Assembly: GCA_028717245.1 (NCBI GenBank)
Contig: JAQUOD010000005.1
Location: 18,637-82,636 of the forward strand
Reading direction: 5' to 3'
Length of the DNA stretch: 64,000 nucleotides
Origin: Candidatus Omnitrophota bacterium
GTDB lineage: Bacteria > Omnitrophota > Gorgyraeia > Gygaellales > Profunditerraquicolaceae
A program made the position numbers and the translations under genes. This document shows, piece by piece, positions 1-64,000 of this stretch. Within the stretch, counting starts at the first letter, position 1. Every line of letters starts with the position of its first letter. Below the pieces are notes generated by a model. That model had not been told where the DNA came from and did no database searches. It saw only the letters and a list, made by a program, of their open reading frames with translations.

Positions 1-719
1 ACTTCTAATACGCCTTTTAAGTCAGAGAACCGGATATTTTTATCCACCATAAAGCCCTCTATCTGATGGAACATAAAAGAGTGGCTGGCATCCACAGCAT
101 CTGGACGATAAACCCGGCCGGGGACAATCACTGCTAATGGAGGTTTACGGGATTTCATCACCCTAATCTGCACCGGCGAGGTGTGGCTGCGTAGTAATAA
201 ACGGTCGCTGGCCGCCGGCCGCCGGCCGCTGGTCTTAACCGGTAACTTAATATAAAACGTATCAAACACATCCCGGGAGGGGTGTTCTAGGGGAATATTC
301 AAGCCGGTAAAGTTATTGTATTCGGTCTCTATCTCAGGGCCCTCTACCACAGCAAAACCCATACGCATAAAGATATCGCAGATCTCATCCGTCACCTGGG
401 TCAGAGGATGCAACCTGCCCAGCTCTTGGGCAATACCCGGCATAGTGATATCGCAGGCACTTGCTTTCTCGCGGGTAGGCTGGGTAGCGATAACTTTTTG
501 TTTCTCGTCGATGAGAGAAAGTATTTTATTTTTTAAGGCATTGGCCTCTTGGCCAAATGCCGCGCGTTCCCCTTGAGGAAGGCCGGGGATTTCACTTGTT
601 AACTGGGCAATAATGCCTTTTCTCCCCAAATACTTCAGGCGGAATTCATCCAGGCCTTGCGCAGAAGCTATATCTTTGATTTCGGAATCTATTTGATTTT
701 TAATAGCCTCAATATCCAT
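1..719 (-). CDS. pheS: phenylalanine--tRNA ligase alpha subunit (N-terminal part; gene continues beyond window start)
   Basis: The minus-strand translation from ATG (revcomp of cat at 717-719) reads MDIEAIKNQ...FRLKYLGRKG...LLRSHTSPVQIR...FHQIEGF, which are typical PheS motifs. It is not in the ORF track because it runs off the window edge. Confidence 0.85.
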   Translation of the reverse strand, partial: MDIEAIKNQIDSEIKDIASAQGLDEFRLKYLGRKGIIAQLTSEIPGLPQGERAAFGQEANALKNKILSLIDEKQKVIATQPTREKASACDITMPGIAQELGRLHPLTQVTDEICDIFMRMGFAVVEGPEIETEYNNFTGLNIPLEHPSRDVFDTFYIKLPVKTSGRRPAASDRLLLRSHTSPVQIRVMKSRKPPLAVIVPGRVYRPDAVDASHSFMFHQIEGFMVDKNIRFSDLKGVLE

Positions 720-1192
720 ACCAGACACAACCCTCCCAATAAAATAAGGGTTAAGTTTCTTTTACCCGGGTTTAGTTTTTCTATAGCGGGCCTACCCGGT
801 TTAATCTTACGTATAGCCTGGGCATGGATGTCTAAATCCCCCCCGTGCTCCAAGCAGGCGCGATGAAAAACACCCGTAATCTCCATCCACTCACCTTTAG
901 ATTTATAACTGCCGGTATAAATGATATCCCGGGTTAAGTTTTTTTCTATCCAGATACCGATAGCGTTGGAACCATCATTGATATTGACCCAGGCAAATTC
1001 CCCGCGCACCATGACATCGCCGATTATCTCGCCTTCGTAGACGACTACTTTGCCGTCGTAAAGCTTGGCGTTATTAATTAATTCGGTGCTAGAGATGGGT
1101 TGGGCAAAGGCAGTAGTAAGCCCTAAGCCACAAGTTACAAGTAAAAATAATATACTAACGACTAACGACCAACGACCAACGGCTTTTTTCAT
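689..1192 (-). CDS. hypothetical secreted protein (signal peptide, C-terminal hydrophobic anchor)
   Basis: This is track ORF 689..1330. The likely true start is MKKAVGRWSLVV at 1192, which shares 1 nt with the trkH stop. It has an N-terminal signal-like hydrophobic stretch ending AFAQP. The N-terminal coding region contains a tandem heptamer repeat (ACTAACG/ACCAACG). Confidence 0.5.
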   Translation of the reverse strand: MKKAVGRWSLVVSILFLLVTCGLGLTTAFAQPISSTELINNAKLYDGKVVVYEGEIIGDVMVRGEFAWVNINDGSNAIGIWIEKNLTRDIIYTGSYKSKGEWMEITGVFHRACLEHGGDLDIHAQAIRKIKPGRPAIEKLNPGKRNLTLILLGGLCLVWILRLLKIK

Positions 1193-2697
1193 TATTTCTT
1201 CCCTTTTATTGCTGCAATAAAGAATCCAATCAAAGTAAACACTGACATAAACTCCAAGCGGCCTGCCCACATCTGCAATATATAGGTAAGTTTTAAAACC
1301 GCCGGCATATGGATATCGGTAATCCCGCAAGATAACCCCACGTTTGCTGCCGCAGAAGTGGATTCAAAGAGAGAGGCTAAAAAAGGATACCCTAATAACA
1401 TACCTATAATCGCGCCTATGCCATATAAAAAGAGATAGGCTAAGGTAATTAATAATGCTGACCTGACCTGTTTGTCTTCCAGAAAAATTTCTTTGATGTG
1501 GTGGAATTTCTGGGCCACCACTGCCTTCTCCGGCAAAATAATCCGCTTTAAATCCTGCTTCAGGGCCTTAATGATAATGCCGATACGCAGCATTTTAATG
1601 CCGCCGGTAGTAGAACAGACCCCTCCGCCTAAGGCCATGGCGCAGATAACCGCTACTAAGGCCAGGTCTCCCCATTCATTGATAAACTGGCGGGCATAGA
1701 TGGTCATATAACCTGTGCCGGTATGCCCGGAAATGAGCTGATAAAAGCCCTTACGAAAGAGCACCATAGCCTTGGGGTATGCGCCGGTATGGCTTAAGCC
1801 CACTGCGGTAAGGAAAAAGGTAAGCATCACAGTCATAAAAAGCGTCCTGGTTTCAATATTCTTAAATATTTCCTTGAGGTTGCCCATCCAGAGATGGTAA
1901 TGCAGTTTAAAATTCAGCGCGCCCAGAATCATAATGACCACCGTGATTACTTCAAAGGTGAGGCTGTGATAATAAAGGATGTTTTGCGACTGCGGGGCAA
2001 ACCCGCCGGTATCAAAGGCAGCCATAAAAATACAGGCGCCGTGGAAGAAGGCATTTACCGGCCTCATGCCGTTTAACAGGCCTACAATGCCTAAGGCCAG
2101 GGTACCTAAAATCAGATAAACAATACTTACCAACCAGATAAATCTGGCAGTATGGATAACATTGGGCAGGAGCCTCTCGTCGCGCGCCTCGCCAACGTAC
2201 ATCTTAAGTGCGCCAGAGAACCCCCGCACTAGGAAAGAGAGCGCGACAATGACAATACCCTGGCCTCCGATAAACATAATCAGGTGCCGCCAGAGATTAT
2301 GGGTAAAAGACAAATGGTCAAGGTCCTGCACTAAAACCAGGCCCGTGGTCGCAAAGCCGGACATAGCATCAAAACAGGCATCCAGGTATGATTTCCAGTG
2401 CCCGCTTAAGTACAGGGGTATAGCGCCTAAGAACATCGCCGCCAGCCACGAGAGGCTCACGACGATCATCCCCTGCATCCAGTTCAGGTCTTTTCCCGTG
2501 AAACACAATTTGGTTAAGATTAAACCGAATATCAGGGCTATCTCTATGCTGATTAAAAAATCTAATGCGGGATTTATCTCGTTAAAAGCTAATGCTATGA
2601 TGACCGGCAAAAACATCGTCAGGCCCAGGCTCAGGATAATCTTGCCTAAATAGTAACCGATGTTTTTAACGTCGTCTATGTGGGGCCTGAGGATCAT
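1192..2697 (-). CDS. trkH: Trk/Ktr-family potassium uptake protein (TrkH-type membrane subunit)
   Basis: It is a 501-aa polytopic membrane protein with repeated G-rich selectivity-like motifs (GFATTG, TGGIKM). It is adjacent to two trkA-like genes. Confidence 0.85.
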   Translation of the reverse strand: MILRPHIDDVKNIGYYLGKIILSLGLTMFLPVIIALAFNEINPALDFLISIEIALIFGLILTKLCFTGKDLNWMQGMIVVSLSWLAAMFLGAIPLYLSGHWKSYLDACFDAMSGFATTGLVLVQDLDHLSFTHNLWRHLIMFIGGQGIVIVALSFLVRGFSGALKMYVGEARDERLLPNVIHTARFIWLVSIVYLILGTLALGIVGLLNGMRPVNAFFHGACIFMAAFDTGGFAPQSQNILYYHSLTFEVITVVIMILGALNFKLHYHLWMGNLKEIFKNIETRTLFMTVMLTFFLTAVGLSHTGAYPKAMVLFRKGFYQLISGHTGTGYMTIYARQFINEWGDLALVAVICAMALGGGVCSTTGGIKMLRIGIIIKALKQDLKRIILPEKAVVAQKFHHIKEIFLEDKQVRSALLITLAYLFLYGIGAIIGMLLGYPFLASLFESTSAAANVGLSCGITDIHMPAVLKLTYILQMWAGRLEFMSVFTLIGFFIAAIKGKK

Positions 2698-2811
2698 ATT
2701 TTAAAATATAAGGCTAGGGAGATTAAAAACGCAGCCAGCATTATGGCCAGGGCATATAAAACTTCTATGGCAATGCCCGAAGTAGCATTTAAAAACGGTT
2801 TTAACCTCATT

Positions 2812-3474
2812 TTATATTTTTCCTGCCAGTAAATTTAACAGCTGCGGCTCGTTGCCTATCAGCGTCAGGGCAATAATATCATCCCCGGGCTTAAGGACTG
2901 TATTACCTTTGGGGACGATTACCTCTTCTCCCCGGACAATAGAAACCAAGACCGAATCCTGCGGTAGTTGGACATCCTGAACCTGTTTGTTGATTACCGG
3001 CGAATCAGGGGGCAAGTCCAGGCGTACGATGGCCAGTTTCCCGCGCTTAAAACTCATCAAGTTGACGAAATCCGAGAAGGAGACTTCTTCTTCGATAATC
3101 TTGGAAATAATTTTAGTAGAATCAATGGGTACGTCCACCCCTAATTCAGAAAAGGTGTGTTCGTTCTCGGGATCGTTCACCCTGCCTACGGTACGGCTGA
3201 TTTTAAAGATCTCCTTGGCTAGTTGGCAGATGATGAGATTGTCTTCGTCGTCGCCCGTGACCGCAGCCAACACTTCCGCGTGGGCAATCCCTGCCTCTTC
3301 CAGGATGCGCGGCTCGCAGCCGTCGCCGTTAATTACCATGGCCTCTAATTCCTTGGTTATCTCTTCGCAAATCTGCTTGTTTTTCTCCACGATACTCACC
3401 GTATGCTTATTCAGGCTTAGCCTCTTGGCTAAAAAATAACCCACCTTACCCGCACCTACTATTATGATATACAT
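2812..3474 (-). CDS. trkA: potassium transporter peripheral NAD-binding subunit TrkA
   Basis: It carries the N-terminal Rossmann motif IIVGAGKVG (TrkA_N) and a C-terminal TrkA_C-like domain, and is 220 aa. Confidence 0.85.
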   Translation of the reverse strand: MYIIIVGAGKVGYFLAKRLSLNKHTVSIVEKNKQICEEITKELEAMVINGDGCEPRILEEAGIAHAEVLAAVTGDDEDNLIICQLAKEIFKISRTVGRVNDPENEHTFSELGVDVPIDSTKIISKIIEEEVSFSDFVNLMSFKRGKLAIVRLDLPPDSPVINKQVQDVQLPQDSVLVSIVRGEEVIVPKGNTVLKPGDDIIALTLIGNEPQLLNLLAGKI

Positions 3475-3486
3475 AATCGCCCTCTT

Positions 3487-3553
3487 CGTTATTGCGTTAC
3501 TTGCGTTTTAGCGTTATTGCGTTCGAATGCTATAACGCAATAACCCTATAACA
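3487..3553. repeat. CGTTATTG x4-5 / ATAACNNN x4 hairpin element (trkA-trkA spacer)
   Basis: The units CGTTATTG, CGTTACTTG, CGTTTTAG, CGTTATTG and CGTTCG are followed by loop AATGCT and then ATAACGCA, ATAACCCT, ATAACACT and ATAACC. Confidence 0.8.
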
Positions 3554-4204
3554 CTATAACCCAAACCTTTCTCTTACTTTAGTTAGGCTGGCCACCTTCA
3601 CTGCCGCTGTTAATATGTCTCTTTCTCTTAATGTAGTTGAGGATTCCGGGATAATGACGCCGTGCAGCCGCCTGATGGCCACAACCAAAAATTCTCCGGG
3701 GATATTGATATCCTGTATGGTCTTGCCTATCAGGTTATCTTTGGCTTCTATCTCGATAACCCCCAGTTCTTTAGTCTCAATGAGGTAACTGGAAAAGCGG
3801 CTCTCGATGATTTTGTCCCTGAGCATCGCGGCAAACAAGATTGTTCCGCTGATAATCTCAAGGCCCAATGCGGCATAGATATGCGCGCGCTGGGGGTCAT
3901 ATACGCGGGCGATAACCTTGGGGACCTTGAAGATTTTTTTGGCTGCCTGCGCGGAGATTAAATTGGTATTGTCGCCGTTAGTTACCGCACAGAAGGCATC
4001 CGCCTTTTCAATGCCCGCTTGTTTTAGCAGGCTTAAAGAAAAACCATTGCCTACCAGAGTTACTCCGTTGAAAGTATCGCCAAGACGGTCAAAAGACGCC
4101 TGGCTCTTATCAATCACGACTACGTCGTGCCCTTCTGCTGATAAGAGTTTGGCTAATTCCGAACCTACTCTGCCGCAACCTACTATTATCACATACATAA
4201 TCAA
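3554..4204 (-). CDS. trkA: potassium transporter peripheral NAD-binding subunit TrkA (second paralog)
   Basis: It has the motif IIVGCGRVG, a TrkA_N plus TrkA_C architecture, and is 216 aa. Confidence 0.85.
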   Translation of the reverse strand: MIMYVIIVGCGRVGSELAKLLSAEGHDVVVIDKSQASFDRLGDTFNGVTLVGNGFSLSLLKQAGIEKADAFCAVTNGDNTNLISAQAAKKIFKVPKVIARVYDPQRAHIYAALGLEIISGTILFAAMLRDKIIESRFSSYLIETKELGVIEIEAKDNLIGKTIQDINIPGEFLVVAIRRLHGVIIPESSTTLRERDILTAAVKVASLTKVRERFGL

Positions 4205-4211
4205 CCTCGCC

Positions 4212-4296
4212 GTTCATTGAGTTCGTTGAGTCTATAGAGTTTATTGAGTTAACCTTACGAACTCAATAACTCAAAAAACTCAACAGGCTCAAATAA
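4212..4296. repeat. NNNTTGAGT x4 / ACTCAANNN x4 hairpin element (trkA-rplT spacer)
   Basis: TCATTGAGT, TCGTTGAGT, CTATAGAGT and TTATTGAGT are followed by a loop and then GAACTCAAT, AACTCAAAA, AACTCAACA and GGCTCAAAT. Confidence 0.85.
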
Positions 4297-4304
4297 CTAT
4301 TATA

Positions 4305-4652
4305 TTATCCTCTGGCTATTTCCACTAATTTCTTAAATGCCTGGGTGTCTTTTACTGCCAGATCCGCCAAAACTTTTCTGTCCAAACCCACCTTGGCTTT
4401 TTTTAGGCCCTGCATAAAACGGCTGTAGGTAATGCCTGCGCTGCGGCAGGCGGCATTGATGCGCGCGATCCATAACCTGCGGAATTCTCTTTTTTTGACC
4501 CGCCTATCGCGATAGGCATACACCAAGGCATGCAGGAGCGCGCGGCGCGCCTGCTGGTATTGTTTACTGCGGTCCCCCCAAAAGCCCTTGGCCTTCTTTA
4601 AGGCCCTCTTCTTCCTTCTCCTTGTTGCTACGCTGTGTTTGATTTTCGCCAT
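4305..4652 (-). CDS. rplT: 50S ribosomal protein L20
   Basis: The sequence [26 protein letters not shown]...VYAYRDRR is canonical L20. Confidence 0.95.
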
Positions 4653-4681
4653 AATATTACTCCTTTATAGTATTCCGTTTT

Positions 4682-4741
4682 GTATCAAAGTATCACGTGT
4701 CAGAGTGTCAAAGGAAAACTTTGATACTTGACACCTTGACA
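4682..4741. repeat. GTATCAAAG/GTGTCAAAG direct + inverted hairpin element (rplT-rpmI spacer)
   Basis: GTATCAAAGTATCACGTGTCAGAGTGTCAAAG is followed by loop GAAAA and then CTTTGATACTTGACACCTTGACAC. Confidence 0.85.
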
Positions 4742-4942
4742 CTAACCGTATGGTAACATCCTTTTGATATACTTGATATCTTTCTTTCCTCCCACAATCC
4801 TTGCGCGCCTTAAGGAACGGATCCTCTTGGTGTCCTTGCTGGTCAAAAGATGGCTCTTGCCGCAAGGCGAATATTTGATTTTACCCTTCTTGGTCAGATG
4901 CAATCTTTTCGCTACGCCTTTTTTGGTTTTCAATTTTGGCAT
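4742..4942 (-). CDS. rpmI: 50S ribosomal protein L35
   Basis: The sequence MPKLKTKKGVAKRLHLTKKGKI is canonical L35, 66 aa. Confidence 0.95.
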   Translation of the reverse strand: MPKLKTKKGVAKRLHLTKKGKIKYSPCGKSHLLTSKDTKRIRSLRRARIVGGKKDIKYIKRMLPYG

Positions 4943-4995
4943 TTTACCTCACCCCAATCGTCGTTATTAATCTATTAATGAACCCTCTGCCTTGT

Positions 4996-5511
4996 TTATT
5001 TCGGGCCGGCAATGAAATATATAACCCTGCCTTCTAACATAGGCTCTTTTTCTACCTGCCCGTCGTTCTGTAATTCCAGAATAAATTTATCGATAACCTT
5101 TCGGCCTATATCCAGATGCTCCATCTGCCTGCCGCGGAAGAACATGCTCACCTTGACCTTGTCTTTTTTCTTCAGGAAACTGATGGCATGTTTTACTTTT
5201 ATCTGGCAATCGTGCTCGTCGATATTAGGCTTAAGGCGGATCTCTTTTATGCGGGACTGGTGCTGGTGCTTCTTGGCCTCGCGTTCTTTCTTCTCCTGGT
5301 CGTATTTAAATTTAGTAAAATCGATTACCCGGCATACCGGAGGGCTGGCCGCAGGCGCAACCTCAACTAAGTCTAACTCGTGTTGATTTGCTATCTCCAG
5401 GGCCTGCTGAATAGGGACTACTCCCAACTGGTTACCGTCTGGCCCCACCAGGCGCACTTCTGGTACGCGTATTCTTTCGTTGGTGCGGATAAACTTTTTT
5501 ATCGTAACCAC
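4996..5511 (-). CDS. infC: translation initiation factor IF-3
   Basis: It shows IF-3 N- and C-domain motifs (RVPEVRLVGPDG...ALEIA...LDLVEV; KEIRLKPNIDEHD). It has a GTG start as read by the ORF track, consistent with non-ATG IF3 starts. Confidence 0.9.
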   Translation of the reverse strand: MVTIKKFIRTNERIRVPEVRLVGPDGNQLGVVPIQQALEIANQHELDLVEVAPAASPPVCRVIDFTKFKYDQEKKEREAKKHQHQSRIKEIRLKPNIDEHDCQIKVKHAISFLKKKDKVKVSMFFRGRQMEHLDIGRKVIDKFILELQNDGQVEKEPMLEGRVIYFIAGPK

Positions 5512-5521
5512 CTCCTTTTGG

Positions 5522-5598
5522 AGTTTGTTGAGTTCTTTGAGTTTGTTGAGTTAGTTGAGTTAACTCTATGAACTCTACAAACTCTATAAACTCAATGA
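5522..5598. repeat. NNNTTGAGT x4 / AACTCTNNN x4 hairpin element (infC-thrS spacer; inverted arm reaches thrS stop)
   Basis: TTGTTGAGT, TCTTTGAGT, TTGTTGAGT and TAGTTGAGT are followed by AACTCTATG, AACTCTACA, AACTCTATA and AACTCAATG. Confidence 0.85.
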
Positions 5599-7316
5599 AC
5601 TTTATTTTCTATTTCCTGCCTTATCTGTTTTACAAATTCTTCTATAGGCTTTGCCCCTAAGTCACCCTTGCCTCTTTGGCGCACGGCAACGGTCCCGTTT
5701 ATCTCCTCGCGCTCGCCCACAATCAGGATATAAGGAACCTTTGCTAATTCTGCCTGGCGTATCTTTTTGTTCAGAGTCTCGTTACGCTCATCCACCTCAA
5801 ATCTTATATGAGATTTTTCTAATTCGGGTTTAATCTTGCCCCTGATATACCCCTCTAATGAATCTTTTACCGGGATAACCATGACTTGCGTGGGGGCTAG
5901 CCACAGAGGAAACGCACCCTTATAGTGTTCTACCAAAGCGCCGATAAAACGCTCAAGGCTGCCCAAGAGCACGCGGTGCAACATTATAGGCTGTTTTTCT
6001 TTTCCTTGAGAGTCCACATAGGTAAGATTAAATCTTTTGGGGAGCGCGAAATCGCATTGAATAGTAGCGCATTGCCATTGGCGCTTCAGGGCGTCCTTTA
6101 ATTTTATATCAATCTTCGGCCCATAAAATGCGCCCTCTCCCGCATTTACCGTATAGGTTAAGCCTTTTTCTTTTAATGCCGCCTCCAACGCCTCGGTGGC
6201 CAGCTGCCAGTCTTCTTCTGAGCCGATATATTTTTCCGGACGCGTGCTTAACTCAATCCCCACGTCACTAAAACCGAAGACCTTCATCGTATCAAAGACA
6301 AATTCTATAATCATCTGTATTTCCTGCACCAGTTGTTCGGGTAAACAAAATATGTGCGCATCGTCCTGGGTAAAGCCACGCACCCGAAGCAGGCCGTGGA
6401 GGACCCCTGTCTTTTCATGGCGATAAACCGTGCCCAGTTCAAATAACCGTATAGGCAGGTCTTTATAACTGCGTATCCTGGATTTATAAATCAGGATATG
6501 GCCAGGGCAGTTCATCGGCTTTAAAACAAACTCCCGGTTTTCGATTTTTAAGATGTACATGTTCTCTTTGTAATATTCATAGTGGCCGGAGGTCTTCCAG
6601 AGCTCTGCCTGCATAATATGCGGGGTAATCACTATCTGATAGCCGCGGCGCAGATGCTCCTGCTTTTCGTAATCCTCGATTATCGTCCGCAGTAGCGCGC
6701 CCTTGGGATGATAAAAGACCAGCCCTGCCCCTGCCTCTTCATGATAGATATCAAATAATTCCATTGCCGGCCCCAGCTTCCTGTGGTCGCGCAACTTTGC
6801 CTCTTCTAAATTTTTTAAATATTCTTCTAATTTTTGCTTGGTTTCAAAACAAGTCCCGTAAATCCTCTGCAGCATCGGATTTGTCTCAATCCCGTGCCAA
6901 TAAGATCCGGCAACAGAGAGCAATTTAAAGGCCTGGATTTTGCCGGTGGATGCCAGATGCGGCCCGCGGCATAAGTCTATAAAATCTTTGCCTGTCTTGT
7001 AGATGGAGGCTGTCTCCCCGGGGAGCGCCTGGATAAGTTCTATTTTATAATCCTCTTTTAATTTTTTGAATAAGGCGAGCGCCTCTTTTTTGGAGAGCTC
7101 TTCTCTGATAAAAGGCTCATCCTTAGCGATTATTGCGCGCATCTTTTTTTCTATCTTTTCTAAATCCTCGTCGGTAAATGGCTCTTTCTTATCAAAGTCA
7201 TAGTAAAAGCCGTCTTCGATAGAAGGGCCGATGCCCAGCTTCGCCTGCGGCCAGAGCTCTTTTACCGCCTGAGCCATAATGTGGGAACACGAATGTCTTA
7301 AGGTATCTAAATTCAT
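5592..7316 (-). CDS. thrS: threonine--tRNA ligase
   Basis: This 574-aa protein has a class II aaRS core with ThrRS editing/second-additional-domain HxxxH (HSCSHIMAQA) and a C-terminal anticodon-binding domain. It lies in the conserved thrS-infC-rpmI-rplT neighbourhood. Confidence 0.93.
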   Translation of the reverse strand: MNLDTLRHSCSHIMAQAVKELWPQAKLGIGPSIEDGFYYDFDKKEPFTDEDLEKIEKKMRAIIAKDEPFIREELSKKEALALFKKLKEDYKIELIQALPGETASIYKTGKDFIDLCRGPHLASTGKIQAFKLLSVAGSYWHGIETNPMLQRIYGTCFETKQKLEEYLKNLEEAKLRDHRKLGPAMELFDIYHEEAGAGLVFYHPKGALLRTIIEDYEKQEHLRRGYQIVITPHIMQAELWKTSGHYEYYKENMYILKIENREFVLKPMNCPGHILIYKSRIRSYKDLPIRLFELGTVYRHEKTGVLHGLLRVRGFTQDDAHIFCLPEQLVQEIQMIIEFVFDTMKVFGFSDVGIELSTRPEKYIGSEEDWQLATEALEAALKEKGLTYTVNAGEGAFYGPKIDIKLKDALKRQWQCATIQCDFALPKRFNLTYVDSQGKEKQPIMLHRVLLGSLERFIGALVEHYKGAFPLWLAPTQVMVIPVKDSLEGYIRGKIKPELEKSHIRFEVDERNETLNKKIRQAELAKVPYILIVGEREEINGTVAVRQRGKGDLGAKPIEEFVKQIRQEIENKVH

Positions 7317-7317
7317 C

Positions 7318-7394
7318 GTCGTTAATCGTTATTCGTTAATCGTTATTAGATGGCTAACTTATCCATTAACGATTAACTATTAACCAATAACTAA
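7318..7394. repeat. CGTTAAT/CGTTATT x4 + ATTAACG-type x4 hairpin element abutting thrS start codon
   Basis: CGTTAAT, CGTTATT, CGTTAAT and CGTTATT are followed by loop AGATGGCTAACTTATCC and then ATTAACG, ATTAACT, ATTAACC and AATAACT. The element begins 1 nt from the thrS ATG on the minus strand. Confidence 0.85.
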
Positions 7395-7396
7395 AA

Positions 7397-7471
7397 TGGG
7401 CGCTACAGGACTTGAACCTGTGGCCTTTTCCATGTCAAGGAAACGCTCTAAACCAACTGAGCTAAGCGCCC
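7397..7471 (-). tRNA. tRNA-Val (anticodon GAC)
   Basis: The revcomp folds as a cloverleaf with a 7-bp acceptor stem GGGCGCT/AGCGCCC. The anticodon stem is TTTCC/GGAAA with loop TTGACAT, the T-arm is ACAGG-TTCAAGT-CCTGT, and the total is 75 nt. Confidence 0.85.
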
Positions 7472-7484
7472 GATAAATTCAAAG

Positions 7485-7567
7485 TGGGCAAGGAGGGAGT
7501 CGGACCCTCATGACCTTGCGGCCAATGGCTTTTAAGGCCATCGTGTAAGCCATTCCACCACTTGCCC
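7485..7567 (-). tRNA. tRNA-Leu (anticodon TAA), long variable arm
   Basis: The revcomp is GGGCAAG...ATGGC-CTTAAAA-GCCAT with a long variable arm, T-arm GAGGG-TCCGACT-CCCTC and acceptor CTTGCCC+A, 83 nt. Confidence 0.85.
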
Positions 7568-7573
7568 AAATTT

Positions 7574-8242
7574 TCATGATGGTTCGCAATAAACAGTTGT
7601 GCTTTTATCCCAACCTGTATACGAACTCAAGCACTGTTGAGCCAAATTTATCTTCCTCTCAAGCCCAAAGCAATGTTTATAATAACACTGTTTAGCAATT
7701 TCTCTTGCCGCCATTTTACCGTATTTTAATACCCAAAAATTATTTCTGCTGTTATGAATCTTACCGAAAACTTCTAATAACCCCGCTATTGTGTCGCTTA
7801 ACCAGTGAACAAATTCTTCGGAGCCAGAATATATCCTCAGGCTCCATTGTTCTCCTTTATTGGTCGGGTGTACCCAGCGACGGATACATCCGTCACCGTC
7901 AATTACTCCTCTTAAAAAATCAACGAAATATTGATTTGGTATTTCTAGAGCACCCAATGTCAGAGATTTATTTTGTGTTAGCCCAATCGATAAAAGGAAA
8001 TTGTATAAATTTTTGTTTCCTACCTGAATATGAAAACATCTCTGATTTTTACTATTATATTTGATACCAATTTTGTTCTTGAGCCCGGTTGCGTCTTTAA
8101 TCGCCTGAAGGAATTGAGAATCTTTAGAGGTTATGTCTATATGTCTCCCATCCGGACATAAACACCCATCAGTTGCAATCAAACCTACCAAATACCAAAG
8201 ATTTGAACCTTCAATTTTCAATTCTTTTCGCTTATTCGGCAT
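7574..8242 (-). CDS. free-standing LAGLIDADG homing endonuclease (two-motif, monomeric type)
   Basis: This 222-aa ORF has two LAGLIDADG motifs (LWYLVGLIATDGCL and FLRGVIDGDGCI). It fills the whole spacer between tRNA-Cys and tRNA-Leu with gaps of 6-7 nt. Confidence 0.8.
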   Translation of the reverse strand: MPNKRKELKIEGSNLWYLVGLIATDGCLCPDGRHIDITSKDSQFLQAIKDATGLKNKIGIKYNSKNQRCFHIQVGNKNLYNFLLSIGLTQNKSLTLGALEIPNQYFVDFLRGVIDGDGCIRRWVHPTNKGEQWSLRIYSGSEEFVHWLSDTIAGLLEVFGKIHNSRNNFWVLKYGKMAAREIAKQCYYKHCFGLERKINLAQQCLSSYTGWDKSTTVYCEPS

Positions 8243-8249
8243 GTAATTT

Positions 8250-8324
8250 TGGAGGCGCGGAGCGGATTCGAACCGCTGAATAACTGTTTTGCAGACAGTT
8301 GCCTTGCCACTTGGCTACCGCGCC
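8250..8324 (-). tRNA. tRNA-Cys (anticodon GCA), CCA encoded
   Basis: The revcomp is GGCGCGG-TA-GCCAAGTGGCAAGGC-A-ACTGT-CTGCAAA-ACAGT-...GGTTCGAATCC...CCGCGCC-T-CCA. Confidence 0.85.
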
Positions 8325-8328
8325 AACA

Positions 8329-8874
8329 TTATCTCAAAATTTTTTTGGCCTCTTTAACTATCGTCTCAACCTCTGCCAAACAACCCGCACCCACTCTACC
8401 GCAGGCAAGCCTGCCCTTTATCGGCTCGACAAATCTAAACCCTAATGATTTTAATTTCTGAATATTAGCCTGGGTAATGCGATTCTTATACATATTCTCG
8501 TTCATCGCCGGGCAAATCAATATCGGCGCGCGGGTTGCGCAACAGACGCAGGTCAATAAATCGTCGCATATCCCCGAGGCGATCTTGGCAATAATATTCG
8601 CCGTTGCCGGCGCAACTAAAACAAGATCCGCCTTCTCAGCCAAAGCCACGTGCTCTATCTCCCAAATCTCTGGCTCCTCAAATAAGCCCCGATAGACTTT
8701 ATTCCCGGAGAGCCCCTGAAAGAGCGCGGGCCGGATAAACTCCTCTGCCTCCTGCGTCATGACGACCGTAACCGAGAACCCGCCGCTTTTGAGCCGCCGG
8801 AGAATATCGCAGGCCTTATAAATAGCAATGCTTGCCGTTACCCCTAAAACAACGCTCTTCTCTTTATCCGCCAT
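8329..8874 (-). CDS. coaC: phosphopantothenoylcysteine decarboxylase (flavoprotein, CoaC half only)
   Basis: This 181-aa flavoprotein fold has the N-terminal GVTASIAIYK and PAMNENMY motifs characteristic of the CoaC domain of CoaBC. Confidence 0.8.
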   Translation of the reverse strand: MADKEKSVVLGVTASIAIYKACDILRRLKSGGFSVTVVMTQEAEEFIRPALFQGLSGNKVYRGLFEEPEIWEIEHVALAEKADLVLVAPATANIIAKIASGICDDLLTCVCCATRAPILICPAMNENMYKNRITQANIQKLKSLGFRFVEPIKGRLACGRVGAGCLAEVETIVKEAKKILR

Positions 8875-8886
8875 TATGCACCTTCT

Positions 8887-9093
8887 TTAAGAAGCCTTGG
8901 CCTTCTTATAACGCACCTTGCCTTCGGCAATCTCAAACAAAGCTACGGTGGAGGGCTTTATGGACGCATCTACCTCCACAAGTTTGGGTTGGCCTTCGGC
9001 AATCTCTAGGGCCCTTTTAGAGGCCAGGATGACTAGTTTATAAATTGAGTTATCGCTCTTATCCAAGAGTTTCTCTAAGGGCACGTAAACCAT
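8887..9093 (-). CDS. rpoZ: DNA-directed RNA polymerase subunit omega
   Basis: This 68-aa protein, SIYKLVILASKRALEIAEG, is RpoZ-like and sits in the conserved position upstream of gmk. Confidence 0.8.
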   Translation of the reverse strand: MVYVPLEKLLDKSDNSIYKLVILASKRALEIAEGQPKLVEVDASIKPSTVALFEIAEGKVRYKKAKAS

Positions 9094-9096
9094 ATT

Positions 9097-9708
9097 TTAA
9101 CCTTTCCTTGTTTTTAGGCCTGCAATTTCTTCTAATATAATATCCTTTAACTGCCTTACTGCCTGGCGCAGGTCCTTATTCACCAGGCAATAATCATACC
9201 TGCTTGCTGCCTTGACCTCTCCCTGCGCCAGTTTCAGGCGCTGCCTGACCTCTGCACCCTTGGTCTTACGGCAGCGTTTTGTCATCCTCTCTAAAAGCGC
9301 ACCTAGTGATGGGGGCATGATAAAAATTGTTACGGCATTATGTGGATAGAGCCGCTTCAGGGTAAGCGCACCCTTTAAATCTAAACAAAGAATAACATTT
9401 TTGGATTTTTTAATCTGCCCGTCAATAAAATCCCCGGGTGTGGCGTAATAATACCCCAGATATTCGGTCCATTCAAGTAAATTACGCGCCTTGCGCGCTT
9501 CGGCAAATTGCTTCTGGCTCACGAAAAAGTAATCTTTCCCCCTCCGCTCGCCGGAGCGCTTCGGCCGCGTGGTCCAGGAAACAGACTTCACCAGTTTATT
9601 GCGCAGGCTTTTGTCAGAGAGCAGCCTTTTAGCAAGCGTGGTTTTACCCGAACCCGACGGCCCGGACACGACAAATATCAATCCTTTACGCTTTTGGCTT
9701 TTGCTCAC
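9097..9708 (-). CDS. gmk: guanylate kinase
   Basis: It has the P-loop GPSGSGKTT, guanylate kinase motifs (TTRPKRSGE...GKDYFFV), and is 203 aa. Confidence 0.9.
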   Translation of the reverse strand: MSKSQKRKGLIFVVSGPSGSGKTTLAKRLLSDKSLRNKLVKSVSWTTRPKRSGERRGKDYFFVSQKQFAEARKARNLLEWTEYLGYYYATPGDFIDGQIKKSKNVILCLDLKGALTLKRLYPHNAVTIFIMPPSLGALLERMTKRCRKTKGAEVRQRLKLAQGEVKAASRYDYCLVNKDLRQAVRQLKDIILEEIAGLKTRKG

Positions 9709-10529
9709 TCTATATTCTGCAGTTGTTCGCGCATCTTCTCGATTTGGCTCTTGACCTGCACCACTTGTGAAGAAACCATTGCATCGCAGGACTTAGCGCC
9801 CATAGTGTTGGCCTCGCGTTGCATCTCCTGGGCAATAAAATCCAGTTCCTTGCCTATAGGGCCGTCCTTCAAAAGTTGCTCGTGAAAATTATGGGCATGA
9901 AAAATCAACCGTTCCATCTCTTCTGAGATATCGGCATCTTTTAAGAAACTGCTGCGCTCTTCCTCTGTTTTAAAGCGCGTGGCCTTATCCCGTATAACCC
10001 TGCCCAATCTCCTCTTTATGTTATTGAGGTACGCTTCTAATGCCTGCGCCCTTATTTTTAAATAACGCCCCAAGGCCTGGCCTTCCTTACGGCGCATGCG
10101 CACCAATTCATCGAGGGCCTTCTGTACTAGCACCTTCAAGCGCGGCCAGATGCGGGTTTTGGAAATTTGATTTTCCGCCAAAGATAAAACTCCGGGTAAG
10201 TGTATTAACGTATCCAGGCGCACTTCATCTTTCAGGCGGGAATCTCTCTGGATTTTACGCAGCGTGGAAATATAATTTTTTAGCAGCCTCTTATTAACAA
10301 AAATATTATTGGCGCTCCCGCCTGTGATATTCATCGCGCATACCACCCGGCCCCTTTTGACGCGCGCCTCTATTTCCTGCTTTAACTTATCCTCCAGCGA
10401 TAAAAACCCCGCCGGAAGATGAAAGACCGTCTCTAAAAATTTATGGTTAGTGCTCCTGATTTCCAGACAAATTTTGCCAAAAGGCAAAATCAGCATCTCT
10501 TTACTGCCAAAGCCAGTCATGCTCTTCAT
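9705..10529 (-). CDS. YicC-family stress-induced protein (DUF1732)
   Basis: The N-terminal MKSMTGFG is the hallmark of YicC_N, the protein is 274 aa, and it is followed by gmk as in many genomes. Confidence 0.75.
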   Translation of the reverse strand: MKSMTGFGSKEMLILPFGKICLEIRSTNHKFLETVFHLPAGFLSLEDKLKQEIEARVKRGRVVCAMNITGGSANNIFVNKRLLKNYISTLRKIQRDSRLKDEVRLDTLIHLPGVLSLAENQISKTRIWPRLKVLVQKALDELVRMRRKEGQALGRYLKIRAQALEAYLNNIKRRLGRVIRDKATRFKTEEERSSFLKDADISEEMERLIFHAHNFHEQLLKDGPIGKELDFIAQEMQREANTMGAKSCDAMVSSQVVQVKSQIEKMREQLQNIE

Positions 10530-10544
10530 CTTAATAACCTCTCC

Positions 10545-11051
10545 TTAGGCCCAGACCTTAACCTTCTTCTCTTTTTCCACTACTTCTTTGGTGGGATATA
10601 AATTTACAATAATCTCATCGGGCGTAAACCAGAGTTTGATTTCCCTTTCGGTATCAGCCTCGTTTGCCGAGACATGTATCACATTCTCATAAACCCCGGA
10701 AGTAGTGATCCTGCCGTAAGAACCCCGGATGCTCGTGGGGTCGGCCTCCTCGGGATTGGTGGCTCCGGCGAGCTGCCGGCATTTAGTAATCGCGTTCTCT
10801 CCCCAATAAACCAATGCCATGACTTTACGGCGGTTATGCAGCTCCCCGCAGATATACTTTACTATCTCCCCGAAAAATGGCTTATCTTTAAGGTGCTGAT
10901 AATGCTCTTCTGCCAAACCCTTAGACACACGCACAATTTTGGCTGCCACAATCTCCAGTTTTGTCTCAGAGAGACGAGTGAGGATGTTCCCGGTTAAAGA
11001 TTTTTTCAGGCCATCGGGCTTGATCAGAATTAAGGTTGCCTGATTCGTCAT
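10545..11051 (-). CDS. ndk: nucleoside diphosphate kinase
   Basis: The NDK motifs LILIKPDG...NVIHVSAN are present, with a C-terminal extension of about 25 aa. Confidence 0.9.
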   Translation of the reverse strand: MTNQATLILIKPDGLKKSLTGNILTRLSETKLEIVAAKIVRVSKGLAEEHYQHLKDKPFFGEIVKYICGELHNRRKVMALVYWGENAITKCRQLAGATNPEEADPTSIRGSYGRITTSGVYENVIHVSANEADTEREIKLWFTPDEIIVNLYPTKEVVEKEKKVKVWA

Positions 11052-11911
11052 AACGAGCCTCCTCTGACAATCTTCAGAATTCTTTCTAAATCTTCCTGTG
11101 AATAAAATTCCACAAGGATGTGCCCGCGTTTCTTGCGCTTGCTGATCCTGACTTTTGTGGCTAAGATGTGCTGCAGCTCTTCCTCTAAAACCGCTACATA
11201 AGGGTCGCGTAATCCCTGGCCTATCTTGCGCTTGGGCATTCTCCTACGCTGTGTTTTGATCAGGTTCTCCAGCTCTCTGACCGACAGGCTCTTAGAAATA
11301 GCCTCCTGGGCCAAGCGGCGCTGTTGGTTTAAATCTTCTACCTCCAGCAGGGCCCGGCCATGGGCAAAAGAAATACGCCCCTTCTTAATCTCCTCTTGAA
11401 TTTCCTGCGGTAGATTTAATAAGCGCAAGGTATTGGTCACCGAAACCCGGGACTTACCCAGGACCTGGCTAATTTTTTCGTGCGTAACCTGAAATTTTTC
11501 AATAAGAAATTGGTAGGCATGTGCCTCTTCAATGGCGTTAAGCGCTTGCCTTTGAATATTTTCTATTAAGGCAATCTCCAGGGAATCGCGGTCCTCCACG
11601 TCTTTGACGATAACTGGTATCTCTTTTAAATTCAATAACTTAGCTGCACGGAATCGCCTTTCTCCGGCAATCAATTCATAATCATCGCCCCGGCGCCTGA
11701 CTAAGACCGGCTGGATTACCCCTTTTTCTTTTACGGACTGGGTCAGCTCTTCCATACCCTGGCCATCAAAATCCTCGCGCGGTTGAAAAGGGCTGGGCTT
11801 GATATGCCCTAATTCAACGTAAAGGACTCCTGCCTGTTTTCCGACGGAATCCGGCAATTCCTTACCGGGGATTAAAGCGCTTATTCCTTTGCCTAAGGCT
11901 TTTCTTTCCAT
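11048..11911 (-). CDS. parB: chromosome partitioning protein ParB/Spo0J
   Basis: It has the ParB box GERRFRAAK, an HTH region, and a 4-nt overlap with ndk. Confidence 0.9.
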   Translation of the reverse strand: MERKALGKGISALIPGKELPDSVGKQAGVLYVELGHIKPSPFQPREDFDGQGMEELTQSVKEKGVIQPVLVRRRGDDYELIAGERRFRAAKLLNLKEIPVIVKDVEDRDSLEIALIENIQRQALNAIEEAHAYQFLIEKFQVTHEKISQVLGKSRVSVTNTLRLLNLPQEIQEEIKKGRISFAHGRALLEVEDLNQQRRLAQEAISKSLSVRELENLIKTQRRRMPKRKIGQGLRDPYVAVLEEELQHILATKVRISKRKKRGHILVEFYSQEDLERILKIVRGGSL

Positions 11912-12705
11912 TCTACTTCTCCTTCTGGCTGAGTATTGCCGGCAAGAGGAATCCCCAAAATCTCTTTGGTTAATTCCTCGTATTTTTGCGCGCCGATAGA
12001 TTCTTTATCATAGAGGGCAATGGGCTTGCCGAAACTCGGCGCTTCAGTTAAACGGATACTACGGGGTATGACTGTATTATAAACTTTCTCTTTAAAATAA
12101 ACCCGCGCTTCCTGGATTACTTCTTTGGTGAGGTTGGTACGGAAATCTGCCATAGTTAATAATACTCCCTCAATGTCGAGGCCAGGATTAAGATTTTCTT
12201 TCACAAGTTTAATAGTATTAGCGAGTTGCGTTAATCCTTCCAGGGCATAGTATTCGCATTGCACGGGGATAAGAATAGAATCAGATGCGCATAATGCATT
12301 AATAGTTAAAAGCCCCAGAGAAGGCGGGGAATCAATAATGATAAAATCAAAATTTTCCCGCTCTTTGGCAAGGGCCCTCTTTAACCTGTATTCCCGGCCG
12401 AGCGTGCCTACTAATTCCACTTCGGCACCGGTAAGATCTAAATTAGACGGCGCTAAAACAAGATTGGGCACAGCAGTAGGCTGCAATATTTCTTTAATGT
12501 CCAGCTCTTCTAAAAGGACGTGATAAGTGCTCTTTTTGATATCATGCTTATTGATACCTATGCCGCTGGTAGCATTGGCCTGAGGATCTAAATCAATAAG
12601 TAAAACTTTTTTTTGGGCTAAGGCAAAATAAGTGGCTAAATTAATGGCTGAGGTAGTCTTACCTGTGCCACCCTTCTGATTACAGATACTGATTACCTTA
12701 CCCAT
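11893..12705 (-). CDS. parA: chromosome partitioning ATPase ParA/Soj
   Basis: It has the deviant Walker A KGGTGKTT and is 270 aa. Confidence 0.9.
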   Translation of the reverse strand: MGKVISICNQKGGTGKTTSAINLATYFALAQKKVLLIDLDPQANATSGIGINKHDIKKSTYHVLLEELDIKEILQPTAVPNLVLAPSNLDLTGAEVELVGTLGREYRLKRALAKERENFDFIIIDSPPSLGLLTINALCASDSILIPVQCEYYALEGLTQLANTIKLVKENLNPGLDIEGVLLTMADFRTNLTKEVIQEARVYFKEKVYNTVIPRSIRLTEAPSFGKPIALYDKESIGAQKYEELTKEILGIPLAGNTQPEGEVEWKEKP

Positions 12706-12795
12706 TGCAATTTATATAGTTACAAATTGTTGTACGGGGAACATATATTTACTAACGTTTATTTTATCTTTATTTTATTACAAGAAAACAGCTTG

Positions 12796-13026
12796 TCAAG
12801 TATTTTCTTTTCCGCCGAAGGCGGATCCGCCTGCGGCGGAATCTCTTATAATACTTACCCTGACTTTTGCGGGCTTGGCGCCAGGCATACCAAAAAGCCC
12901 TTTTTCTTCCTCGGAGAGCACCTCTATTTTTACTTTAGAACGCGGAAGCTTGAGTTGTTTTAAGGCCTTCTTGATTGCATCTTCTACAGTACTACCTTCA
13001 ATTTCCAGGCTAAATTTAGGGGTCAT
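12796..13026 (-). CDS. Jag_N-domain protein (KhpB N-terminal domain only)
   Basis: This 76-aa protein matches the Jag N-terminal domain pattern (IEGSTVEDAIKKALKQL...KVKIEVL...FGMPGAKPAKVRV). It occupies the jag position after yidC but lacks the KH/R3H domains. Confidence 0.55.
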   Translation of the reverse strand: MTPKFSLEIEGSTVEDAIKKALKQLKLPRSKVKIEVLSEEEKGLFGMPGAKPAKVRVSIIRDSAAGGSAFGGKENT

Positions 13027-14540
13027 CTTTTCCTGCTCATCAGCACCTGCTGTAACAACATCAGCGTACTATTAATAAACCAATATAAGACTAACCCTGA
13101 AGGCATCCGATAAAAAATAAAGCCGAACATCAGGGGAAAAATAATCATCATTAATTTCTGCTGGTCGGCAGAACCACCACTGACAGCAGACATGGACATT
13201 TTTTGCTGGAAAAACATCCCGATAGCCATTAATATCGGTAAGATATTAATTTCATTGCCTAATATGGGGATAGATGTCGGCAAAACAAATAAGCGGTCCG
13301 GCGAGGATAAGTCTTTGATCCATAAAAAGTTAGCGCCTTTTAAGGCTACAGAGCGGATAAGCACTTGGTAAAGAGCAAAGAATATGGGTATTTGCAGGAC
13401 CATAGGCAGGCAACCGCTGAGGGGGTTTACTTTATACTCGCGATATAAAGCCATAATCTCAGTATTGAGTTTTTGCGGATTGTTTTTGTGGAGTTTCTTT
13501 AATTCTTCTATGGCAGGCTGTAAGGCCTGCATCTGCTTCATAGAGCGCATTTGTTTTATGGAGAGGGGATAGAGGAGCAAATAGATCAAAAAGCTTAATA
13601 TAATGATAGTAACGCCCCAATTATGCACTAAAGAATAGAGCAGGTCTAATAATTTCAAGAGGAGCCGGGCAATAAAATCAAAGGTGCCATAATACATCAC
13701 TGCTGCCCACTCTGATTTCGCCGCAGTGATTTGTCGCAACTCTTGCGGCCCCAAATAGATACGAAATGTACGCCGCGCTTGTTGACCGGGATTTAAAGCA
13801 AGTTCCCCACTAGCTAAACCTACCAGTGATTCCTGCGCATTCAGTTTTTTCACAAAGCCGGTGTAATTATCAGGATCCGGTTCGACAATCATACAAAAAT
13901 AATTATCCCGCAAACCCATAAATTTCACAGCACTAAAATTAATTTCTTTGCGCAGATTAGAATGCACTATCTTATCACCGGCGGCTATGGTGAGATCCTG
14001 CAACCGGGACTGCGCAGGCCCGGCTGCGAAATTTAAGACACCCAGGGTTAAAGGCAGGCCAACAAAGAGGGGCTGACCGGATAAATTCTGCGCTGTAATT
14101 TCCAGGCGGATTTCGTAATCTCCGACGGCAACGAAGCGTTTGGTAATCTGTTTGGCGTTATCGCGATAGATAAAATTCACGCCTTGCGGGGTAATGCTTT
14201 CCTTACGGAAGACAAGGTTGGCATCGCCTGATAAGAGCCCGTATTTTATGGGAAAGGCATAATCCTGATAAGATTTAAAGACTACCTCCTGAATCGCTGC
14301 CTGAGATTCATTAAAAATAAGGTCGTATTTTGCTTGAGAAAATTTCAATAGGGTAGGAGTAATGGGGTCGGGTTTGGGTAACGCCAACGCTTCTACAACT
14401 ACTGGCTTAACCGCACCCGGCGCTGATATATTTTGTGTAACTCCTTTATTATCAATATTATAAGTCTTAGAAACCAAGGCGGACCAGCTTAATAAAACCA
14501 GCAACGAAAGCGCTATAGCTAAAATTAAACGTCTATCCAT
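13023..14540 (-). CDS. yidC: membrane protein insertase YidC
   Basis: This 505-aa protein has an N-terminal TM segment, a periplasmic domain and the C-terminal 5-TM YidC core. It is in the rpmH-yidD-yidC cluster. Confidence 0.9.
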   Translation of the reverse strand: MDRRLILAIALSLLVLLSWSALVSKTYNIDNKGVTQNISAPGAVKPVVVEALALPKPDPITPTLLKFSQAKYDLIFNESQAAIQEVVFKSYQDYAFPIKYGLLSGDANLVFRKESITPQGVNFIYRDNAKQITKRFVAVGDYEIRLEITAQNLSGQPLFVGLPLTLGVLNFAAGPAQSRLQDLTIAAGDKIVHSNLRKEINFSAVKFMGLRDNYFCMIVEPDPDNYTGFVKKLNAQESLVGLASGELALNPGQQARRTFRIYLGPQELRQITAAKSEWAAVMYYGTFDFIARLLLKLLDLLYSLVHNWGVTIIILSFLIYLLLYPLSIKQMRSMKQMQALQPAIEELKKLHKNNPQKLNTEIMALYREYKVNPLSGCLPMVLQIPIFFALYQVLIRSVALKGANFLWIKDLSSPDRLFVLPTSIPILGNEINILPILMAIGMFFQQKMSMSAVSGGSADQQKLMMIIFPLMFGFIFYRMPSGLVLYWFINSTLMLLQQVLMSRKR

Positions 14541-14603
14541 AATTTTACCCCGCTAGATAAAGGTTATCCCGCCGCAACCACATTCTTTGGCGGGAGTGAT
14601 TAT

Positions 14604-14819
14604 TTATAGTAAGGGATCCCAACCACTTTTACGCGAGAAAGGATGGCACGCTAATAGCCTCTGCGCACCCTTTAAAGTCCCGCGCAAGAAACCGTATTTG
14701 CTGATCGCCTGTTTAGTGTATTCTGAACAGCTGGGCAGAAAGCGGCAAGAGGAAGGCAGCATCCTGCGTATGCAGCTTTGATATATATTAAGGAGACCGA
14801 GCGCTGCTCTTTTTAACAT
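14604..14819 (-). CDS. yidD: membrane protein insertion efficiency factor YidD
   Basis: It has the PSCSEY motif and is 71 aa. Confidence 0.85.
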   Translation of the reverse strand: MLKRAALGLLNIYQSCIRRMLPSSCRFLPSCSEYTKQAISKYGFLRGTLKGAQRLLACHPFSRKSGWDPLL

Positions 14820-14956
14820 TAAAGAGAAATACTGTGTCTGCCTTTTTGGCGCCGACGGGCTAAAACTGCTCTGCCTGCCTTTGTGGCCATGCGGCGCCGG
14901 AACCCGTGCCGTCGTTGACCGACGATATTTGTGGGCGTCTTTAAATTTTTTTTCAT
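14819..14956 (-). CDS. rpmH: 50S ribosomal protein L34
   Basis: The minus-strand ATG at 14954-14956 gives [45 protein letters not shown], 45 aa. It was missed by the ORF track because it is under 60 aa. Its stop shares 1 nt with the yidD start. Confidence 0.9.
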
Positions 14957-15117
14957 GCGGGGGCTCGTCCTTGTATTGTATGGCGTTTAGAATAGTGCAG
15001 TAATTATAACATAAGCCAACGCCAAGTCAATACCGCTTTTTAAAATATTATCCCGCGCCCCCTAACCACTTGAATCAAGATAACCACGGGTGAAAAGGAT
15101 ATTTAAAGTATTGATCC

Positions 15118-15205
15118 ATGGGCGAACGGTTTTAGCGGGTCCTGCCGCGGGGGCGCCTCTCGTCAAATTTTCCTCGAGGCATCCCCCGCGTCACCCGCTA
15201 AAAGC
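15118..15205 (+). repeat. copy 1 of a repeated palindromic element (44-nt identical core CCTCTCGTCAAATTTTCCTCGAGGCATCCCCCGCGTCACCCGC with flanking compensatory stem)
   Basis: An identical 44-mer is also present at about 33685-33728. Outer stem: copy 1 is TTTTAGCGGGT...ACCCGCTAAAA and copy 2 is TTTTGCGGGT...ACCCGCAAAA. Confidence 0.7.
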
Positions 15206-15329
15206 ATTATCTATAAACAGTATGCTAATTTTAAACTTAACTTGATTTTTGTTGACTGACACAAAAATTATTGTATAATAATGCACACACCTTATTTTCT
15301 CTTGCGCTATTATTGGGCTTTGTTATAAT

Positions 15330-15385
15330 ATTTCCACAGGTTTATCCAAGTTGTGCATAAGCTGTGAATAATGTAGATAAGTGGG
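15330..15385. promoter_or_regulatory. cluster of DnaA-box-like 9-mers immediately upstream of dnaA
   Basis: TTATCCAAG, TGTGCATAA, TGTGAATAA and TGTAGATAA (7-8 of 9 matches to TTATCCACA/TGTGGATAA) occur within 60 bp, and there is a TATAAT-like box at about 15323. Confidence 0.55.
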
Positions 15386-15396
15386 GCAATTAAGCC

Positions 15397-16731
15397 ATGC
15401 TGGACGTCCAAGGGCTTTGGGAGAAGGCGAAGAGCCATTTACAAGATAAGCTGGGTAAGACTACTTTTGACACGTGGATACTGCCTCTGAAGCCAAAATA
15501 CACAAGCGAAACTGAGCTGACCCTGGCAGCCCCGGATACTTTTTTCCGGGACTGGGTAAATACGCACTATGGCCAACCCATCCAGGAAGCAATTAATGGT
15601 TTCGCCAAGCAGGTAATCCGTCTGCATTTAGAAGCCGCCTCTGCTGCCAAGGATAGTTTATCCCGACTACCCCCACTGGCCACAACTAAAATCCAGGATA
15701 TAAAGGATATCTCCGGCCTGAACTCCCGTTATACATTTGAAAATTTTGTCATCGGCCCGTCTAACCGCCATGCCCATGCTTATTCTCTGGCAGTGGCAGA
15801 ATCCCCGGCCAAAACTTATAACCCTTTGTTTATATACGGCGGGGTGGGCCTGGGCAAGACGCACCTGATCCAGGCGGTCTGCCATCATGCTAAAAACAAG
15901 GCCGGGGGGAATCTTAAGATCTGCTATATGACTTCAGAGCGGTTCACCAATGAGCTCATCGACGCCATACAGCACCATTCTACACCTGCCTTCAGGCAGA
16001 AATACAGAAACGTGGATATATTGGTCATAGATGATATACATTTTATTGCCGGCAAGGAATCTACCCAGGAAGAATTCTTCCATACCTTTAATACATTATA
16101 CGACGCCCACAAGCAGATTATTATTTCCTCCGATAGGCCGCCCAAAGAGATATCTAACTTGCAAGACAGGCTCGTCTCCAGGTTTGGCTGGGGGTTGACT
16201 ACGGATATACAGCCCCCGGATTTAGAAACGCGGGTGGCGATATTAAAGAAAAAAATCGAGAGAGAGCCGGTGGCAGTGCCGGATGAAGTCATATTTTTTA
16301 TCGCCCAGCTGATTAAAACTAATATCCGGGAATTGGAGGGCGCTCTCATACGCACCATAGCTTATTCTCTGTTGGAAGAGAAACCAATTACCTTAGAATT
16401 AACCAAAGAGGTTTTAAAAGACCTCTTAAAAGAACCACAAAAATTAATTACCGTGGATTTTATACAGCGTTGCGTGGCGGAAGAATACGGGGTGTCGCTT
16501 GCGGACTTAAAGACCAGGCGTAGGAGCAAAAATATTGTCCTGCCCCGGCAAGTAGCTATGTATCTGAGCAGGGAACTTACAGACCTGTCTTTGCCGGAAA
16601 TAGGTAATTTTTTCGGGGGCAAAGATCATACTACCGTATTACATTCCTATAATAAAATCAAAAATGATTTAAATAGTAACGAGATATTAAAAAACAAGGT
16701 AGAAAGGGTTATACAAGTTATTCAACAGTAA
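15397..16731 (+). CDS. dnaA: chromosomal replication initiator DnaA
   Basis: It has the AAA+ Walker A GGVGLGKTHL, sensor motifs, and a C-terminal DnaA-box binding HTH (VAMYLSRELT). It is 444 aa. Confidence 0.97.
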   Translation: MLDVQGLWEKAKSHLQDKLGKTTFDTWILPLKPKYTSETELTLAAPDTFFRDWVNTHYGQPIQEAINGFAKQVIRLHLEAASAAKDSLSRLPPLATTKIQDIKDISGLNSRYTFENFVIGPSNRHAHAYSLAVAESPAKTYNPLFIYGGVGLGKTHLIQAVCHHAKNKAGGNLKICYMTSERFTNELIDAIQHHSTPAFRQKYRNVDILVIDDIHFIAGKESTQEEFFHTFNTLYDAHKQIIISSDRPPKEISNLQDRLVSRFGWGLTTDIQPPDLETRVAILKKKIEREPVAVPDEVIFFIAQLIKTNIRELEGALIRTIAYSLLEEKPITLELTKEVLKDLLKEPQKLITVDFIQRCVAEEYGVSLADLKTRRRSKNIVLPRQVAMYLSRELTDLSLPEIGNFFGGKDHTTVLHSYNKIKNDLNSNEILKNKVERVIQVIQQ

Positions 16732-16873
16732 ATCCAAGGGTTATGATAGTAATGTGTTTTATATAACCAACGTAAAATAATGCACTTAAAAAATTTTACA
16801 CATAAAACAAAACCCTATTACTTTTAATATGATATATATTATATATAATAATTAATAATAAAAGGAGTTTTAA
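16732..16873. promoter_or_regulatory. AT-rich dnaA-dnaN spacer, candidate DNA unwinding element of oriC
   Basis: This is a 140-bp stretch of very high AT content (runs ATATATATTATATATAATAATTAATAATAAAA) in an otherwise GC-balanced window. Confidence 0.5.
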
Positions 16874-17961
16874 ATGAAAATTAAGGTTACAAAAGATGTT
16901 TTATTAAGCGGCATACAAAAAGTACAGAATGTTATTACCTCTAAAGCTACATTACCCATATTATCCAATATATTACTTGAAGCGCAACAGAACAATCTTA
17001 AGTTAACCGCAACCGATTTAGACATAGGGATAAGCTGTGTAATACCTGTGGAAACCCAGGAACCCGGAATCATAACAGTCCCCGCTAAAAGATTTAGCGA
17101 TATTATTAAAGAATTACCCGGAGATAATGTTAGTATTAATACCAAAAAAAATAACCTGGTAATTGTGGAGACCGAAACCTGTCAGTTTAAAATTATGGGT
17201 TTAGCTCCCGAGGATTTTCCCAAACTACCCGAGTTTAAAAATATGGCAGTAATCCACTTAGAGCAGGCTACCTTAAAAGAAATGTTGAATTTAACCGCAT
17301 TTGCGGTATCATTGGACGAAACCAGGTATATTTTAAATGGTATATTATTTAAACTCCATCATAATAGCCTGACCTTAGTAGCCACAGACGGTAAAAGACT
17401 GGCGGTAGCTGAGAAAACACTACAGCAGCCCTTAGAGAAAGACATACAAATTATTGTGCCTTTGAAGGCCATACAGGAATTGAACCGCAATCTTAAAGAA
17501 GAAGGAGAGCTGGCGTTATTGTTAGGGAATAATCAGGTGTTATTTGATTTTAATGGTACCATAGTGATTTCCCGCCTTATTGAGGGGGAATTTCCGGATT
17601 ACCAGCAGGTAGTCCCGCCATTATCAGAGAATAAAATACATATCCCCCGCGAACAGTTTTTATGGGCTGTACGCAGGGCGGCTTTGTTGTCAACGCCGGA
17701 TTACCAGGCGGTAAAATTAGAGACCTTCAAAAATAAATTAGTGGTTTCAAAATCTACTCCTGATATCGGGGAATCCCGGGAAGAATTGGCTGTAGAATAC
17801 CGGGGCAAAGAGATGGCCATTGGTTTTAACCCCGCGTACCTGGCGGATGTCTTGAAGAATTTACAGGATGAGAATGTGGAGCTGGAATTAACCGATAGCG
17901 AAAAACCCGGGGTTATACGGTTGAGTGGATATGTTTATATTGTGCTGCCCATGCGTTTAAG

Positions 17962-17965
<4 letters not shown>
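16874..17965 (+). CDS. dnaN: DNA polymerase III beta sliding clamp
   Basis: This 363-aa protein has the three-domain clamp pattern and sits directly downstream of dnaA. Confidence 0.95.
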
Positions 17966-22013
<4,048 letters not shown>

Positions 22014-22014
22014 A

Positions 22015-22160
22015 AATTTGTGTAATGTGTAAAGTGTAATGTGTAAAGCGGGTGTAATGCAAAAGATAGGTGTAATGGGGAAAACACTTGCATTACACGG
22101 TAAAATATTAAACCTACATTACACGTTACACATTTAACGTTACACAGAAACGCAGCCCCT
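22015..22160. repeat. intergenic direct/inverted array of GTGTAAT(G) / CATTACAC units (gyrB-gyrA spacer)
   Basis: There are about 6 GTGTAA(A/T)G units followed by 4 CATTACAC/GTTACAC units, a long imperfect hairpin. Confidence 0.8.
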
Positions 22161-22175
22161 TAACTTTTATTAAAA

Positions 22176-25100
22176 ATGTATACGCGTAACGAAAAAATTA
22201 TCCCGGTTTATATTGAGGATGAGGTCAAGGACTCTTATTTAAATTATGCCATGAGCGTCATCGTCGGCCGCGCCCTGCCCGATATCCGCGACGGCTTAAA
22301 GCCGGTGCACAGGCGCATTCTTTATGCCATGCAGGAGCTTAATCTTGACCACTCTAAGCCTTATAAGAAATGCGCGCGTATCGTCGGCGAGGTCCTGGGT
22401 AAATACCATCCCCACGGCGATGTCGCGGTTTATGATGCCTTAGTCAGGATGGCCCAGGGTTTTTCCCTGCGCTATCCTTTGGTAGACGGGCAGGGAAATT
22501 TTGGATCGGTCGACGGGGATGCAGCTGCCGCGATGAGATATTGCGTCACCGGAGATACTCTGATTGTTACAGATAAAGGACTGCAAAGAATAGACAAACT
22601 TCCTCATCATTCCAAAACAGATTTTCGGGTACTTTCATTAAATAATAAGATAAATCATGTTTCAAAATGGTTTGATTCCGGAGAGCATTTAACTAAAAAA
22701 ATTACTACCTTTAGAGGTTTTAGCTTATGCGGGAGCCGGAATCATCCTATTTTAACGTGGCAACGTAATGGAACAAAGCCAAAATTAGTTTGGACACTAT
22801 TGAATAATGTAGAAAATGGCGATTTTGTCGTAGTCAGTAGGAGCGGTTCGTTATTCCCTTCAAGGGAACCTTTATTAAAAAAATTTTATCCAGAACTTCG
22901 AAACAGAAGGCAGGAGCATAAGCTTCCTCGCGCTATGAATGTAGATCTGGCTTTTATTTTGGGAGCGCTAATTGCAGAAGGTTCTATAAGCAGGGAACAA
23001 ATTGGATTCTGTAATGGGGATAAAGAGTTTCTACGGGAATTTAAATCGTGTTTCCAGCGAGTATTCCCCGATTGCAGGCTGCATGAATTTGTAAGAAAAC
23101 CGTTGAGTTATGGGAAAAAGAAATGTACTTATTTAGAAATTCATTCAATGCATGTTATAGATTTTTTGAAAAATCTAGGGTTACGTCAGTTGCGAGCTTA
23201 TGATAAAACCATTCCAGATATAATTTTTTCTTCCTCGAAAAAATCGGTTGCCGCGTTTATAAAAGGTTATGCAGAGGGAGATGGTAGTATTTGTGTTGGC
23301 AAAAGAAACCCTGATATCAGCTTGATATCAACCAGCGGAAAATTGATTCAAGGTTTACAGGTTTTCCTCCTAATGTTTGGCATTGATTCTTCGCATAGAT
23401 TTCATAAGCAAAAAAACTATTTTAGGTTGTTTATTAGAGGCCGCAACAATCTCGATTTATTTAAAAATCAAATAAATTTTGCTACTAGGAAAAGTCGTGA
23501 AAGGTTGATAGATATTTGTAATCGCAATAAAACTGATTGGGTTATGTCCAAGACAGATTGTATTCCCTACATCGCCGACTATCTTCGTAAAAAAAGCACA
23601 CGGTGCAAGAGAAAATATTGGGGGAACATAGAATGGCTAAAAAAACACAACATCGATAGGTACCCAAAAATAGAAAAATACTGGCCCAGGCTAAGAAGGG
23701 TTCTTGATAAAGACGATGTTAGTTTGTTTGAGGGTTTGATAAAAAATAGATATATCTTTGATAAAATTGTTTCGGTAGAAGATGCTGGTAAGAAAAGAGT
23801 CTATTCAATTAAAGTGGATAGCCCGTGCCACTCATTTGTATCCAATGGATTCATAAGTCATAATACTGAAGCGCGCCTGGCTGCTATTTCCGATGAGATA
23901 CTCGCGGATATTGATAAGGACACCGTAAATTTCGGGCCCAATTTTGACTCCTCCCTCAAAGAGCCGCTTTTATTGCCCGCGGCCTTGCCTAATCTGTTAG
24001 TGAACGGCTCAAGCGGTATAGCTGTGGGTATGGCTACCAATATCCCCCCGCACAATTTGAATGAAGTGGCCGATGCCATTATCTATCTATTAGATCATCC
24101 GGAAACCGAAATCAAGGACCTGATGCGTTATATCAAGGGTCCGGATTTTCCGACGGGCGGCGTAATCTGCGGCAGGAACGGTATCAAAGATGCCTATACC
24201 ACAGGAAAAGGTAAGCTCACCGTGCGCGCGCGGGCCACTATCGAGCGCCAGAAGAACGGCAAGGACCTGATTATAATTACTGAGATTCCCTACCAGGTGC
24301 AGAAATCCGCGTTAATTGAGGCCGCCGCCGCTTTGGTGGACGATAAAAAAATAGAGGGTATTTCTGACATCCGCGATGAATCCGATAAAGACGGGATGCG
24401 TATCGCGGTAGAACTCAAGCGCGACGTGGAAGCGCAGATTGTCTTGAATCAGCTCTTTAAACATACGCAACTGGAGACTACCTTCGGGATTATTATGCTG
24501 GCGCTGGTAGACAACAGGCCGCGGGTTTTGACGTTACGTCAGATGTTGGAATATTATATCGAGCACCGCAAGATTATCATCCGGCGCAGGACGCAATTTG
24601 AATTAGATAAGGCCTTAAAGAGGGCGCATATCTTAGAGGGCTTAAAGATTGCCCTGAAATACATCGACCGGATTATCAAGGTCATCAAGACCTCCAAGAA
24701 TACGGAGAATGCCAAAGAGCGCCTGATGAAGGAATTCGGCCTTTCTGATGTGCAGGCGCAGGCGATATTAGAAATGCAGTTGCAGCGCCTCACTGCTTTA
24801 GAGCGCGATAAGATTGACGCCGAATATTTAGAGCTCCTGAAAAAAATTGAACTGTGTAAAGCCATACTCGCCTCGGAGAAGAAAATTGAAGGCATCATCA
24901 AAGAGGATCTGGAGGCCTTAAAGAAAAAATACGGCGATGAACGCAGGACCGACCTGGTCGCCGAAGCAGAAGAATTAGAGGTGGAAGACCTTATCGCCGA
25001 AGAAGACGTAGTGGTGACAATAAGCCACGGCGGTTATATCAAGCGCTTGCCGGTGAGCGCCTACCGTAAACAGAAACGCGGGGGCACAGGGGCAACGGGC

Positions 25101-25931
25101 GCAGAAGTCAAAGAAGAGGATTTTATAGAACATCTTTTTGTGGCCTCGACCAAAGATTATTTATTGACCTTCGCTGATAAGGGCCAGGTGCATTGGCTCA
25201 AGGTTTATGAAATCCCGCAGGCCAGCCGCACTTCCAAAGGCAAGGCCATCATTAATCTTTTACAGATGGAAGCAGGCTCTAAAGTCAGCTCGACCATACC
25301 GGTGAAGGAATTCTCCGCTGACCAATACCTGGTAATGGTCACCAAGTGCGGCCAGATTAAAAAGACAAGGCTTGACGCCTACGGTAATCCGCGCAAGGGC
25401 GGGATTATCGGCATTAGCCTGGATAAGGGCGATGAGCTGATCGGCGTAGAGTTAACCGACGGAAAACAGGAGCTGCTTATCGGTACCCGCCAGGGTAAGG
25501 CCATAAGATTTTCTGAGAGCAAGGTGCGGGATATGGGCAGGCAGGCAGGAGGCGTACGCGCCATCTCTTTAGCCAAGAAAGACGAAGTGATTGCCATGGT
25601 TTTAGCCCAGAAGGATACCACAGTATTAACCGTTACGGAATTAGGCTTTGCCAAACGTACACCCATTCAAGAATACCGCCTGACCAGCCGCGGCGGCAAA
25701 GGCATTATTAATATAAAAGTCACCAGTAAGAACGGCGAGGCAGTAAGTTTAAAGACTGTCAGCGACAACGACGAGCTGATGGTTATTACACAGAACGGCA
25801 TGTTCTTACGTTGTGCGGTCAAAGATATCCGCACTACCGGCAGGTCTGCCCAGGGAGTGCGGCTGATTAAGCTACAGGAGAAAGACCGCGTTTCTTGCGT
25901 GGCGCCGGTGATTGCAGAAGAGGAAGAATAA
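22176..25931 (+). CDS. gyrA: DNA gyrase subunit A, intein-containing precursor (about 810-aa extein plus 441-aa intein)
   Basis: The GyrA N-terminus is present. AAMRY (catalytic Tyr at extein residue 122) is interrupted by CVTGDTLIV...NGFISHN and resumes at [11 protein letters not shown]. Confidence 0.95.
22542..23864 (+). mobile_element. GyrA intein with LAGLIDADG homing endonuclease domain
   Basis: It is inserted directly after the catalytic Tyr. Splice-junction blocks resemble the mycobacterial GyrA intein (…ITNGFVSHN). LAGLIDADG motifs are [14 protein letters not shown] and [14 protein letters not shown]. It is 1323 nt and in frame. Confidence 0.85.
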
Positions 25932-26044
25932 CCCCTAAAGTCCCCATCGTCTTCCCGCCATTCTATGCAATAGCAGGCGGGATCCCGCCTGAATATATAG
26001 GTTGTTTGGCGGGAAGCCTGGTCTATGACAAATTGTTGCAGGAC

Positions 26045-26308
26045 ATGTACTATGTTTATGTTCTTGAGAACGCGAAGGGTAAGTACTATATAGGCAGTTG
26101 CGAAAATCTATCGGCACGGCTAAAACAGCATAATCAAAACTGTGTTAGTTCGACAAAAAATAAAGGGCCATTTATAATAGTTTACAAAGAAGATTGTGCC
26201 ACAAAAACAGAAGCACGTAAACGAGAGAGCCAGTTAAAGGGCTACAAAGGCAACAGTAAGTTTGATAGATTAATAACGAGCTTGTCCCCATCGTCTAGCC
26301 TGGTCTAG
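26045..26308 (+). CDS. GIY-YIG nuclease family protein (small YhbQ-like)
   Basis: The sequence MYYVYVLENAKGKYYIGSCENLSARLKQHNQ...KTEARKRESQLKGY carries the GIY-YIG motifs. The likely start is ATG 26045, and the longer track ORF from 25895 overlaps gyrA. The last 8 codons read into tRNA-Glu. Confidence 0.7.
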   Translation: MYYVYVLENAKGKYYIGSCENLSARLKQHNQNCVSSTKNKGPFIIVYKEDCATKTEARKRESQLKGYKGNSKFDRLITSLSPSSSLV

Positions 26309-26358
26309 GACAAGAGCTTTTCAAGCTCTCGACACCGGTTCAAATCCGGTTGGGGACG
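26284..26358 (+). tRNA. tRNA-Glu (anticodon TTC)
   Basis: The sequence is GTCCCCATCGTCTAG...AGAGC-TTTTCAA-GCTCT...ACCGGTTCAAATCCGGT-TGGGGAC-G. It closely resembles canonical bacterial tRNA-Glu. Confidence 0.85.
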
Positions 26359-26508
26359 TTAATATTGACCGGTTCCCCGCCTACGCACCTTGAATTTACT
26401 TCGTAAAGCGCTATGGTGTACTTCGCGGGTCCGCCGTAGCTCACCAAAGCTAAGAAGGAAATCTACCAAAGAACGAAGGCGGAAAATCCGGTTGGGGACG
26501 TTAATATT
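26343..26508 (+). repeat. 25-bp direct repeat AAATCCGGTTGGGGACGTTAATATT (tRNA-Glu 3' end plus 8 nt) flanking a 117-bp insert
   Basis: Copy A is at 26343-26367 and copy B at 26484-26508, immediately 5' of the glmS ATG. Confidence 0.85.
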
Positions 26509-28350
26509 ATGTGCGGAATAATCGGTTATATCGGCCAAAGGTCAGCCCAGGAGATTTTACTCAACGGCCTGAAGCGCCTGGAGTATCGCGGTTATGATTC
26601 CAGTGGCATGGCTATCATCCTGTCTGGCAAAAATGCCCTCTCCGTCAGAAAATCTGCGGGCAAGATCAGCGCGCTGGAAAATCTCCTGCATAAAAAGCCC
26701 CTGGCCGGGAATCTAGGTATTGCCCATACCAGATGGGCGACGCATGGAGCGCCCAACCAAATCAACGCCCACCCCCATAGCGATTGTCACGACGAAATCG
26801 CCGTTGTCCATAACGGCATCATTGAAAATTATGCTAAATTAAAAAATGAGCTTATTAAGGAAGGCCATAAATTCTTAAGCCAGACCGATACCGAGGTAAT
26901 CGTGCATCTTGTAGAAAAGTTTTATTGTAACAGCACTCCCTTAGAAGAGGCGTTTAGGAAGGCGCTTGGTAAATTAGAGGGTTCTTTTGCCATTGCGGTT
27001 GTTTCACAAAAAGAACCCGATAAGCTAATCGGCGCGCGCCTAGGCAGTCCTTTAATTGTCGGCGTGGGCAAGAAGGAGAATTTTCTTGCCTCGGATGCGC
27101 CGGCGATATTAGATGCTACGAACGAAGTGATTTTTTTAAATGATAATGAAGTGGCGGTTCTGGAGAAGGATAGTGTTCGGGTAACGGACTTTAGCGGCAA
27201 AAACATCCCTAAGAATACGGTGCGCCTGAACTGGGATATTGACCAGGCCCAGAAACAAGGGTACAGGCATTTTATGCTCAAGGAGATTAATGAGCAACCC
27301 AAGATACTGGAGAATATCCTGGGTATGACCATCAGGAAAGAAACCGGCAAAATATTCTTTGAAGATTTGGGGATTCCCGAAGAGCAGCTGAAGAAAAAAC
27401 AAAATATTATTATTGTGGCCTGCGGCACTGCTTATCATGCGGGCTTATGCGGTAAGTATATTATAGAAGAACTCTGTAGGGTGCCGGTAAGCGTAGATGT
27501 GTCCAGTGAGTTTCGCTACCGTAACCCCCTGATTAATGCGGATACACTGGTAGTAGCTATCAGCCAGTCAGGCGAGACCGCAGATACCCTGGCAGCAGTG
27601 CGGGAAGCCAGGAAAAAAGGCGCAGCGGTATTAGCTATTTGTAATGTTTTAGGTGCCAGCCTGGTGCGCGAATCTGACGCTACAATCTATACCCATGCCG
27701 GCCCTGAGATAGGCGTGGCCTCCACCAAGGCCTATACGGCGCAGCTAGCTATTCTGTATCTGTTCGCCTTGTATCTGGCAGGCCTGAAGCGGGTTTTAGC
27801 CGAGGATAAAATAGAGCGGATTGTTAGCGTTCTCAAGAAAACTCCTCATCTGCAAAAGCAGGTCCTGGAGAATCAGGAAGTTATCAAAGAGGTTGCCCGC
27901 CGGCATTCCCATTTCGGTTCATTTTTATTTTTGGGCAGGAACATCAATTATCCTTCGGCGCTGGAAGGCGCGCTGAAATTAAAAGAGATTTCTTATATTC
28001 CGGCTGAGGGCTATGCTGCTGGCGAAATGAAGCATGGGCCTATTGCCTTAATTGATGAATACCGCGCCGTGGTCTGTATTGCGCTTGAATCGGGCGTCTA
28101 CGAAAAGATGGCCTCTAATATCCAGGAGATACGCAGCCGCCAGGGCAAGATTATCGCTATTGCCAGCCAAGGGGATGAAAACATACAAGAACTCACCCGC
28201 GAAGTTATCTATGTGCCTAAAATAGAGGAGTTATTTTCTCCGTTAATAGTAGCGCTGCCATTACAGTTATTAGCCTACCATATTGCCGTCAAGCGCGATT
28301 GCGATGTGGACCAGCCGCGTAATTTAGCCAAGTCCGTAACCGTCGAATAG
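26509..28350 (+). CDS. glmS: glutamine--fructose-6-phosphate aminotransferase
   Basis: It has the N-terminal MCGIIGYIG (Ntn amidotransferase), two SIS domains, and is 613 aa. Confidence 0.95.
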   Translation: MCGIIGYIGQRSAQEILLNGLKRLEYRGYDSSGMAIILSGKNALSVRKSAGKISALENLLHKKPLAGNLGIAHTRWATHGAPNQINAHPHSDCHDEIAVVHNGIIENYAKLKNELIKEGHKFLSQTDTEVIVHLVEKFYCNSTPLEEAFRKALGKLEGSFAIAVVSQKEPDKLIGARLGSPLIVGVGKKENFLASDAPAILDATNEVIFLNDNEVAVLEKDSVRVTDFSGKNIPKNTVRLNWDIDQAQKQGYRHFMLKEINEQPKILENILGMTIRKETGKIFFEDLGIPEEQLKKKQNIIIVACGTAYHAGLCGKYIIEELCRVPVSVDVSSEFRYRNPLINADTLVVAISQSGETADTLAAVREARKKGAAVLAICNVLGASLVRESDATIYTHAGPEIGVASTKAYTAQLAILYLFALYLAGLKRVLAEDKIERIVSVLKKTPHLQKQVLENQEVIKEVARRHSHFGSFLFLGRNINYPSALEGALKLKEISYIPAEGYAAGEMKHGPIALIDEYRAVVCIALESGVYEKMASNIQEIRSRQGKIIAIASQGDENIQELTREVIYVPKIEELFSPLIVALPLQLLAYHIAVKRDCDVDQPRNLAKSVTVE

Positions 28351-28352
28351 CA

Positions 28353-28410
28353 CCAGGTGCAAATCCAATCGGGCACCAGGTGCGAAACTGAGATTGTACC
28401 TGTCCCTTAA
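28353..28410. repeat. GCACCAGGTGC palindromic-unit repeat (2 units) downstream of glmS
   Basis: CACCAGGTGCAAATCCAATCGGGCACCAGGTGCGAA is nearly identical to the start of the longer array at 39432. Confidence 0.75.
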
Positions 28411-28415
28411 AGAGA

Positions 28416-29069
28416 ATGCTCTATATCGTTGCTACCCCTATCGGTAACTTAAAAGATATCAGTTTGCGCGCCTTAGAGGTATTAAAGAGCGTAGATTTAA
28501 TCGCCTGCGAGGATACGCGGCACACCAGGATCCTGCTTGAGCATTATGGTATCCATGTTCCTACTACCAGCTATTTCCAACATAATAAACTTACTAAAGG
28601 TGGATACCTTATCAACCTGCTCAAAGAGGGCAAATCCATTGCCCTGATTTCGGATGCCGGCACGCCGGGCATACTCGATCCGGGTTATCACCTGATTAAT
28701 TTAGCCATCAAGAATAATATCGCTATCACTTGTATCCCCGGTCCGGCTGCCTTTATCAATGCCCTGGTTCTCTGCGGCAAACCCACGCATAATTTTATCT
28801 TTGCCGGATTTCTGCCCCGCACGTCGTTAGCCCGGCGTAACCGCCTGAAAGAACTGGCAAAACTAGAATGCACTATTGTATTTTATGAATCCTGCCACAG
28901 AATCATGAAGACCCTGGAGGATATGGGGTGCGTTTTCGGTGACAGAGGAATAGCCTGCTGCCGGGAACTGACCAAAAAGTTCGAAGAGATAAAACGGGGC
29001 AGTAGCCAGGATATCTTAGGGCAACTGGAAAAAGAAAAACCGCGCGGAGAATTCGTGGTGGTGGTATAA
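28416..29069 (+). CDS. rsmI: 16S rRNA (cytidine1402-2'-O)-methyltransferase RsmI
   Basis: It has the tetrapyrrole-methylase-like fold and the RsmI N-terminal motif LYIVATPIGNLKDISLRALEVL...CEDTRHT. Confidence 0.88.
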   Translation: MLYIVATPIGNLKDISLRALEVLKSVDLIACEDTRHTRILLEHYGIHVPTTSYFQHNKLTKGGYLINLLKEGKSIALISDAGTPGILDPGYHLINLAIKNNIAITCIPGPAAFINALVLCGKPTHNFIFAGFLPRTSLARRNRLKELAKLECTIVFYESCHRIMKTLEDMGCVFGDRGIACCRELTKKFEEIKRGSSQDILGQLEKEKPRGEFVVVV

Positions 29070-29080
29070 ATTTTTCCTTG

Positions 29081-29116
29081 ACAGGGAGCGCTTTAGATGG
29101 TATATTTGAATAAATT
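29081..29116 (+). promoter_or_regulatory. candidate sigma70-type promoter in rsmI-pyrR spacer
   Basis: TTGACA at 29081 is followed by a 17-nt spacer and a TATATT -10-like box. Confidence 0.35.
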
Positions 29117-29324
29117 AGACGAGGCCTTTAAGCTAGTTCTTGAGAAACTAGCAAGGACAAGATCATGAATCAGGGTAAACTAAAATCAGAACACCCAACT
29201 GCAAAAGAAAGCGGTTGGGTTTTTTATTGAGCGCATAACTTATGAACACAAAGTGTGAGTAAGTTATATGCGCGAAATAATCCCGCCCGTTAAACAGTAT
29301 ATACCGGTTACATTAAACGCATAG

Positions 29325-29891
<567 letters not shown>

Positions 29892-29987
29892 TAGTTCATT
29901 GAGTCTATTGAGTTCATAGAGTCCATTGAGTTGTATATATCATAACTCAAAAAACTCAAAAAACTCAAAAAACTCAAAAAACTCAAT
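29892..29987. repeat. 9-mer NNNTTGAGT x4 / ACTCAAAAA x4 hairpin element (pyrR-pyrB spacer, ends at pyrB ATG)
   Basis: The units CATTGAGT, CTATTGAGT, TCATAGAGT and CCATTGAGT are followed by loop GTATATATCATA and then ACTCAAAAA x4 plus ACTCAAT. Confidence 0.85.
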
Positions 29988-30935
29988 ATGGTCTGGACGA
30001 GAAAAGATTTACTGGGTTTAGAAGATTTAAGCCGGGAAGAGCTGGAGTTTATCTTAGCTACTGCGGATTCCTTTAAAGAGGTTTCTACCCGCGAGATTAA
30101 AAAAGTCCCGGCCTTACGCGGTAAGACCGTGGTGAATTTGTTCTATGAACCCTCTACAAGGACAAGGGTATCTTTTGAGCTAGCAGCAAAACGCTTATCC
30201 GCAGACGTGATTAATATTGCCTCAGAGACCTCCAGCGTCAAAAAAGGGGAAACCTTAATTGATACCGGCAGGAACATAGAGGCCCTGAAAGTAGATATTA
30301 TCGTAGTGCGGCATAATTATTCCGGGGCAGCGGCAATACTGGCGCGCCATGTCAAGGCCAGCGTGATTAATGCCGGAGACGGCTGGCACGAACATCCTAC
30401 GCAGGCGCTCTTGGATATTTTTACTTTAAAGGAGAAACTAGGCAGGATTGAAGGGTTAAGGGTGAGTATTGTCGGAGATATCGCGCACTCGCGCGTGGCC
30501 CGTTCCAATATCTGGGGGTTGACTAAATTAGGCGCTCAAGTGACGGTCTGCGCGCCCAAAATGTTGGTGCCGCCGGCCATTGAAGAAATGGGCGTTAGAG
30601 TGACTAATGATATAGATGAGGCGCTAAAAGATGCTGATGCAGTGGATGTCTTAAGGATGCAGTTTGAGCGCGATGAGGGTAATGCCTTCCCAGAGCAATT
30701 AGAATATTTTAAAAACTTCGGGATTACCGAAGAAAGGTTAGAGAAGGCTAAGAAGAATATTATTGTCATGCATCCGGGGCCCTTAAACCGCGGGATTGAA
30801 ATTTCCAGCGGCGTAGCCGACGGCGCAAACTCTGTGATACTGGAACAGGTGACCAACGGCATTGCCGTGAGGATGGCCGCGCTCTTTTTAGTAGCGCAGG
30901 CGAATGAGAATATCAGCCATGAAGATACTCATTAA
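29988..30935 (+). CDS. pyrB: aspartate carbamoyltransferase catalytic subunit
   Basis: It has the STRTR and HPTQALLD motifs and is 315 aa. Confidence 0.95.
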   Translation: MVWTRKDLLGLEDLSREELEFILATADSFKEVSTREIKKVPALRGKTVVNLFYEPSTRTRVSFELAAKRLSADVINIASETSSVKKGETLIDTGRNIEALKVDIIVVRHNYSGAAAILARHVKASVINAGDGWHEHPTQALLDIFTLKEKLGRIEGLRVSIVGDIAHSRVARSNIWGLTKLGAQVTVCAPKMLVPPAIEEMGVRVTNDIDEALKDADAVDVLRMQFERDEGNAFPEQLEYFKNFGITEERLEKAKKNIIVMHPGPLNRGIEISSGVADGANSVILEQVTNGIAVRMAALFLVAQANENISHEDTH

Positions 30936-32199
30936 AAACGGGCAGGTAATTGACCCGGCAAATAATATAGACGGTATTTGTGATATTTTAGTGGAGGGCG
31001 CTAAAATATCCAGGGTAGCCAAAAACATTAAAGCGGATGCGGATAATGTCATAGAAGCCAGGGGTAAAATAGTCATGCCGGGCATCGTGGATATGCATGT
31101 GCATCTACGCGAACCGGGTAGGGAAGATAAGGAGACCATTGCTACCGGCACCAAAGCAGCGTTAAAGGGCGGGGTCACCAGCCTCTTAGCCATGCCTAAT
31201 ACCGCGCCGGCTATGGATTGCCCGGAAAATATAAGACTGCTCAAGAATATTATACAGAGGAGCGGACAGGCCAATGTTTTTATTGCCGGCGCCATCACTA
31301 AAGGAAGGCTGGGGAAAGAATTAACCGATATAGCCAGCCTGAAAAAAGAAGGAGTGGTAGCCATTTCCGATGATGGTGCGTCTGTAGAGAATGCAGAACT
31401 GATGCGCCAAGCTCTCTTAAAAGCCAAAGATGAAGGCGTTTTAGTCATCTCGCATTGCGAAGATAAATCGCTGAGCAATTCGGGAGTAGTAAACTTGGGG
31501 ATTATCTCTACGCGGCTGGGTTTACGGGGGATGCCGGCTGAGGCAGAATATAAAAGAGTAGAAAGGGATATTCGCTTAGCCGAAGAAACCAAATCCCGCC
31601 TGCACATTGCGCACGTCAGCACTAAAGAGTCAGTGCAGTTAATCGCCGCCGCCAAAAAGAAAGGCATAAATATCACGGCAGAAGTTACGCCGCATCATTT
31701 TAGTTTGGTTGAAGAGGCAGTGCTGGGTTTTGATGCCAATATGAAAATGAACCCTCCTTTACGAAGCAAGTCAGATACAGAGGCTTTGAAAGAATGCTTA
31801 AAGAGCGGGATAATAGACGCCATTGCTTCTGACCATGCCCCGCACACCGAAAACGAAAAAGAGATTGAATTCCAGCGGGCAGAATTCGGCACTATTGGTT
31901 TAGAAACTGAACTGGCCGCAAGCATTACCGAATTGGTGAAGACCGGCTTGTTGGGTTGGATAGATTTAGTCAAAAAACTCTGCCTTAATCCGGCGCGAAT
32001 TTTAGGCATAGATAAAGGCACATTAGACGCCGGATGCGGCGCAGATATTATTATCGTCTCCCCGGATAAGGAATGGATAGTTACTAAAGAACAATTTGTT
32101 TCCAAATCTAAAAACTCGGCTTTTCTGGGGAAACAATTGTCCGGCATAGTGGAATACACTATCTGTGCGGGCAAGATCGTATATACAAATTCGTTATAG
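30904..32199 (+). CDS. pyrC: dihydroorotase
   Basis: It has the metal-binding DMHVHLREPG motif and the amidohydrolase fold, and is 431 aa. Confidence 0.9.
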   Translation: MRISAMKILIKNGQVIDPANNIDGICDILVEGAKISRVAKNIKADADNVIEARGKIVMPGIVDMHVHLREPGREDKETIATGTKAALKGGVTSLLAMPNTAPAMDCPENIRLLKNIIQRSGQANVFIAGAITKGRLGKELTDIASLKKEGVVAISDDGASVENAELMRQALLKAKDEGVLVISHCEDKSLSNSGVVNLGIISTRLGLRGMPAEAEYKRVERDIRLAEETKSRLHIAHVSTKESVQLIAAAKKKGINITAEVTPHHFSLVEEAVLGFDANMKMNPPLRSKSDTEALKECLKSGIIDAIASDHAPHTENEKEIEFQRAEFGTIGLETELAASITELVKTGLLGWIDLVKKLCLNPARILGIDKGTLDAGCGADIIIVSPDKEWIVTKEQFVSKSKNSAFLGKQLSGIVEYTICAGKIVYTNSL

Positions 32200-32229
32200 T
32201 GTTTAAACGTAAGTAACCCAATAACAAAA

Positions 32230-33468
32230 ATGGAATTCATAGCTGATTTTCACATTCATTCTAAATATAGCCGGGCCACCTCCCGTGATATGGACGTAGC
32301 GCATATTGCCGACTGGGCGAAATTAAAAGGTATCACCTTAATGGGCACAGGCGATTTTACCCACCATTTGTGGCTGGAAGAATTAAGGAATAATTTAGAA
32401 GATTTGGGTAACGGCCTGTTTAAATATAAGGAGGTATATTTTATCCTGACTTCGGAGATCAGCAGCATTTATTCTAAAAAAGGCAAGACCTACCGTATCC
32501 ATAATATGGTGCTCAGCCCTTCTTTGAAAACTACGGATAAAATAAACGAGACCCTCGCCCGCTACGGAAACCTGGCTTCAGATGGCCGGCCGATATTAGG
32601 GATGGATGCCGAAGAGCTGGCGCGGATTATTTTTGATATTGATGAGAATTGCATGGTTATACCCGGGCACATCTGGACCCCCTGGTTTAGTTTGTTTGGC
32701 TCCATGTCCGGTTTTAACAGGATTGAAGATTGTTTTGAGAACCAGACACCCAAAATCTTTGCCTTAGAGACCGGGCTCTCCTCGGATCCTGCCATGAATT
32801 GGCGGCTAAGCGCGCTGGATAAATATACTCTCGTATCTAACAGCGATTCTCATTCGCCTTCTAAGATAGGCCGCGAGGCCAATGTTTTTGATTGCGAGCT
32901 AAATTATAAAACCATCAGGGAAGTGCTCAAAACCAAAGACAAAAAAAGATTCTTATACACCGTGGAATTCTTCCCGGAGGAAGGCAAATATCATTATGAC
33001 GGCCACCGGCTTTGCAGTATGCGGCTCTCTCCGGATGAAACCCGCGCCAATAAAGGCAAGTGCCCCAAGTGCGGAAAAAACGTTACTGTGGGCGTGATGA
33101 ACCGGGTGGAGCAGTTAGCCGATAGGCCGCAGGGATACGTTCCTTCAAACAGCATCCCTTTTAAGAATCTGATTCCTTTGGATGAGATTATCGCCGAGGC
33201 AAAAGGTATTGGTAAGGCCTCGCAGGGCGTAGAGAAAGAATACCGCGCCTGCCTGGCGAGATTAGGGACGGAATTTGAGATTTTAAATAGGACACCCAAA
33301 GAAGTTTTGTTAAAGAATGTAAATCCCAGGATCGCCGAAGGTATATTCAGGGTGAGAGAAAGTAAAGTGAATATCCAGGCAGGTTACGACGGAGAATATG
33401 GAAAAATTTCCATATTCTCGGATGAAGATAAAAAAGATACTACGGAGAAACAATTAAGCTTATTTTAA
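32230..33468 (+). CDS. PHP-domain protein with C-terminal Zn-ribbon, EndoQ-like (TIGR00375-type) candidate nuclease
   Basis: The N-terminal DFHIHSKYSRATS is a PHP metal-binding motif. A CPKCGKNVTVGVMNRV zinc ribbon lies near residue 290. It is 412 aa. Confidence 0.55.
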   Translation: MEFIADFHIHSKYSRATSRDMDVAHIADWAKLKGITLMGTGDFTHHLWLEELRNNLEDLGNGLFKYKEVYFILTSEISSIYSKKGKTYRIHNMVLSPSLKTTDKINETLARYGNLASDGRPILGMDAEELARIIFDIDENCMVIPGHIWTPWFSLFGSMSGFNRIEDCFENQTPKIFALETGLSSDPAMNWRLSALDKYTLVSNSDSHSPSKIGREANVFDCELNYKTIREVLKTKDKKRFLYTVEFFPEEGKYHYDGHRLCSMRLSPDETRANKGKCPKCGKNVTVGVMNRVEQLADRPQGYVPSNSIPFKNLIPLDEIIAEAKGIGKASQGVEKEYRACLARLGTEFEILNRTPKEVLLKNVNPRIAEGIFRVRESKVNIQAGYDGEYGKISIFSDEDKKDTTEKQLSLF

Positions 33469-33472
33469 TCGC

Positions 33473-33544
33473 GCGCCTGTAGCGCAATGGATAGCGCACT
33501 AGCCTCCGGAGCTAGTGGTGACAGTTCGACTCTGTCCAGGCGCA
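33473..33544 (+). tRNA. tRNA-Arg (anticodon CCG)
   Basis: The sequence is GCGCCTG-TA-GCGC-AATGGATA-GCGC-A-CTAGC-CTCCGGA-GCTAG-...GACAG-TTCGACT-CTGTC-CAGGCGC-A. Confidence 0.8.
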
Positions 33545-33564
33545 AGGTAAGCACTGTGCAGGTT

Positions 33565-33586
33565 CCCTGCCTGCCGGCAGGCAGGG
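33565..33586. repeat. perfect palindrome CCCTGCCTGCCGGCAGGCAGGG (related copy inside pyrK at 41462-41483)
   Basis: It has 11-bp arms, there is no U-tract after it, and a near-copy CCCTGCCTGTCCGGCAGGCAGG is embedded in the pyrK coding sequence. Confidence 0.8.
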
Positions 33587-33639
33587 ACTCCCGCCAGGCG
33601 CACTTTGATAACTTAATGATTTTGCTGCGGGATTTGCTC

Positions 33640-33728
33640 GCGTGCTGAAATTGAGTTTTGCGGGTCCTCACCGCGAGGTGAGCCTCTCGTCAAATTTTCC
33701 TCGAGGCATCCCCCGCGTCACCCGCAAA
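33640..33728 (+). repeat. copy 2 of the repeated 44-nt-core palindromic element
   Basis: The core is identical to copy 1 (15118-15205) and the flanking stem TTTTGCGGGT...ACCCGCAAAA is compensatory to that of copy 1. Confidence 0.7.
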
Positions 33729-33790
33729 AATTAGCTTATTAGTAACCGGATGAAAATTCGCCAGATTCATTTTAAAGGGAGGTAGCCAAA

Positions 33791-34207
33791 ATGATGGATA
33801 AGAAAATAAAAATATGTATGTTTATTATAGGTTTATTAGATTTGATAATAGGGGCGCGTTTAGTATTATATTGCGGCAACCTGCTTACTCATTTTATATT
33901 ACATCCAAAAGAAATGGAAAGTTTTGTTATTGGGCCATTAATTGCCTCACCGTTTTTTATTTCTATAGGCTTTTTTATATTCTGGGCTGGTATTCAATCT
34001 TTAAGACTAAAAACAAGTGCAAGAAAATATAATTTAATTATTTATTCTTGGGGATTATATTTATCAGTTCCAATTGGATTACTCTTTGCTATTCTTGCTC
34101 GCGCAGAACCTTTATTTAAGAGGATATTATGTATCGTTCCAGCGTTAGTTTGTTTACTTATTATTCTTTTTCTTACCCGCCCTAGGATAAAAGAACAGTT
34201 TAAATAA
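33791..34207 (+). CDS. small integral membrane protein (4 predicted TM), hypothetical
   Basis: This 138-aa, highly hydrophobic ORF lies in a locally AT-rich segment (33790-34220). Confidence 0.45.
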   Translation: MMDKKIKICMFIIGLLDLIIGARLVLYCGNLLTHFILHPKEMESFVIGPLIASPFFISIGFFIFWAGIQSLRLKTSARKYNLIIYSWGLYLSVPIGLLFAILARAEPLFKRILCIVPALVCLLIILFLTRPRIKEQFK

Positions 34208-34229
34208 CGCTGATTAATTTTTAGAAGAT

Positions 34230-34694
34230 ATGCGTAAAAAGGTGGTAGGGGTGATTGGGGGGCATGAGTGTACGAAGGAAGTGGAGCAGATAGCCCAAGA
34301 ATTGGGTAAAAAGTTGGCAAAAGTGGTGGATATTCTGGTTTGTGGGGGCTTAAGTGGAACGATGAAGGCGGTTTGTCAGGGTTTTAAGGTTGGAGAAGGC
34401 CTAACTATAGGCGTTCTACCAGGTTACGATAAGCACGATGCCAATGTTTTTGTAGATATAGCTATCCCTACAGGTATGGGTTTAGCGAGAAATGTTTTAG
34501 TGGTAAAGAGCGCGGATGTGGTGGTTGCGCTTCCCGGGGAAGCAGGGACGCTTTCTGAGATTGCTTATTGTATACAGTTTGGCATACCAATAATCAGTCT
34601 TCATTCTTGGGATATAAAAGGTGTAATCAAAGTGGCGACAGCTGAGGAGGCAGTAGATAAAGTCAAACAACTCTTAAAGGAGAGCAAGCAATGA
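34230..34694 (+). CDS. LOG-family (TIGR00725-like) Rossmann-fold nucleotide-binding protein
   Basis: It has the GGLSGTM and PGEAGTLSE motifs (LOG family GGGxGxMG / PGGxGTxEE) and is 154 aa. The stop overlaps the carA start by 4 nt. Confidence 0.6.
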   Translation: MRKKVVGVIGGHECTKEVEQIAQELGKKLAKVVDILVCGGLSGTMKAVCQGFKVGEGLTIGVLPGYDKHDANVFVDIAIPTGMGLARNVLVVKSADVVVALPGEAGTLSEIAYCIQFGIPIISLHSWDIKGVIKVATAEEAVDKVKQLLKESKQ

Positions 34695-35770
34695 AGGCAA
34701 TTCTGATGTTGGAAGATGGTAAGATTTTTACGGGTGAGAGTTTGGGCGCAGAAGGAGAAAGGATTGGCGAGGTAATTTTTAATACCGCAGTAGTGGGTTA
34801 TCAGGAGATGATCACTGACCCGGCTAATGCCGGCAAGATTTTGGTCCTTACTTATCCTTTAATCGGTAATTACGGAGTCGCGCCAAAGTTCAATGAGTCC
34901 AAAAATATTTGGCTTTCCGGCCTGGTAGTGAAAAATATTTCGCGCGTCTATTCTAACTGGCAGGCAAAGGGGAGTTTGGAAGATTTTATGATCGCGCATA
35001 AGCTGGTAGGGATTAGCGCAGTGGATACGCGCACTTTAGCCGTGCATTTAAGGCAAAAGGGTTCTCTCTTCGGGATAATTTCTACTCAGAATTTTGAAAG
35101 TAAGGAACTCTTAGCCAAGATAAATACCTTTAAAAAGAAATCCATAGAGAGCCTATTGCCTAAAATTTCCGTTACAAGACCCCTGCACTTGGGCAAGGCC
35201 AAGGCAAAGCAAAAAATAGCTATCTTGGATTTGGGTATCGCTAATAGTATCATCAGGCAACTGGAAGCGCTGGGTTTTTCTCTCACAGTTTTGCCTTATA
35301 ATACTCCGGCAGCGGAAATCCTGCGCCACAAACCTAAGGGGTTGATTATTTCAAACGGCCCCGAAGAAGACCCGGCCTTAAAAGAAGTGGCTAATAATAT
35401 CAAGCCTCTGATTAATAAGCTGCCTATGCTAGGAATATCTACCGGCCATCAGGTCCTGGCAGCGGCGTTGGGTGCTAAGATAACTAGGTTAAGGCTGGGG
35501 CATCGCGGCGTCAATTATCCTATAAATAACCCCGTTTCTTATAAAGGCGAGATCACCGTGCAGAACCATGCCTGCGTAGTAGACGCTGATTCGCTCCATA
35601 AAATAAAAGAGATAAAGATTACGGCGCGTAACCTCAATGACCGCAGCGTCGAAGAAATAGAGAGCCGGAAACTGAAAATTATCGGTATCCAGTATTATCC
35701 GGTGAGCCCCGGTTTTGATGAGATAAACAACGTGTTTAATAGATTTATGAAAATGTTAAAAAAGGAGTAA
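34691..35770 (+). CDS. carA: carbamoyl-phosphate synthase small (glutamine amidotransferase) subunit
   Basis: It has the CPSase small-subunit N-domain plus a class I GATase domain, and is 359 aa. Confidence 0.93.
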   Translation: MKAILMLEDGKIFTGESLGAEGERIGEVIFNTAVVGYQEMITDPANAGKILVLTYPLIGNYGVAPKFNESKNIWLSGLVVKNISRVYSNWQAKGSLEDFMIAHKLVGISAVDTRTLAVHLRQKGSLFGIISTQNFESKELLAKINTFKKKSIESLLPKISVTRPLHLGKAKAKQKIAILDLGIANSIIRQLEALGFSLTVLPYNTPAAEILRHKPKGLIISNGPEEDPALKEVANNIKPLINKLPMLGISTGHQVLAAALGAKITRLRLGHRGVNYPINNPVSYKGEITVQNHACVVDADSLHKIKEIKITARNLNDRSVEEIESRKLKIIGIQYYPVSPGFDEINNVFNRFMKMLKKE

Positions 35771-35773
35771 CAG

Positions 35774-38700
35774 ATGCCCCGGCGTAAAGATCTTAAAAAG
35801 GTTCTTATGATTGGTTCAGGCCCGATTGTCATCGGGCAGGCCTGTGAATTTGATTATTCCGGCTCTCAGGCCTGCAAGGCCCTGAAAGAGGAAGGTTACT
35901 TTACGATTTTAGTCAATTCTAACCCGGCGACGATTATGACTGACCCGGGCTTGGCGGATATTACCTATATAGAGCCGCTGAATGTAGATGTAGTGACTAA
36001 GATTATTGCTAAAGAGCGGCCGGATGCCATCCTGCCGACTTTAGGCGGGCAGACCGGATTAAATTTGGCCTTCTTTCTGATGAAGGAAGGTATTTTGAAA
36101 AAATACGGGGTAGAGTCTATCGGGGCATCAGTGGAAGCGATTGCTTGCGCCGAAGACCGCGAGCTCTTTAAGAAGGCCATGCAGGAGATCGGTATAGACG
36201 TGCCTAAAAGCGGCATTGCTACTACAGTGGAAGAAGGGATGAAGATCGGCCTGAACATCGGTTTTCCTTTAATCCTGCGGCCGGCTTATTGCTTAGGCGG
36301 TAGCGGCGGCGCCACAGCTTATAATAAGGAAGAGTTAGAAAAATTCCTCGACAAAGGTTTAGAGACCAGCCCGGTGCATCAAATTCTGGTGGAGCAGTCT
36401 GTTTTGGGCTGGAAAGAAATTGAATTTGAAGTCATGCGTGACTGCGTAGATAACGTGATTATGATTACCTCCATGGAGAACGTTGACCCCATGGGTGTGC
36501 ATACCGGAGATAGCATTGTAGTTGCGCCCAGCCAGACCCTGACTACTGAAGAATACAATAATTTTGTTAATCTTTCCAAGAAGATAATCCGCAGAGTCGG
36601 TATCACCGGCGGCGGTGCGAATATCCAGTTTGCCCAGAATCCCGAGAACGGCCACATTGTGATTATTGAAGTCAACCCCAGGCTTTCGCGTTCCTCTGCT
36701 TTGGCCTCTAAGGCCACCGGATTTCCTATTGCCAGAGTAGCGACAAAGCTGGCTGTGGGCCTGACGCTGCCGGAAGTAATGAACCAGATTACCGGGAAGA
36801 CTACTTCTTTCTTTGAACCTACCGTAGACTACTGTGTTTTTAAAATCTGCAGGTTTACTTTTGAGAAATTCCCACGGGCAGAGCGCCTGCTGAATACCTC
36901 GATGAAAGCAGTGGGTGAGGCAATGTCCATCGGCCGTAATTTTAAAGAGGCCCTGCAAAAAGGCATCCGTTCGACGGAGATCTCCCGCTTTGGTTTTGGC
37001 GCAGACGGCAAGGATAAGATTACCGATGAGATGCTCAAGAAGCCCCAGAACGGTTTGCTGAAAATTATCAAGGATAAAATCCGCATCCCTAACGATGAGA
37101 GGCTATTTTATATCAGATACGGACTTAAGGCGGGTTTATCGGTCAAAGAAATATACGGCCTCTCTAAGATTGACCCCTGGTTTATTGAAAATATGAAAGA
37201 GTTGGTAGAGATGGAGGAGAAAATCAAAAAGTTTAAGCATAACCAGCCTAAAGATGAGCTGGACATGCCTTTAGAGCTGCTTAAAGAAGCCAAGCAGGAC
37301 GGTTTTTCCGACAAACAACTGGCTTATCTTTTAAACTCCAGCGAAGAAAAGGTGCGCGAATTGCGTAAGAAAGAGGAGGTTACGGCAGTGTATAAATTAG
37401 TGGATACCTGCGCCGGAGAATTCCCGGCCAAGCAGCCTTATTTTTATTCTACTTATGAGACCCAGGATGAGGCGCGGCCCAGCAAAAATAAAAAGGTAGT
37501 GATTTTAGGCGGCGGGCCTAACCGCATCGGCCAGGGTATTGAATTTGATTATTGCTGCTGCCATGCTGCTTATGCTTTGAAAGAGGAGGGCATTGACAGT
37601 ATTATGGTTAACTGTAACCCCGAGACAGTCTCTACTGATTATGATACTTCGGACCGGTTATATTTTGAGCCGCTCACCCGGGAAGACATCCTGAATATCA
37701 TTGAAGTAGAGAAACCCATCGGAGTAATTGTGCAGTTTGGCGGCCAGACCCCGCTTAACCTGGCCATACCTCTACGCAAGGCCGGAGTAAACATTTTAGG
37801 TACCAGCGCGGAGAATATCGATATTGCCGAAGACAGGCAGCGTTTTAAGGAGATGCTCCATAAATTAAATCTCCTGCAGCCGGATAATGGCACGGCCTTC
37901 ACTTTCCAAGAGGCGAAGCAAGTGGCGCAGAAAATAGGCTATCCGGTTTTAGTGCGGCCCTCTTATGTCTTAGGTGGCCGGGCCATGGAGATTGTCTATG
38001 ATGAATCCACCTTAGAGCGCTTCATTAAAGAGGCGGCTGAAGTTTCCGGAGAGCATCCTGTGCTCATTGATAAGTTTTTAGAGGATGCCATTGAGGTGGA
38101 TGTAGATATGATTGGTGACGGCGAAACCTTTGTCATCGGCGGAATAATGGAGCATATTGAAGAAGCCGGCATCCATTCCGGAGATTCGGCTATGGCGCTT
38201 CCTACTTATACCTTACCAGGCGGAATATTAGAGAAGATCAGGGAAGCGACTTACAAAATGGCCAAGGAGCTAGAGGTCGTGGGCCTGATGAATGTACAGT
38301 ATGCAGTAAAAGAGGATAAAGTCTATGTCTTAGAAGTTAACCCCAGAGCCTCCAGGACCATACCTTTTGTTTCTAAGGCCATCGGCGTTCCTTTGGCAAA
38401 ACTAGCTACTAAAGTTATCTTAGGAGCCAAACTAAAAGATTTGGGTTTTACCAAAGAGATTATACCTAAGCACGTTGCGGTTAAGGAATCAGTATTTCCT
38501 TTCAGCCGTTTCCCCGGGGTGGATATTATCCTGGGCCCGGAAATGAAATCTACGGGCGAAGTAATGGGCATAGATGCGGATTTTGGCCGGGCTTATATTA
38601 AGAGCCAGATTGCCGCAGGCCAGAATCTACCGCGTAAAGGAAATGTCTTTATCTCTGTGCGGGATAAAGATAAAAGGGCAGTGGTATTTATTGCCAAGAA

Positions 38701-39067
38701 ACTGCGGGATTTGGGATTCCATATCTATGCTACTTCCGGAACGGCCATCGGTTTAGAGAAGAATGGCATTAAAGTTTTAGTGCTTCCTAAGATAGCTGAA
38801 GGCAGGCCCAATATCCTGGATTTGATGAAGGACGGTAAAATTCAACTGGTGATTAATACGCCGTCGGGCAGGGTCCCGCGGCAAGATGAGGTGAAGATCC
38901 GCTCACAGGTCATTCTTTACAACATACCTTATACTACCACTATCTCCGGAGCGCAGGCTACCGTCAACGGCATTGAGGCCTTAGCCAAAAAGGACTTAGG
39001 GGTAAAATCGCTGCAGGAATACCATAAAAAAGGAAAAAGTGGAAAAGATAAGCGTAAAAACAAATAG
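35774..39067 (+). CDS. carB: carbamoyl-phosphate synthase large subunit
   Basis: This 1097-aa protein has duplicated ATP-grasp halves and a C-terminal MGS-like domain. Confidence 0.96.
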
Positions 39068-39431
39068 CCGTATCGAGTTAGTGGATATTACGGAGAGAAT
39101 CCAGGCAATAGTATCTAAAAGCAAAGTTAAAGATGGCGTGTGTTTTCTCTTCTGTCCGCATACTACTGCCGGGCTGACTATCAATGAAAACGCAGATCCG
39201 TCGGTCAGGCAGGATATTATCCGTGCCCTGAATAAGCTCATCCCGGAAAATGCCGGATACACGCATAGTGAAGGCAATTCCGATAGCCATATCAAGGCAG
39301 CGCTCTTTGGTTCTTCCCTAACTATATTTATTGAGAGTGGCCGCTTGGCATTCGGCACTTGGCAGGGGATATATTTTTGCGAAGGCGACGGACCGCGCTC
39401 CAGAGAGGTCTGGGTTAAAATTTTAAGTTAG
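39039..39431 (+). CDS. YjbQ/UPF0047 family protein (secondary thiamine-phosphate synthase-like)
   Basis: It has the YjbQ pattern [21 protein letters not shown]...HIKAAL and is 130 aa. It overlaps the carB 3' end by 29 nt. Confidence 0.75.
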
Positions 39432-39550
39432 CACCTGGTGTGAATCCAATCGGGCACCAGGTGCGAATTCAAGATTGTACCAGGTACAAGATTAGATTTG
39501 GAAACGGTACAAGATTAGTTTCGCACCTGGTACGAGATTAGCTCGGCACC
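39432..39550. repeat. array of 5-6 palindromic GCACCNGGTGC-type units (upstream of mutM)
   Basis: The units CACCTGGTG, GCACCAGGTGC, GTACCAGGTAC, GCACCTGGTAC and GCACCTAGTGC are separated by spacers of about 10-18 nt that contain AAGATTAG. Confidence 0.8.
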
Positions 39551-39552
39551 TA

Positions 39553-40368
39553 GTGCAAGGAGAAGAAATGCCGGAGTTACCGGAAGTTGAGACCATAAAA
39601 AGGGAATTAGAAAAAGCAGTCCTGGGCAAGAAGATTACCGAGGTCTATGTGCATCGTGCTGTGGTTATTCGTCAACCCTCTGTAAAGAGATTTAAGCTGG
39701 GCTTAACCGGCGCCAGCATTAAGCATATCTTGCGTAAGGCCAAGGTTTTGATTTTGGAGCTTTCTAACGGTAAGGCCCTGGTTATTCATTTGAAGATGAC
39801 CGGCCAACTGGTTTATCCGGGTAATGATAAAGCCAGCCGGGTGAGTTTTAAATTATCCGGCGGTAAAACCCTGGATTTTAACGACCAGAGATTATTTGCG
39901 GAACTGCGGCTGATGGATGATTGGCGCAGCTTAAAATTTATCCAGGGATTAGGCCCGGAGCCGTTTGCTATAACCGCGGAAGAATTCAAAGGCATGCTCA
40001 GCAGTAAAAAGACTAAAATCAAACCACTGCTTTTGGACCAAACATTTATTTCCGGCATAGGCAATCTCTATGCTGCGGAAGCGCTCTTTCGGGCCGGGAT
40101 TCATCCTGAACGGCCCGCGTCTTCTTTAACAGATAGAGAAAAAGCTTTGTTATTTCGGGAAATAAAAGATACTTTATCCGAAGCTATAAGATACAAAGGT
40201 TCCTCGGTAGACCAATACGTGCAGTTATCGGGTGAACCCGGAGACTACGCGCAATATCATAAGGTATATGGCCGCGAAGGTAAGCCTTGTTTGGTCTGCA
40301 AAACACCGATTAAAAGGATGGCCTTAGGCGGCAGGGGGACTTATTTCTGCCCGAGGTGCCAGCGCTAA
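39553..40368 (+). CDS. mutM: formamidopyrimidine-DNA glycosylase
   Basis: It has the N-terminal MPELPEVE and a C-terminal zinc finger CxxC...CxxC, and is 271 aa. Confidence 0.9.
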   Translation: MQGEEMPELPEVETIKRELEKAVLGKKITEVYVHRAVVIRQPSVKRFKLGLTGASIKHILRKAKVLILELSNGKALVIHLKMTGQLVYPGNDKASRVSFKLSGGKTLDFNDQRLFAELRLMDDWRSLKFIQGLGPEPFAITAEEFKGMLSSKKTKIKPLLLDQTFISGIGNLYAAEALFRAGIHPERPASSLTDREKALLFREIKDTLSEAIRYKGSSVDQYVQLSGEPGDYAQYHKVYGREGKPCLVCKTPIKRMALGGRGTYFCPRCQR

Positions 40369-40369
40369 A

Positions 40370-41053
40370 ATGAAAAAACGCCTGAAGATAAACGGACTGA
40401 TTATGTTTCTGGCAGTTGTTTTGATCCTGGCTTTTCCTAAGATATTTTTCCGGCGGCCGCAGGCACTTTTCTGGGACGGATTCGCCAATATCTGCGGTAT
40501 TGCGCTTATTCTTTTAGGCCAGATTTTTCGGGCCTCTGGCCGGGGTTACAAATCCGCAAATTCCCAAAATAGCCGCTCTTTGATTGAGCGGGGGCCTTAT
40601 ACCCTGGTGCGTAACCCCATGTATCTGGGTATACTTTTAACCGGGCTGGGGGTTGTACTTGCGCTCTTTAATTTCTGGGCGCTGGTTATTTTCCTGTGCG
40701 TTTTTATTGTACGCTACATCTTCCTTATCTTTCAGGAAGAAAAGAAACTTGTAGCAGTGTTTGGCCAGGCGTACCAGGATTACCAGCAAAGAGTCCCCCG
40801 CCTTATCCCTGCTTGGGGCGCGCTATTAAAGAAAGATATCGCAGAATACCTTCCATTAAAAACGCTCTGGCTAAAAAAAGAAATAGGCTCAATATTAGCC
40901 GTGCTTTTTGTTGTTTTTTTGATAGAGGGTTGGAACGATGCGCTCAGCATGGGTTTAAGTATGTATCTACGCAAAACAGTATTAACCTTAAGTGTCATTA
41001 TCGTATTCTCAGGCCTGATTATTTATTTGCTCAAAAAGACAGGTGAACGGTAA
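40370..41053 (+). CDS. membrane methyltransferase, isoprenylcysteine carboxyl methyltransferase (ICMT/PEMT) family
   Basis: It is a multi-TM protein with RGPYTLVRNPMYLG, the ICMT/PEMT signature, and is 227 aa. Confidence 0.65.
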   Translation: MKKRLKINGLIMFLAVVLILAFPKIFFRRPQALFWDGFANICGIALILLGQIFRASGRGYKSANSQNSRSLIERGPYTLVRNPMYLGILLTGLGVVLALFNFWALVIFLCVFIVRYIFLIFQEEKKLVAVFGQAYQDYQQRVPRLIPAWGALLKKDIAEYLPLKTLWLKKEIGSILAVLFVVFLIEGWNDALSMGLSMYLRKTVLTLSVIIVFSGLIIYLLKKTGER

Positions 41054-41918
41054 AAAGATGCTTCAAATCAAGGCAAAAATACTTTATAATAAAAGGATTA
41101 AGGGTAATTATTTTCAACTGGTCCTGGGAGCTTCGCAGATAGCCAAAGAAGCCCAGCCAGGACAATTTGTGAATATCAGGGTAAACGGCGGCGCTTTTGA
41201 ACCGCTGCTGCGCCGGCCCTTTAGTATCCATAAGGCCTCAAGAGGTAGCATAGAGATTCTTTATGAGGTGCTGGGTGAGGCGACGCAGATTTTATCAACT
41301 CGCAAGGCAGGGGAATATTCAGATGTGATTGGGCCATTAGGGCATGGTTTTAATTACAGCTTACAGCTTACAGCTTACAGCTTACGGATATTAGTTGCCG
41401 GCGGCATGGGAGTCGCGCCGCTTTTATTCCTCGCGGAAAAAATACAGAGGTGTCAAAGTGTCCCTGCCTGTCCGGCAGGCAGGAAAGTGTCAAAGTATCA
41501 AAGTATGGTATTAATAGGAGCTAAGACAAAATATCAGCTTTTCTGCGAAAAAGAGTTTAAAGATTTAGGTTGCGCAGTAAAAATCGCCACTGACGACGGC
41601 TCAAGAGGTTTTAAGGGCAAGGTTACTGAGTTGTTAAAACATATTCTACCAACGACCAACGACCAACGACCAACGACCATATACGCTTGCGGCCCAAGGC
41701 CGATGTTAAAACAAGTTGCGTTGATTTCTCAAAAACATAAAATTCCCGGTCAGATTTCTTTAGAAGAACATCTGGCCTGCGGCATAGGTGCGTGTTTAGG
41801 TTGCGTAGTGAATACGACAGGAGGTTTTCAGAGAGTCTGTAAAGAAGGCCCGGTCTTTAGCGCTGATAGTATAATCTGGTCAAATGAAGACGAGACTTAT
41901 GGAGCGAAGCGAACGTAA
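41043..41918 (+). CDS. pyrK: dihydroorotate dehydrogenase electron-transfer subunit PyrK (with three in-frame repeat insertions)
   Basis: It has the FAD-binding RRPFSI, an NAD-binding domain, and C-terminal Cys ligands CGIGACLGCVV for the 2Fe-2S cluster. Confidence 0.8.
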   Translation: MNGKKMLQIKAKILYNKRIKGNYFQLVLGASQIAKEAQPGQFVNIRVNGGAFEPLLRRPFSIHKASRGSIEILYEVLGEATQILSTRKAGEYSDVIGPLGHGFNYSLQLTAYSLRILVAGGMGVAPLLFLAEKIQRCQSVPACPAGRKVSKYQSMVLIGAKTKYQLFCEKEFKDLGCAVKIATDDGSRGFKGKVTELLKHILPTTNDQRPTTIYACGPRPMLKQVALISQKHKIPGQISLEEHLACGIGACLGCVVNTTGGFQRVCKEGPVFSADSIIWSNEDETYGAKRT

Positions 41919-41936
41919 GTCTCTGTCTGAATTTGA

Positions 41937-41962
41937 CCCGCCAAAGTTCTGTGGCGGGTTTA
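41937..41962 (+). terminator. candidate rho-independent terminator after pyrK
   Basis: The stem CCCGCCA/TGGCGGG is followed by TTTAATT. Confidence 0.5.
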
Positions 41963-42030
41963 ATTCGCACAATAACTTACTCACACTTTGTGCTCGTAAG
42001 TTATCTGCTCATTAAAAAAGGAGGCAGACA

Positions 42031-43182
42031 ATGGCGTCCTTTAATCCCTTTGTTTCCATCATTATACCCGTAAAGAACTTTGAGCGCACCATTGAGAAGA
42101 CCTTTGAATACCTGCTCGCCGTGGATTACCCGCGGGACTCCTGGGAATGGGTGATTGCCGACGGAGGTTCTACAGATAAGACCGTAGAAATTATAGAAAG
42201 TTGGCGCAAAATCTACCCTTTCATTAAGTTAGTCCAAATCCCTAATTGTCCATCTCCGGGATTTGCCCGTAACAAAGCCTTGGAAGCAGTAAAGGGCGAT
42301 TTTCTTTTTTTTACTGATGCTGATTGCGCGCCGGATAAGAACTGGATAAACGAGATGCTCAAGCACTTTAGCCGTGACCCGCAGATTGCCGCCGTGGGAG
42401 GCGAAGTCTTCACCTTAAAAGTCGACCCCAACAATCTGGTAGAGGCCTGGTGCCAGCACTTCCGTTTCAATATGGTCTCTCCCCGCTACGGTTTTATTCA
42501 GGAGGGGTACTACCCGGAATTCCCCAGAGACCCTGAGCCCTCGGATATCGGCGGGCATAAGGCTTATTTTTTCGGTACTTGTAATGTCGCTTACCGCCGC
42601 AGTGCCATGCGCGAGATTGGGGCTAAATTCTGGGAGAGGCCCACTGGCGAAGACATGGATTTAAGTTATCAGCACCGCCAGGCAGGCTGGAAATTTTATT
42701 TTGCGCCTAAAGCCAAAGTCGACCATATGCACCGCGCAGATTTAAAGGCCCTGCTTCGGGTCTGGGTGACCTATGGCCAGGCGCATTTGCCTTTAATCCA
42801 GAAGTATGTGCGTAAAAATAACTTGGAGATTATCCTGCAATTTTTAAAAGGCAACCCTTCATTTGTGCTGCCCTTTCCTCTAAAAGGGTTTATTTATTTG
42901 GGTAATTTCCATATGTTACATATTTTTGCCCTGCTTTTTATCTTGGGCGTGGTAGGCAATTTTATCTGGCTAGGCGTATTTTGGAAAATCTTTACGCTCG
43001 CCTCTTTATTTTTGACCATATATTTTCTCTATCAGTATGTAAAGTGGAACTTTGGCATGGAGCCGAAGGATAAATTCTTTACCTGGTGCAGGATGAAATA
43101 CCTGACTAATTTGAGTTTTATCCGCGGGGGGCTTAAGGGTCTTAGTAAACATAAGGTATTATGTATTGAGCCGAGTTTTTAG
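42031..43182 (+). CDS. family 2 glycosyltransferase with C-terminal TM segments
   Basis: It has the GT-A motifs SIIIPVKN...DGGSTD...FFTDADC and is 383 aa. An AGGAGG Shine-Dalgarno sequence lies upstream. Confidence 0.8.
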   Translation: MASFNPFVSIIIPVKNFERTIEKTFEYLLAVDYPRDSWEWVIADGGSTDKTVEIIESWRKIYPFIKLVQIPNCPSPGFARNKALEAVKGDFLFFTDADCAPDKNWINEMLKHFSRDPQIAAVGGEVFTLKVDPNNLVEAWCQHFRFNMVSPRYGFIQEGYYPEFPRDPEPSDIGGHKAYFFGTCNVAYRRSAMREIGAKFWERPTGEDMDLSYQHRQAGWKFYFAPKAKVDHMHRADLKALLRVWVTYGQAHLPLIQKYVRKNNLEIILQFLKGNPSFVLPFPLKGFIYLGNFHMLHIFALLFILGVVGNFIWLGVFWKIFTLASLFLTIYFLYQYVKWNFGMEPKDKFFTWCRMKYLTNLSFIRGGLKGLSKHKVLCIEPSF

Positions 43183-43272
43183 AAGCGGCGTCAAAGTATC
43201 AAGGTGTCAATGTGTCAAAGTGTAGATTTTTTGATACTTTGATACACTGACACTTTGACACAACATTAGGAG
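43183..43272. repeat. GTCAAAGT/GTATCAAG x4 + inverted x4 hairpin element (GT2-tauE spacer)
   Basis: CGTCAAAGTATCAAGGTGTCAATGTGTCAAAGTG is followed by loop TAGATTTT and then TTGATACTTTGATACACTGACACTTTGACAC. Confidence 0.85.
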
Positions 43273-43279
43273 AAATATA

Positions 43280-43639
43280 ATGAATCAGATTTTATATATA
43301 ATTTTAGGCATAGTCGCTGGTATCTTCGGAGGGATGTTTGGCATCGGCGGAGGAACTATTCTTATCCCGGCTTTGGTTTATCTCTTCGGGTTGACACAGC
43401 ATCAGGCGCAAGGCACAACCTTGGCTATTATGATTCCTCCTATCGGGCTCTTGGCAGCACTGCGTTATTATTATAGCGGTAACGTAAAGTTGGGTATGGC
43501 CGGGTTCATCTGCCTGGGGTTTTTTATCGGCGGGTTAATCGGCGCAAACTTTGTGCAGAATTTATCCGACCCGCTCCTGAAAAGATTATTTGGCATATTC
43601 CTGCTTTTCGTTTCTATCCAGATGATTTTAAGCAAATAA
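43280..43639 (+). CDS. TauE/SafE (TSUP) family half-size membrane transporter
   Basis: It has a 4-TM TSUP repeat with G-rich motif GIGGGTILIPAL and is 119 aa. Confidence 0.65.
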   Translation: MNQILYIILGIVAGIFGGMFGIGGGTILIPALVYLFGLTQHQAQGTTLAIMIPPIGLLAALRYYYSGNVKLGMAGFICLGFFIGGLIGANFVQNLSDPLLKRLFGIFLLFVSIQMILSK

Positions 43640-43640
43640 A

Positions 43641-44576
43641 ATGCAAAACAAACTTTCCGTGAATATAGGTAACTTGAAACTCAAGAACCCGGTGATGGTT
43701 GCCTCAGGTACATTTGGTTATGCCGATGAATTCCGGGGCTTTATGGATTTAAAAAAACTGGGCGCGATTGTCACCAAGACCATTACCTTAAAGCCCCGCC
43801 AAGGCAACCTGCCCCCGCGCACCTGTGAAACTCCCGCGGGCATGCTTAACTCTATCGGCTTAGAAAATCCCGGGCTTATAGTTTTTCTGGCAGAGAAATT
43901 ACCCCAGTTGAAAAAGATAGGCGTGCCGATAATTATCAGCATTGCCTCTGAGGATAACCCGGATGAATTTATCAGCCTTGCAAAGCGTCTGGATAAAGTC
44001 AGGGGAGTCGCGGCGATAGAGCTAAATATTTCCTGCCCTAATGTTAAAAATCCCAAATCCCAAATCCCAAATCCCAAACTAATCTCTCAGAATCCAAAAG
44101 CAACTTATAATTTAGTCAGGCAGGTGCGCAAGGTTACCAGCAAGACTATTATTACCAAGCTTTCCCCTAATGTTACCGATATCGCCGAAATCGCTTTGGC
44201 AGCTGAAAGAGCCGGCAGCGACGCGGTTTCTTTAATAAATACGCTTACCGGCATGAGCATAGATATAAAAACGAAGAAACCTAAGATCGCAAGCGTTACG
44301 GGAGGTTTAAGCGGTCCGGCAATTAGGCCGGTTGCGGTGAGGATGGTCCGGGAGGTTTATCAAAAGATTAAAATCCCTATCGTCGGAATGGGTGGTATAA
44401 TGGATACCAAAAGCGCACTGGAATTCTTTATTGCCGGGGCAACGGCAATCAGCATAGGCACGGCGAATTTTATTAATCCCAAGGTAACCATGGAAATAAT
44501 CCAGGGTATAAAGGAATATTTGATTACCAATAAAATAAAAGATATTAAAATACTGAGCGGGAGCCTTAAAACATGA
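43641..44576 (+). CDS. pyrD: dihydroorotate dehydrogenase catalytic subunit (class 1B)
   Basis: It has the TIM-barrel DHOD motifs ASGTFGY...NSIGLENPG...ELNISCPN...GGI. It contains an in-frame AAATCCC x4 repeat. Confidence 0.9.
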   Translation: MQNKLSVNIGNLKLKNPVMVASGTFGYADEFRGFMDLKKLGAIVTKTITLKPRQGNLPPRTCETPAGMLNSIGLENPGLIVFLAEKLPQLKKIGVPIIISIASEDNPDEFISLAKRLDKVRGVAAIELNISCPNVKNPKSQIPNPKLISQNPKATYNLVRQVRKVTSKTIITKLSPNVTDIAEIALAAERAGSDAVSLINTLTGMSIDIKTKKPKIASVTGGLSGPAIRPVAVRMVREVYQKIKIPIVGMGGIMDTKSALEFFIAGATAISIGTANFINPKVTMEIIQGIKEYLITNKIKDIKILSGSLKT

Positions 44577-45277
44577 AACCAGCGAACAGCGAACAGCGAA
44601 CAGCGACCCAACTGATTCTCGCCCTGGACGTAGATAACCCTAGAGAGGCGCTACGTTGGGTAAAGTTGCTTTATCCGAAAGTAAAAATTTTTAAGGTGGG
44701 TTTAGAGCTTTATACAGCAGGCGGCCCCAAGATTATTCGGGCTATCCGTAAAACAGGGGCGAGCGTTTTTTTGGATTTAAAATTTAATGATATCCCTAAC
44801 ACCATGGCAAAAGCAGCTAAAGAGGCATTAAAGCATAAAGCAGCCATGTTTACAGTGCATACCTTATCCGGGCCAACCGCGCTTAAGGAGGTTAGCAATA
44901 TCTGCCGCGGAAGCCATACTAAGGTCTTAGGGGTAACCCTGCTCACCAGTATCTGCGGCCGTTTCCTGAAAGATTTAGGAATTAATAAGCCAGTGTCGAG
45001 TGAAGTCCTGTATTTAGCCAGAATGGCAAGAAGATGCGGCTTAGACGGCGTGGTCTGCTCTGTGCAGGAGGCAAGGATAATCAGGAAACGCTTAGGCAGG
45101 AATTTTATTATTCTTACTCCCGGGATAAGGCCAGATGGTTTTATAAAAGAAGACCAGAAAAGGATTGCCACGCCCAAAGACGCAAGGGAAGCCGGTGCAG
45201 ATTTTATTGTCGTCGGCAGGCCAATACTTAAAGCAAAGAATCCAAGACAGGTAGTAGAAGAGATATTGACGGGATAG
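44573..45277 (+). CDS. pyrF: orotidine 5'-phosphate decarboxylase
   Basis: It has LILALDV...DLKFNDIPNT. The N-terminus carries a CAGCGAA x4 repeat. Confidence 0.9.
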   Translation: MKPANSEQRTATQLILALDVDNPREALRWVKLLYPKVKIFKVGLELYTAGGPKIIRAIRKTGASVFLDLKFNDIPNTMAKAAKEALKHKAAMFTVHTLSGPTALKEVSNICRGSHTKVLGVTLLTSICGRFLKDLGINKPVSSEVLYLARMARRCGLDGVVCSVQEARIIRKRLGRNFIILTPGIRPDGFIKEDQKRIATPKDAREAGADFIVVGRPILKAKNPRQVVEEILTG

Positions 45278-45290
45278 ACAGGAGAACGCC

Positions 45291-45890
45291 ATGGCAGAAG
45301 ACATTAAGTCGTTAATAGACAAAATAAATCAGGAAGGCATAGCTGCAGCTGAGAAGAAGGCTAAAGAAATAGAAGAGAAAACCAGGCAGGAGGCAGAGCG
45401 GGTTTTAGCTAAAGCAAAACGCGAGGCTAGCAGCCTCTTGAATAACGCGAAAGAGCAGATTCTTAAGATGCGCGAAGAAGAAAGGGCCTCGCTTACGCAG
45501 GCTGGCAGAGACCTTCTGCTTACGCTTAAGCAGGAGGTCAATATCATGTTGCAAAAAATCATCGTCAGGGAATTGCGCGATATGCTGACGCCAGAAAATC
45601 TCTTTAAAATTTTAAGCAGCGCCATCAAGGGTTCCTGCGTAAAGGAAAAAACAGATATCATAATTTCCCTTAATAAGGAAGACCTGAAGGCCCTAGAGAG
45701 CGGCTTTTTAGCCAAGCTTAAGGCAGAGACCAAGAAAGAAATACTTTTAAGGCCTTCGGAGAGTATCGGCGCGGGATTTGTCATCAGCTTTGATGCCGGT
45801 AAATCGCAGTTTGATTTTAGCGAAAAGGCCCTGGCCGAATATATCGGGGCATACCTTAAGCCAAAACTGAAAGAAATCCTAAAGAGTTAG
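45291..45890 (+). CDS. atpE: V/A-type ATP synthase subunit E
   Basis: It is a 199-aa coiled-coil-rich protein at the head of the V-ATPase operon. Identification is by position and composition. Confidence 0.7.
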   Translation: MAEDIKSLIDKINQEGIAAAEKKAKEIEEKTRQEAERVLAKAKREASSLLNNAKEQILKMREEERASLTQAGRDLLLTLKQEVNIMLQKIIVRELRDMLTPENLFKILSSAIKGSCVKEKTDIIISLNKEDLKALESGFLAKLKAETKKEILLRPSESIGAGFVISFDAGKSQFDFSEKALAEYIGAYLKPKLKEILKS

Positions 45891-45895
45891 AAAGC

Positions 45896-46420
45896 ATGCC
45901 GGATTTATATCCTTATCTTATCGCAAGTTTACCCATGCTGCATTTTGGCGCGCCAGCGCATATTTCTTTTGAGCAGTTTCTTTTAAAATGCCAAGAACTC
46001 ATCCCGCAGGATGATTTTACGCTATTAGAGAGTCTTCCCTTACAATGCGAATATAAAGGGGCCCAGGCAACCATAAGAAGATGGGTGGATTTTGAGATTA
46101 TGCTGCGCAATGAATTAGTAAAGTTAAGGGCCAGCCGTAAAAGAATAGACCCGGCTAAATACCTGCGGCCCGACGGATCTGCAGGAGCTATACTTTATCA
46201 TGTGGCTCTGGCTGCGCAAAGGAATCCTTCGCCCCTTGAAGGCGAGAGGATATTGGCCCTGGCAAAGTGGGATTTTTTAGAGGAGTTGTCATTCGGGCAC
46301 TATTTTGATCTGGATTTTCTGATTATTTATGCCTGCAAGCTCTTGATCCTGGAGCATTGGGAGAGGATTAAGTCAGCAGATAAGAATAAAATACTTACTG
46401 AGGCCTTAGCCGGAAATTAA
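45896..46420 (+). CDS. DUF2764-like protein conserved in Chlamydia-type V-ATPase operons (between E and A)
   Basis: It is 174 aa and sits between atpE and atpA, as does the hypothetical gene in Chlamydia/PVC V-ATPase operons. Confidence 0.5.
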   Translation: MPDLYPYLIASLPMLHFGAPAHISFEQFLLKCQELIPQDDFTLLESLPLQCEYKGAQATIRRWVDFEIMLRNELVKLRASRKRIDPAKYLRPDGSAGAILYHVALAAQRNPSPLEGERILALAKWDFLEELSFGHYFDLDFLIIYACKLLILEHWERIKSADKNKILTEALAGN

Positions 46421-46433
46421 CAAGAGGTTTTAG

Positions 46434-48188
46434 ATGCCGCAAAAAAGAACAGGTTATATTAAAAGGATTAATGCCAACATGGTTACCGTCGGGTTTGATA
46501 CCTTTGTCATCCAGAATGAGGTCGCTTATATCATCCACGGCGAGGAACGCCTTAAGTCAGAGGTAATCCGCGTGCGGCAGAAGAACGCGGAATTGCAGGT
46601 TTACGAAAGCACCTCGGGCCTTAAGGTCGGGGATAAAGTTGAATTTACCGAAGAGTTGCTTTCTGTCCAGCTTGGGCCAGGGCTCCTGGGCCAGATTTTT
46701 GACGGCCTGCAGAATCCCCTGCCGCTTTTAGCCGAAAAGTGCGGTTTCTTTTTACAGCGCGGGGTCTATATAAAGGCTTTGCCTGAAGAGAACAAGTGGC
46801 AATTTACTCCCCTGGTTAAACCCGGGGATAAAATCCTGGCCGGAGCGAAAATCGGCTTTGTGCCGGAGAAGATTTTTAAACATTATATTATGGCGCCGTT
46901 TAGCCTGCGGGGGATTTTAGAAGTAACGCAGGTTGCAGGGGCAGGCGATTATAATTTAGAAGAGCCGGTGGCGAAGCTAAAGGATGAGGACGGTAAAGAG
47001 ATAGATATTTTTCTTTCGCAGAATTGGCCGGTAAAGATTCCCATTCCCGCATATGCTGAAAAATTAAAGCCTCAAGAGCCTTTAGTAACCAGGATGCGCT
47101 TAATAGATTCCTTATTTCCGGTTGCGCGGGGAGGCACCTATTGCATACCCGGGCCATTTGGCTCCGGAAAGACGGTCTTACAACAGTTAACCAGCCGCCA
47201 CGCCGAGGTAGATATTGTGATTATCGCCGCCTGTGGTGAGCGCGCCGGAGAAGTAGTGGAGACGCTTAAAACCTTTCCCGAATTAATTGATCCTCAGACC
47301 GGAAAACCCTTGAGTGAGCGCACAGTGATTATCTGTAACACCAGCTCCATGCCGGTTGCCGCGAGAGAATCCAGCGTTTATACGGCGGTTACCATTGCGG
47401 AATATTACCGCCAGATGGGTTTAAATGTTTTACTCTTGGCGGATTCTACGTCGAGGTGGGCGCAGGCCATGCGCGAGATGTCCGGCCGGCTGGAAGAGAT
47501 ACCCGGGGAAGAGGCCTTCCCCGCTTATTTAGAGTCGCGCATCGCCTCTTTCTACGAGCGCGCAGGCGTGGTCAGACTCCTTGACGGCAGTATCGGTTCG
47601 GTAACTATCGGCGGGACAGTCAGCCCAGCCGGAGGAAATTTCGAGGAGCCGGTAACCCAGGCCACATTAAAAGTCGTCGGCGCGTTTCACGGATTATCGC
47701 GCGAGCGCTCAGACGCCAGGAGATACCCGGCAATTGACCCCTTAATCAGCTGGAGTAAATACAAGGGCTTTATTGAGGAAAAACAGGAAGAAAGAGGCCA
47801 TGAGATTCTGCGCAAGTGCCATGATGTCGCCCAGATGATGAAGGTTATCGGCGAAGAGGGGGCATCGCTTCCTGACTACGTAGATTATTTAAAGGGTGAA
47901 TTCTTTGATTTTGTCTACCTGCAGCAGAATGCCTTTGACAAGGTTGATGAGGCAACCGCAAAAGATAGGCAAACCTACGTATTTAATTTTATTTATAATA
48001 TTTTAGAAACAGATTTTTCTTTTTCTGATAAAGCAGATGCCCTGCATTTCTTCCAGAAGCTGCGCCAGGTTTTTAAAGGATGGAACTCAAGCGCTTGGGC
48101 TAGCGAGGAATTCAAGGGTACAGAACAAGAAATATCTGCATTATTATCAGAAAAGATTTCCGGCAAAGAGGAAGAGGCGGATGCATAA
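46434..48188 (+). CDS. atpA: V-type ATP synthase catalytic subunit A
   Basis: It has the Walker A GPFGSGKT, is 584 aa, and has a non-homologous insert typical of the A subunit. Confidence 0.92.
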
Positions 48189-49488
48189 AGTATATACCAA
48201 TATTATTCAAATTGCAGGGGATGTGATCACCGTAGAAGCCGAAGGCATCGGATATTTAGAGATCGCCGAAGTTTCTACCAAACAAGGCAAATCCCTGGCG
48301 CAGGTTATCCGCATTGACGAGCAGAAAGTTTCTTTGCAGGTCTTTGCCGGGAGCAAAGGGGTTTCTACCGGCGATGAGGTCAGGTTCCTGGGGCATACTA
48401 TGCGTGTGGCAAGCGGCGATAATCTTTTGGGCCGCGTATTTAACGGAAGCGGCCTGCCTTTAGATAAGGGGCCGCAATTATCCGATAATCTGATTGAAAT
48501 CGGAAAGCCCTCGGTAAACCCGGCAAAGAGGATTATCCCCAATAAAATGATCCGCACCGGCCTTCCGATGATAGACGTTTTTAATTCTCTGGTTGAGTCA
48601 CAGAAATTGCCGGTCTTCTCCATCGCCGGGGAGCCTTACAATGAGCTCTTAGCGAGGATCGCCATTCAGGCAGAGGTGGATATCATTATTTTAGGGGGGA
48701 TGGGCTTAAAATACGACGATTACCTCTTCTTCAGGGATATACTTGAAGAAAAGGGCGCGCTTACGCGTTCCATCCTCTTTATCCATACTGCCTCTGACCC
48801 CGTAGTTGAATGCCTGCTTGTGCCTGACATCAGCCTGGCGGTTGCCGAGCAATTTGCGCTGGAAGGAAAACGTGTTTTAGTTTTATTGACGGATATGACT
48901 AATTTTTCCGATGCCTTAAAAGAAATATCCATTACCATGGAACAGGTCCCTTCAAACCGCGGGTATCCCGGAGACCTTTATTCGCAGCTGGCCAGCCGCT
49001 ATGAAAAGGCAGTGGATTTTGAGGGCGCAGGCTCAATTACTATTCTCGCCGCCACTACCATGCCCGGAGACGACGTCACTCATCCTGTCCCGGATAATAC
49101 CGGCTACATTACCGAAGGACAGTTTTATTTAAAAGGAGGCGTGATTGAACCTTTTGGTTCCTTAAGCCGGCTTAAGCAGCAGGTAAACGGCAAGACCCGC
49201 GACGACCACCGCACAATTATGGATACGATGATCCAGCTCTTTGCGAATTACCGCGAAACCGTTGAGAAACAGGCCATGGGTTTTCAGATGAGTTCATGGG
49301 ATAAAAAACTCCTGCATTATGGAAAACTTTTTGAAGAGAAGATGATGTCCTTGAAAGTAAATATACCCCTGGAAAAGGCCCTGGACCTGGGATGGGAGAT
49401 ACTGGCTGAGTGTTTTAACCCCGAAGAGACAGGAATCAGAAAAGCGATAATTGAAAAATACTGGCCAAAACAGGGACTGTCCCCGTAG
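48181..49488 (+). CDS. atpB: V-type ATP synthase subunit B
   Basis: The start is taken as [15 protein letters not shown] at 48181, with an 8-nt overlap with atpA. The longer track ORF from 48037 is rejected. It is 435 aa. Confidence 0.88.
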
Positions 49489-49532
49489 ATAGCTAATCCA
49501 AAGGATACCTAGGGGACTGTCCCTGAAAGAAT

Positions 49533-50150
49533 ATGTCCAAGATAAAACTCACCAAAGGCGGGTTAAAACGTCAGCGGGATGCCTTAAGGCAATATGAAAG
49601 ATACCTGCCGACGTTGCAGCTTAAAAAACAGCAGCTGCAGCTTGAGATTTTACAGCAGATAAATTTGCTTTCGGAAAAAAGAGAAGCCGAGAAAAGGAAA
49701 AAAGAAGCGGCAAAGGCCTGGGCAGGATTATTAACAGATCCACTAGTAAATATCAAGGAGTGGTTTATCCCCGCTAATATAATTACCGGTGCAAAAAATG
49801 TGGCTGGGGTAGATTTACCCCTATTTGAGCGCGCAGAGTTTAAGGAAGCAGAATACGACTTATTCATTACTCCGCTTTGGGTCGATTTTGCTATTGAGGC
49901 ATTGAGAGGAATCGTGTCTTTAGAAAAAGAGATTCAGGTTATGGAGAAAGGCATCGCAATCTTAAAACAGGAACTGCGCATTACCACGCAAAGGGTCAAT
50001 CTTTTTGAGAAGGTGAAGATTCCTGAGGCTATTGAGGCCATCCGCCTGATTAAGATTTACATCGGCGACCAGATGGCTAACGCGGTCGGCCGCAGTAAGA
50101 TTGCTAAAAGAAAGATAGAAGAGTTCACAGAAGCGCCCCTCGCAGCCTGA
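49533..50150 (+). CDS. atpD: V-type ATP synthase subunit D
   Basis: It has MSKIKLTKGGL...RQRDAL... and is 205 aa, the V-type D pattern. Confidence 0.85.
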   Translation: MSKIKLTKGGLKRQRDALRQYERYLPTLQLKKQQLQLEILQQINLLSEKREAEKRKKEAAKAWAGLLTDPLVNIKEWFIPANIITGAKNVAGVDLPLFERAEFKEAEYDLFITPLWVDFAIEALRGIVSLEKEIQVMEKGIAILKQELRITTQRVNLFEKVKIPEAIEAIRLIKIYIGDQMANAVGRSKIAKRKIEEFTEAPLAA

Positions 50151-50206
50151 AGAAAAATAATAACTGCTCGGGGTCAATTTTCTGATAGTTAAGAGAGAAA
50201 AAATCG

Positions 50207-51970
50207 ATGATTGTCCCGATGAAAAAAGCCGCCATAATTATGCAGCAAAAGGATGCCGAAGAAGGCATTATGGCCTTGCGTTCTTTAGGCGTAATGCACG
50301 TAGAGCATCAGCAGGTGCCTAAAGGTAAAGATATCAGCCTCCTGGAAGAGGATTTGGCATTGGCGAATGAGGCGCTGGGAATTATTTCAGAAGCAGGATC
50401 CCTTGAAAAAAAACGACCCCGGGAAAAAGAAAAAGTTTTTGTTGATTGGAGGCAGACAGCCAGCCACATCATTGATTTATGGAAGAGGCTGGACCATCTG
50501 CAGGAATACTCAAAGGTCCTTACGCAACAGATAGGCGAATGGCAGGCCTGGGGCGATTTTGATCCGTCGGCAATAGCAGGCTTAGCAGAAAAGAATGTTT
50601 ATGTAAAACTCTATAGGATACCGAGAAAAGAATTACAGGGATTGCCTGTGGATGCAATTGTAGAGGAGATAACCTCTAAATCCGGAATGGTTTATTGCGC
50701 CGTAATCTCGCAAAAAAACATAGATATAGGGTTTAAAGAATTACAACTTCCCAGGCTTAGCCTTGGCTCAATGCAAAAACGGCTGACGGAAGACGCAAAT
50801 ATAATAAATGAAATTAAATTAAAACTGGATGAATACGGGTTTTACCGGGAAGAATTGTTAATAATAAAGCGATCCTTGGAAAGAGAGTTGGAATTCCATG
50901 AGGCCGTAAGCGGCATGGCGGAGACGATAGATTTAACGTATTTAGTGGGTTATGCCCCGGATGAAAATGAAGAGCAACTTATGGATTTAGCGAAAAAAGA
51001 AGGGTGGGGGATTCTTATTGGCGAACCTTCAGCCGAAGACAACGTCCCGGTTTTATTGCGTAACCCGAAATGGATTTCTCTCATCAATCCGGTTTTCAAA
51101 TTAATGGAAGTGGTCCCGGGTTACCGCGAGCTGGATGTCAGCCCCTTATTTTTATTATTTTTATCCCTCTTTTTCGGAATGATTATTGGAGATGCCGGCT
51201 ACGGGGCGGTATATTGCGCGCTTACTTTTTTAGCCCAACGTAAATACGCCAATAAAGTAAAAGATAAAAGGGTCTTCTTTTTATTTTATCTGTTCAGCTC
51301 CTGCGCTATTGCGTGGGGCCTATTAACCGGAACGGTTTTTGGCCAGCAATGGTATCTCGCCCAGGGCTTTCCAGCTCTGGCGCCGGCTTTAAATAATACT
51401 AAGTTTCTTATGTCTTTTTGCTTTTTGCTGGGGGCTGTGCAATTAAGCCTGGCGCACGTATGGCGGGCTTGTAAAAAATTTCCGTCGTTAACAGCGCTGG
51501 CAGATATCGGCTTTATTTGTTTATTGTGGGTAGGTTTTCTTCTGGCAAAGATGTTTATCCTGGGAGACCCCTTTCCGGTTGCCGGTAAATGGTTAGCTTT
51601 GGCAGGAGTTACATTAATCATATTTTTTGTCAGCCCGCAGAAAAATATCTTCAAGGCAATAGGCGAAGGGTTGGGGACGTTAGCGCTTGGCGCGGTGGGT
51701 AATTTCTCAGATGTAGTTTCTTACATCCGCCTTTTCGCGGTAGGGTTAGCCGGCGTGGCAGTGGCTGATTCCGTCAATATGCTTGCTGCCGGCGCAGGCG
51801 TAAACATTGCGGCACGGATAATTATTCTCTTTATCGGCCATACGATAAATATTATACTGGGGCCGATATCGGTGCTGGTACACGGTGTGAGGCTGAATGT
51901 CCTGGAATTTTCCTTATTGCACGGCAATGTTACCTGGAGCGGCCTGGCATATAAACCATTAAAGGAATAA
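50207..51970 (+). CDS. atpI: V-type ATP synthase subunit I (a-type membrane subunit)
   Basis: This 587-aa protein has a hydrophilic N-half and a polytopic C-half with a conserved Arg-containing helix. Confidence 0.8.
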   Translation: MIVPMKKAAIIMQQKDAEEGIMALRSLGVMHVEHQQVPKGKDISLLEEDLALANEALGIISEAGSLEKKRPREKEKVFVDWRQTASHIIDLWKRLDHLQEYSKVLTQQIGEWQAWGDFDPSAIAGLAEKNVYVKLYRIPRKELQGLPVDAIVEEITSKSGMVYCAVISQKNIDIGFKELQLPRLSLGSMQKRLTEDANIINEIKLKLDEYGFYREELLIIKRSLERELEFHEAVSGMAETIDLTYLVGYAPDENEEQLMDLAKKEGWGILIGEPSAEDNVPVLLRNPKWISLINPVFKLMEVVPGYRELDVSPLFLLFLSLFFGMIIGDAGYGAVYCALTFLAQRKYANKVKDKRVFFLFYLFSSCAIAWGLLTGTVFGQQWYLAQGFPALAPALNNTKFLMSFCFLLGAVQLSLAHVWRACKKFPSLTALADIGFICLLWVGFLLAKMFILGDPFPVAGKWLALAGVTLIIFFVSPQKNIFKAIGEGLGTLALGAVGNFSDVVSYIRLFAVGLAGVAVADSVNMLAAGAGVNIAARIIILFIGHTINIILGPISVLVHGVRLNVLEFSLLHGNVTWSGLAYKPLKE

Positions 51971-51979
51971 GGAGGCAAT

Positions 51980-52429
51980 ATGGAGAACAACCTGTTAATG
52001 CAATTTAAGGATTTAGGCGCAATTGCGGTTTTAGCGCTGGCTGCCTTAGGTTCGGGCGCAGGCGTAGGTATCGCGGGTATGGCGGCAGTAGGGGCATGGA
52101 AGAAGAATTTTTCCCAGAATAAGAGCGCCAATTTCCTTTTGGTGGCTTTAGTGGCTGCCCCCTTGACCCAGACTATTTACGGGTTTATTGTAATGAGTAG
52201 AATGATGGAGTTAGTGGCAAGAGGCCAATTCCTCTGGGCTATAGGAATTTTTGCGGGTGCGGCCATAGGCCTTTCGGCTTATTGGCAGGGTAAGTGCGCG
52301 GCAGCTGCCTGCGACGCCTTGGGTGAAACAGGCAAGGGTTTTGCTAACTATATGACGGTCCTGGGTATGACAGAGACAGTGGCCTTGTTTGTGATGGTCT
52401 TTACCCTTGTCGTTTTGGGCAAGTTTTAG
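51980..52429 (+). CDS. atpK: V-type ATP synthase proteolipid subunit K
   Basis: It is 149 aa with Gly/Ala-rich TM hairpins, a c-ring subunit. Confidence 0.8.
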   Translation: MENNLLMQFKDLGAIAVLALAALGSGAGVGIAGMAAVGAWKKNFSQNKSANFLLVALVAAPLTQTIYGFIVMSRMMELVARGQFLWAIGIFAGAAIGLSAYWQGKCAAAACDALGETGKGFANYMTVLGMTETVALFVMVFTLVVLGKF

Positions 52430-52462
52430 TATAATGCCCCGATAAATAAGATTATATTCATC

Positions 52463-52539
52463 GGGCGGTTAGTTCAGCTGGTTAGAACGTCTCTCTTACA
52501 CAGAGAAGGTCAGGGGTTCAAGTCCTCTACCGCCCACCA
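52463..52539 (+). tRNA. tRNA-Val (anticodon TAC), CCA encoded
   Basis: The sequence is GGGCGGT-TA-GTTC-AGCTGGTTA-GAAC-G-TCTCT-CTTACAC-AGAGA-AGGTC-AGGGG-TTCAAGT-CCTCT-ACCGCCC-A-CCA. Confidence 0.85.
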
Positions 52540-52550
52540 AAATAAAAAAT

Positions 52551-53522
52551 ATGCACCTTCTCGAACGTACAAACAGGTTTAAAAGAATAGAGAGAAGATT
52601 TGATTCTCCCATTGAAGATTTGCTTTATCAGATGCATTGGCTGGAAGATATGAAGCATAGGGATATTGCCCTAAATTTGCATGCGCCGAGAGCAACAATA
52701 ACAAGATGGTTTCGCCGTTTGCAGGTGCCAACTCAGAGTTGCCGCAGATTTACTGATATGAATCTAACAAGTTGGCTATATAAAATTGGAAAATTAAAAA
52801 AGAAACCCCGCTATAGCGGTCCAGACAAAAGGCTCCAGCGGACAAGACAGGGATTAAATGTAGATTTCTTCAAGAAATGGTCAGTAGAGATGGCTTATGT
52901 ATTGGGATATTTCGCTGCCGATGGGTGCATGTTTATTAATCCGCGGGGGTCAAAATATATTTCATTTACTTCTTGTGACCGCGAAATCTTGCAGAAAGTC
53001 AAGCGGATGTTGGGCTCTGAGCATAAGTTTAGTGTAAAAAATAGGCAGAATAGAAACTGGAAAGATGCTTTTACCTTACAAATTGGTTCCAAAGAGATGT
53101 ATCAGGATTTAATAAAAAAAGGTTTTATGCCTAAAAAAGCATCTAGATTTAAATTGCCGGCCGTGCCTAAAAAATATATGAGGCACTTTATTAGAGGGTA
53201 TTTTGATGGTGATGGCAGCGTTACTTATGGGTATTTTAAAAGAAAAGATAGAAATAATAAGATGACTTCATACCTTTTAACTTGTTTATCTTCGGCAAAT
53301 TTACGTTTTTTAAGGGGAATCTCCAAGGTTTTGAAAGAAAATATAGGTATTAACGGAGGATATATAGATAAAAAAGGTGGCCACCTTGCTTATTCTAAGC
53401 TTGACAGCATTAAGTTATTCCAGTATATTTATACAAACGTTAATAAGGGGCAATACTTAGAAAGAAAATATAAGAAGTTTAGGAAGGCATTCGAAATTAA
53501 TAGGGGCTGTGGCCTAGTCTAG
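52551..53522 (+). CDS. free-standing LAGLIDADG homing endonuclease (second copy, two-motif type)
   Basis: It is 323 aa with the motifs AYVLGYFAADGCMF and FIRGYFDGDGSV. It starts 11 nt after tRNA-Val, and its last codons overlap the 5' end of tRNA-Asp. Confidence 0.8.
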   Translation: MHLLERTNRFKRIERRFDSPIEDLLYQMHWLEDMKHRDIALNLHAPRATITRWFRRLQVPTQSCRRFTDMNLTSWLYKIGKLKKKPRYSGPDKRLQRTRQGLNVDFFKKWSVEMAYVLGYFAADGCMFINPRGSKYISFTSCDREILQKVKRMLGSEHKFSVKNRQNRNWKDAFTLQIGSKEMYQDLIKKGFMPKKASRFKLPAVPKKYMRHFIRGYFDGDGSVTYGYFKRKDRNNKMTSYLLTCLSSANLRFLRGISKVLKENIGINGGYIDKKGGHLAYSKLDSIKLFQYIYTNVNKGQYLERKYKKFRKAFEINRGCGLV

Positions 53523-53578
53523 TTCATGGCGTCTCCCTGTCACGGAGAAGATCGCGGGTGCGAATCCCGTCAGCCCCG
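53502..53578 (+). tRNA. tRNA-Asp (anticodon GTC), enlarged D-loop
   Basis: The sequence is GGGGCTG...TCTCC-CTGTCAC-GGAGA-AGATC-GCGGG-TGCGAAT-CCCGT-CAGCCCC-G. The D-arm carries about 3 extra nt (TAGTCTAGTTCA). Confidence 0.75.
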
Positions 53579-53594
53579 CTTTTCGTTTCAGTAT

Positions 53595-53626
53595 CAAAAG
53601 CCACAATGCATCGTTGTGGCTTTTTG
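53595..53626 (+). terminator. rho-independent terminator after tRNA-Asp
   Basis: AAAAGCCACAA-TGCATCG-TTGTGGCTTTTT. Confidence 0.75.
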
Positions 53627-53817
53627 ATTGCGCACTCGCCGCCCCTTAAGCCCAATAAGAAACCTCCCCAAAGGGCGGGAGGAGGCAGGGCCGCGTCGAA
53701 TTGGCTTGATAACGAATTAGCTGCGAGAATTTATTCGGGCAGAAATGATACATAACATATGTAAATAATGCTCTACATTTATAATCTCGCTGATATAATA
53801 TACCAGCTATAAACTCG

Positions 53818-53960
53818 TTGCATTTGCTATCGCGTATGGTATAATTGTTTTAAAAGCAATAGTAGATAAGTAAGTGGTCTGGGAATATACAAAAGTATTC
53901 CCGGAGGATTTTCGATGGTCGGGCCGCCATCTTGCATGATAATGCGGGATGGCGTTTTTT
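53818..53960 (+). promoter_or_regulatory. promoter (TTGCAT-16-TGgTATAAT) plus leader with mutually exclusive antiterminator/terminator hairpins
   Basis: The leader contains GGGAATA...TATTCCC, then GATGG-TCGGGCC-GCCATC overlapping CGCCATC-...-GATGGCG-TTTTTT. This lies 34 nt upstream of ATG 53994. Confidence 0.55.
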
Positions 53961-53993
53961 ATTATCTAGGAAGGGAATTTTAAGTATCTACAT

Positions 53994-54644
53994 ATGTTTA
54001 AGGCATTACTATTTGTTGGTATAGCGTTTATTTTCACGGTTATGTTTGTTACTCCTATACGAAACTATATGAATAATCTTTTCTTGAGAGATAAATCTCA
54101 GCTAAAAGAAGAACAGATTATCGGAACGGTTTCAGGATACAGCCCGCGCGTAGAAGAGATACAAAGGATTTTAAAAAACGCTCATTTTGATCCCGGCCCT
54201 GCGGATGGAGTAATGGGTAGCCGCACCCGAAAGGCAATCAGGGAATTCCAGGAAGAAAAAGGTTTCTGGCCGAACGGCAGAGTGGATTCGAAAACCTGGC
54301 TTGAGTTAAATCGGGAAAAAGAAACGTTTAAGGAAGAAGCAAATGCGCAACCTTTGGCCTTGCTTTCCGAAGAGTATCCCCGTGACGTAAAATCTAAGGA
54401 AGAAATTGCAAAAATTAGAGAGCCCCAGGAGAAAATAGCCAAAGTAGCGTTTCCCCAAGACAGAAAAACACAAATTCAAATGGCCTTACAAAAAGCTAAT
54501 TTTTATAAAGGGAAGATTGACGGGAAAATAGGCCCGCAAACAAAAAAAGCGATCAAGGCATTTCAAAAGGCCAAAGGATTAAGGGCGGACGGTGCCGTAG
54601 GCGCTCAAACCTGGGCTGAGCTGAATAAGTATTTGAAAGAGTAA
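53994..54644 (+). CDS. secreted/membrane-anchored protein with two peptidoglycan-binding (PG_binding_1-like) domains
   Basis: It has an N-terminal TM/signal segment and two repeats of the DG..G..T..AI..FQ...GL..DG.VG..TW..L pattern. It is 216 aa. Confidence 0.7.
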   Translation: MFKALLFVGIAFIFTVMFVTPIRNYMNNLFLRDKSQLKEEQIIGTVSGYSPRVEEIQRILKNAHFDPGPADGVMGSRTRKAIREFQEEKGFWPNGRVDSKTWLELNREKETFKEEANAQPLALLSEEYPRDVKSKEEIAKIREPQEKIAKVAFPQDRKTQIQMALQKANFYKGKIDGKIGPQTKKAIKAFQKAKGLRADGAVGAQTWAELNKYLKE

Positions 54645-55466
54645 GTGATGCAAAAGGCAATGCTATTTTTGGCGCCATTTTTGCTTTTTTTGACAGATGC
54701 AGCCGCGCAAAAGATATCGTTATCCCAGCAGGAGATTCAGCAGATTGGTGCGAGAGTCTTTGAGAACGAATGCGCCTTGAAAGACGAAAACCTGATTACA
54801 TGGAATGAGGGCGAGGATTTTTTGTCTTTAGGGATCGGGCATTTTATTTGGCATCCAGCGAATGTAAAAGATTCTTTTGAAGGAAGCTTTATAAAATTCC
54901 TTGAATATGCAAAAAACTTTGGAGAGCAAATTCCTAGTTGGCTTGATATAACGCCGTTACCGGGGTGTCCATGGGGTTCACGCGACTATTTTTTAAGCGC
55001 GCAAAGCGACAGCCGGTTAACAGAATTACGAGAATTTGTGATAAGGACAAAGTCTTTGCAGGCCGCTTTTATTGTGAAGCGCTTAGAGGAGTCTTTGCCT
55101 CTTATGCTTAATATAATTCCGGAAAATAGGCGCGAGAAGATAGCTTCGCGGTTTCATCGTATCGCTTCTACGCCTTCAGGAATTTATGCCTTGGCAGACT
55201 ACGTAAATTTCAAAGGGTTGGGAATAGCGCCAACCGAAAAGTATCAAGGCAAAGGTTGGGGGTTACTTCAAGTTTTAGAGGGGATGAAGGGTAAAAATGA
55301 GGCTCCGGATGTTGTCAGAGAATTTGCCCGTTCGGCAAATGCCGTGCTTGAAGATCGTGTAAGAAATTCTCCCTCAGGCCGCAATGAACAGAAATGGCTG
55401 CCGGGTTGGAAAAAAAGGGTTAATTCGTATATTAAGCAGGAGGAGGCAATATGTTTACAAGAATGA
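54645..55466 (+). CDS. hypothetical secreted protein (signal peptide), cell-wall context
   Basis: It is 273 aa with an N-terminal signal peptide. No family was recognised by eye. It is flanked by PG-binding proteins. Confidence 0.45.
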   Translation: MMQKAMLFLAPFLLFLTDAAAQKISLSQQEIQQIGARVFENECALKDENLITWNEGEDFLSLGIGHFIWHPANVKDSFEGSFIKFLEYAKNFGEQIPSWLDITPLPGCPWGSRDYFLSAQSDSRLTELREFVIRTKSLQAAFIVKRLEESLPLMLNIIPENRREKIASRFHRIASTPSGIYALADYVNFKGLGIAPTEKYQGKGWGLLQVLEGMKGKNEAPDVVREFARSANAVLEDRVRNSPSGRNEQKWLPGWKKRVNSYIKQEEAICLQE

Positions 55467-55834
55467 TTTTGCCTGTTTTGTTTGTATTTACCTTAGTTGG
55501 ATGTGCTACAAACCCGAAGAAGCAGATCACGCAGTCACAGCCGGTAGCGCAAGAATCATATTCCCAGGATTACGACTATGATGATGCCTGGTCATCTGAC
55601 AGCTATGAAAAGCCGGCAAAGAAAACTTATCCTGAAGCCGCAATACAATTAAGCCCAAAGCAGATTCAGCGGGCATTAAAGAGCGCGGGTTTCTACCAAG
55701 GGCCTATTGACGGCAAGATCGGGTCAAAGACTAAAGAGGCCATTATTAAATTTCAGAAAGCAAAAGGCCTTAAGGCTGACGGAATCGTCGGTAAAAGGAC
55801 GTCTGCGCAATTGAGTAAATATTTATCCCGATAA
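55451..55834 (+). CDS. lipoprotein with C-terminal peptidoglycan-binding domain
   Basis: It has the lipobox LVGC and a C-terminal IQRALKSAGFYQGPIDGKIGSKTKEAIIKFQKAKGLKADGIVG repeat. Confidence 0.7.
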   Translation: MFTRMILPVLFVFTLVGCATNPKKQITQSQPVAQESYSQDYDYDDAWSSDSYEKPAKKTYPEAAIQLSPKQIQRALKSAGFYQGPIDGKIGSKTKEAIIKFQKAKGLKADGIVGKRTSAQLSKYLSR

Positions 55835-55837
55835 AAA

Positions 55838-56764
55838 ATGAAAGCAAAGAAAATATTTCTTTTTATAGCAGTGATTTTCTTTTTAAGCTTTGGGGCATAT
55901 TTTGGCCAGCAGTATTATGCAAAATTCCAAAAAGGCAAACAAGAGTATTTTCTCTATGAAACACAAAAATCTGCATGGCAGGAATTACAGCAACGCGTCA
56001 AGGCTGAAATAAGCCAGTTTAAGGGTGATGCCGGGGTAGTTATCAAAGACTTAGAAACCGGTTGGGAATTTTCGTATCAGAAGGCTAAGATGTTTCCCTC
56101 CGCGAGCCTGGCTAAGGTTCCCCTTATGGCAACGTGTTTTCTTGCGGTTGACCAAGGGAGATTTAAACTTAAGCGTAATATCGCGCTTAAATCAGCCGAT
56201 AAACTTACGGGATCCGGGGTCTTGAAAGATATGCCTGCAGGTGCCATCTTTACTGTAGAGAGGCTCATCGGCCTTATGATTTATGACAGCGATAATACCG
56301 CTGCTAATATCCTTACAAACCTAATTGGCATTGATTACCTGAATAACGCGTTTAAGGATTTTGGGCTAAAGAATACGGATTTATCCAGAAAGATCGCCGA
56401 TTACCAATCGCGGGATGAAGGTATTGAGAATTACACAACAGCTGAAGATATGGCTTTATTATTAGAAAAAATGTACCGCAGGGTCATCGGGAATAAAAAC
56501 GTTTCGGATCAGTGCATAAATGTATTGAAATTGACACGTATGAATGACCGTATTCCTAAGTATTTACCACCCGAGATAACCGTTGCGCATAAGACCGGCC
56601 TTGAGCGAGGCGTCTGCCATGATGCGGGCATAGTATTTACCCGTAAAGGCGATTTTATTATTGCGGTGTTGACAAAGCATCTAAATTCAAACAGCGCGCC
56701 TTCCAAAGAGTTTATCGCAAAGGTTTCATTATACGCTTATAAATATTTTGAGCAGTTACCGTAA
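55838..56764 (+). CDS. class A beta-lactamase-fold serine hydrolase
   Basis: It has the SxxK (SLAK), SDN (YDSDNTAAN) and KTG (HKTGLE) motifs in the canonical order, with an N-terminal TM/signal segment. It is 308 aa. Confidence 0.75.
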   Translation: MKAKKIFLFIAVIFFLSFGAYFGQQYYAKFQKGKQEYFLYETQKSAWQELQQRVKAEISQFKGDAGVVIKDLETGWEFSYQKAKMFPSASLAKVPLMATCFLAVDQGRFKLKRNIALKSADKLTGSGVLKDMPAGAIFTVERLIGLMIYDSDNTAANILTNLIGIDYLNNAFKDFGLKNTDLSRKIADYQSRDEGIENYTTAEDMALLLEKMYRRVIGNKNVSDQCINVLKLTRMNDRIPKYLPPEITVAHKTGLERGVCHDAGIVFTRKGDFIIAVLTKHLNSNSAPSKEFIAKVSLYAYKYFEQLP

Positions 56765-56773
56765 ATGGAGGTA

Positions 56774-57450
56774 ATGATGAAAACAAAATTTGCGCTGGTA
56801 GTATTTGCCATAGCGGCATTTTCATCATCGGGCTGCGCCTTCATTGAGAAAGCCCGCAGGGCGATGAGCTGGAAGCGGAAAATGCTAATTTAAGGTACAG
56901 GGTAACTCAACTACAGAAAGAAAAAACAAAAGAAGTGCAAAAGGTGTCCGGAGAAAAGGATAAAGAGCTTTCAGAGCTCGAACGGGCAAAAAGGGAGCTT
57001 GAGGAATCCTTAAAGAAAGAAATCGGGGATTACAAAGCAAAGCTCTAGATGACCGGGCGGGGGCCGGTGATAACTTTCTTATCGGAAGTATTTTTTGACT
57101 CCGGCAAGGACATAATAAAAGCTGATGGTAAACTTTCGCTTGATAAGGTCGCGGAGGTCTTAAACCGCGATATGCCTAATTCCCAGGTAGCGGTAGAAGG
57201 GCATACCGATAATGACCCGATAAAATATTCCGGTTGGAAGTCAAACTGGGAGCTTTCTTCTGGCCGCGCCTTGGCAGTCGTGCATTATCTTATCGGCGAA
57301 TGTAAGGTTGTGCCGCAGAGATTATCCGCAAACGGCTATGGCGAATATCACCCGGTAGCGCCTAATGATACGCCGCAGGATAAACAGAAAAACAGGCGGG
57401 TAGAAATCGTTATTCTGCCTTCTCAAGTAAGCAAGGTGAAGGCGCGCTAA
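56774..57450 (+). pseudogene. OmpA/MotB-family lipoprotein gene, apparently disrupted (frameshift plus in-frame TAG)
   Basis: The lipoprotein signal MKTKFALVVFAIAAFSSSGC is in one frame. A coiled-coil segment and the OmpA_C domain (track ORF 57049..57450; ...NRRVEIVI) are in another frame and separated by TAG at about 57046. Confidence 0.5.
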
Positions 57451-57467
57451 AAAAGGAGAGGGGTAAT

Positions 57468-58532
57468 ATGTATGCGCAAGCCCAAATAGTTTTGAATTAC
57501 ATAGTTTTCGGCAATACTATTTTCAGGTATTTGGTTGCTGCTTTTATATTTGCAGCCGGTATGCTAACTATCAAATTAATCATCCGCAAAGCCATACAGC
57601 GCTTAAAAAAGCTTGCCGAAAGAACAACCTCTACATTCGATAATTTTTTGGTTAATTTGCTGGAAACTATTATATTGCCTTTATTGCATTTGGTGGCTGT
57701 ATATCTTACGCTAAAGACCTTGGTCTTCCCCGAACTTTGGGAAAAAGCGTTTAATTATATTATTTTAGGGGTGGTTGTTTTTTTTGCGGTAAGAACAGCG
57801 ATTGCGTTCATCGGTTATGGATTTAAAGCGTACCTGAAGAAACAAGGCCAAGATGCCGCATTAGAAAAAAGTCTTTCGGGAATAATGGCCGTGGTGAAGC
57901 TGGTTGTCTGGGCCGGCGCGGCTATCTTCTTTTTGGATAATCTCGGATTTAAGGTTTCTGCGGTGATTACCGGGTTAGGCATAGGCGGCGTTGCTGTTGC
58001 GCTTGCTGCGCAAACTGTCCTTAAGGACCTCTTCAGTTATTTTTGCATCCTTTTTGACCATCCCTTCAAAGTCGGGGACTTTGTTATTATAGGCGATTTT
58101 ATGGGCACTATCGAGCACATCGGGATAAAGACCACGCGCATACGTAGCTTAGGAGGGGAGATGCTGATTTTTTCCAATTCCGATCTTACCGATTCGCGCC
58201 TGCGCAATTACAAATTAATGGAAAAGCGCCGTGTGGTATTTAAAATAGGAGTGGTGTACCAAACGCCGCTTAGGCAGTTAAAGGAAATACCGGAAATGAT
58301 CAAAGGCATTATTGCCAGCATTGACGATACGTTTTTTGACCGGGCGCATTTTCTTTCTTTCGGCGATTACAGCCTTATATTTGAAATCGTGTATTACGTT
58401 ATCGGCGGCGATTATAACAAATATATGGATACCCAGCAGCAGATTAATTTTGCCCTAACAGAGGAATTTGAAAAACGGGGCATAGAATTTGCTTATCCTA
58501 CGCAAACGCTGTATACGTATAAAGCATCCTGA
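57468..58532 (+). CDS. mscS: mechanosensitive ion channel, MscS family
   Basis: It has N-terminal TM helices and the MscS beta-domain VGDFVIIGDFMGTIEHIGIKTTRIRSLGGEMLIFSNSDL. It is 354 aa. Confidence 0.85.
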   Translation: MYAQAQIVLNYIVFGNTIFRYLVAAFIFAAGMLTIKLIIRKAIQRLKKLAERTTSTFDNFLVNLLETIILPLLHLVAVYLTLKTLVFPELWEKAFNYIILGVVVFFAVRTAIAFIGYGFKAYLKKQGQDAALEKSLSGIMAVVKLVVWAGAAIFFLDNLGFKVSAVITGLGIGGVAVALAAQTVLKDLFSYFCILFDHPFKVGDFVIIGDFMGTIEHIGIKTTRIRSLGGEMLIFSNSDLTDSRLRNYKLMEKRRVVFKIGVVYQTPLRQLKEIPEMIKGIIASIDDTFFDRAHFLSFGDYSLIFEIVYYVIGGDYNKYMDTQQQINFALTEEFEKRGIEFAYPTQTLYTYKAS

Positions 58533-58574
58533 TGGCCTAATGTATACGGGGCTGCCGATTTGAGATAAAAAAAG

Positions 58575-60269
58575 ATGAATAAACAAGACTTAGATAAAAG
58601 AAAGATTGCATATTTTACTATGGAGATAGGCCTTGATTCTAAAATGCCCACCTATAGCGGCGGATTAGGGGTTCTGGCAGGAGATACTATAAAATCCTGC
58701 GCGGATTTAGGCGTGCCGCTTATCGCCGTAACCCTGCTTAACGAAAAAGGTTATTTTGCGCAAAAACTGGACGCAGAAGGCGCCCAAGCAGAGGTTCCTG
58801 TGGACTGGCCGAAAGAGGAGTTTTTAACTCTTTTACCGGCACAAGTAAGCGTAAATATTGAAACAAGAGAAGTGAAAATCCGGATTTGGGAATATATAGT
58901 GAAGGGGATTACCGGCACCACCGTGCCTGTTTATTTTCTGGATACTAACTTACTGGAAAATGCCGGATACGACCGCACCCTCACCAGTTTTCTTTACGGA
59001 GGCGACCAGCGGTATCGCCTTTGCCAGGAAATAATCCTTGGCATAGGGGGCGTGAGGGCAATCGAAGCCATTGGCTATCAAAATATCGGAAAATACCATA
59101 TGAACGAAGGCCATGCCAGCCTCTTGGCTCTGGAATTATTAGAGAGGACAAAAAAAGACGGCGAAGAAGACATTTATAAGAAATATGACCTTGAGTCTGT
59201 AAGAAATAAATGCATCTTCACCACGCATACTCCTGTAGCTGCCGGGCATGACCGTTTTCCTCTTGATTTTGTAAAAAGAGCCTTGCGCAGCAACTTGCCT
59301 TTTGAAATGCCTGGTATATTTATCCGGGATAATGAAATGAATATGACCCTGATTGCTTTGAATTTGAGTAAATATGTTAATGGAGTAGCCAAGAAACATG
59401 GCGAGGTTACCCGAGAGATGTTTCCCGGTTATACCATAGATTCTATTACCAACGGCATTCATTTGTTAACCTGGGTGGCTACTGCGTTCAAAAGGCTTTA
59501 CGATAAATATATTCCCGGCTGGCAATCAGATTATTTTTCCTTGCGTTACGCCCTGAGTATCCCCAAAGAGGAAATATTACAGGCGCACAGGGAGGCAAAG
59601 AGAGAACTCATTGATTATGTAAATAGCCAAACAGGCATTGGGATGGACTATGATACCTTTACTATAGGTTTTGCCCGGCGCGCTACGCCTTACAAGAGGG
59701 CCGGTCTTTTATTAAGCGATATAAAGCGGTTGGTTGAGATTAATGATAAAGTAGGCAGGATACAAATCATTTATGCGGGCAAGGCGCATCCTAAGGATGG
59801 CGGAGGAAAAGAGTTGATAAAAAATATATTTTCAAGGATTAAAGAATTAAGCCCGGAAATTAAAATTGCATACTTAGAGAATTACGATATGGCGCAAGGA
59901 AGATTAATCACCAGCGGCGTTGACCTCTGGCTGAATAATCCCCTTCCGCCGCAGGAGGCCTCCGGAACCAGCGGGATGAAGGCCTGCCTTAACGGCGTGC
60001 CGAATTTAAGTATTTTAGACGGATGGTGGATAGAAGGGTGTATTGAAAACGTCACCGGCTGGGCAATCGGCTCGGCACAAAAGCAGAATACGGATAGCGC
60101 TCAAGATGCTGATGATTTATATCAGAAATTAGAAAAAGTGATTATTCCGATGTTCTACAAAGAGAAAGATAAATGGCTTGGAGTTATGCGCCACGCCATA
60201 GCGCTGAATGCTTCATTTTTTAATACTCAAAGAATGGTTCAGGAGTATGTCTTAAATGCTTATTTATAA
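58575..60269 (+). CDS. glgP: alpha-glucan phosphorylase (GT35, short GlgP/maltodextrin phosphorylase type)
   Basis: It has the N-terminal YFTMEIGL...SGGLGVLAGD signature of alpha-glucan family phosphorylases and is 564 aa. Confidence 0.8.
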   Translation: MNKQDLDKRKIAYFTMEIGLDSKMPTYSGGLGVLAGDTIKSCADLGVPLIAVTLLNEKGYFAQKLDAEGAQAEVPVDWPKEEFLTLLPAQVSVNIETREVKIRIWEYIVKGITGTTVPVYFLDTNLLENAGYDRTLTSFLYGGDQRYRLCQEIILGIGGVRAIEAIGYQNIGKYHMNEGHASLLALELLERTKKDGEEDIYKKYDLESVRNKCIFTTHTPVAAGHDRFPLDFVKRALRSNLPFEMPGIFIRDNEMNMTLIALNLSKYVNGVAKKHGEVTREMFPGYTIDSITNGIHLLTWVATAFKRLYDKYIPGWQSDYFSLRYALSIPKEEILQAHREAKRELIDYVNSQTGIGMDYDTFTIGFARRATPYKRAGLLLSDIKRLVEINDKVGRIQIIYAGKAHPKDGGGKELIKNIFSRIKELSPEIKIAYLENYDMAQGRLITSGVDLWLNNPLPPQEASGTSGMKACLNGVPNLSILDGWWIEGCIENVTGWAIGSAQKQNTDSAQDADDLYQKLEKVIIPMFYKEKDKWLGVMRHAIALNASFFNTQRMVQEYVLNAYL

Positions 60270-60296
60270 GTAAGCCAGGCGATATGAAGGGATTCT

Positions 60297-61310
60297 ATGG
60301 TTAAGACCAAAATAATCTGTACGCTCGGCCCGGCATCATCAAATGAGGCTATGATTAGGAAAATGATGCTTGCTGGTATGGATGTTGCCCGCTTGAACTT
60401 CTCGCACGGTAAACCGCATGATCTGCTTCATAGAATAGGCCTCGTCCGGCTTTTAAACGCGAAATACCGCAGGCGCATAAAGCTTCTCGGTGATCTTCAA
60501 GGGCATCGCATAAGAGTAGGCGGACGTATTGCTCCTGTTTTGCTTAAAAAAAGCCGGATAGTATGGCTTACCCAGCAAAATATAAAAGGATCGCATGAAA
60601 TAATACCTTTTGATTATCATGGCCCGCTACGCAGCATTAAGAATGGCCACCAGATATTTATAGACGACGGAAATATCGCCTTAGAAGTAATTGGCAGGTT
60701 TAAAAACAGACTTAAAGCCAAGGTAATAGCCGGCGGCCTGCTGAAAGAGCATAAGGGTGTAAATATCCCGGAGGCAAGGCTTGAATTTGGCGGGATAAGC
60801 CGGAAGGATATACAGGATATATTATTCTGTGAAGAGCGCGGCGTGGAATATATCGCGCAGTCATTTGTGCGTACTAAGAATGACATTTCGGATGTAAGAA
60901 AATTGCTTAAGCCGGGTTCAAAATGTCAGATTATCGCTAAAATAGAGAACAGAGAAGGCATAAAAAATATCGATGAAATAATCAAGGCTTCGGATGGCAT
61001 TATGATAGCGCGCGGGGATATGGGGGTATCACTGCCTATCTACGAAATACCTATCGTTCAAAAGATGATCATAAAAAAATGCAACCGCGCGGGGAAATTT
61101 GTCATTACCGCTACGCAGATGCTTGAGAGCATGACTGAGAACCTCAGGCCTACCCGCGCTGAGGTAACGGATGTCGCCAATGCCATAATAGACGGCACTG
61201 ATTTTGTTATGCTTTCGGCGGAATCGGCCGTGGGCAAATACCCGCTTGAAACAATAGTTATGATGAACAATATTATAAAGTTCACGGAAAGAAATTTAAA
61301 TAATTTATAA
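60297..61310 (+). CDS. pyk: pyruvate kinase (short form lacking C-terminal regulatory domain)
   Basis: It has [10 protein letters not shown]...[11 protein letters not shown], the TIM-barrel catalytic domain, and is 337 aa. Confidence 0.85.
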
Positions 61311-61323
61311 TAAGAAATAGCAT

Positions 61324-64000
61324 ATGGTTAATGAGGCTCTGGACATTACTAAAGAAATCTGGCATTCGTTGGCTGCTGATGAAGTTATCAAGCGGCTTGA
61401 AGTAGATATTTCTACCGGCCTATCCTCGGATGAGGTCAAGAAACGCAGGGATCGCTTTGGTTTAAATCAAATTACTCCCAAAAAAGGCACGCCCCTGTGG
61501 CTGCGTTTCTTGTTGCAATTTCATCAGCCCCTCATATATATTCTTCTGGTGGCGACGGCGACCACGCTATTCTTAAAAGAATGGGTTGACGCTTCGGTAA
61601 TTTTCGGCGTCGTTCTTATTAATGCCATCGTTGGCTTTCTACAGGAGGCCAAGGCCTTAAAGGCCCTTGAGGCTCTTTCTCGCTCAATGACCTCTTCCGT
61701 TTCCGTATTAAGAGACGGTAAGGAACAGCAAATTTCATCTATTGAATTGGTTCCCGGGGACGTGGTTATGATTGCCTCTGGCGACAAGATTACAGCTGAT
61801 ATGCGCCTTATTTATAGCCGAGACCTGCAAACTAACGAATCGCCTCTTACGGGAGAGTCTGTCCCGGTTGAGAAGCAAATTAAGCCCCTAGATGAGAAAA
61901 CCGTGTTAGCAGATAGATTAAATATGCTTTACGCCTCTATTTTTGTTACCTATGGCAGGGGGAAGGCTGTCGTTGCTGCCACAGGAGACGCAACTGAGGT
62001 CGGACGAATCTCAGAGTTAATCACTACGGCTGAGGATTTAGAAACGCCCCTTACAATTAAAATAGCCCACTTTAGCCGTTACCTTTTATTCGTTATCATG
62101 GGTCTGGCTGCACTTACTTTTGTTGTTGGAGTGCTTCGAGGCCAAGCATTTGTAGAAATGTTTATGGCCGCAATCGCACTTGCGGTAGGGGCGATTCCTG
62201 AAGGATTGCCTGCGGCTGTAACGATAACCTTAGCTATAGGCGTGGCAAGAATGGCTAAGCGCCGCGCTATAATTCGCAAGCTACCGGCAGTGGAAACGCT
62301 TGGCAGTACCGGAGTTATTTGTTCTGATAAAACCGGAACGCTTACTGAAAATCAGATGACCGTGCAAGAGATTTTTAGCGCAGGCCAGATATATCAAGTT
62401 TCAGGGGTAGGATATAGTTTTGAGGGCGCTATCCAAGAGTTTTCGCGTAAGTCCGGAGCGATATCTTCCATAGCTCTTAAGGAATGTTTGACAGCAGGCC
62501 TATTGTGTAATGATAGCAGGATTGTGGAGCGGCAAGGGCTGTTTCAGGTGGAAGGTGATCCGACAGAGGCGGCCCTTATTGTATCTGCGAATAAAGGAAA
62601 GAGCTTATTTCCCGCAGGCATGCCTGTGTTGCCGCGCAAAGACTCTATTCCGTTTGAATCGGAATATCAATACATGGCGACCTTTCATATTTTACCCAAC
62701 GGGGACGGCATTGTTTATTTAAAAGGTTCGACAGAAAAGATCTTAGCCAAATGCGTTAATCATCTCGATGAAAATGGCGAAATCCGTCCTTTAAAACGCG
62801 CCCTTATTGAGCATCAGATTGAAATTATGGCGGCAAAAGGGCTAAGAGTACTTGCTTTTGCTCGTGACAGTATTTCTTCGCAGAAAGATAGTATTGATCA
62901 TAGCGATATTACTGAATCTTTTACGCTTTTAGGGTTACAGGGGATGATAGATCCTCCGCGCAAGGAAGCGATTGAGGCTGTGCGGCGTTGCCATTCCGCG
63001 GGAATCCTTGTTAAGATGATAACTGGGGACCATGTACTGACGGCTAAAGCCATTGCCGGGCAATTAAACCTTAAAAGCCGTCTTGACGCGGAAGAGTCCG
63101 TTAAAAGTTTGGTAGCGTTAAGCGGAAGCGAACTTGAAAATATGAATGACGAGGAATTACAGGGATCTGTTGATCGTGTTAGCGTTTTCGCCCGCGTCAC
63201 TCCGGAGCAAAAGTTGCGGCTTGTCAAAGCGCTTCAGGCAAGAGGGTATATTGTGGCTATGACCGGAGATGGCGTAAACGATGCCCCGGCGCTTAAACAA
63301 GCTAATATAGGCGTTGCCATGGGTCGCACAGGCACAGAAGTCGCCAAGGAAGCAGCTGATATGGTCTTGACGGATGATAATTTTGCTTCCATTGAGGCCG
63401 CGGTGGAAGAGGGGCGATGCGTCTTTGATAACTTAAGAAAATTTATTGTCTGGACATTGCCGACAAACGCAGGTGAAGCCCTTGCTACTATGGTTGCCAT
63501 CTTTGGAGGTATTGTGCTTCCCGTTGCGCCGGTTCAATTACTTTGGATAAATATGACTACCGCTCTATGTTTAGGTATGATGTTGGCTTTTGAGTCTAAA
63601 GAACCCGATTTGATGCAACAGCCTCCCCGCGACCCTAAAATGCCGATTATGACCGGAGATCTCATTGCGCGGACAATTGTGGTGGGCGTGTTTTTAGCTC
63701 TTGGGGTTTTTGGGCTCTTTTTCTATGAAAGAAATAACGGACTAAGCATCGAAGAAGCGCGAACCGCAGCTGTCGGTGTTTTGGTTATAGGAGAGCTCTT
63801 TTATCTTTTTAATTGCCGTTCTTTATCGAGGCCTATGTTCGTCCTGGGGGTATTTTCAAACCGTTGGTTAATTTCAGGGGTTTTAATCATGATAGGTTTG
63901 CAGATGCTCTTTACCTATTCTCCCGTTATGAATCGGTTTTTTCATAGCGCGCCGATTTCATTGAATGCTTGGGTGCGGATTTTCTTGATTGGTTTATTGA
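61324..64000 (+). CDS. P-type cation-transporting ATPase (type IIA, Ca2+-ATPase-like; 3' end beyond window)
   Basis: ATG at 61324 is followed by an open frame to the window end. It has the DKTGTLT phosphorylation motif, TGES, and the GDGVNDAPAL hinge motif. It is absent from the ORF track because there is no stop in the window. Confidence 0.9.
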   Translation, partial: MVNEALDITKEIWHSLAADEVIKRLEVDISTGLSSDEVKKRRDRFGLNQITPKKGTPLWLRFLLQFHQPLIYILLVATATTLFLKEWVDASVIFGVVLINAIVGFLQEAKALKALEALSRSMTSSVSVLRDGKEQQISSIELVPGDVVMIASGDKITADMRLIYSRDLQTNESPLTGESVPVEKQIKPLDEKTVLADRLNMLYASIFVTYGRGKAVVAATGDATEVGRISELITTAEDLETPLTIKIAHFSRYLLFVIMGLAALTFVVGVLRGQAFVEMFMAAIALAVGAIPEGLPAAVTITLAIGVARMAKRRAIIRKLPAVETLGSTGVICSDKTGTLTENQMTVQEIFSAGQIYQVSGVGYSFEGAIQEFSRKSGAISSIALKECLTAGLLCNDSRIVERQGLFQVEGDPTEAALIVSANKGKSLFPAGMPVLPRKDSIPFESEYQYMATFHILPNGDGIVYLKGSTEKILAKCVNHLDENGEIRPLKRALIEHQIEIMAAKGLRVLAFARDSISSQKDSIDHSDITESFTLLGLQGMIDPPRKEAIEAVRRCHSAGILVKMITGDHVLTAKAIAGQLNLKSRLDAEESVKSLVALSGSELENMNDEELQGSVDRVSVFARVTPEQKLRLVKALQARGYIVAMTGDGVNDAPALKQANIGVAMGRTGTEVAKEAADMVLTDDNFASIEAAVEEGRCVFDNLRKFIVWTLPTNAGEALATMVAIFGGIVLPVAPVQLLWINMTTALCLGMMLAFESKEPDLMQQPPRDPKMPIMTGDLIARTIVVGVFLALGVFGLFFYERNNGLSIEEARTAAVGVLVIGELFYLFNCRSLSRPMFVLGVFSNRWLISGVLIMIGLQMLFTYSPVMNRFFHSAPISLNAWVRIFLIGLL

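Follow-up and report, generated by a model that had tools for sequence, protein, structure and literature searches.

Much is known about the free-standing homing endonucleases of phages and organelles, and far less about those of bacterial chromosomes. The window analyzed here, 64,000 nt of a Candidatus Omnitrophota bacterium (GCA_028717245.1, JAQUOD010000005.1 positions 18,637 to 82,636, forward strand; GTDB lineage Bacteria; Omnitrophota; Gorgyraeia; Gygaellales; Profunditerraquicolaceae), contains an ORF with LAGLIDADG motifs that lies between two tRNA genes and ends inside the second of them, which raises the question of what kind of gene this is, what ties it to these tRNA genes, and how the overlapped tRNA relates to it. 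We consider it likely that it is a homing gene of an Omnitrophota family based on tRNA-Asp(GTC), exchanged via the flanking tRNA genes, co-transcribed with them, and accompanied by a resistant tRNA-Asp allele carrying A18 and G55.

Organization of the locus

The locus is preceded by the genes for the V-ATPase I and K subunits and comprises the following features:

52463-52539, + strand: tRNA-Val(TAC), left neighbor of the endonuclease ORF (ARAGORN; Rfam 68.7 bits, gathering score 29)
52540-52550, + strand: leader AAATAAAAAAT, 11 nt from tRNA-Val to the ATG, A/T-only and without a Shine-Dalgarno sequence
52551-53522, + strand: LAGLIDADG endonuclease ORF, 323 aa (Pfam, PHROG, AlphaFold, Foldseek)
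53503-53522, + strand: overlap of the 3' end of the ORF with the 5' end of tRNA-Asp, 20 nt (acceptor strand, D-stem, D-loop)
53503-53579, + strand: tRNA-Asp(GTC) (ARAGORN; Rfam 61.4 bits, gathering score 29)

The sequence-only reading had placed the start of the ORF 11 nt past tRNA-Val(TAC), after the V-ATPase operon, and its end, stop codon included, within the acceptor and D-arm of tRNA-Asp; the coordinates agree on both counts, and the TAG stop (53520-53522) corresponds to tRNA-Asp positions 17a-18-19. The tRNA-Asp call itself passes covariance-model scoring, with a Rfam score more than twice the gathering score, and ARAGORN found no second tRNA-Asp in the 64-kb window. Reading into the tRNA is usual in the tRNA-Asp family: in most relatives with the gene upstream, the tRNA acceptor strand also encodes the last residues of the ORF (..GAVA, ..GT, ..GA). 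The leaders of long-form relatives after tRNA-Val are 8-24 nt long and A/T-rich, with GGAGG in one relative (L006). The neighboring K-subunit gene is preceded by AAGGAGG, unlike the endonuclease ORF.

A free-standing LAGLIDADG endonuclease

Three features were located within the encoded protein:

52572-52784, + strand: N-terminal five-helix, helix-turn-helix-like domain, residues 8-78 (from model secondary structure and pLDDT)
52902-52931, + strand: LAGLIDADG motif 1, LGYFAADGCM, residues 118-127, with predicted catalytic Asp124
53190-53222, + strand: LAGLIDADG motif 2, IRGYFDGDGSV, residues 214-224, with predicted catalytic Asp221

The assignment of the 323-aa ORF to the LAGLIDADG proteins, originally made from the two motifs, is upheld by profile searches, in which it exceeds the curated cut-offs of both Pfam LAGLIDADG_3 (PF14528; E 5.8e-19, 68.6 bits, cut-off 22.5) and LAGLIDADG_1 (PF00961; E 5e-5, 24.6 bits, cut-off 23.1); it also matches PHROG 4645 ('endonuclease', E 8e-42). 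NCBIfam gave just weak matches, to intein-bearing archaeal proteins, and an exact-sequence lookup of the protein returned no record. Both Asp124 and Asp221 are invariant in the 14 sequences of alignment A3 (43-100% identity). The AlphaFold model (pLDDT 82.6) contains the alpha-beta-beta-alpha-beta-beta-alpha fold twice, and its top Foldseek match is I-Tsp061I (2dch; E 7e-10, TM 0.70), followed by I-AniI, I-SmaMI, and I-OnuI, all four with a Foldseek probability of 1.00; a profile match to 2dch was also obtained (E 1.9e-5). The N-terminal domain, joined to the nuclease core by a linker of low model confidence (residues 85-97), has a weak match to HTH_23 (E 0.14) and a match to phrog_664 ('DNA binding protein', E 6e-4); it is strongly conserved in alignment A3 and missing from short-form relatives.

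On the profile matches and the predicted fold, we identify the ORF as a free-standing, single-chain, two-motif LAGLIDADG homing endonuclease gene, with predicted cleavage activity. Its closest counterparts by solved structure and by sequence are the archaeal monomeric endonucleases of the I-Tsp061I/I-DmoI type (2dch), which share the two-motif single chain and the catalytic acidic residues, but which lie within rRNA introns and lack the N-terminal helix-turn-helix-like domain, whereas the present gene stands free and overlaps a tRNA. LAGLIDADG genes are usually intron- or intein-encoded, and tRNA-Asp genes of Patescibacteria contain group I introns (PMC13011429); even so, it is exceedingly improbable that this ORF is the remnant of a group I intron or an intein, given that tRNA-Val and tRNA-Asp are both complete and uninterrupted, that there is no host ORF at the locus for an intein, and that a search of 52300-53800 for group I and II introns found no intron family at E <= 1.

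Distribution and exchange of the endonuclease gene

We found 2,290 homologues, mostly in Omnitrophota. In every locus examined, the endonuclease gene of this family is adjoined by tRNA-Asp(GTC); the upstream neighbor varies (tRNA-Val(TAC) or tRNA-Met(CAT)), and the gene may be either 5' or 3' of tRNA-Asp. In a set of 40 syntenic loci, each representing one species and containing V-ATPase K, tRNA-Val, and tRNA-Asp, five have the endonuclease gene and 35 lack it. The gene-free Val-Asp spacer after the V-ATPase operon is 39-209 nt long and promoter-bearing, in most cases a short spacer with a TTTTnGnTACAAT-like promoter (four gene-free loci hold other spacer cargo), and in the window it has been replaced by the gene. 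Two of the five occupied loci are decayed: L039 is frameshifted, and L047 is half-deleted, retaining only the C-terminal half of the endonuclease, with a small GIY-YIG ORF in place of the missing half. A further locus, L123, holds an endonuclease remnant. The sequence-only reading had proposed a comparison with relatives to find an uninterrupted allele and so define the insertion boundaries; empty loci do exist (the 35 above), but among 27 pairs with similar flanks none is a near-isogenic pair with and without the gene.

The clearest view of exchange comes from loci L002 and L255, in which the V-ATPase I and K proteins are 100% identical and there are almost no mismatches over >2.2 kb upstream and >2.3 kb downstream, except for one 42-nt indel block. 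Between these flanks, the two loci are ~10% divergent in a single tract that starts about 19 nt before tRNA-Val, runs into tRNA-Val and through the endonuclease gene (proteins 89% identical), and stops at position ~20, in the tRNA-Asp D-loop. From these alignments, the tract is a gene-conversion tract; the endonuclease gene is exchanged as a block with its ends inside both tRNA genes, and thus the conserved tRNAs act as homology arms for gene conversion, tRNA-Val(TAC) being the left arm of the cassette. In loci L137 and L254, the flanks are 89-92% identical and the nuclease core 66%; together with the incongruence between trees of the N-terminal domain and of the nuclease core, this contrast is interpreted as mosaicism. 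Three lines of sequence comparison thus speak for mobility of the gene: it is present at some syntenic loci and absent from others, some of its copies are decayed, and it lies in a conversion tract with defined ends.

Loci that are more alike in V-ATPase I also tend to be more alike in the endonuclease (r = 0.68 between the two identities), which indicates that vertical inheritance accounts for much of the pattern. The corresponding correlation for tRNA-Asp is low (r = 0.28), with tRNA-Asp types common to divergent genomes, and tRNA similarity alone is thus no proof of co-transfer; a case for co-transfer built on tRNA-Asp versus V-ATPase identity proved weak, as the two closest pairings of a gene-bearing with a gene-free locus were the only unusual ones. 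A phage origin was also rejected: relatives in IMG/VR have <=41% identity, and one of 80 is near tRNAs.

The partial tracking of host markers, the full-length and well-conserved members with their conserved N-terminal domain, and the naming of a homologue of the window's first LAGLIDADG gene as 'WhiA' in one source would all fit a domesticated LAGLIDADG protein that is retained because it serves the host, for instance as a WhiA-like regulator or as a factor of the tRNA operon. We regard domestication as very improbable: few of the syntenic species carry the gene and two of the copies are decayed, both catalytic Asp residues are invariant, and a bounded tract has been exchanged between otherwise identical strains. 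WhiA has a C-terminal helix-turn-helix domain and lacks catalytic residues; the present protein has its extra domain at the N-terminus, and its gene is sporadically distributed.

An unusual D-loop/T-loop pair in tRNA-Asp

The sequence-only reading had attributed to tRNA-Asp an enlarged, 13-nt D-loop with a TAGTC-TAGTTCA duplication, as a possible scar of insertion. The loop, AGUCUAGUUCA, measures 11 nt, and a U13-U22 mismatch closes it; only with that mismatch taken as unpaired does the count come to 13 nt. Endonuclease-free relatives have D-loops of equal length (AGYCUGGUUYA), which leaves no enlargement to serve as a scar, and the apparent repeat is the product of a single substitution, G18 to A. 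By our comparison, the real oddity of this tRNA, missed in that reading, lies in two covarying positions: the D-loop has A18 (53521) and the T-loop G55 (53560), where nearly all tRNAs have G18 and U55. In the tRNA elbow, G18 and U55 form a conserved contact, and both nucleotides are among the most conserved in tRNAs (PMC7912444); the window tRNA-Asp scores well as a cloverleaf and lacks this contact.

A18 and G55 occur together in nine distinct tRNA-Asp sequences, G18 with U55 or C55 in 59, and mixed combinations in none. The A18/G55 form is almost confined to loci beside one nuclease lineage: the core clade comprising the window, L001, L137, and L074/L143 is A18/G55 throughout, and the sister clade (L002, L255, L254) is G18 throughout. 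In the two sets of loci that were assembled without regard to the endonuclease gene, six of seven A18/G55 loci have the gene or a remnant of it, versus 11 of 91 G18 loci (Fisher p = 7e-5, with the loci not independent of one another). The nearest endonuclease-free alleles differ chiefly at 18 and 55 (L101 versus L110: 18, 22, 50, and 55). There are two exceptions, L110, which is A18/G55 with a different nuclease core, and L114, which is A18/G55 without an endonuclease gene. In L137 the gene is downstream of tRNA-Asp, and the tRNA is still A18/G55. A 1-nt frame difference makes the TAG containing A18 the stop used in the window; provision of a stop codon was rejected as a general cause of A18, since L001 uses an earlier TAG and the L137 gene lies downstream.

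All nine A18/G55 sequences retain the anticodon and every helix, including compensatory acceptor-stem pairs (C6-G67 / U6-A67 and G7-C66 / A7-U66), and the maintenance of these compensatory changes indicates a functional tRNA. The possibility that the A18/G55 tRNA-Asp is non-functional, a decoy or a casualty of insertion, with a working tRNA-Asp elsewhere in the genome, is in our estimation improbable. It draws on the exceptional conservation of the two replaced nucleotides, on a Rfam score slightly below those of the window's other tRNAs except tRNA-Glu and tRNA-Leu, and on a view of the genome that spans 64 kb. Against it, besides the preserved structure, are the fact that positions 18 and 55 never change singly, the single tRNA-Asp of the window, and the predicted promoter and terminator that the A18/G55 allele of L137 has of its own. 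We read the A18/G55 form as probably a cleavage-resistant, compensated tRNA-Asp allele.

Such resistance would not be general in the family. Gene-bearing L002, L004/L031, and the short forms L117, L119, and L125 have tRNA-Asp identical to alleles of gene-free genomes (L002 = L021, L031 = L043, L117 = L124/L150/L164); thus, in those lineages, immunity is not carried by the tRNA body. This speaks for a different account, in which homing is directed at the Val-Asp spacer or at the junction of spacer and tRNA, the insertion is by itself enough to abolish the site, and A18/G55, a neutral or separately selected change, hitch-hikes with one endonuclease lineage by tight linkage. Also in keeping with a spacer target are the replacement of the whole spacer where the gene is upstream, and the retention of A18/G55 without the gene in L114. 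However, conservation of the spacer from one species to the next is poor, tRNA-Asp is the constant partner irrespective of which gene lies upstream, and the association persists where the endonuclease gene is located 3' of tRNA-Asp, with spacer and promoter intact (L137, L254). Moreover, the tRNA and core differences between L137 and L254 are ~330 nt apart, with 89-92% identity in between, which agrees more readily with coupling than with one hitch-hiking tract. On balance we judge the spacer account unlikely, although it is the most serious of the alternatives.

A more specific version of the resistance reading, which we advance tentatively and hold to be somewhat less than an even prospect, is that the nuclease targets the D-loop/T-loop elbow nucleotides of tRNA-Asp, and that the sole viable escape is G18 to A with U/C55 to G. 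If so, a selfish element would have driven, and would now travel with, a rewired version of a highly conserved tRNA tertiary contact; nature would thereby supply evidence that A18-G55 can take the place of the G18-psi55 contact, and that conflict between nuclease and target shapes core tRNA structure. A naturally covarying 18:55 pair could show how replaceable the tRNA elbow is.

Expression and proposed mechanism

Three candidate regulatory features were identified, the promoters as consensus matches only and the terminator hairpin as a predicted fold:

52407-52435, + strand: promoter-like site TTGTCG-17-TATAAT, just upstream of tRNA-Val (consensus scan, 10/12)
53401-53429, + strand: promoter-like site TTGACA-17-TATATT, in the 3' end of the ORF, 74 nt before tRNA-Asp (11/12 matches)
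53591-53631, + strand: terminator-like hairpin after tRNA-Asp (-19.7 kcal/mol, z-score -3.7, 0/200 shuffles as good)

The site before tRNA-Val is likely the start of a tRNA-Val/endonuclease/tRNA-Asp co-transcript, but promoter-like sites in the region are not above chance in number, and it is thus treated as a lead only. The site before tRNA-Asp could stand in for the tRNA-Asp promoter, which disappeared along with the spacer. Its TTGACA-17-TATAT(T/G) form is kept in L001, L074, L141, and L110, not in more distant members, and coincides with conserved codons; a TATAAT within the codons for 'RKYNKF' is likewise suggestive of an internal tRNA-Asp promoter, although codon conservation confounds the comparison. 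The terminator-like hairpin was not listed by the consensus terminator scan.

We propose that the enzyme would cleave tRNA-Asp loci that lack the endonuclease gene, at a site within or close to the 5' half of the tRNA gene, and that repair of the cut locus would copy the cassette in. The endonuclease gene would be co-transcribed with the tRNAs from the tRNA-Val promoter, and tRNA 3' processing would yield a message with almost no leader and no Shine-Dalgarno sequence. By cutting at the 5' end of tRNA-Asp, RNase P would deprive the message of its stop codon and its final six codons, so that each transcript would yield either mature tRNA-Asp or a complete message, a choice that may keep nuclease expression low; the locus thereby offers a testable competition between message and tRNA at a single RNase P site. 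Of the two changes in the tRNA, one would block recognition and the other would restore the D-loop/T-loop contact.

Comparison with known systems

No description of this tRNA-Asp/endonuclease arrangement was found in the literature searched. Fungal mitochondrial intergenic LAGLIDADG ORFs are likewise located outside introns in compact genomes; they are organellar and are not known to be tied to one tRNA gene. Fungal mitochondrial transcripts are punctuated by tRNAs (the tRNA punctuation model), and we know of no fungal mitochondrial LAGLIDADG ORF that borrows its stop codon from a tRNA.

SegB of phage T4 resembles the present gene in standing free among tRNA genes, but is a GIY-YIG rather than a LAGLIDADG enzyme, and belongs to a phage rather than a bacterial chromosome. 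To our knowledge, no overlap of the SegB ORF with a tRNA is known. The SegB report places the gene in the T4 tRNA gene cluster, includes the conserved T-psi-C stem-loop motif in its recognition site, and describes co-spread of neighboring tRNA markers by gene conversion; its abstract mentions no tRNA allele that is resistant and has a compensated tertiary pair (PMC2330249).

A further comparison is within the window itself:

7574-8242, - strand: first LAGLIDADG gene, 222 aa, without the N-terminal domain; partner tRNA-Leu(TAA)

The two endonucleases of the window had been taken to be non-homologous; they are in fact homologous, being 31% identical over 135 aa (E 4e-18), with a PF14528 match in each. 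The first gene and its family likewise end 6-18 nt before a specific tRNA gene, and the first gene is shorter, with another partner tRNA and no tRNA overlap; at the three loci of its family that were examined, the distance to the downstream tRNA-Leu(TAA) is 8-18 nt. The recurrent use of tRNA spacers suggested in the sequence-only reading thus holds and is family-specific, with tRNA-Asp(GTC) the partner here and tRNA-Leu(TAA) that of the first-locus family. These are two related LAGLIDADG families, each specialized on one chromosomal tRNA gene, and, if the proposed targets are right, they constitute a naturally occurring panel of compact single-chain nucleases with specificity for short, conserved stretches of tRNA genes.

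LAGLIDADG Endonuclease Between Two tRNA Genes

In a Candidatus Omnitrophota MAG, the ORF between tRNA-Val(TAC) and tRNA-Asp(GTC), behind the genes for V-ATPase subunits I and K, encodes a LAGLIDADG nuclease whose activity is predicted from sequence. The locus comprises (window positions):

52407-52435, promoter-like site before tRNA-Val (consensus match)
52463-52539, + strand, tRNA-Val(TAC), Rfam 68.7 bits (gathering score 29)
52551..53522, + strand, endonuclease ORF, 323 aa, with motifs LGYFAADGCM (residues 118-127) and IRGYFDGDGSV (residues 214-224)
53401-53429, internal promoter-like site (11/12 matches)
53503-53579, + strand, tRNA-Asp(GTC), Rfam 61.4 bits (gathering score 29)
53521, A18 of tRNA-Asp
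53560, G55 of tRNA-Asp
53591-53631, terminator-like hairpin

The sequence-only reading had the ORF begin 11 nt past tRNA-Val and end inside tRNA-Asp; both placements hold, the overlap being 20 nt with the stop codon included, and the tRNA-Asp call stands under covariance-model scoring. Profile searches place the protein in Pfam LAGLIDADG_3 (E 5.8e-19), Pfam LAGLIDADG_1 (E 5e-5) and PHROG 4645 “endonuclease” (E 8e-42), and an identical protein in NCBI is labeled “LAGLIDADG family homing endonuclease.” An AlphaFold model (pLDDT 82.6) joins an N-terminal domain of five helices (residues 8-78) through a flexible linker to a double LAGLIDADG core, for which the closest structural match is I-Tsp061I (2dch; E 7e-10, TM 0.70), also recovered by sequence profile, and further top matches are I-AniI, I-SmaMI and I-OnuI. 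An intron origin of the ORF was excluded at the level of Rfam detection. The two endonucleases of the window had been read as non-homologous, but are homologous (31% identity over 135 aa, E 4e-18).

Association With tRNA-Asp

A protein search returned 2,290 homologs, mostly from Omnitrophota and mostly about 290-330 aa. Across every locus read (members at 36-80% identity), tRNA-Asp(GTC) adjoins the endonuclease gene. The usual upstream neighbor is tRNA-Val(TAC) behind the V-ATPase operon, but in three comparison loci (L006, L098, L163) it is tRNA-Met(CAT) in another neighborhood, and in L137 and L254 the gene lies directly downstream of tRNA-Asp, past its terminator. Because the upstream neighbor and the side of the gene vary and tRNA-Asp never does, the constant feature is tRNA-Asp rather than the spacer or operon; the gene is specific to the tRNA-Asp locus. 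In most upstream-placed members the acceptor strand of the tRNA codes for the final residues (..GAVA, ..GT, ..GA), and the stop codon is thus supplied by the tRNA.

The suggestion that tRNA spacers are a recurring habitat is likewise supported, since tRNA-Leu(TAA) adjoins the family of the window’s first LAGLIDADG gene (819 homologs; gene end 8-18 nt before the tRNA in the three loci examined). The habit is absent from distant LAGLIDADG relatives on phage contigs, just 1/80 of which lies near tRNAs. The same site, beside G18 tRNA-Asp alleles, is also taken by a short form that lacks the N-terminal domain (about 215-240 aa, roughly 45-58% identical; L117, L119, L125, L145, L171, L163, L079); thus, at least two nuclease lineages compete for one site.

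Distribution and Decay

A V-ATPase subunit I alignment, used to scan a single genome of each species, gave 80 Omnitrophota loci, 40 of which had V-ATPase K, tRNA-Val(TAC) and tRNA-Asp(GTC). The uninterrupted allele sought in relatives proved to be the common state: the endonuclease gene is absent from 35/40 syntenic loci and present in five. Most endonuclease-free loci have a short spacer of 39-209 nt, in which a TTTTnGnTACAAT-like promoter precedes the tRNA by about 20 nt; 4/35 carry other cargo there. Spacer ORFs include one of 196-247 aa resembling an outer-membrane beta-barrel protein (L028 6332-7075, L045 6508-7098) and a 118-aa membrane protein (L015 7839-8195, L056 7740-8096).

The distribution of the gene is sporadic and includes decayed copies: it is frameshifted in L039, and in L047 retains only its C-terminal half, a small GIY-YIG ORF replacing the remainder. 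The copy in L079, also among the five, has no N-terminal domain. Domestication of the endonuclease is unlikely given this distribution, the decayed copies and both catalytic Asp residues, which are invariant across intact family members in the alignment. Small GIY-YIG ORFs (91-98 aa) were observed in two tRNA clusters, L047 (6479-6775, in place of the N-terminal half of the decayed LAGLIDADG gene) and L089 (3412-3687, after tRNA-Val(GAC) and downstream of a gene of the first-locus family).

Exchange of the Endonuclease Gene

The most direct evidence for mobility is the pair L002/L255, which have 100% identical V-ATPase I and K proteins and essentially no DNA mismatches over >2.2 kb upstream and >2.3 kb downstream, bar one 42-nt indel block. 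Between these flanks lies one tract of ~1.1 kb, about 10% divergent. Its left end lies about 19 nt ahead of tRNA-Val; from there it extends into that tRNA and across the entire endonuclease gene, whose proteins are 89% identical, and stops near position 20, in the D-loop of tRNA-Asp. By its sequence pattern we identify it as a gene-conversion tract with its ends in the two tRNA genes; exchange involves the gene as a block delimited by the two tRNAs. L137 and L254 form a mosaic (flanks and gene ends 89-92% identical, nuclease core 66%), and the tree of the N-terminal domain conflicts with that of the core. A wholly horizontal picture is contradicted by the correlation between the identities of endonuclease and V-ATPase I (r = 0.68), which makes transmission for the most part vertical and exchange local. 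L254 also has a ~190-nt insert after tRNA-Val (2105-2290) with an internal direct repeat (CTCGACTCGGCGCTTCGCGCCTCGCTCGTGG twice), missing in the otherwise similar L137.

The A18/G55 Allele of tRNA-Asp

The D-loop of the window tRNA-Asp (AGUCUAGUUCA, closing mismatch U13-U22) had been described as enlarged by a TAGTC-TAGTT duplication, possibly an insertion scar. It is 11 nt, and endonuclease-free relatives have an equally long D-loop (AGYCUGGUUYA); the apparent duplication is thus the product of a single G18 to A substitution and no scar of an insertion. The contact between G18 in the D-loop and U55 in the T-loop is conserved, and no tRNA modification is more universally conserved than psi55 (PMC7912444). 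A metagenome scan with the pattern TGGCCTAGYCTRGTTYANGGCG, permitting either base at position 18, gave 75 loci; together with the other loci, the distinct tRNA-Asp sequences were A18/G55 (9), G18/U55 (38) and G18/C55 (21), with no mixed 18/55 combination among them. Anticodon and helices are intact in the A18/G55 alleles, which differ from one another by compensatory acceptor-stem pairs and so appear functional; a non-functional window tRNA-Asp (assessed on the window) is unlikely in view of the 18/55 covariation and the compensatory stems.

In two sets of loci unselected for the endonuclease, the gene or a remnant occurs at 6/7 A18/G55 loci vs 11/91 G18 loci (Fisher p = 7e-5, for loci that are not phylogenetically independent). 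In the core tree, the clade of the window, L001, L137 and L074/L143 is all A18/G55 and its sister clade (L002, L255, L254) all G18, irrespective of the side of the gene and of the attached N-terminal domain. Differences from the nearest endonuclease-free alleles are mainly at positions 18 and 55; L101 and L110 differ at 18, 22, 50 and 55. The reading of A18/G55 that we favor is a resistant target allele for the window’s core lineage. Three observations fit poorly: L110 has A18/G55 beside a different nuclease core; L114 has A18/G55 and no endonuclease gene, and could be a resistant allele remaining after endonuclease loss; and the tRNA-Asp of L002, L031 and the short forms L117, L119 and L125 is identical to alleles in endonuclease-free genomes. 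The last would be accounted for if the target were the spacer or junction and A18/G55 merely hitch-hiked, which we consider less likely and which fits less well with downstream-placed genes and with the separated divergence patches of L137/L254.

C55 is common in Omnitrophota tRNA-Asp (the 21 distinct sequences, with TCCRAAT T-loops; L012, L026, L040, L048, L052, L059, L069, L077 and many of L099-L173); position 55 cannot be pseudouridylated in these tRNAs, raising the question of the presence of, or need for, TruB in Omnitrophota. The tRNA-Leu(TAA) of the window (7484-7567, minus strand), directly after the first LAGLIDADG gene (7574-8242), also has C55 rather than U55 (T-loop UCCGACU).

Proposed Mechanism and Expression

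The enzyme would cut gene-less loci within or close to the 5′ half of tRNA-Asp, which agrees with the D-loop as the right-hand limit of the L002/L255 tract, and repair using the tRNA genes as homology would copy the cassette into the cut locus. About 40 bp of the gene separate positions 18 and 55, more than one typical LAGLIDADG site (roughly 22 bp) can span; of the two changes, one would prevent recognition and its partner would re-establish the elbow contact. T4 SegB, a nuclease among tRNA genes that recognizes the T-psi-C motif (PMC2330249), is a precedent consistent with the proposed cutting of tRNA-Asp. Neither the nuclease family nor the existence of free-standing homing endonucleases is new; the searchable literature yielded no chromosomal LAGLIDADG families each tied to one tRNA gene, endonuclease ORF terminating within a tRNA, tRNA genes as conversion arms, or nuclease-linked A18/G55 rewiring of the tRNA elbow.

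The three genes are probably co-transcribed from the site before tRNA-Val, with which the terminator-like hairpin is consistent. The tRNA-Asp promoter of empty alleles is missing from the window locus; the internal site at 53401-53429 might serve tRNA-Asp, its conservation being confounded by coding constraints. The endonuclease leader is 11 nt of A/T only with no Shine-Dalgarno, in which the neighboring K-subunit gene differs. RNase P cleavage at 53503 would strip the last six codons and stop codon from the message, and we propose that mature tRNA and complete message would be mutually exclusive per transcript.

Neighboring Features

An nhaA-I riboswitch match (RF03057; 53875-53932, + strand; 47.3 bits, gathering score 37) lies about 60 nt before an ORF (53994-54644) encoding 216 aa with peptidoglycan-binding-like repeats, not a Na+/H+ antiporter. 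The DNA directly downstream of tRNA-Asp is variable and island-like (L001 5286-7259, L002/L255, L005 4902-6416, L094 5110-6538). Its cargo comprises HNH together with a LexA-methyltransferase fusion, AAA_21/RloB, a serine recombinase encoded on the strand opposite the tRNA and overlapping it at the 3′ end of the recombinase gene, and HigB with an HTH protein. A hot spot of integration, distinct from the endonuclease gene, seems to lie at the 3′ end of tRNA-Asp. Beside the tRNA-Met/endonuclease/tRNA-Asp locus of L098, gyrB (3432-5657) contains an intein (Pfam Intein_splicing), another selfish element in the same neighborhood. Omnitrophota-type V-ATPase loci also occur on contigs labeled Planctomycetia, Thermodesulfovibrionia or Methanolinea (L013, L019, L023, L072 and others), probably reflecting binning or taxonomy errors.

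Follow-up and report, generated by a model that had tools for sequence, protein, structure and literature searches.

An nhaA-I family riboswitch leader with an intrinsic terminator precedes a peptidoglycan-binding envelope operon in a Candidatus Omnitrophota bacterium

Background

What controls an operon of peptidoglycan-binding and other envelope genes in an uncultivated member of the Omnitrophota, when the leader of its first gene can fold in two ways that share one arm? This question was raised by a stretch of 64,000 nt of contig JAQUOD010000005.1 (GenBank assembly GCA_028717245.1, Candidatus Omnitrophota bacterium), which was analysed as a whole and is called the window below. Coordinates are window positions, and the leader and the genes behind it (53818–58532) lie on the + strand. 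A preliminary description of the leader had proposed a riboswitch or a protein- or tRNA-mediated attenuator, and had recognised no known riboswitch class.

The nhaA-I motif entered the literature in 2017 as a candidate cis-regulatory element linked to sodium (Weinberg et al. 2017, PMC5737381), and in 2022 it was validated as the Li+-I riboswitch (White et al. 2022, PMC9646797). The published representatives come from Alpha-, Beta-, Gamma- and Deltaproteobacteria, lie mostly 5' of nhaA and for the most part are believed to control translation; rare terminator-bearing variants were reported only from Deltaproteobacteria, before genes of unknown function (PMC9646797). The 'hypo' variant of Desulfobulbus propionicus is activated by Na+ (KD ~1.4 mM), and its group was named Na+-II (PMC9646797). 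Na+-II RNAs have a C at position 54, directly 5' of CGGGCC (GCCGGGCC), whereas most nhaA-I RNAs have a U, and the M4 (C54U) mutant of Na+-II responds to Li+, Na+ and NH4+ (PMC9646797). A search of the literature for Omnitrophota riboswitches or later Na+-II work turned up no papers other than those of 2017 and 2022.

Results

Identification of the leader

An Rfam scan of the whole window at the gathering threshold returned seven tRNAs and one nhaA-I aptamer (RF03057), and nothing else. The aptamer match runs from 53875 to 53932, is full-length (model positions 1–55 of 55) and scores 47.3 bits, above the gathering score of 37 (E = 3e-06 over the whole window, 2.3e-08 in a local search). Between 53600 and 54100, no other riboswitch or leader family in Rfam, including DUF1646/Na+-I and T-box, matched at E ≤ 1. 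No further copies of the motif were found within the window; the sole exact GGTCGGGCCGCC is that of this leader, and matches with one or two mismatches occurred at chance level.

The Rfam alignment gives both hairpins of the aptamer a name. What had been called a conserved-looking hairpin is P1 (53878–53905; 5' arm 53878–53888, loop ACAAAA 53889–53894, 3' arm 53895–53905), flanked by the conserved (U)GGU on its 5' side and AGG on its 3' side. What had been called the antiterminator, GATGG-TCGGGCC-GCCATC, is P2 (53914–53931), in which GAUGG(U) and (G)CCAUC enclose the invariant loop CGGGCC (53920–53925), closed by GGU/GCC. Alignment to the published constructs places U53919 at the equivalent of position 54 in the D. 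propionicus construct. The window RNA has all the conserved GGGU, AGG and GGUCGGGCCGCC nucleotides of nhaA-I but one, the first G of GGGU, which is replaced by a U, as it also is in 13 of 126 relatives among the matches listed. Two sites whose alteration abolishes function in D. propionicus, the AGG that follows P1 (altered in M2) and the CG in the loop CGGGCC (altered in M3), are both kept in the window RNA.

The leader is a member of a known, curated riboswitch family and not of a new class. The preliminary description was right in suspecting a riboswitch, but the class had already been described, as nhaA-I, i.e. Li+-I/Na+-II; it was found here by an Rfam scan, and such a scan is routine. 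The element lies in a 5' UTR and is co-directional with its gene; that gene, however, codes for a PG_binding_1 protein, and no NhaA gene lies downstream. This missing transporter neighbour does not exclude membership of nhaA-I, because the 2017 description already mentioned, and so allows, rare 'peptidoglycan-related' gene associations (PMC5737381). The departures from the published description are the phylum, the combination of U54 with a terminator and the envelope operon as target.

When Rfam was run in E-value mode, positions 53877–53965 also matched the Bacteroides sRNA BTnc201 (E = 0.042), which would make the leader a small trans-acting RNA that ends at the terminator. However, with 24.5 bits this match stays far below the gathering score of 105, and it comprises a hairpin plus terminator only, the same bases match nhaA-I far better, and the element always lies directly 5' of a co-directional gene. 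The BTnc201 identity was rejected as a generic hairpin-plus-terminator resemblance, and a small RNA of this kind is extremely improbable.

Promoter and alternative structures

A putative sigma-70-type promoter was read from the sequence at 53818–53845. It consists of a -35 hexamer TTGCAT (53818–53823), a 16-nt spacer and an extended -10 element, TGgTATAAT (TG 53837–53838, hexamer 53840–53845), which was found where the preliminary description had placed it. The -35 hexamer matches the consensus at 3 of 6 positions, which explains why the promoter was absent from the list of the promoter scanner. Judging from these elements, the start of transcription is probably near 53852, some 23 nt 5' of the aptamer. 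Among the related leaders listed, 112 -10-like hexamers lie at 0–49 nt upstream of the aptamers versus 45 at 50–109 nt, an enrichment that would fit a start upstream of the hairpins.

Reading of the sequence also placed the claimed hairpins, their common CGCCATC segment and the T-tract where they had been described. The hairpin GGGAATA...TATTCCC (53881–53902) extended in MFE folds to a stem of 11 bp (53878–53905). The 126-nt leader folded at -43.2 kcal/mol (z = -4.96), a value equalled by 0 of 200 shuffles; from this and the local nhaA-I match, we consider the leader structured beyond chance.

The third hairpin is an intrinsic terminator (53925–53960), with a 13-bp stem (53925–53954, seven of the pairs G-C), the loop GAUA and U6 at 53955–53960. 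Its arms are CGCCATCTTGCAT-GATA-ATGCGGGATGGCG in the DNA and CGCCAUCUUGCAU-GAUA-AUGCGGGAUGGCG in the RNA. A terminator scan found it independently, by far the strongest + strand terminator in 53900–61600. In its 5' arm, CGCCAUC (53925–53931) is also the 3' arm of P2. Nearest-neighbour energies were -38.6 kcal/mol for P1 plus terminator versus -27.4 for forced P1 plus P2, and -21.2 for the terminator versus -6.1 for P2 when the hairpins were taken alone. With the terminator state favoured over the aptamer state by 11 kcal/mol, termination (OFF) would be the default. The switch would be an ON switch, since a ligand must stabilise P2 during transcription for read-through to occur; the D. propionicus variant with the same platform was switched ON by antitermination in vitro (PMC9646797).

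The regulated operon and its neighbourhood

The first gene (53994–54644, ATG at 53994) encodes a protein of 216 aa with two PG_binding_1 domains (Pfam, E = 5.4e-33), the peptidoglycan-binding protein of the preliminary description; a hydrophobic N-terminal segment was read from its translation. A Shine-Dalgarno-like sequence is present before this gene, but only at a distance.

The next ORF (54645–55466) encodes a conserved 273-aa protein whose hydrophobic N-terminus suggests that it is exported. This protein had no match in Pfam or NCBIfam and no relative in the PDB by sequence; it has at least 7474 homologues, mostly from Omnitrophota, and shares 100% identity with a hypothetical protein from a Candidatus Omnitrophica MAG. 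Its invariant residues include N41-E42-C43 and H66, and E57 is nearly invariant. The AF2 model (mean pLDDT 89.4) gave a GH46 chitosanase (1qgi) as best Foldseek match in the PDB, which was not significant (E = 0.36, TM 0.41) and gives a weak hint of a lysozyme-like fold. Neighbours of the 273-aa gene in related loci encode PG_binding_1 proteins, Cation_ATPase, Na_Ca_ex, Na_H_Exchanger and H_PPase.

The third gene (55451–55834) encodes a 127-aa protein with one PG_binding_1 domain (Pfam, E = 3.9e-18), and its N-terminal ...LVGC suggests a lipoprotein; PG_binding_1 domains are the sole domains of both the 216-aa and the 127-aa protein. It is followed by a gene (55838–56764) for a 308-aa class-A beta-lactamase-like serine hydrolase (Pfam Beta-lactamase2, E = 2.3e-58). 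This protein reached 133 bits with NCBIfam bla_class_A, under the cut-off of 200, and as judged from the sequence it could equally well be a beta-lactamase or a serine hydrolase that acts on peptidoglycan.

Three-frame translation of 56777–57450 revealed a broken OmpA/MotB-like gene for a peptidoglycan-anchoring protein. A lipoprotein-like N-terminus, a coiled-coil and an OmpA domain (ORF 57049–57450, Pfam E = 5.2e-20) are spread over two frames, with a frameshift and an in-frame TAG at 57046–57048. Orthologues in three related loci (L002, L003 and L010) are intact (223–224 aa); the broken copy may be a pseudogene, an assembly error or a case of recoding. The co-directional gene behind it (57468–58532) encodes an MscS-family mechanosensitive channel (Pfam MS_channel domains). 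The terminator scan of 53900–61600 showed no strong terminator between that of the riboswitch and the MscS gene, and the OmpA-like and MscS genes may share the control of the riboswitch. It is a reasonable inference that the operon strengthens or remodels the wall and the outer-membrane tethers under salt stress. For annotation, the leader should carry the label of a cation riboswitch of the nhaA-I family and its operon that of a cation- or salt-responsive one, which gives the first functional handle on a conserved, uncharacterised envelope cluster of the Omnitrophota.

Upstream of the leader lie the genes for tRNA-Val(tac) (52463–52539) and tRNA-Asp(gtc) (53503–53579). Between them is a 323-aa ORF (52551–53522) with LAGLIDADG_3 and LAGLIDADG_1 domains, the last 20 nt of which run into the tRNA-Asp gene; this ORF resembles a free-standing homing-endonuclease gene that has inserted into a tRNA cluster. 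Further upstream, at 50207–52429, a gene for a 587-aa multi-pass membrane protein without a Pfam match at E ≤ 0.01 is followed by an ATP-synt_C (c/K-type proteolipid) gene. These two genes may belong to a V/A-type ATPase operon that ends just before tRNA-Val.

Orthologous loci

The contexts of ten homologues of the 273-aa protein were compared, and the loci (numbered with the prefix L) were scanned with Rfam. A cluster of genes for a PG_binding_1 protein, the 273-aa protein, a PG_binding_1 lipoprotein, Beta-lactamase2 and OmpA recurred. An nhaA-I aptamer was found directly 5' of the orthologous 216-aa gene in L002 (3235–3287), a further Omnitrophota contig, in the same position as in the window, and another heads the cluster in L007 (2634–2689). 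A response-regulator/histidine-kinase pair that leads the cluster is preceded by nhaA-I in L006 (448–504) and in L131 (358–414). L006 has two further copies, one within the cluster, before genes for a PG_binding lipoprotein, a beta-lactamase-like protein and OmpA (5434–5488), and one before Band_7 genes (7654–7700). In L003 and L010 the aptamer precedes small ORFs and then an Na_Ca_ex gene.

The Rfam scan detected no riboswitch at the orthologous cluster in L003, L010 and L004/L005, and no nhaA-I copies in L004/L005, L008, L009 and L132. The association of the riboswitch with the envelope operon is recurrent, not universal.

All eight copies (that of the window and seven in L002–L010) show the same succession of P2 3' arm, short variable hairpin, GCCAU complement and T-run. 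Had orthologous leaders lost the alternative pairing, this would have spoken against the proposed competition of antiterminator and terminator; the pairing is kept, including in L002. With the nhaA-I aptamer match, the common CGCCAUC arm and the recurrence of the pairing in relatives, the competing hairpins stand as first described.

As a separate observation, the three nhaA-I riboswitches of L006, an Omnitrophota contig, lie within 8.8 kb and each has its own terminator, which suggests a clustered cation-responsive 'island'.

Survey of related leaders

Species-representative genomes were scanned with a pattern of fixed P2 (AUGGUCGGGCCGCCAU) plus GRAGG, which yielded at least 120 loci, a biased sample of the relatives. 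Three of the matches, inside genes, were due to chance. The others came from Omnitrophota, Elusimicrobia, Verrucomicrobiota (including Akkermansia), Planctomycetota, Spirochaetota, Desulfobacterota-type "delta" MAGs, Nitrospirae, Acidobacteriota and others. A re-scan of 19 loci with Rfam confirmed nhaA-I at the gathering score in 18 (20 matches), while L012 remained below the threshold; the DUF1646 model had no match at its gathering score in 31 related loci. Together with the earlier loci, the survey gave at least 126 unique aptamers.

P1 covaries strongly. Among the 126 aptamers listed, pair 3 is GC in 76, AU in 34 and GU in 12, and pair 5 is AU in 49, GC in 45 and CG in 14. An alignment of 61 sequences showed changes on both sides in eight of nine P1 pairs, with 93% of the cells paired. 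Double-change cells numbered 121 versus 36.6 in shuffles, none of 500 shuffles reached the observed score, and pairing collapsed to 36–59% in slid controls. The inner P2 pairs are uninformative on covariation because the search pattern fixed them; the outer P2 pair covaries in the relatives (GC 48, AU 6, GU 5 in the same alignment).

For the terminator, each sequence was folded separately and scored for re-use of the P2 3' arm within 45 nt, with control sites taken from the same loci. A P2-overlapping terminator was present in 88 of the 123 scorable aptamers among the matches listed, versus 13 of 1533 control CCAT sites (0.85%). The median hairpin energy was -18 kcal/mol, and the T-run mostly started 21–27 nt after CCAU. 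In a MAFFT alignment of the 61 leaders the aptamer was in register and the terminator 3' arm was not, and for this reason terminator covariation was not counted. By taxon, among the matches listed, the terminator occurred in 34/34 Omnitrophota, 7/7 Planctomycetota, 9/9 "delta", 14/19 Elusimicrobia and 2/20 Verrucomicrobiota.

Every relative listed has U54, a base fixed by the pattern. A search for C54 variants in 0.96 Mb of fetched loci found none; it revealed one additional genuine copy, in L053, which was found independently of the pattern and also has U. Terminator-type U54 nhaA-I RNAs are common well outside the Deltaproteobacteria, which extends the published distribution.

L053 itself, from a human-gut Akkermansia muciniphila MAG, carries two nhaA-I-type aptamers (~959–987 and ~4007). 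The one at 959–987 lacks a terminator, and behind it lies a GT2+HAD fusion gene, which possibly serves compatible-solute synthesis.

The cross-phylum comparison bears on whether the leader needs a ligand at all. It might be a protein- or tRNA-mediated attenuator, or a terminator that insulates the operon from the tRNA-Asp gene, which ends at 53579, 240 nt upstream; ligand binding by the window sequence is, moreover, a prediction. However, a separate hairpin with a T-run lies just after the tRNA (~53598–53626), a promoter lies between tRNA and leader, and the aptamer nucleotides are conserved across many phyla before unrelated genes. A local insulator is disfavoured because it would not show such cross-phylum conservation. 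The protein- or tRNA-mediated attenuator of the preliminary description is unnecessary, and no T-box or other leader family in Rfam matched. We regard a ligand-independent leader as very improbable, and prefer an nhaA-I riboswitch.

Genes downstream of related riboswitches

The first sizeable ORFs downstream of the riboswitches were clustered and annotated, and all counts given here are those among the matches listed. The largest group was Glyco_transf_20 (20; trehalose-6-phosphate synthase of the OtsA type, often with a fused Cache domain), followed by MscS, directly behind the riboswitch at 14 other loci, and Band_7/SPFH (11 in the main cluster and one singleton). A GT2+HAD fusion of Verrucomicrobiota occurred six times and an unannotated family of 139–176 aa, mostly of Verrucomicrobiota, five times. 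Na_H_Exchanger was found three times plus one singleton, Na_Ca_ex three times and PG_binding_1 three times (window, L002 and L006). OmpR-type response regulators, DapB and OmpA occurred twice each, and DUF1646, an Rnf/Nqr subunit, GH15 trehalase-like, pentapeptide, TPM and other proteins once or twice each. No NhaA-family protein (PF06965) was encoded downstream among the matches listed.

These genes look like a salt or osmotic-stress regulon, a picture that is biased because the pattern fixed P2 and GRAGG and the matches listed are part of all matches. The set overlaps with the minor nhaA-I associations already published (otsA 16, mscS 3, DUF1646 4; PMC9646797) and with the Na+-I regulon.

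Discussion

Mechanism

The leader belongs to the nhaA-I family and can form two mutually exclusive structures, which are conserved and covary in the relatives. Very probably it acts as a transcriptional ON riboswitch of this family, which comprises the Li+-I and Na+-II variants. In the mechanism that we infer for the window leader, as regards its start, ligand, direction of switching and extent of read-through, P1 and P2 would fold as the aptamer once transcription has begun near 53852. A bound cation would hold P2 together and deny its CGCCAUC 3' arm to the terminator, so that transcription would read through into the operon. Without ligand the far more stable terminator would form, and the transcript would end at about 53960.

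Ligand

The most likely ligand is Na+, or Na+ and Li+ without discrimination, which would report salt or osmotic stress; strict sensing of Li+ is less likely. A Na+ or mixed response is favoured by the terminator platform, by a target gene that is not a transporter gene, by an osmotic-stress regulon that lacks NhaA, by a foot of P1 like that of Na+-II and by the behaviour of the C54U mutant, which has the same conserved nucleotides as the window RNA at the positions compared. The points that lean towards Li+ are U53919 and the full Li+-I core; U53919, as in the Li+-selective majority, favours Li+ or a mixed specificity as far as the sequence can tell. We give a response dominated by Na+ about an even chance, and a broad response to Na+, Li+ and NH4+ seems decidedly unlikely.

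A strictly Li+-selective response would make the leader a canonical Li+-I riboswitch and the envelope operon part of a response to lithium toxicity. RF03057 is the very family that was validated as Li+-I, and the validated aptamers of P. monteilii, R. eutropha and A. caulinodans likewise have a U before CGGGCC and the full GGUCGGGCCGCC core. However, the validated members were described as mostly translational and before nhaA, and the authors took a terminator platform and non-transporter genes as signs of another ligand (PMC9646797). The genes downstream of the relatives are of the osmotic-stress type, with no NhaA among the matches listed. The C-G foot of P1 is like that of Na+-II, a comparison that involves only four validated RNAs and is a lead rather than a test. 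We regard Li+ selectivity as unlikely, and a Na+ or mixed response remains our preferred reading.

U54 terminator-type RNAs are abundant, among the matches listed, in Omnitrophota, Elusimicrobia, Planctomycetota and some Desulfobacterota. We tentatively suggest, at somewhat less than even chances, that they make up a distinct functional subclass whose signal is Na+ or salt stress and not Li+. If so, its regulon would comprise trehalose synthesis, MscS, SPFH, Na+ exchangers and the peptidoglycan-binding, envelope-remodelling operon, C54 would not be the determinant of Na+ specificity, and the Li+ label would be wrong for much of the family outside the Proteobacteria. Terminator-type nhaA-I RNAs are neither confined to Deltaproteobacteria nor always C54, and the genes found with them suggest osmotic stress and not Li+ detoxification. 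What determines specificity for Li+ versus Na+ can now be tested directly with a handful of natural sequences.

Comparison with known riboswitches

The window RNA shares a similar two-hairpin architecture with Na+-I (the DUF1646 motif), which usually also has a terminator platform. The Na+-I regulon comprises Na+ transport and osmotic-stress genes and has a connection to dapB and peptidoglycan (White et al. 2022, PMC9337991); genes for DUF1646, DapB and Rnf/Nqr likewise occur behind relatives of the window RNA. However, Na+-I is set apart by different conserved nucleotides in lower P1 and in the P2 loop (PMC9646797), and its model does not match the window RNA at E ≤ 1.

With Li+-I the window RNA shares the two-hairpin aptamer, the 5' GGU, the AGG after P1, the GGUCGGGCCGCC core of P2, the U before CGGGCC, the location in a 5' UTR and the predicted ON response, and it scores above the gathering threshold of the family. 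It differs in its occurrence in Omnitrophota, in its intrinsic terminator and in its position before a peptidoglycan-binding envelope operon. At the foot of P1 it has C-G (GGUC...GGAGG), like Na+-II, whereas the three validated Li+-I RNAs have G-C (GGUG...(G/A)CAGG).

Na+-II has the same scaffold followed by a terminator that uses the P2 3' arm as its 5' arm, is an ON switch and likewise precedes a non-transporter gene. The differences are that Na+-II has C54 where the window RNA has U53919, and that it was reported only from Deltaproteobacteria, whereas the window belongs to Omnitrophota. At position 54, the window RNA matches the engineered M4 (C54U) mutant of Na+-II.
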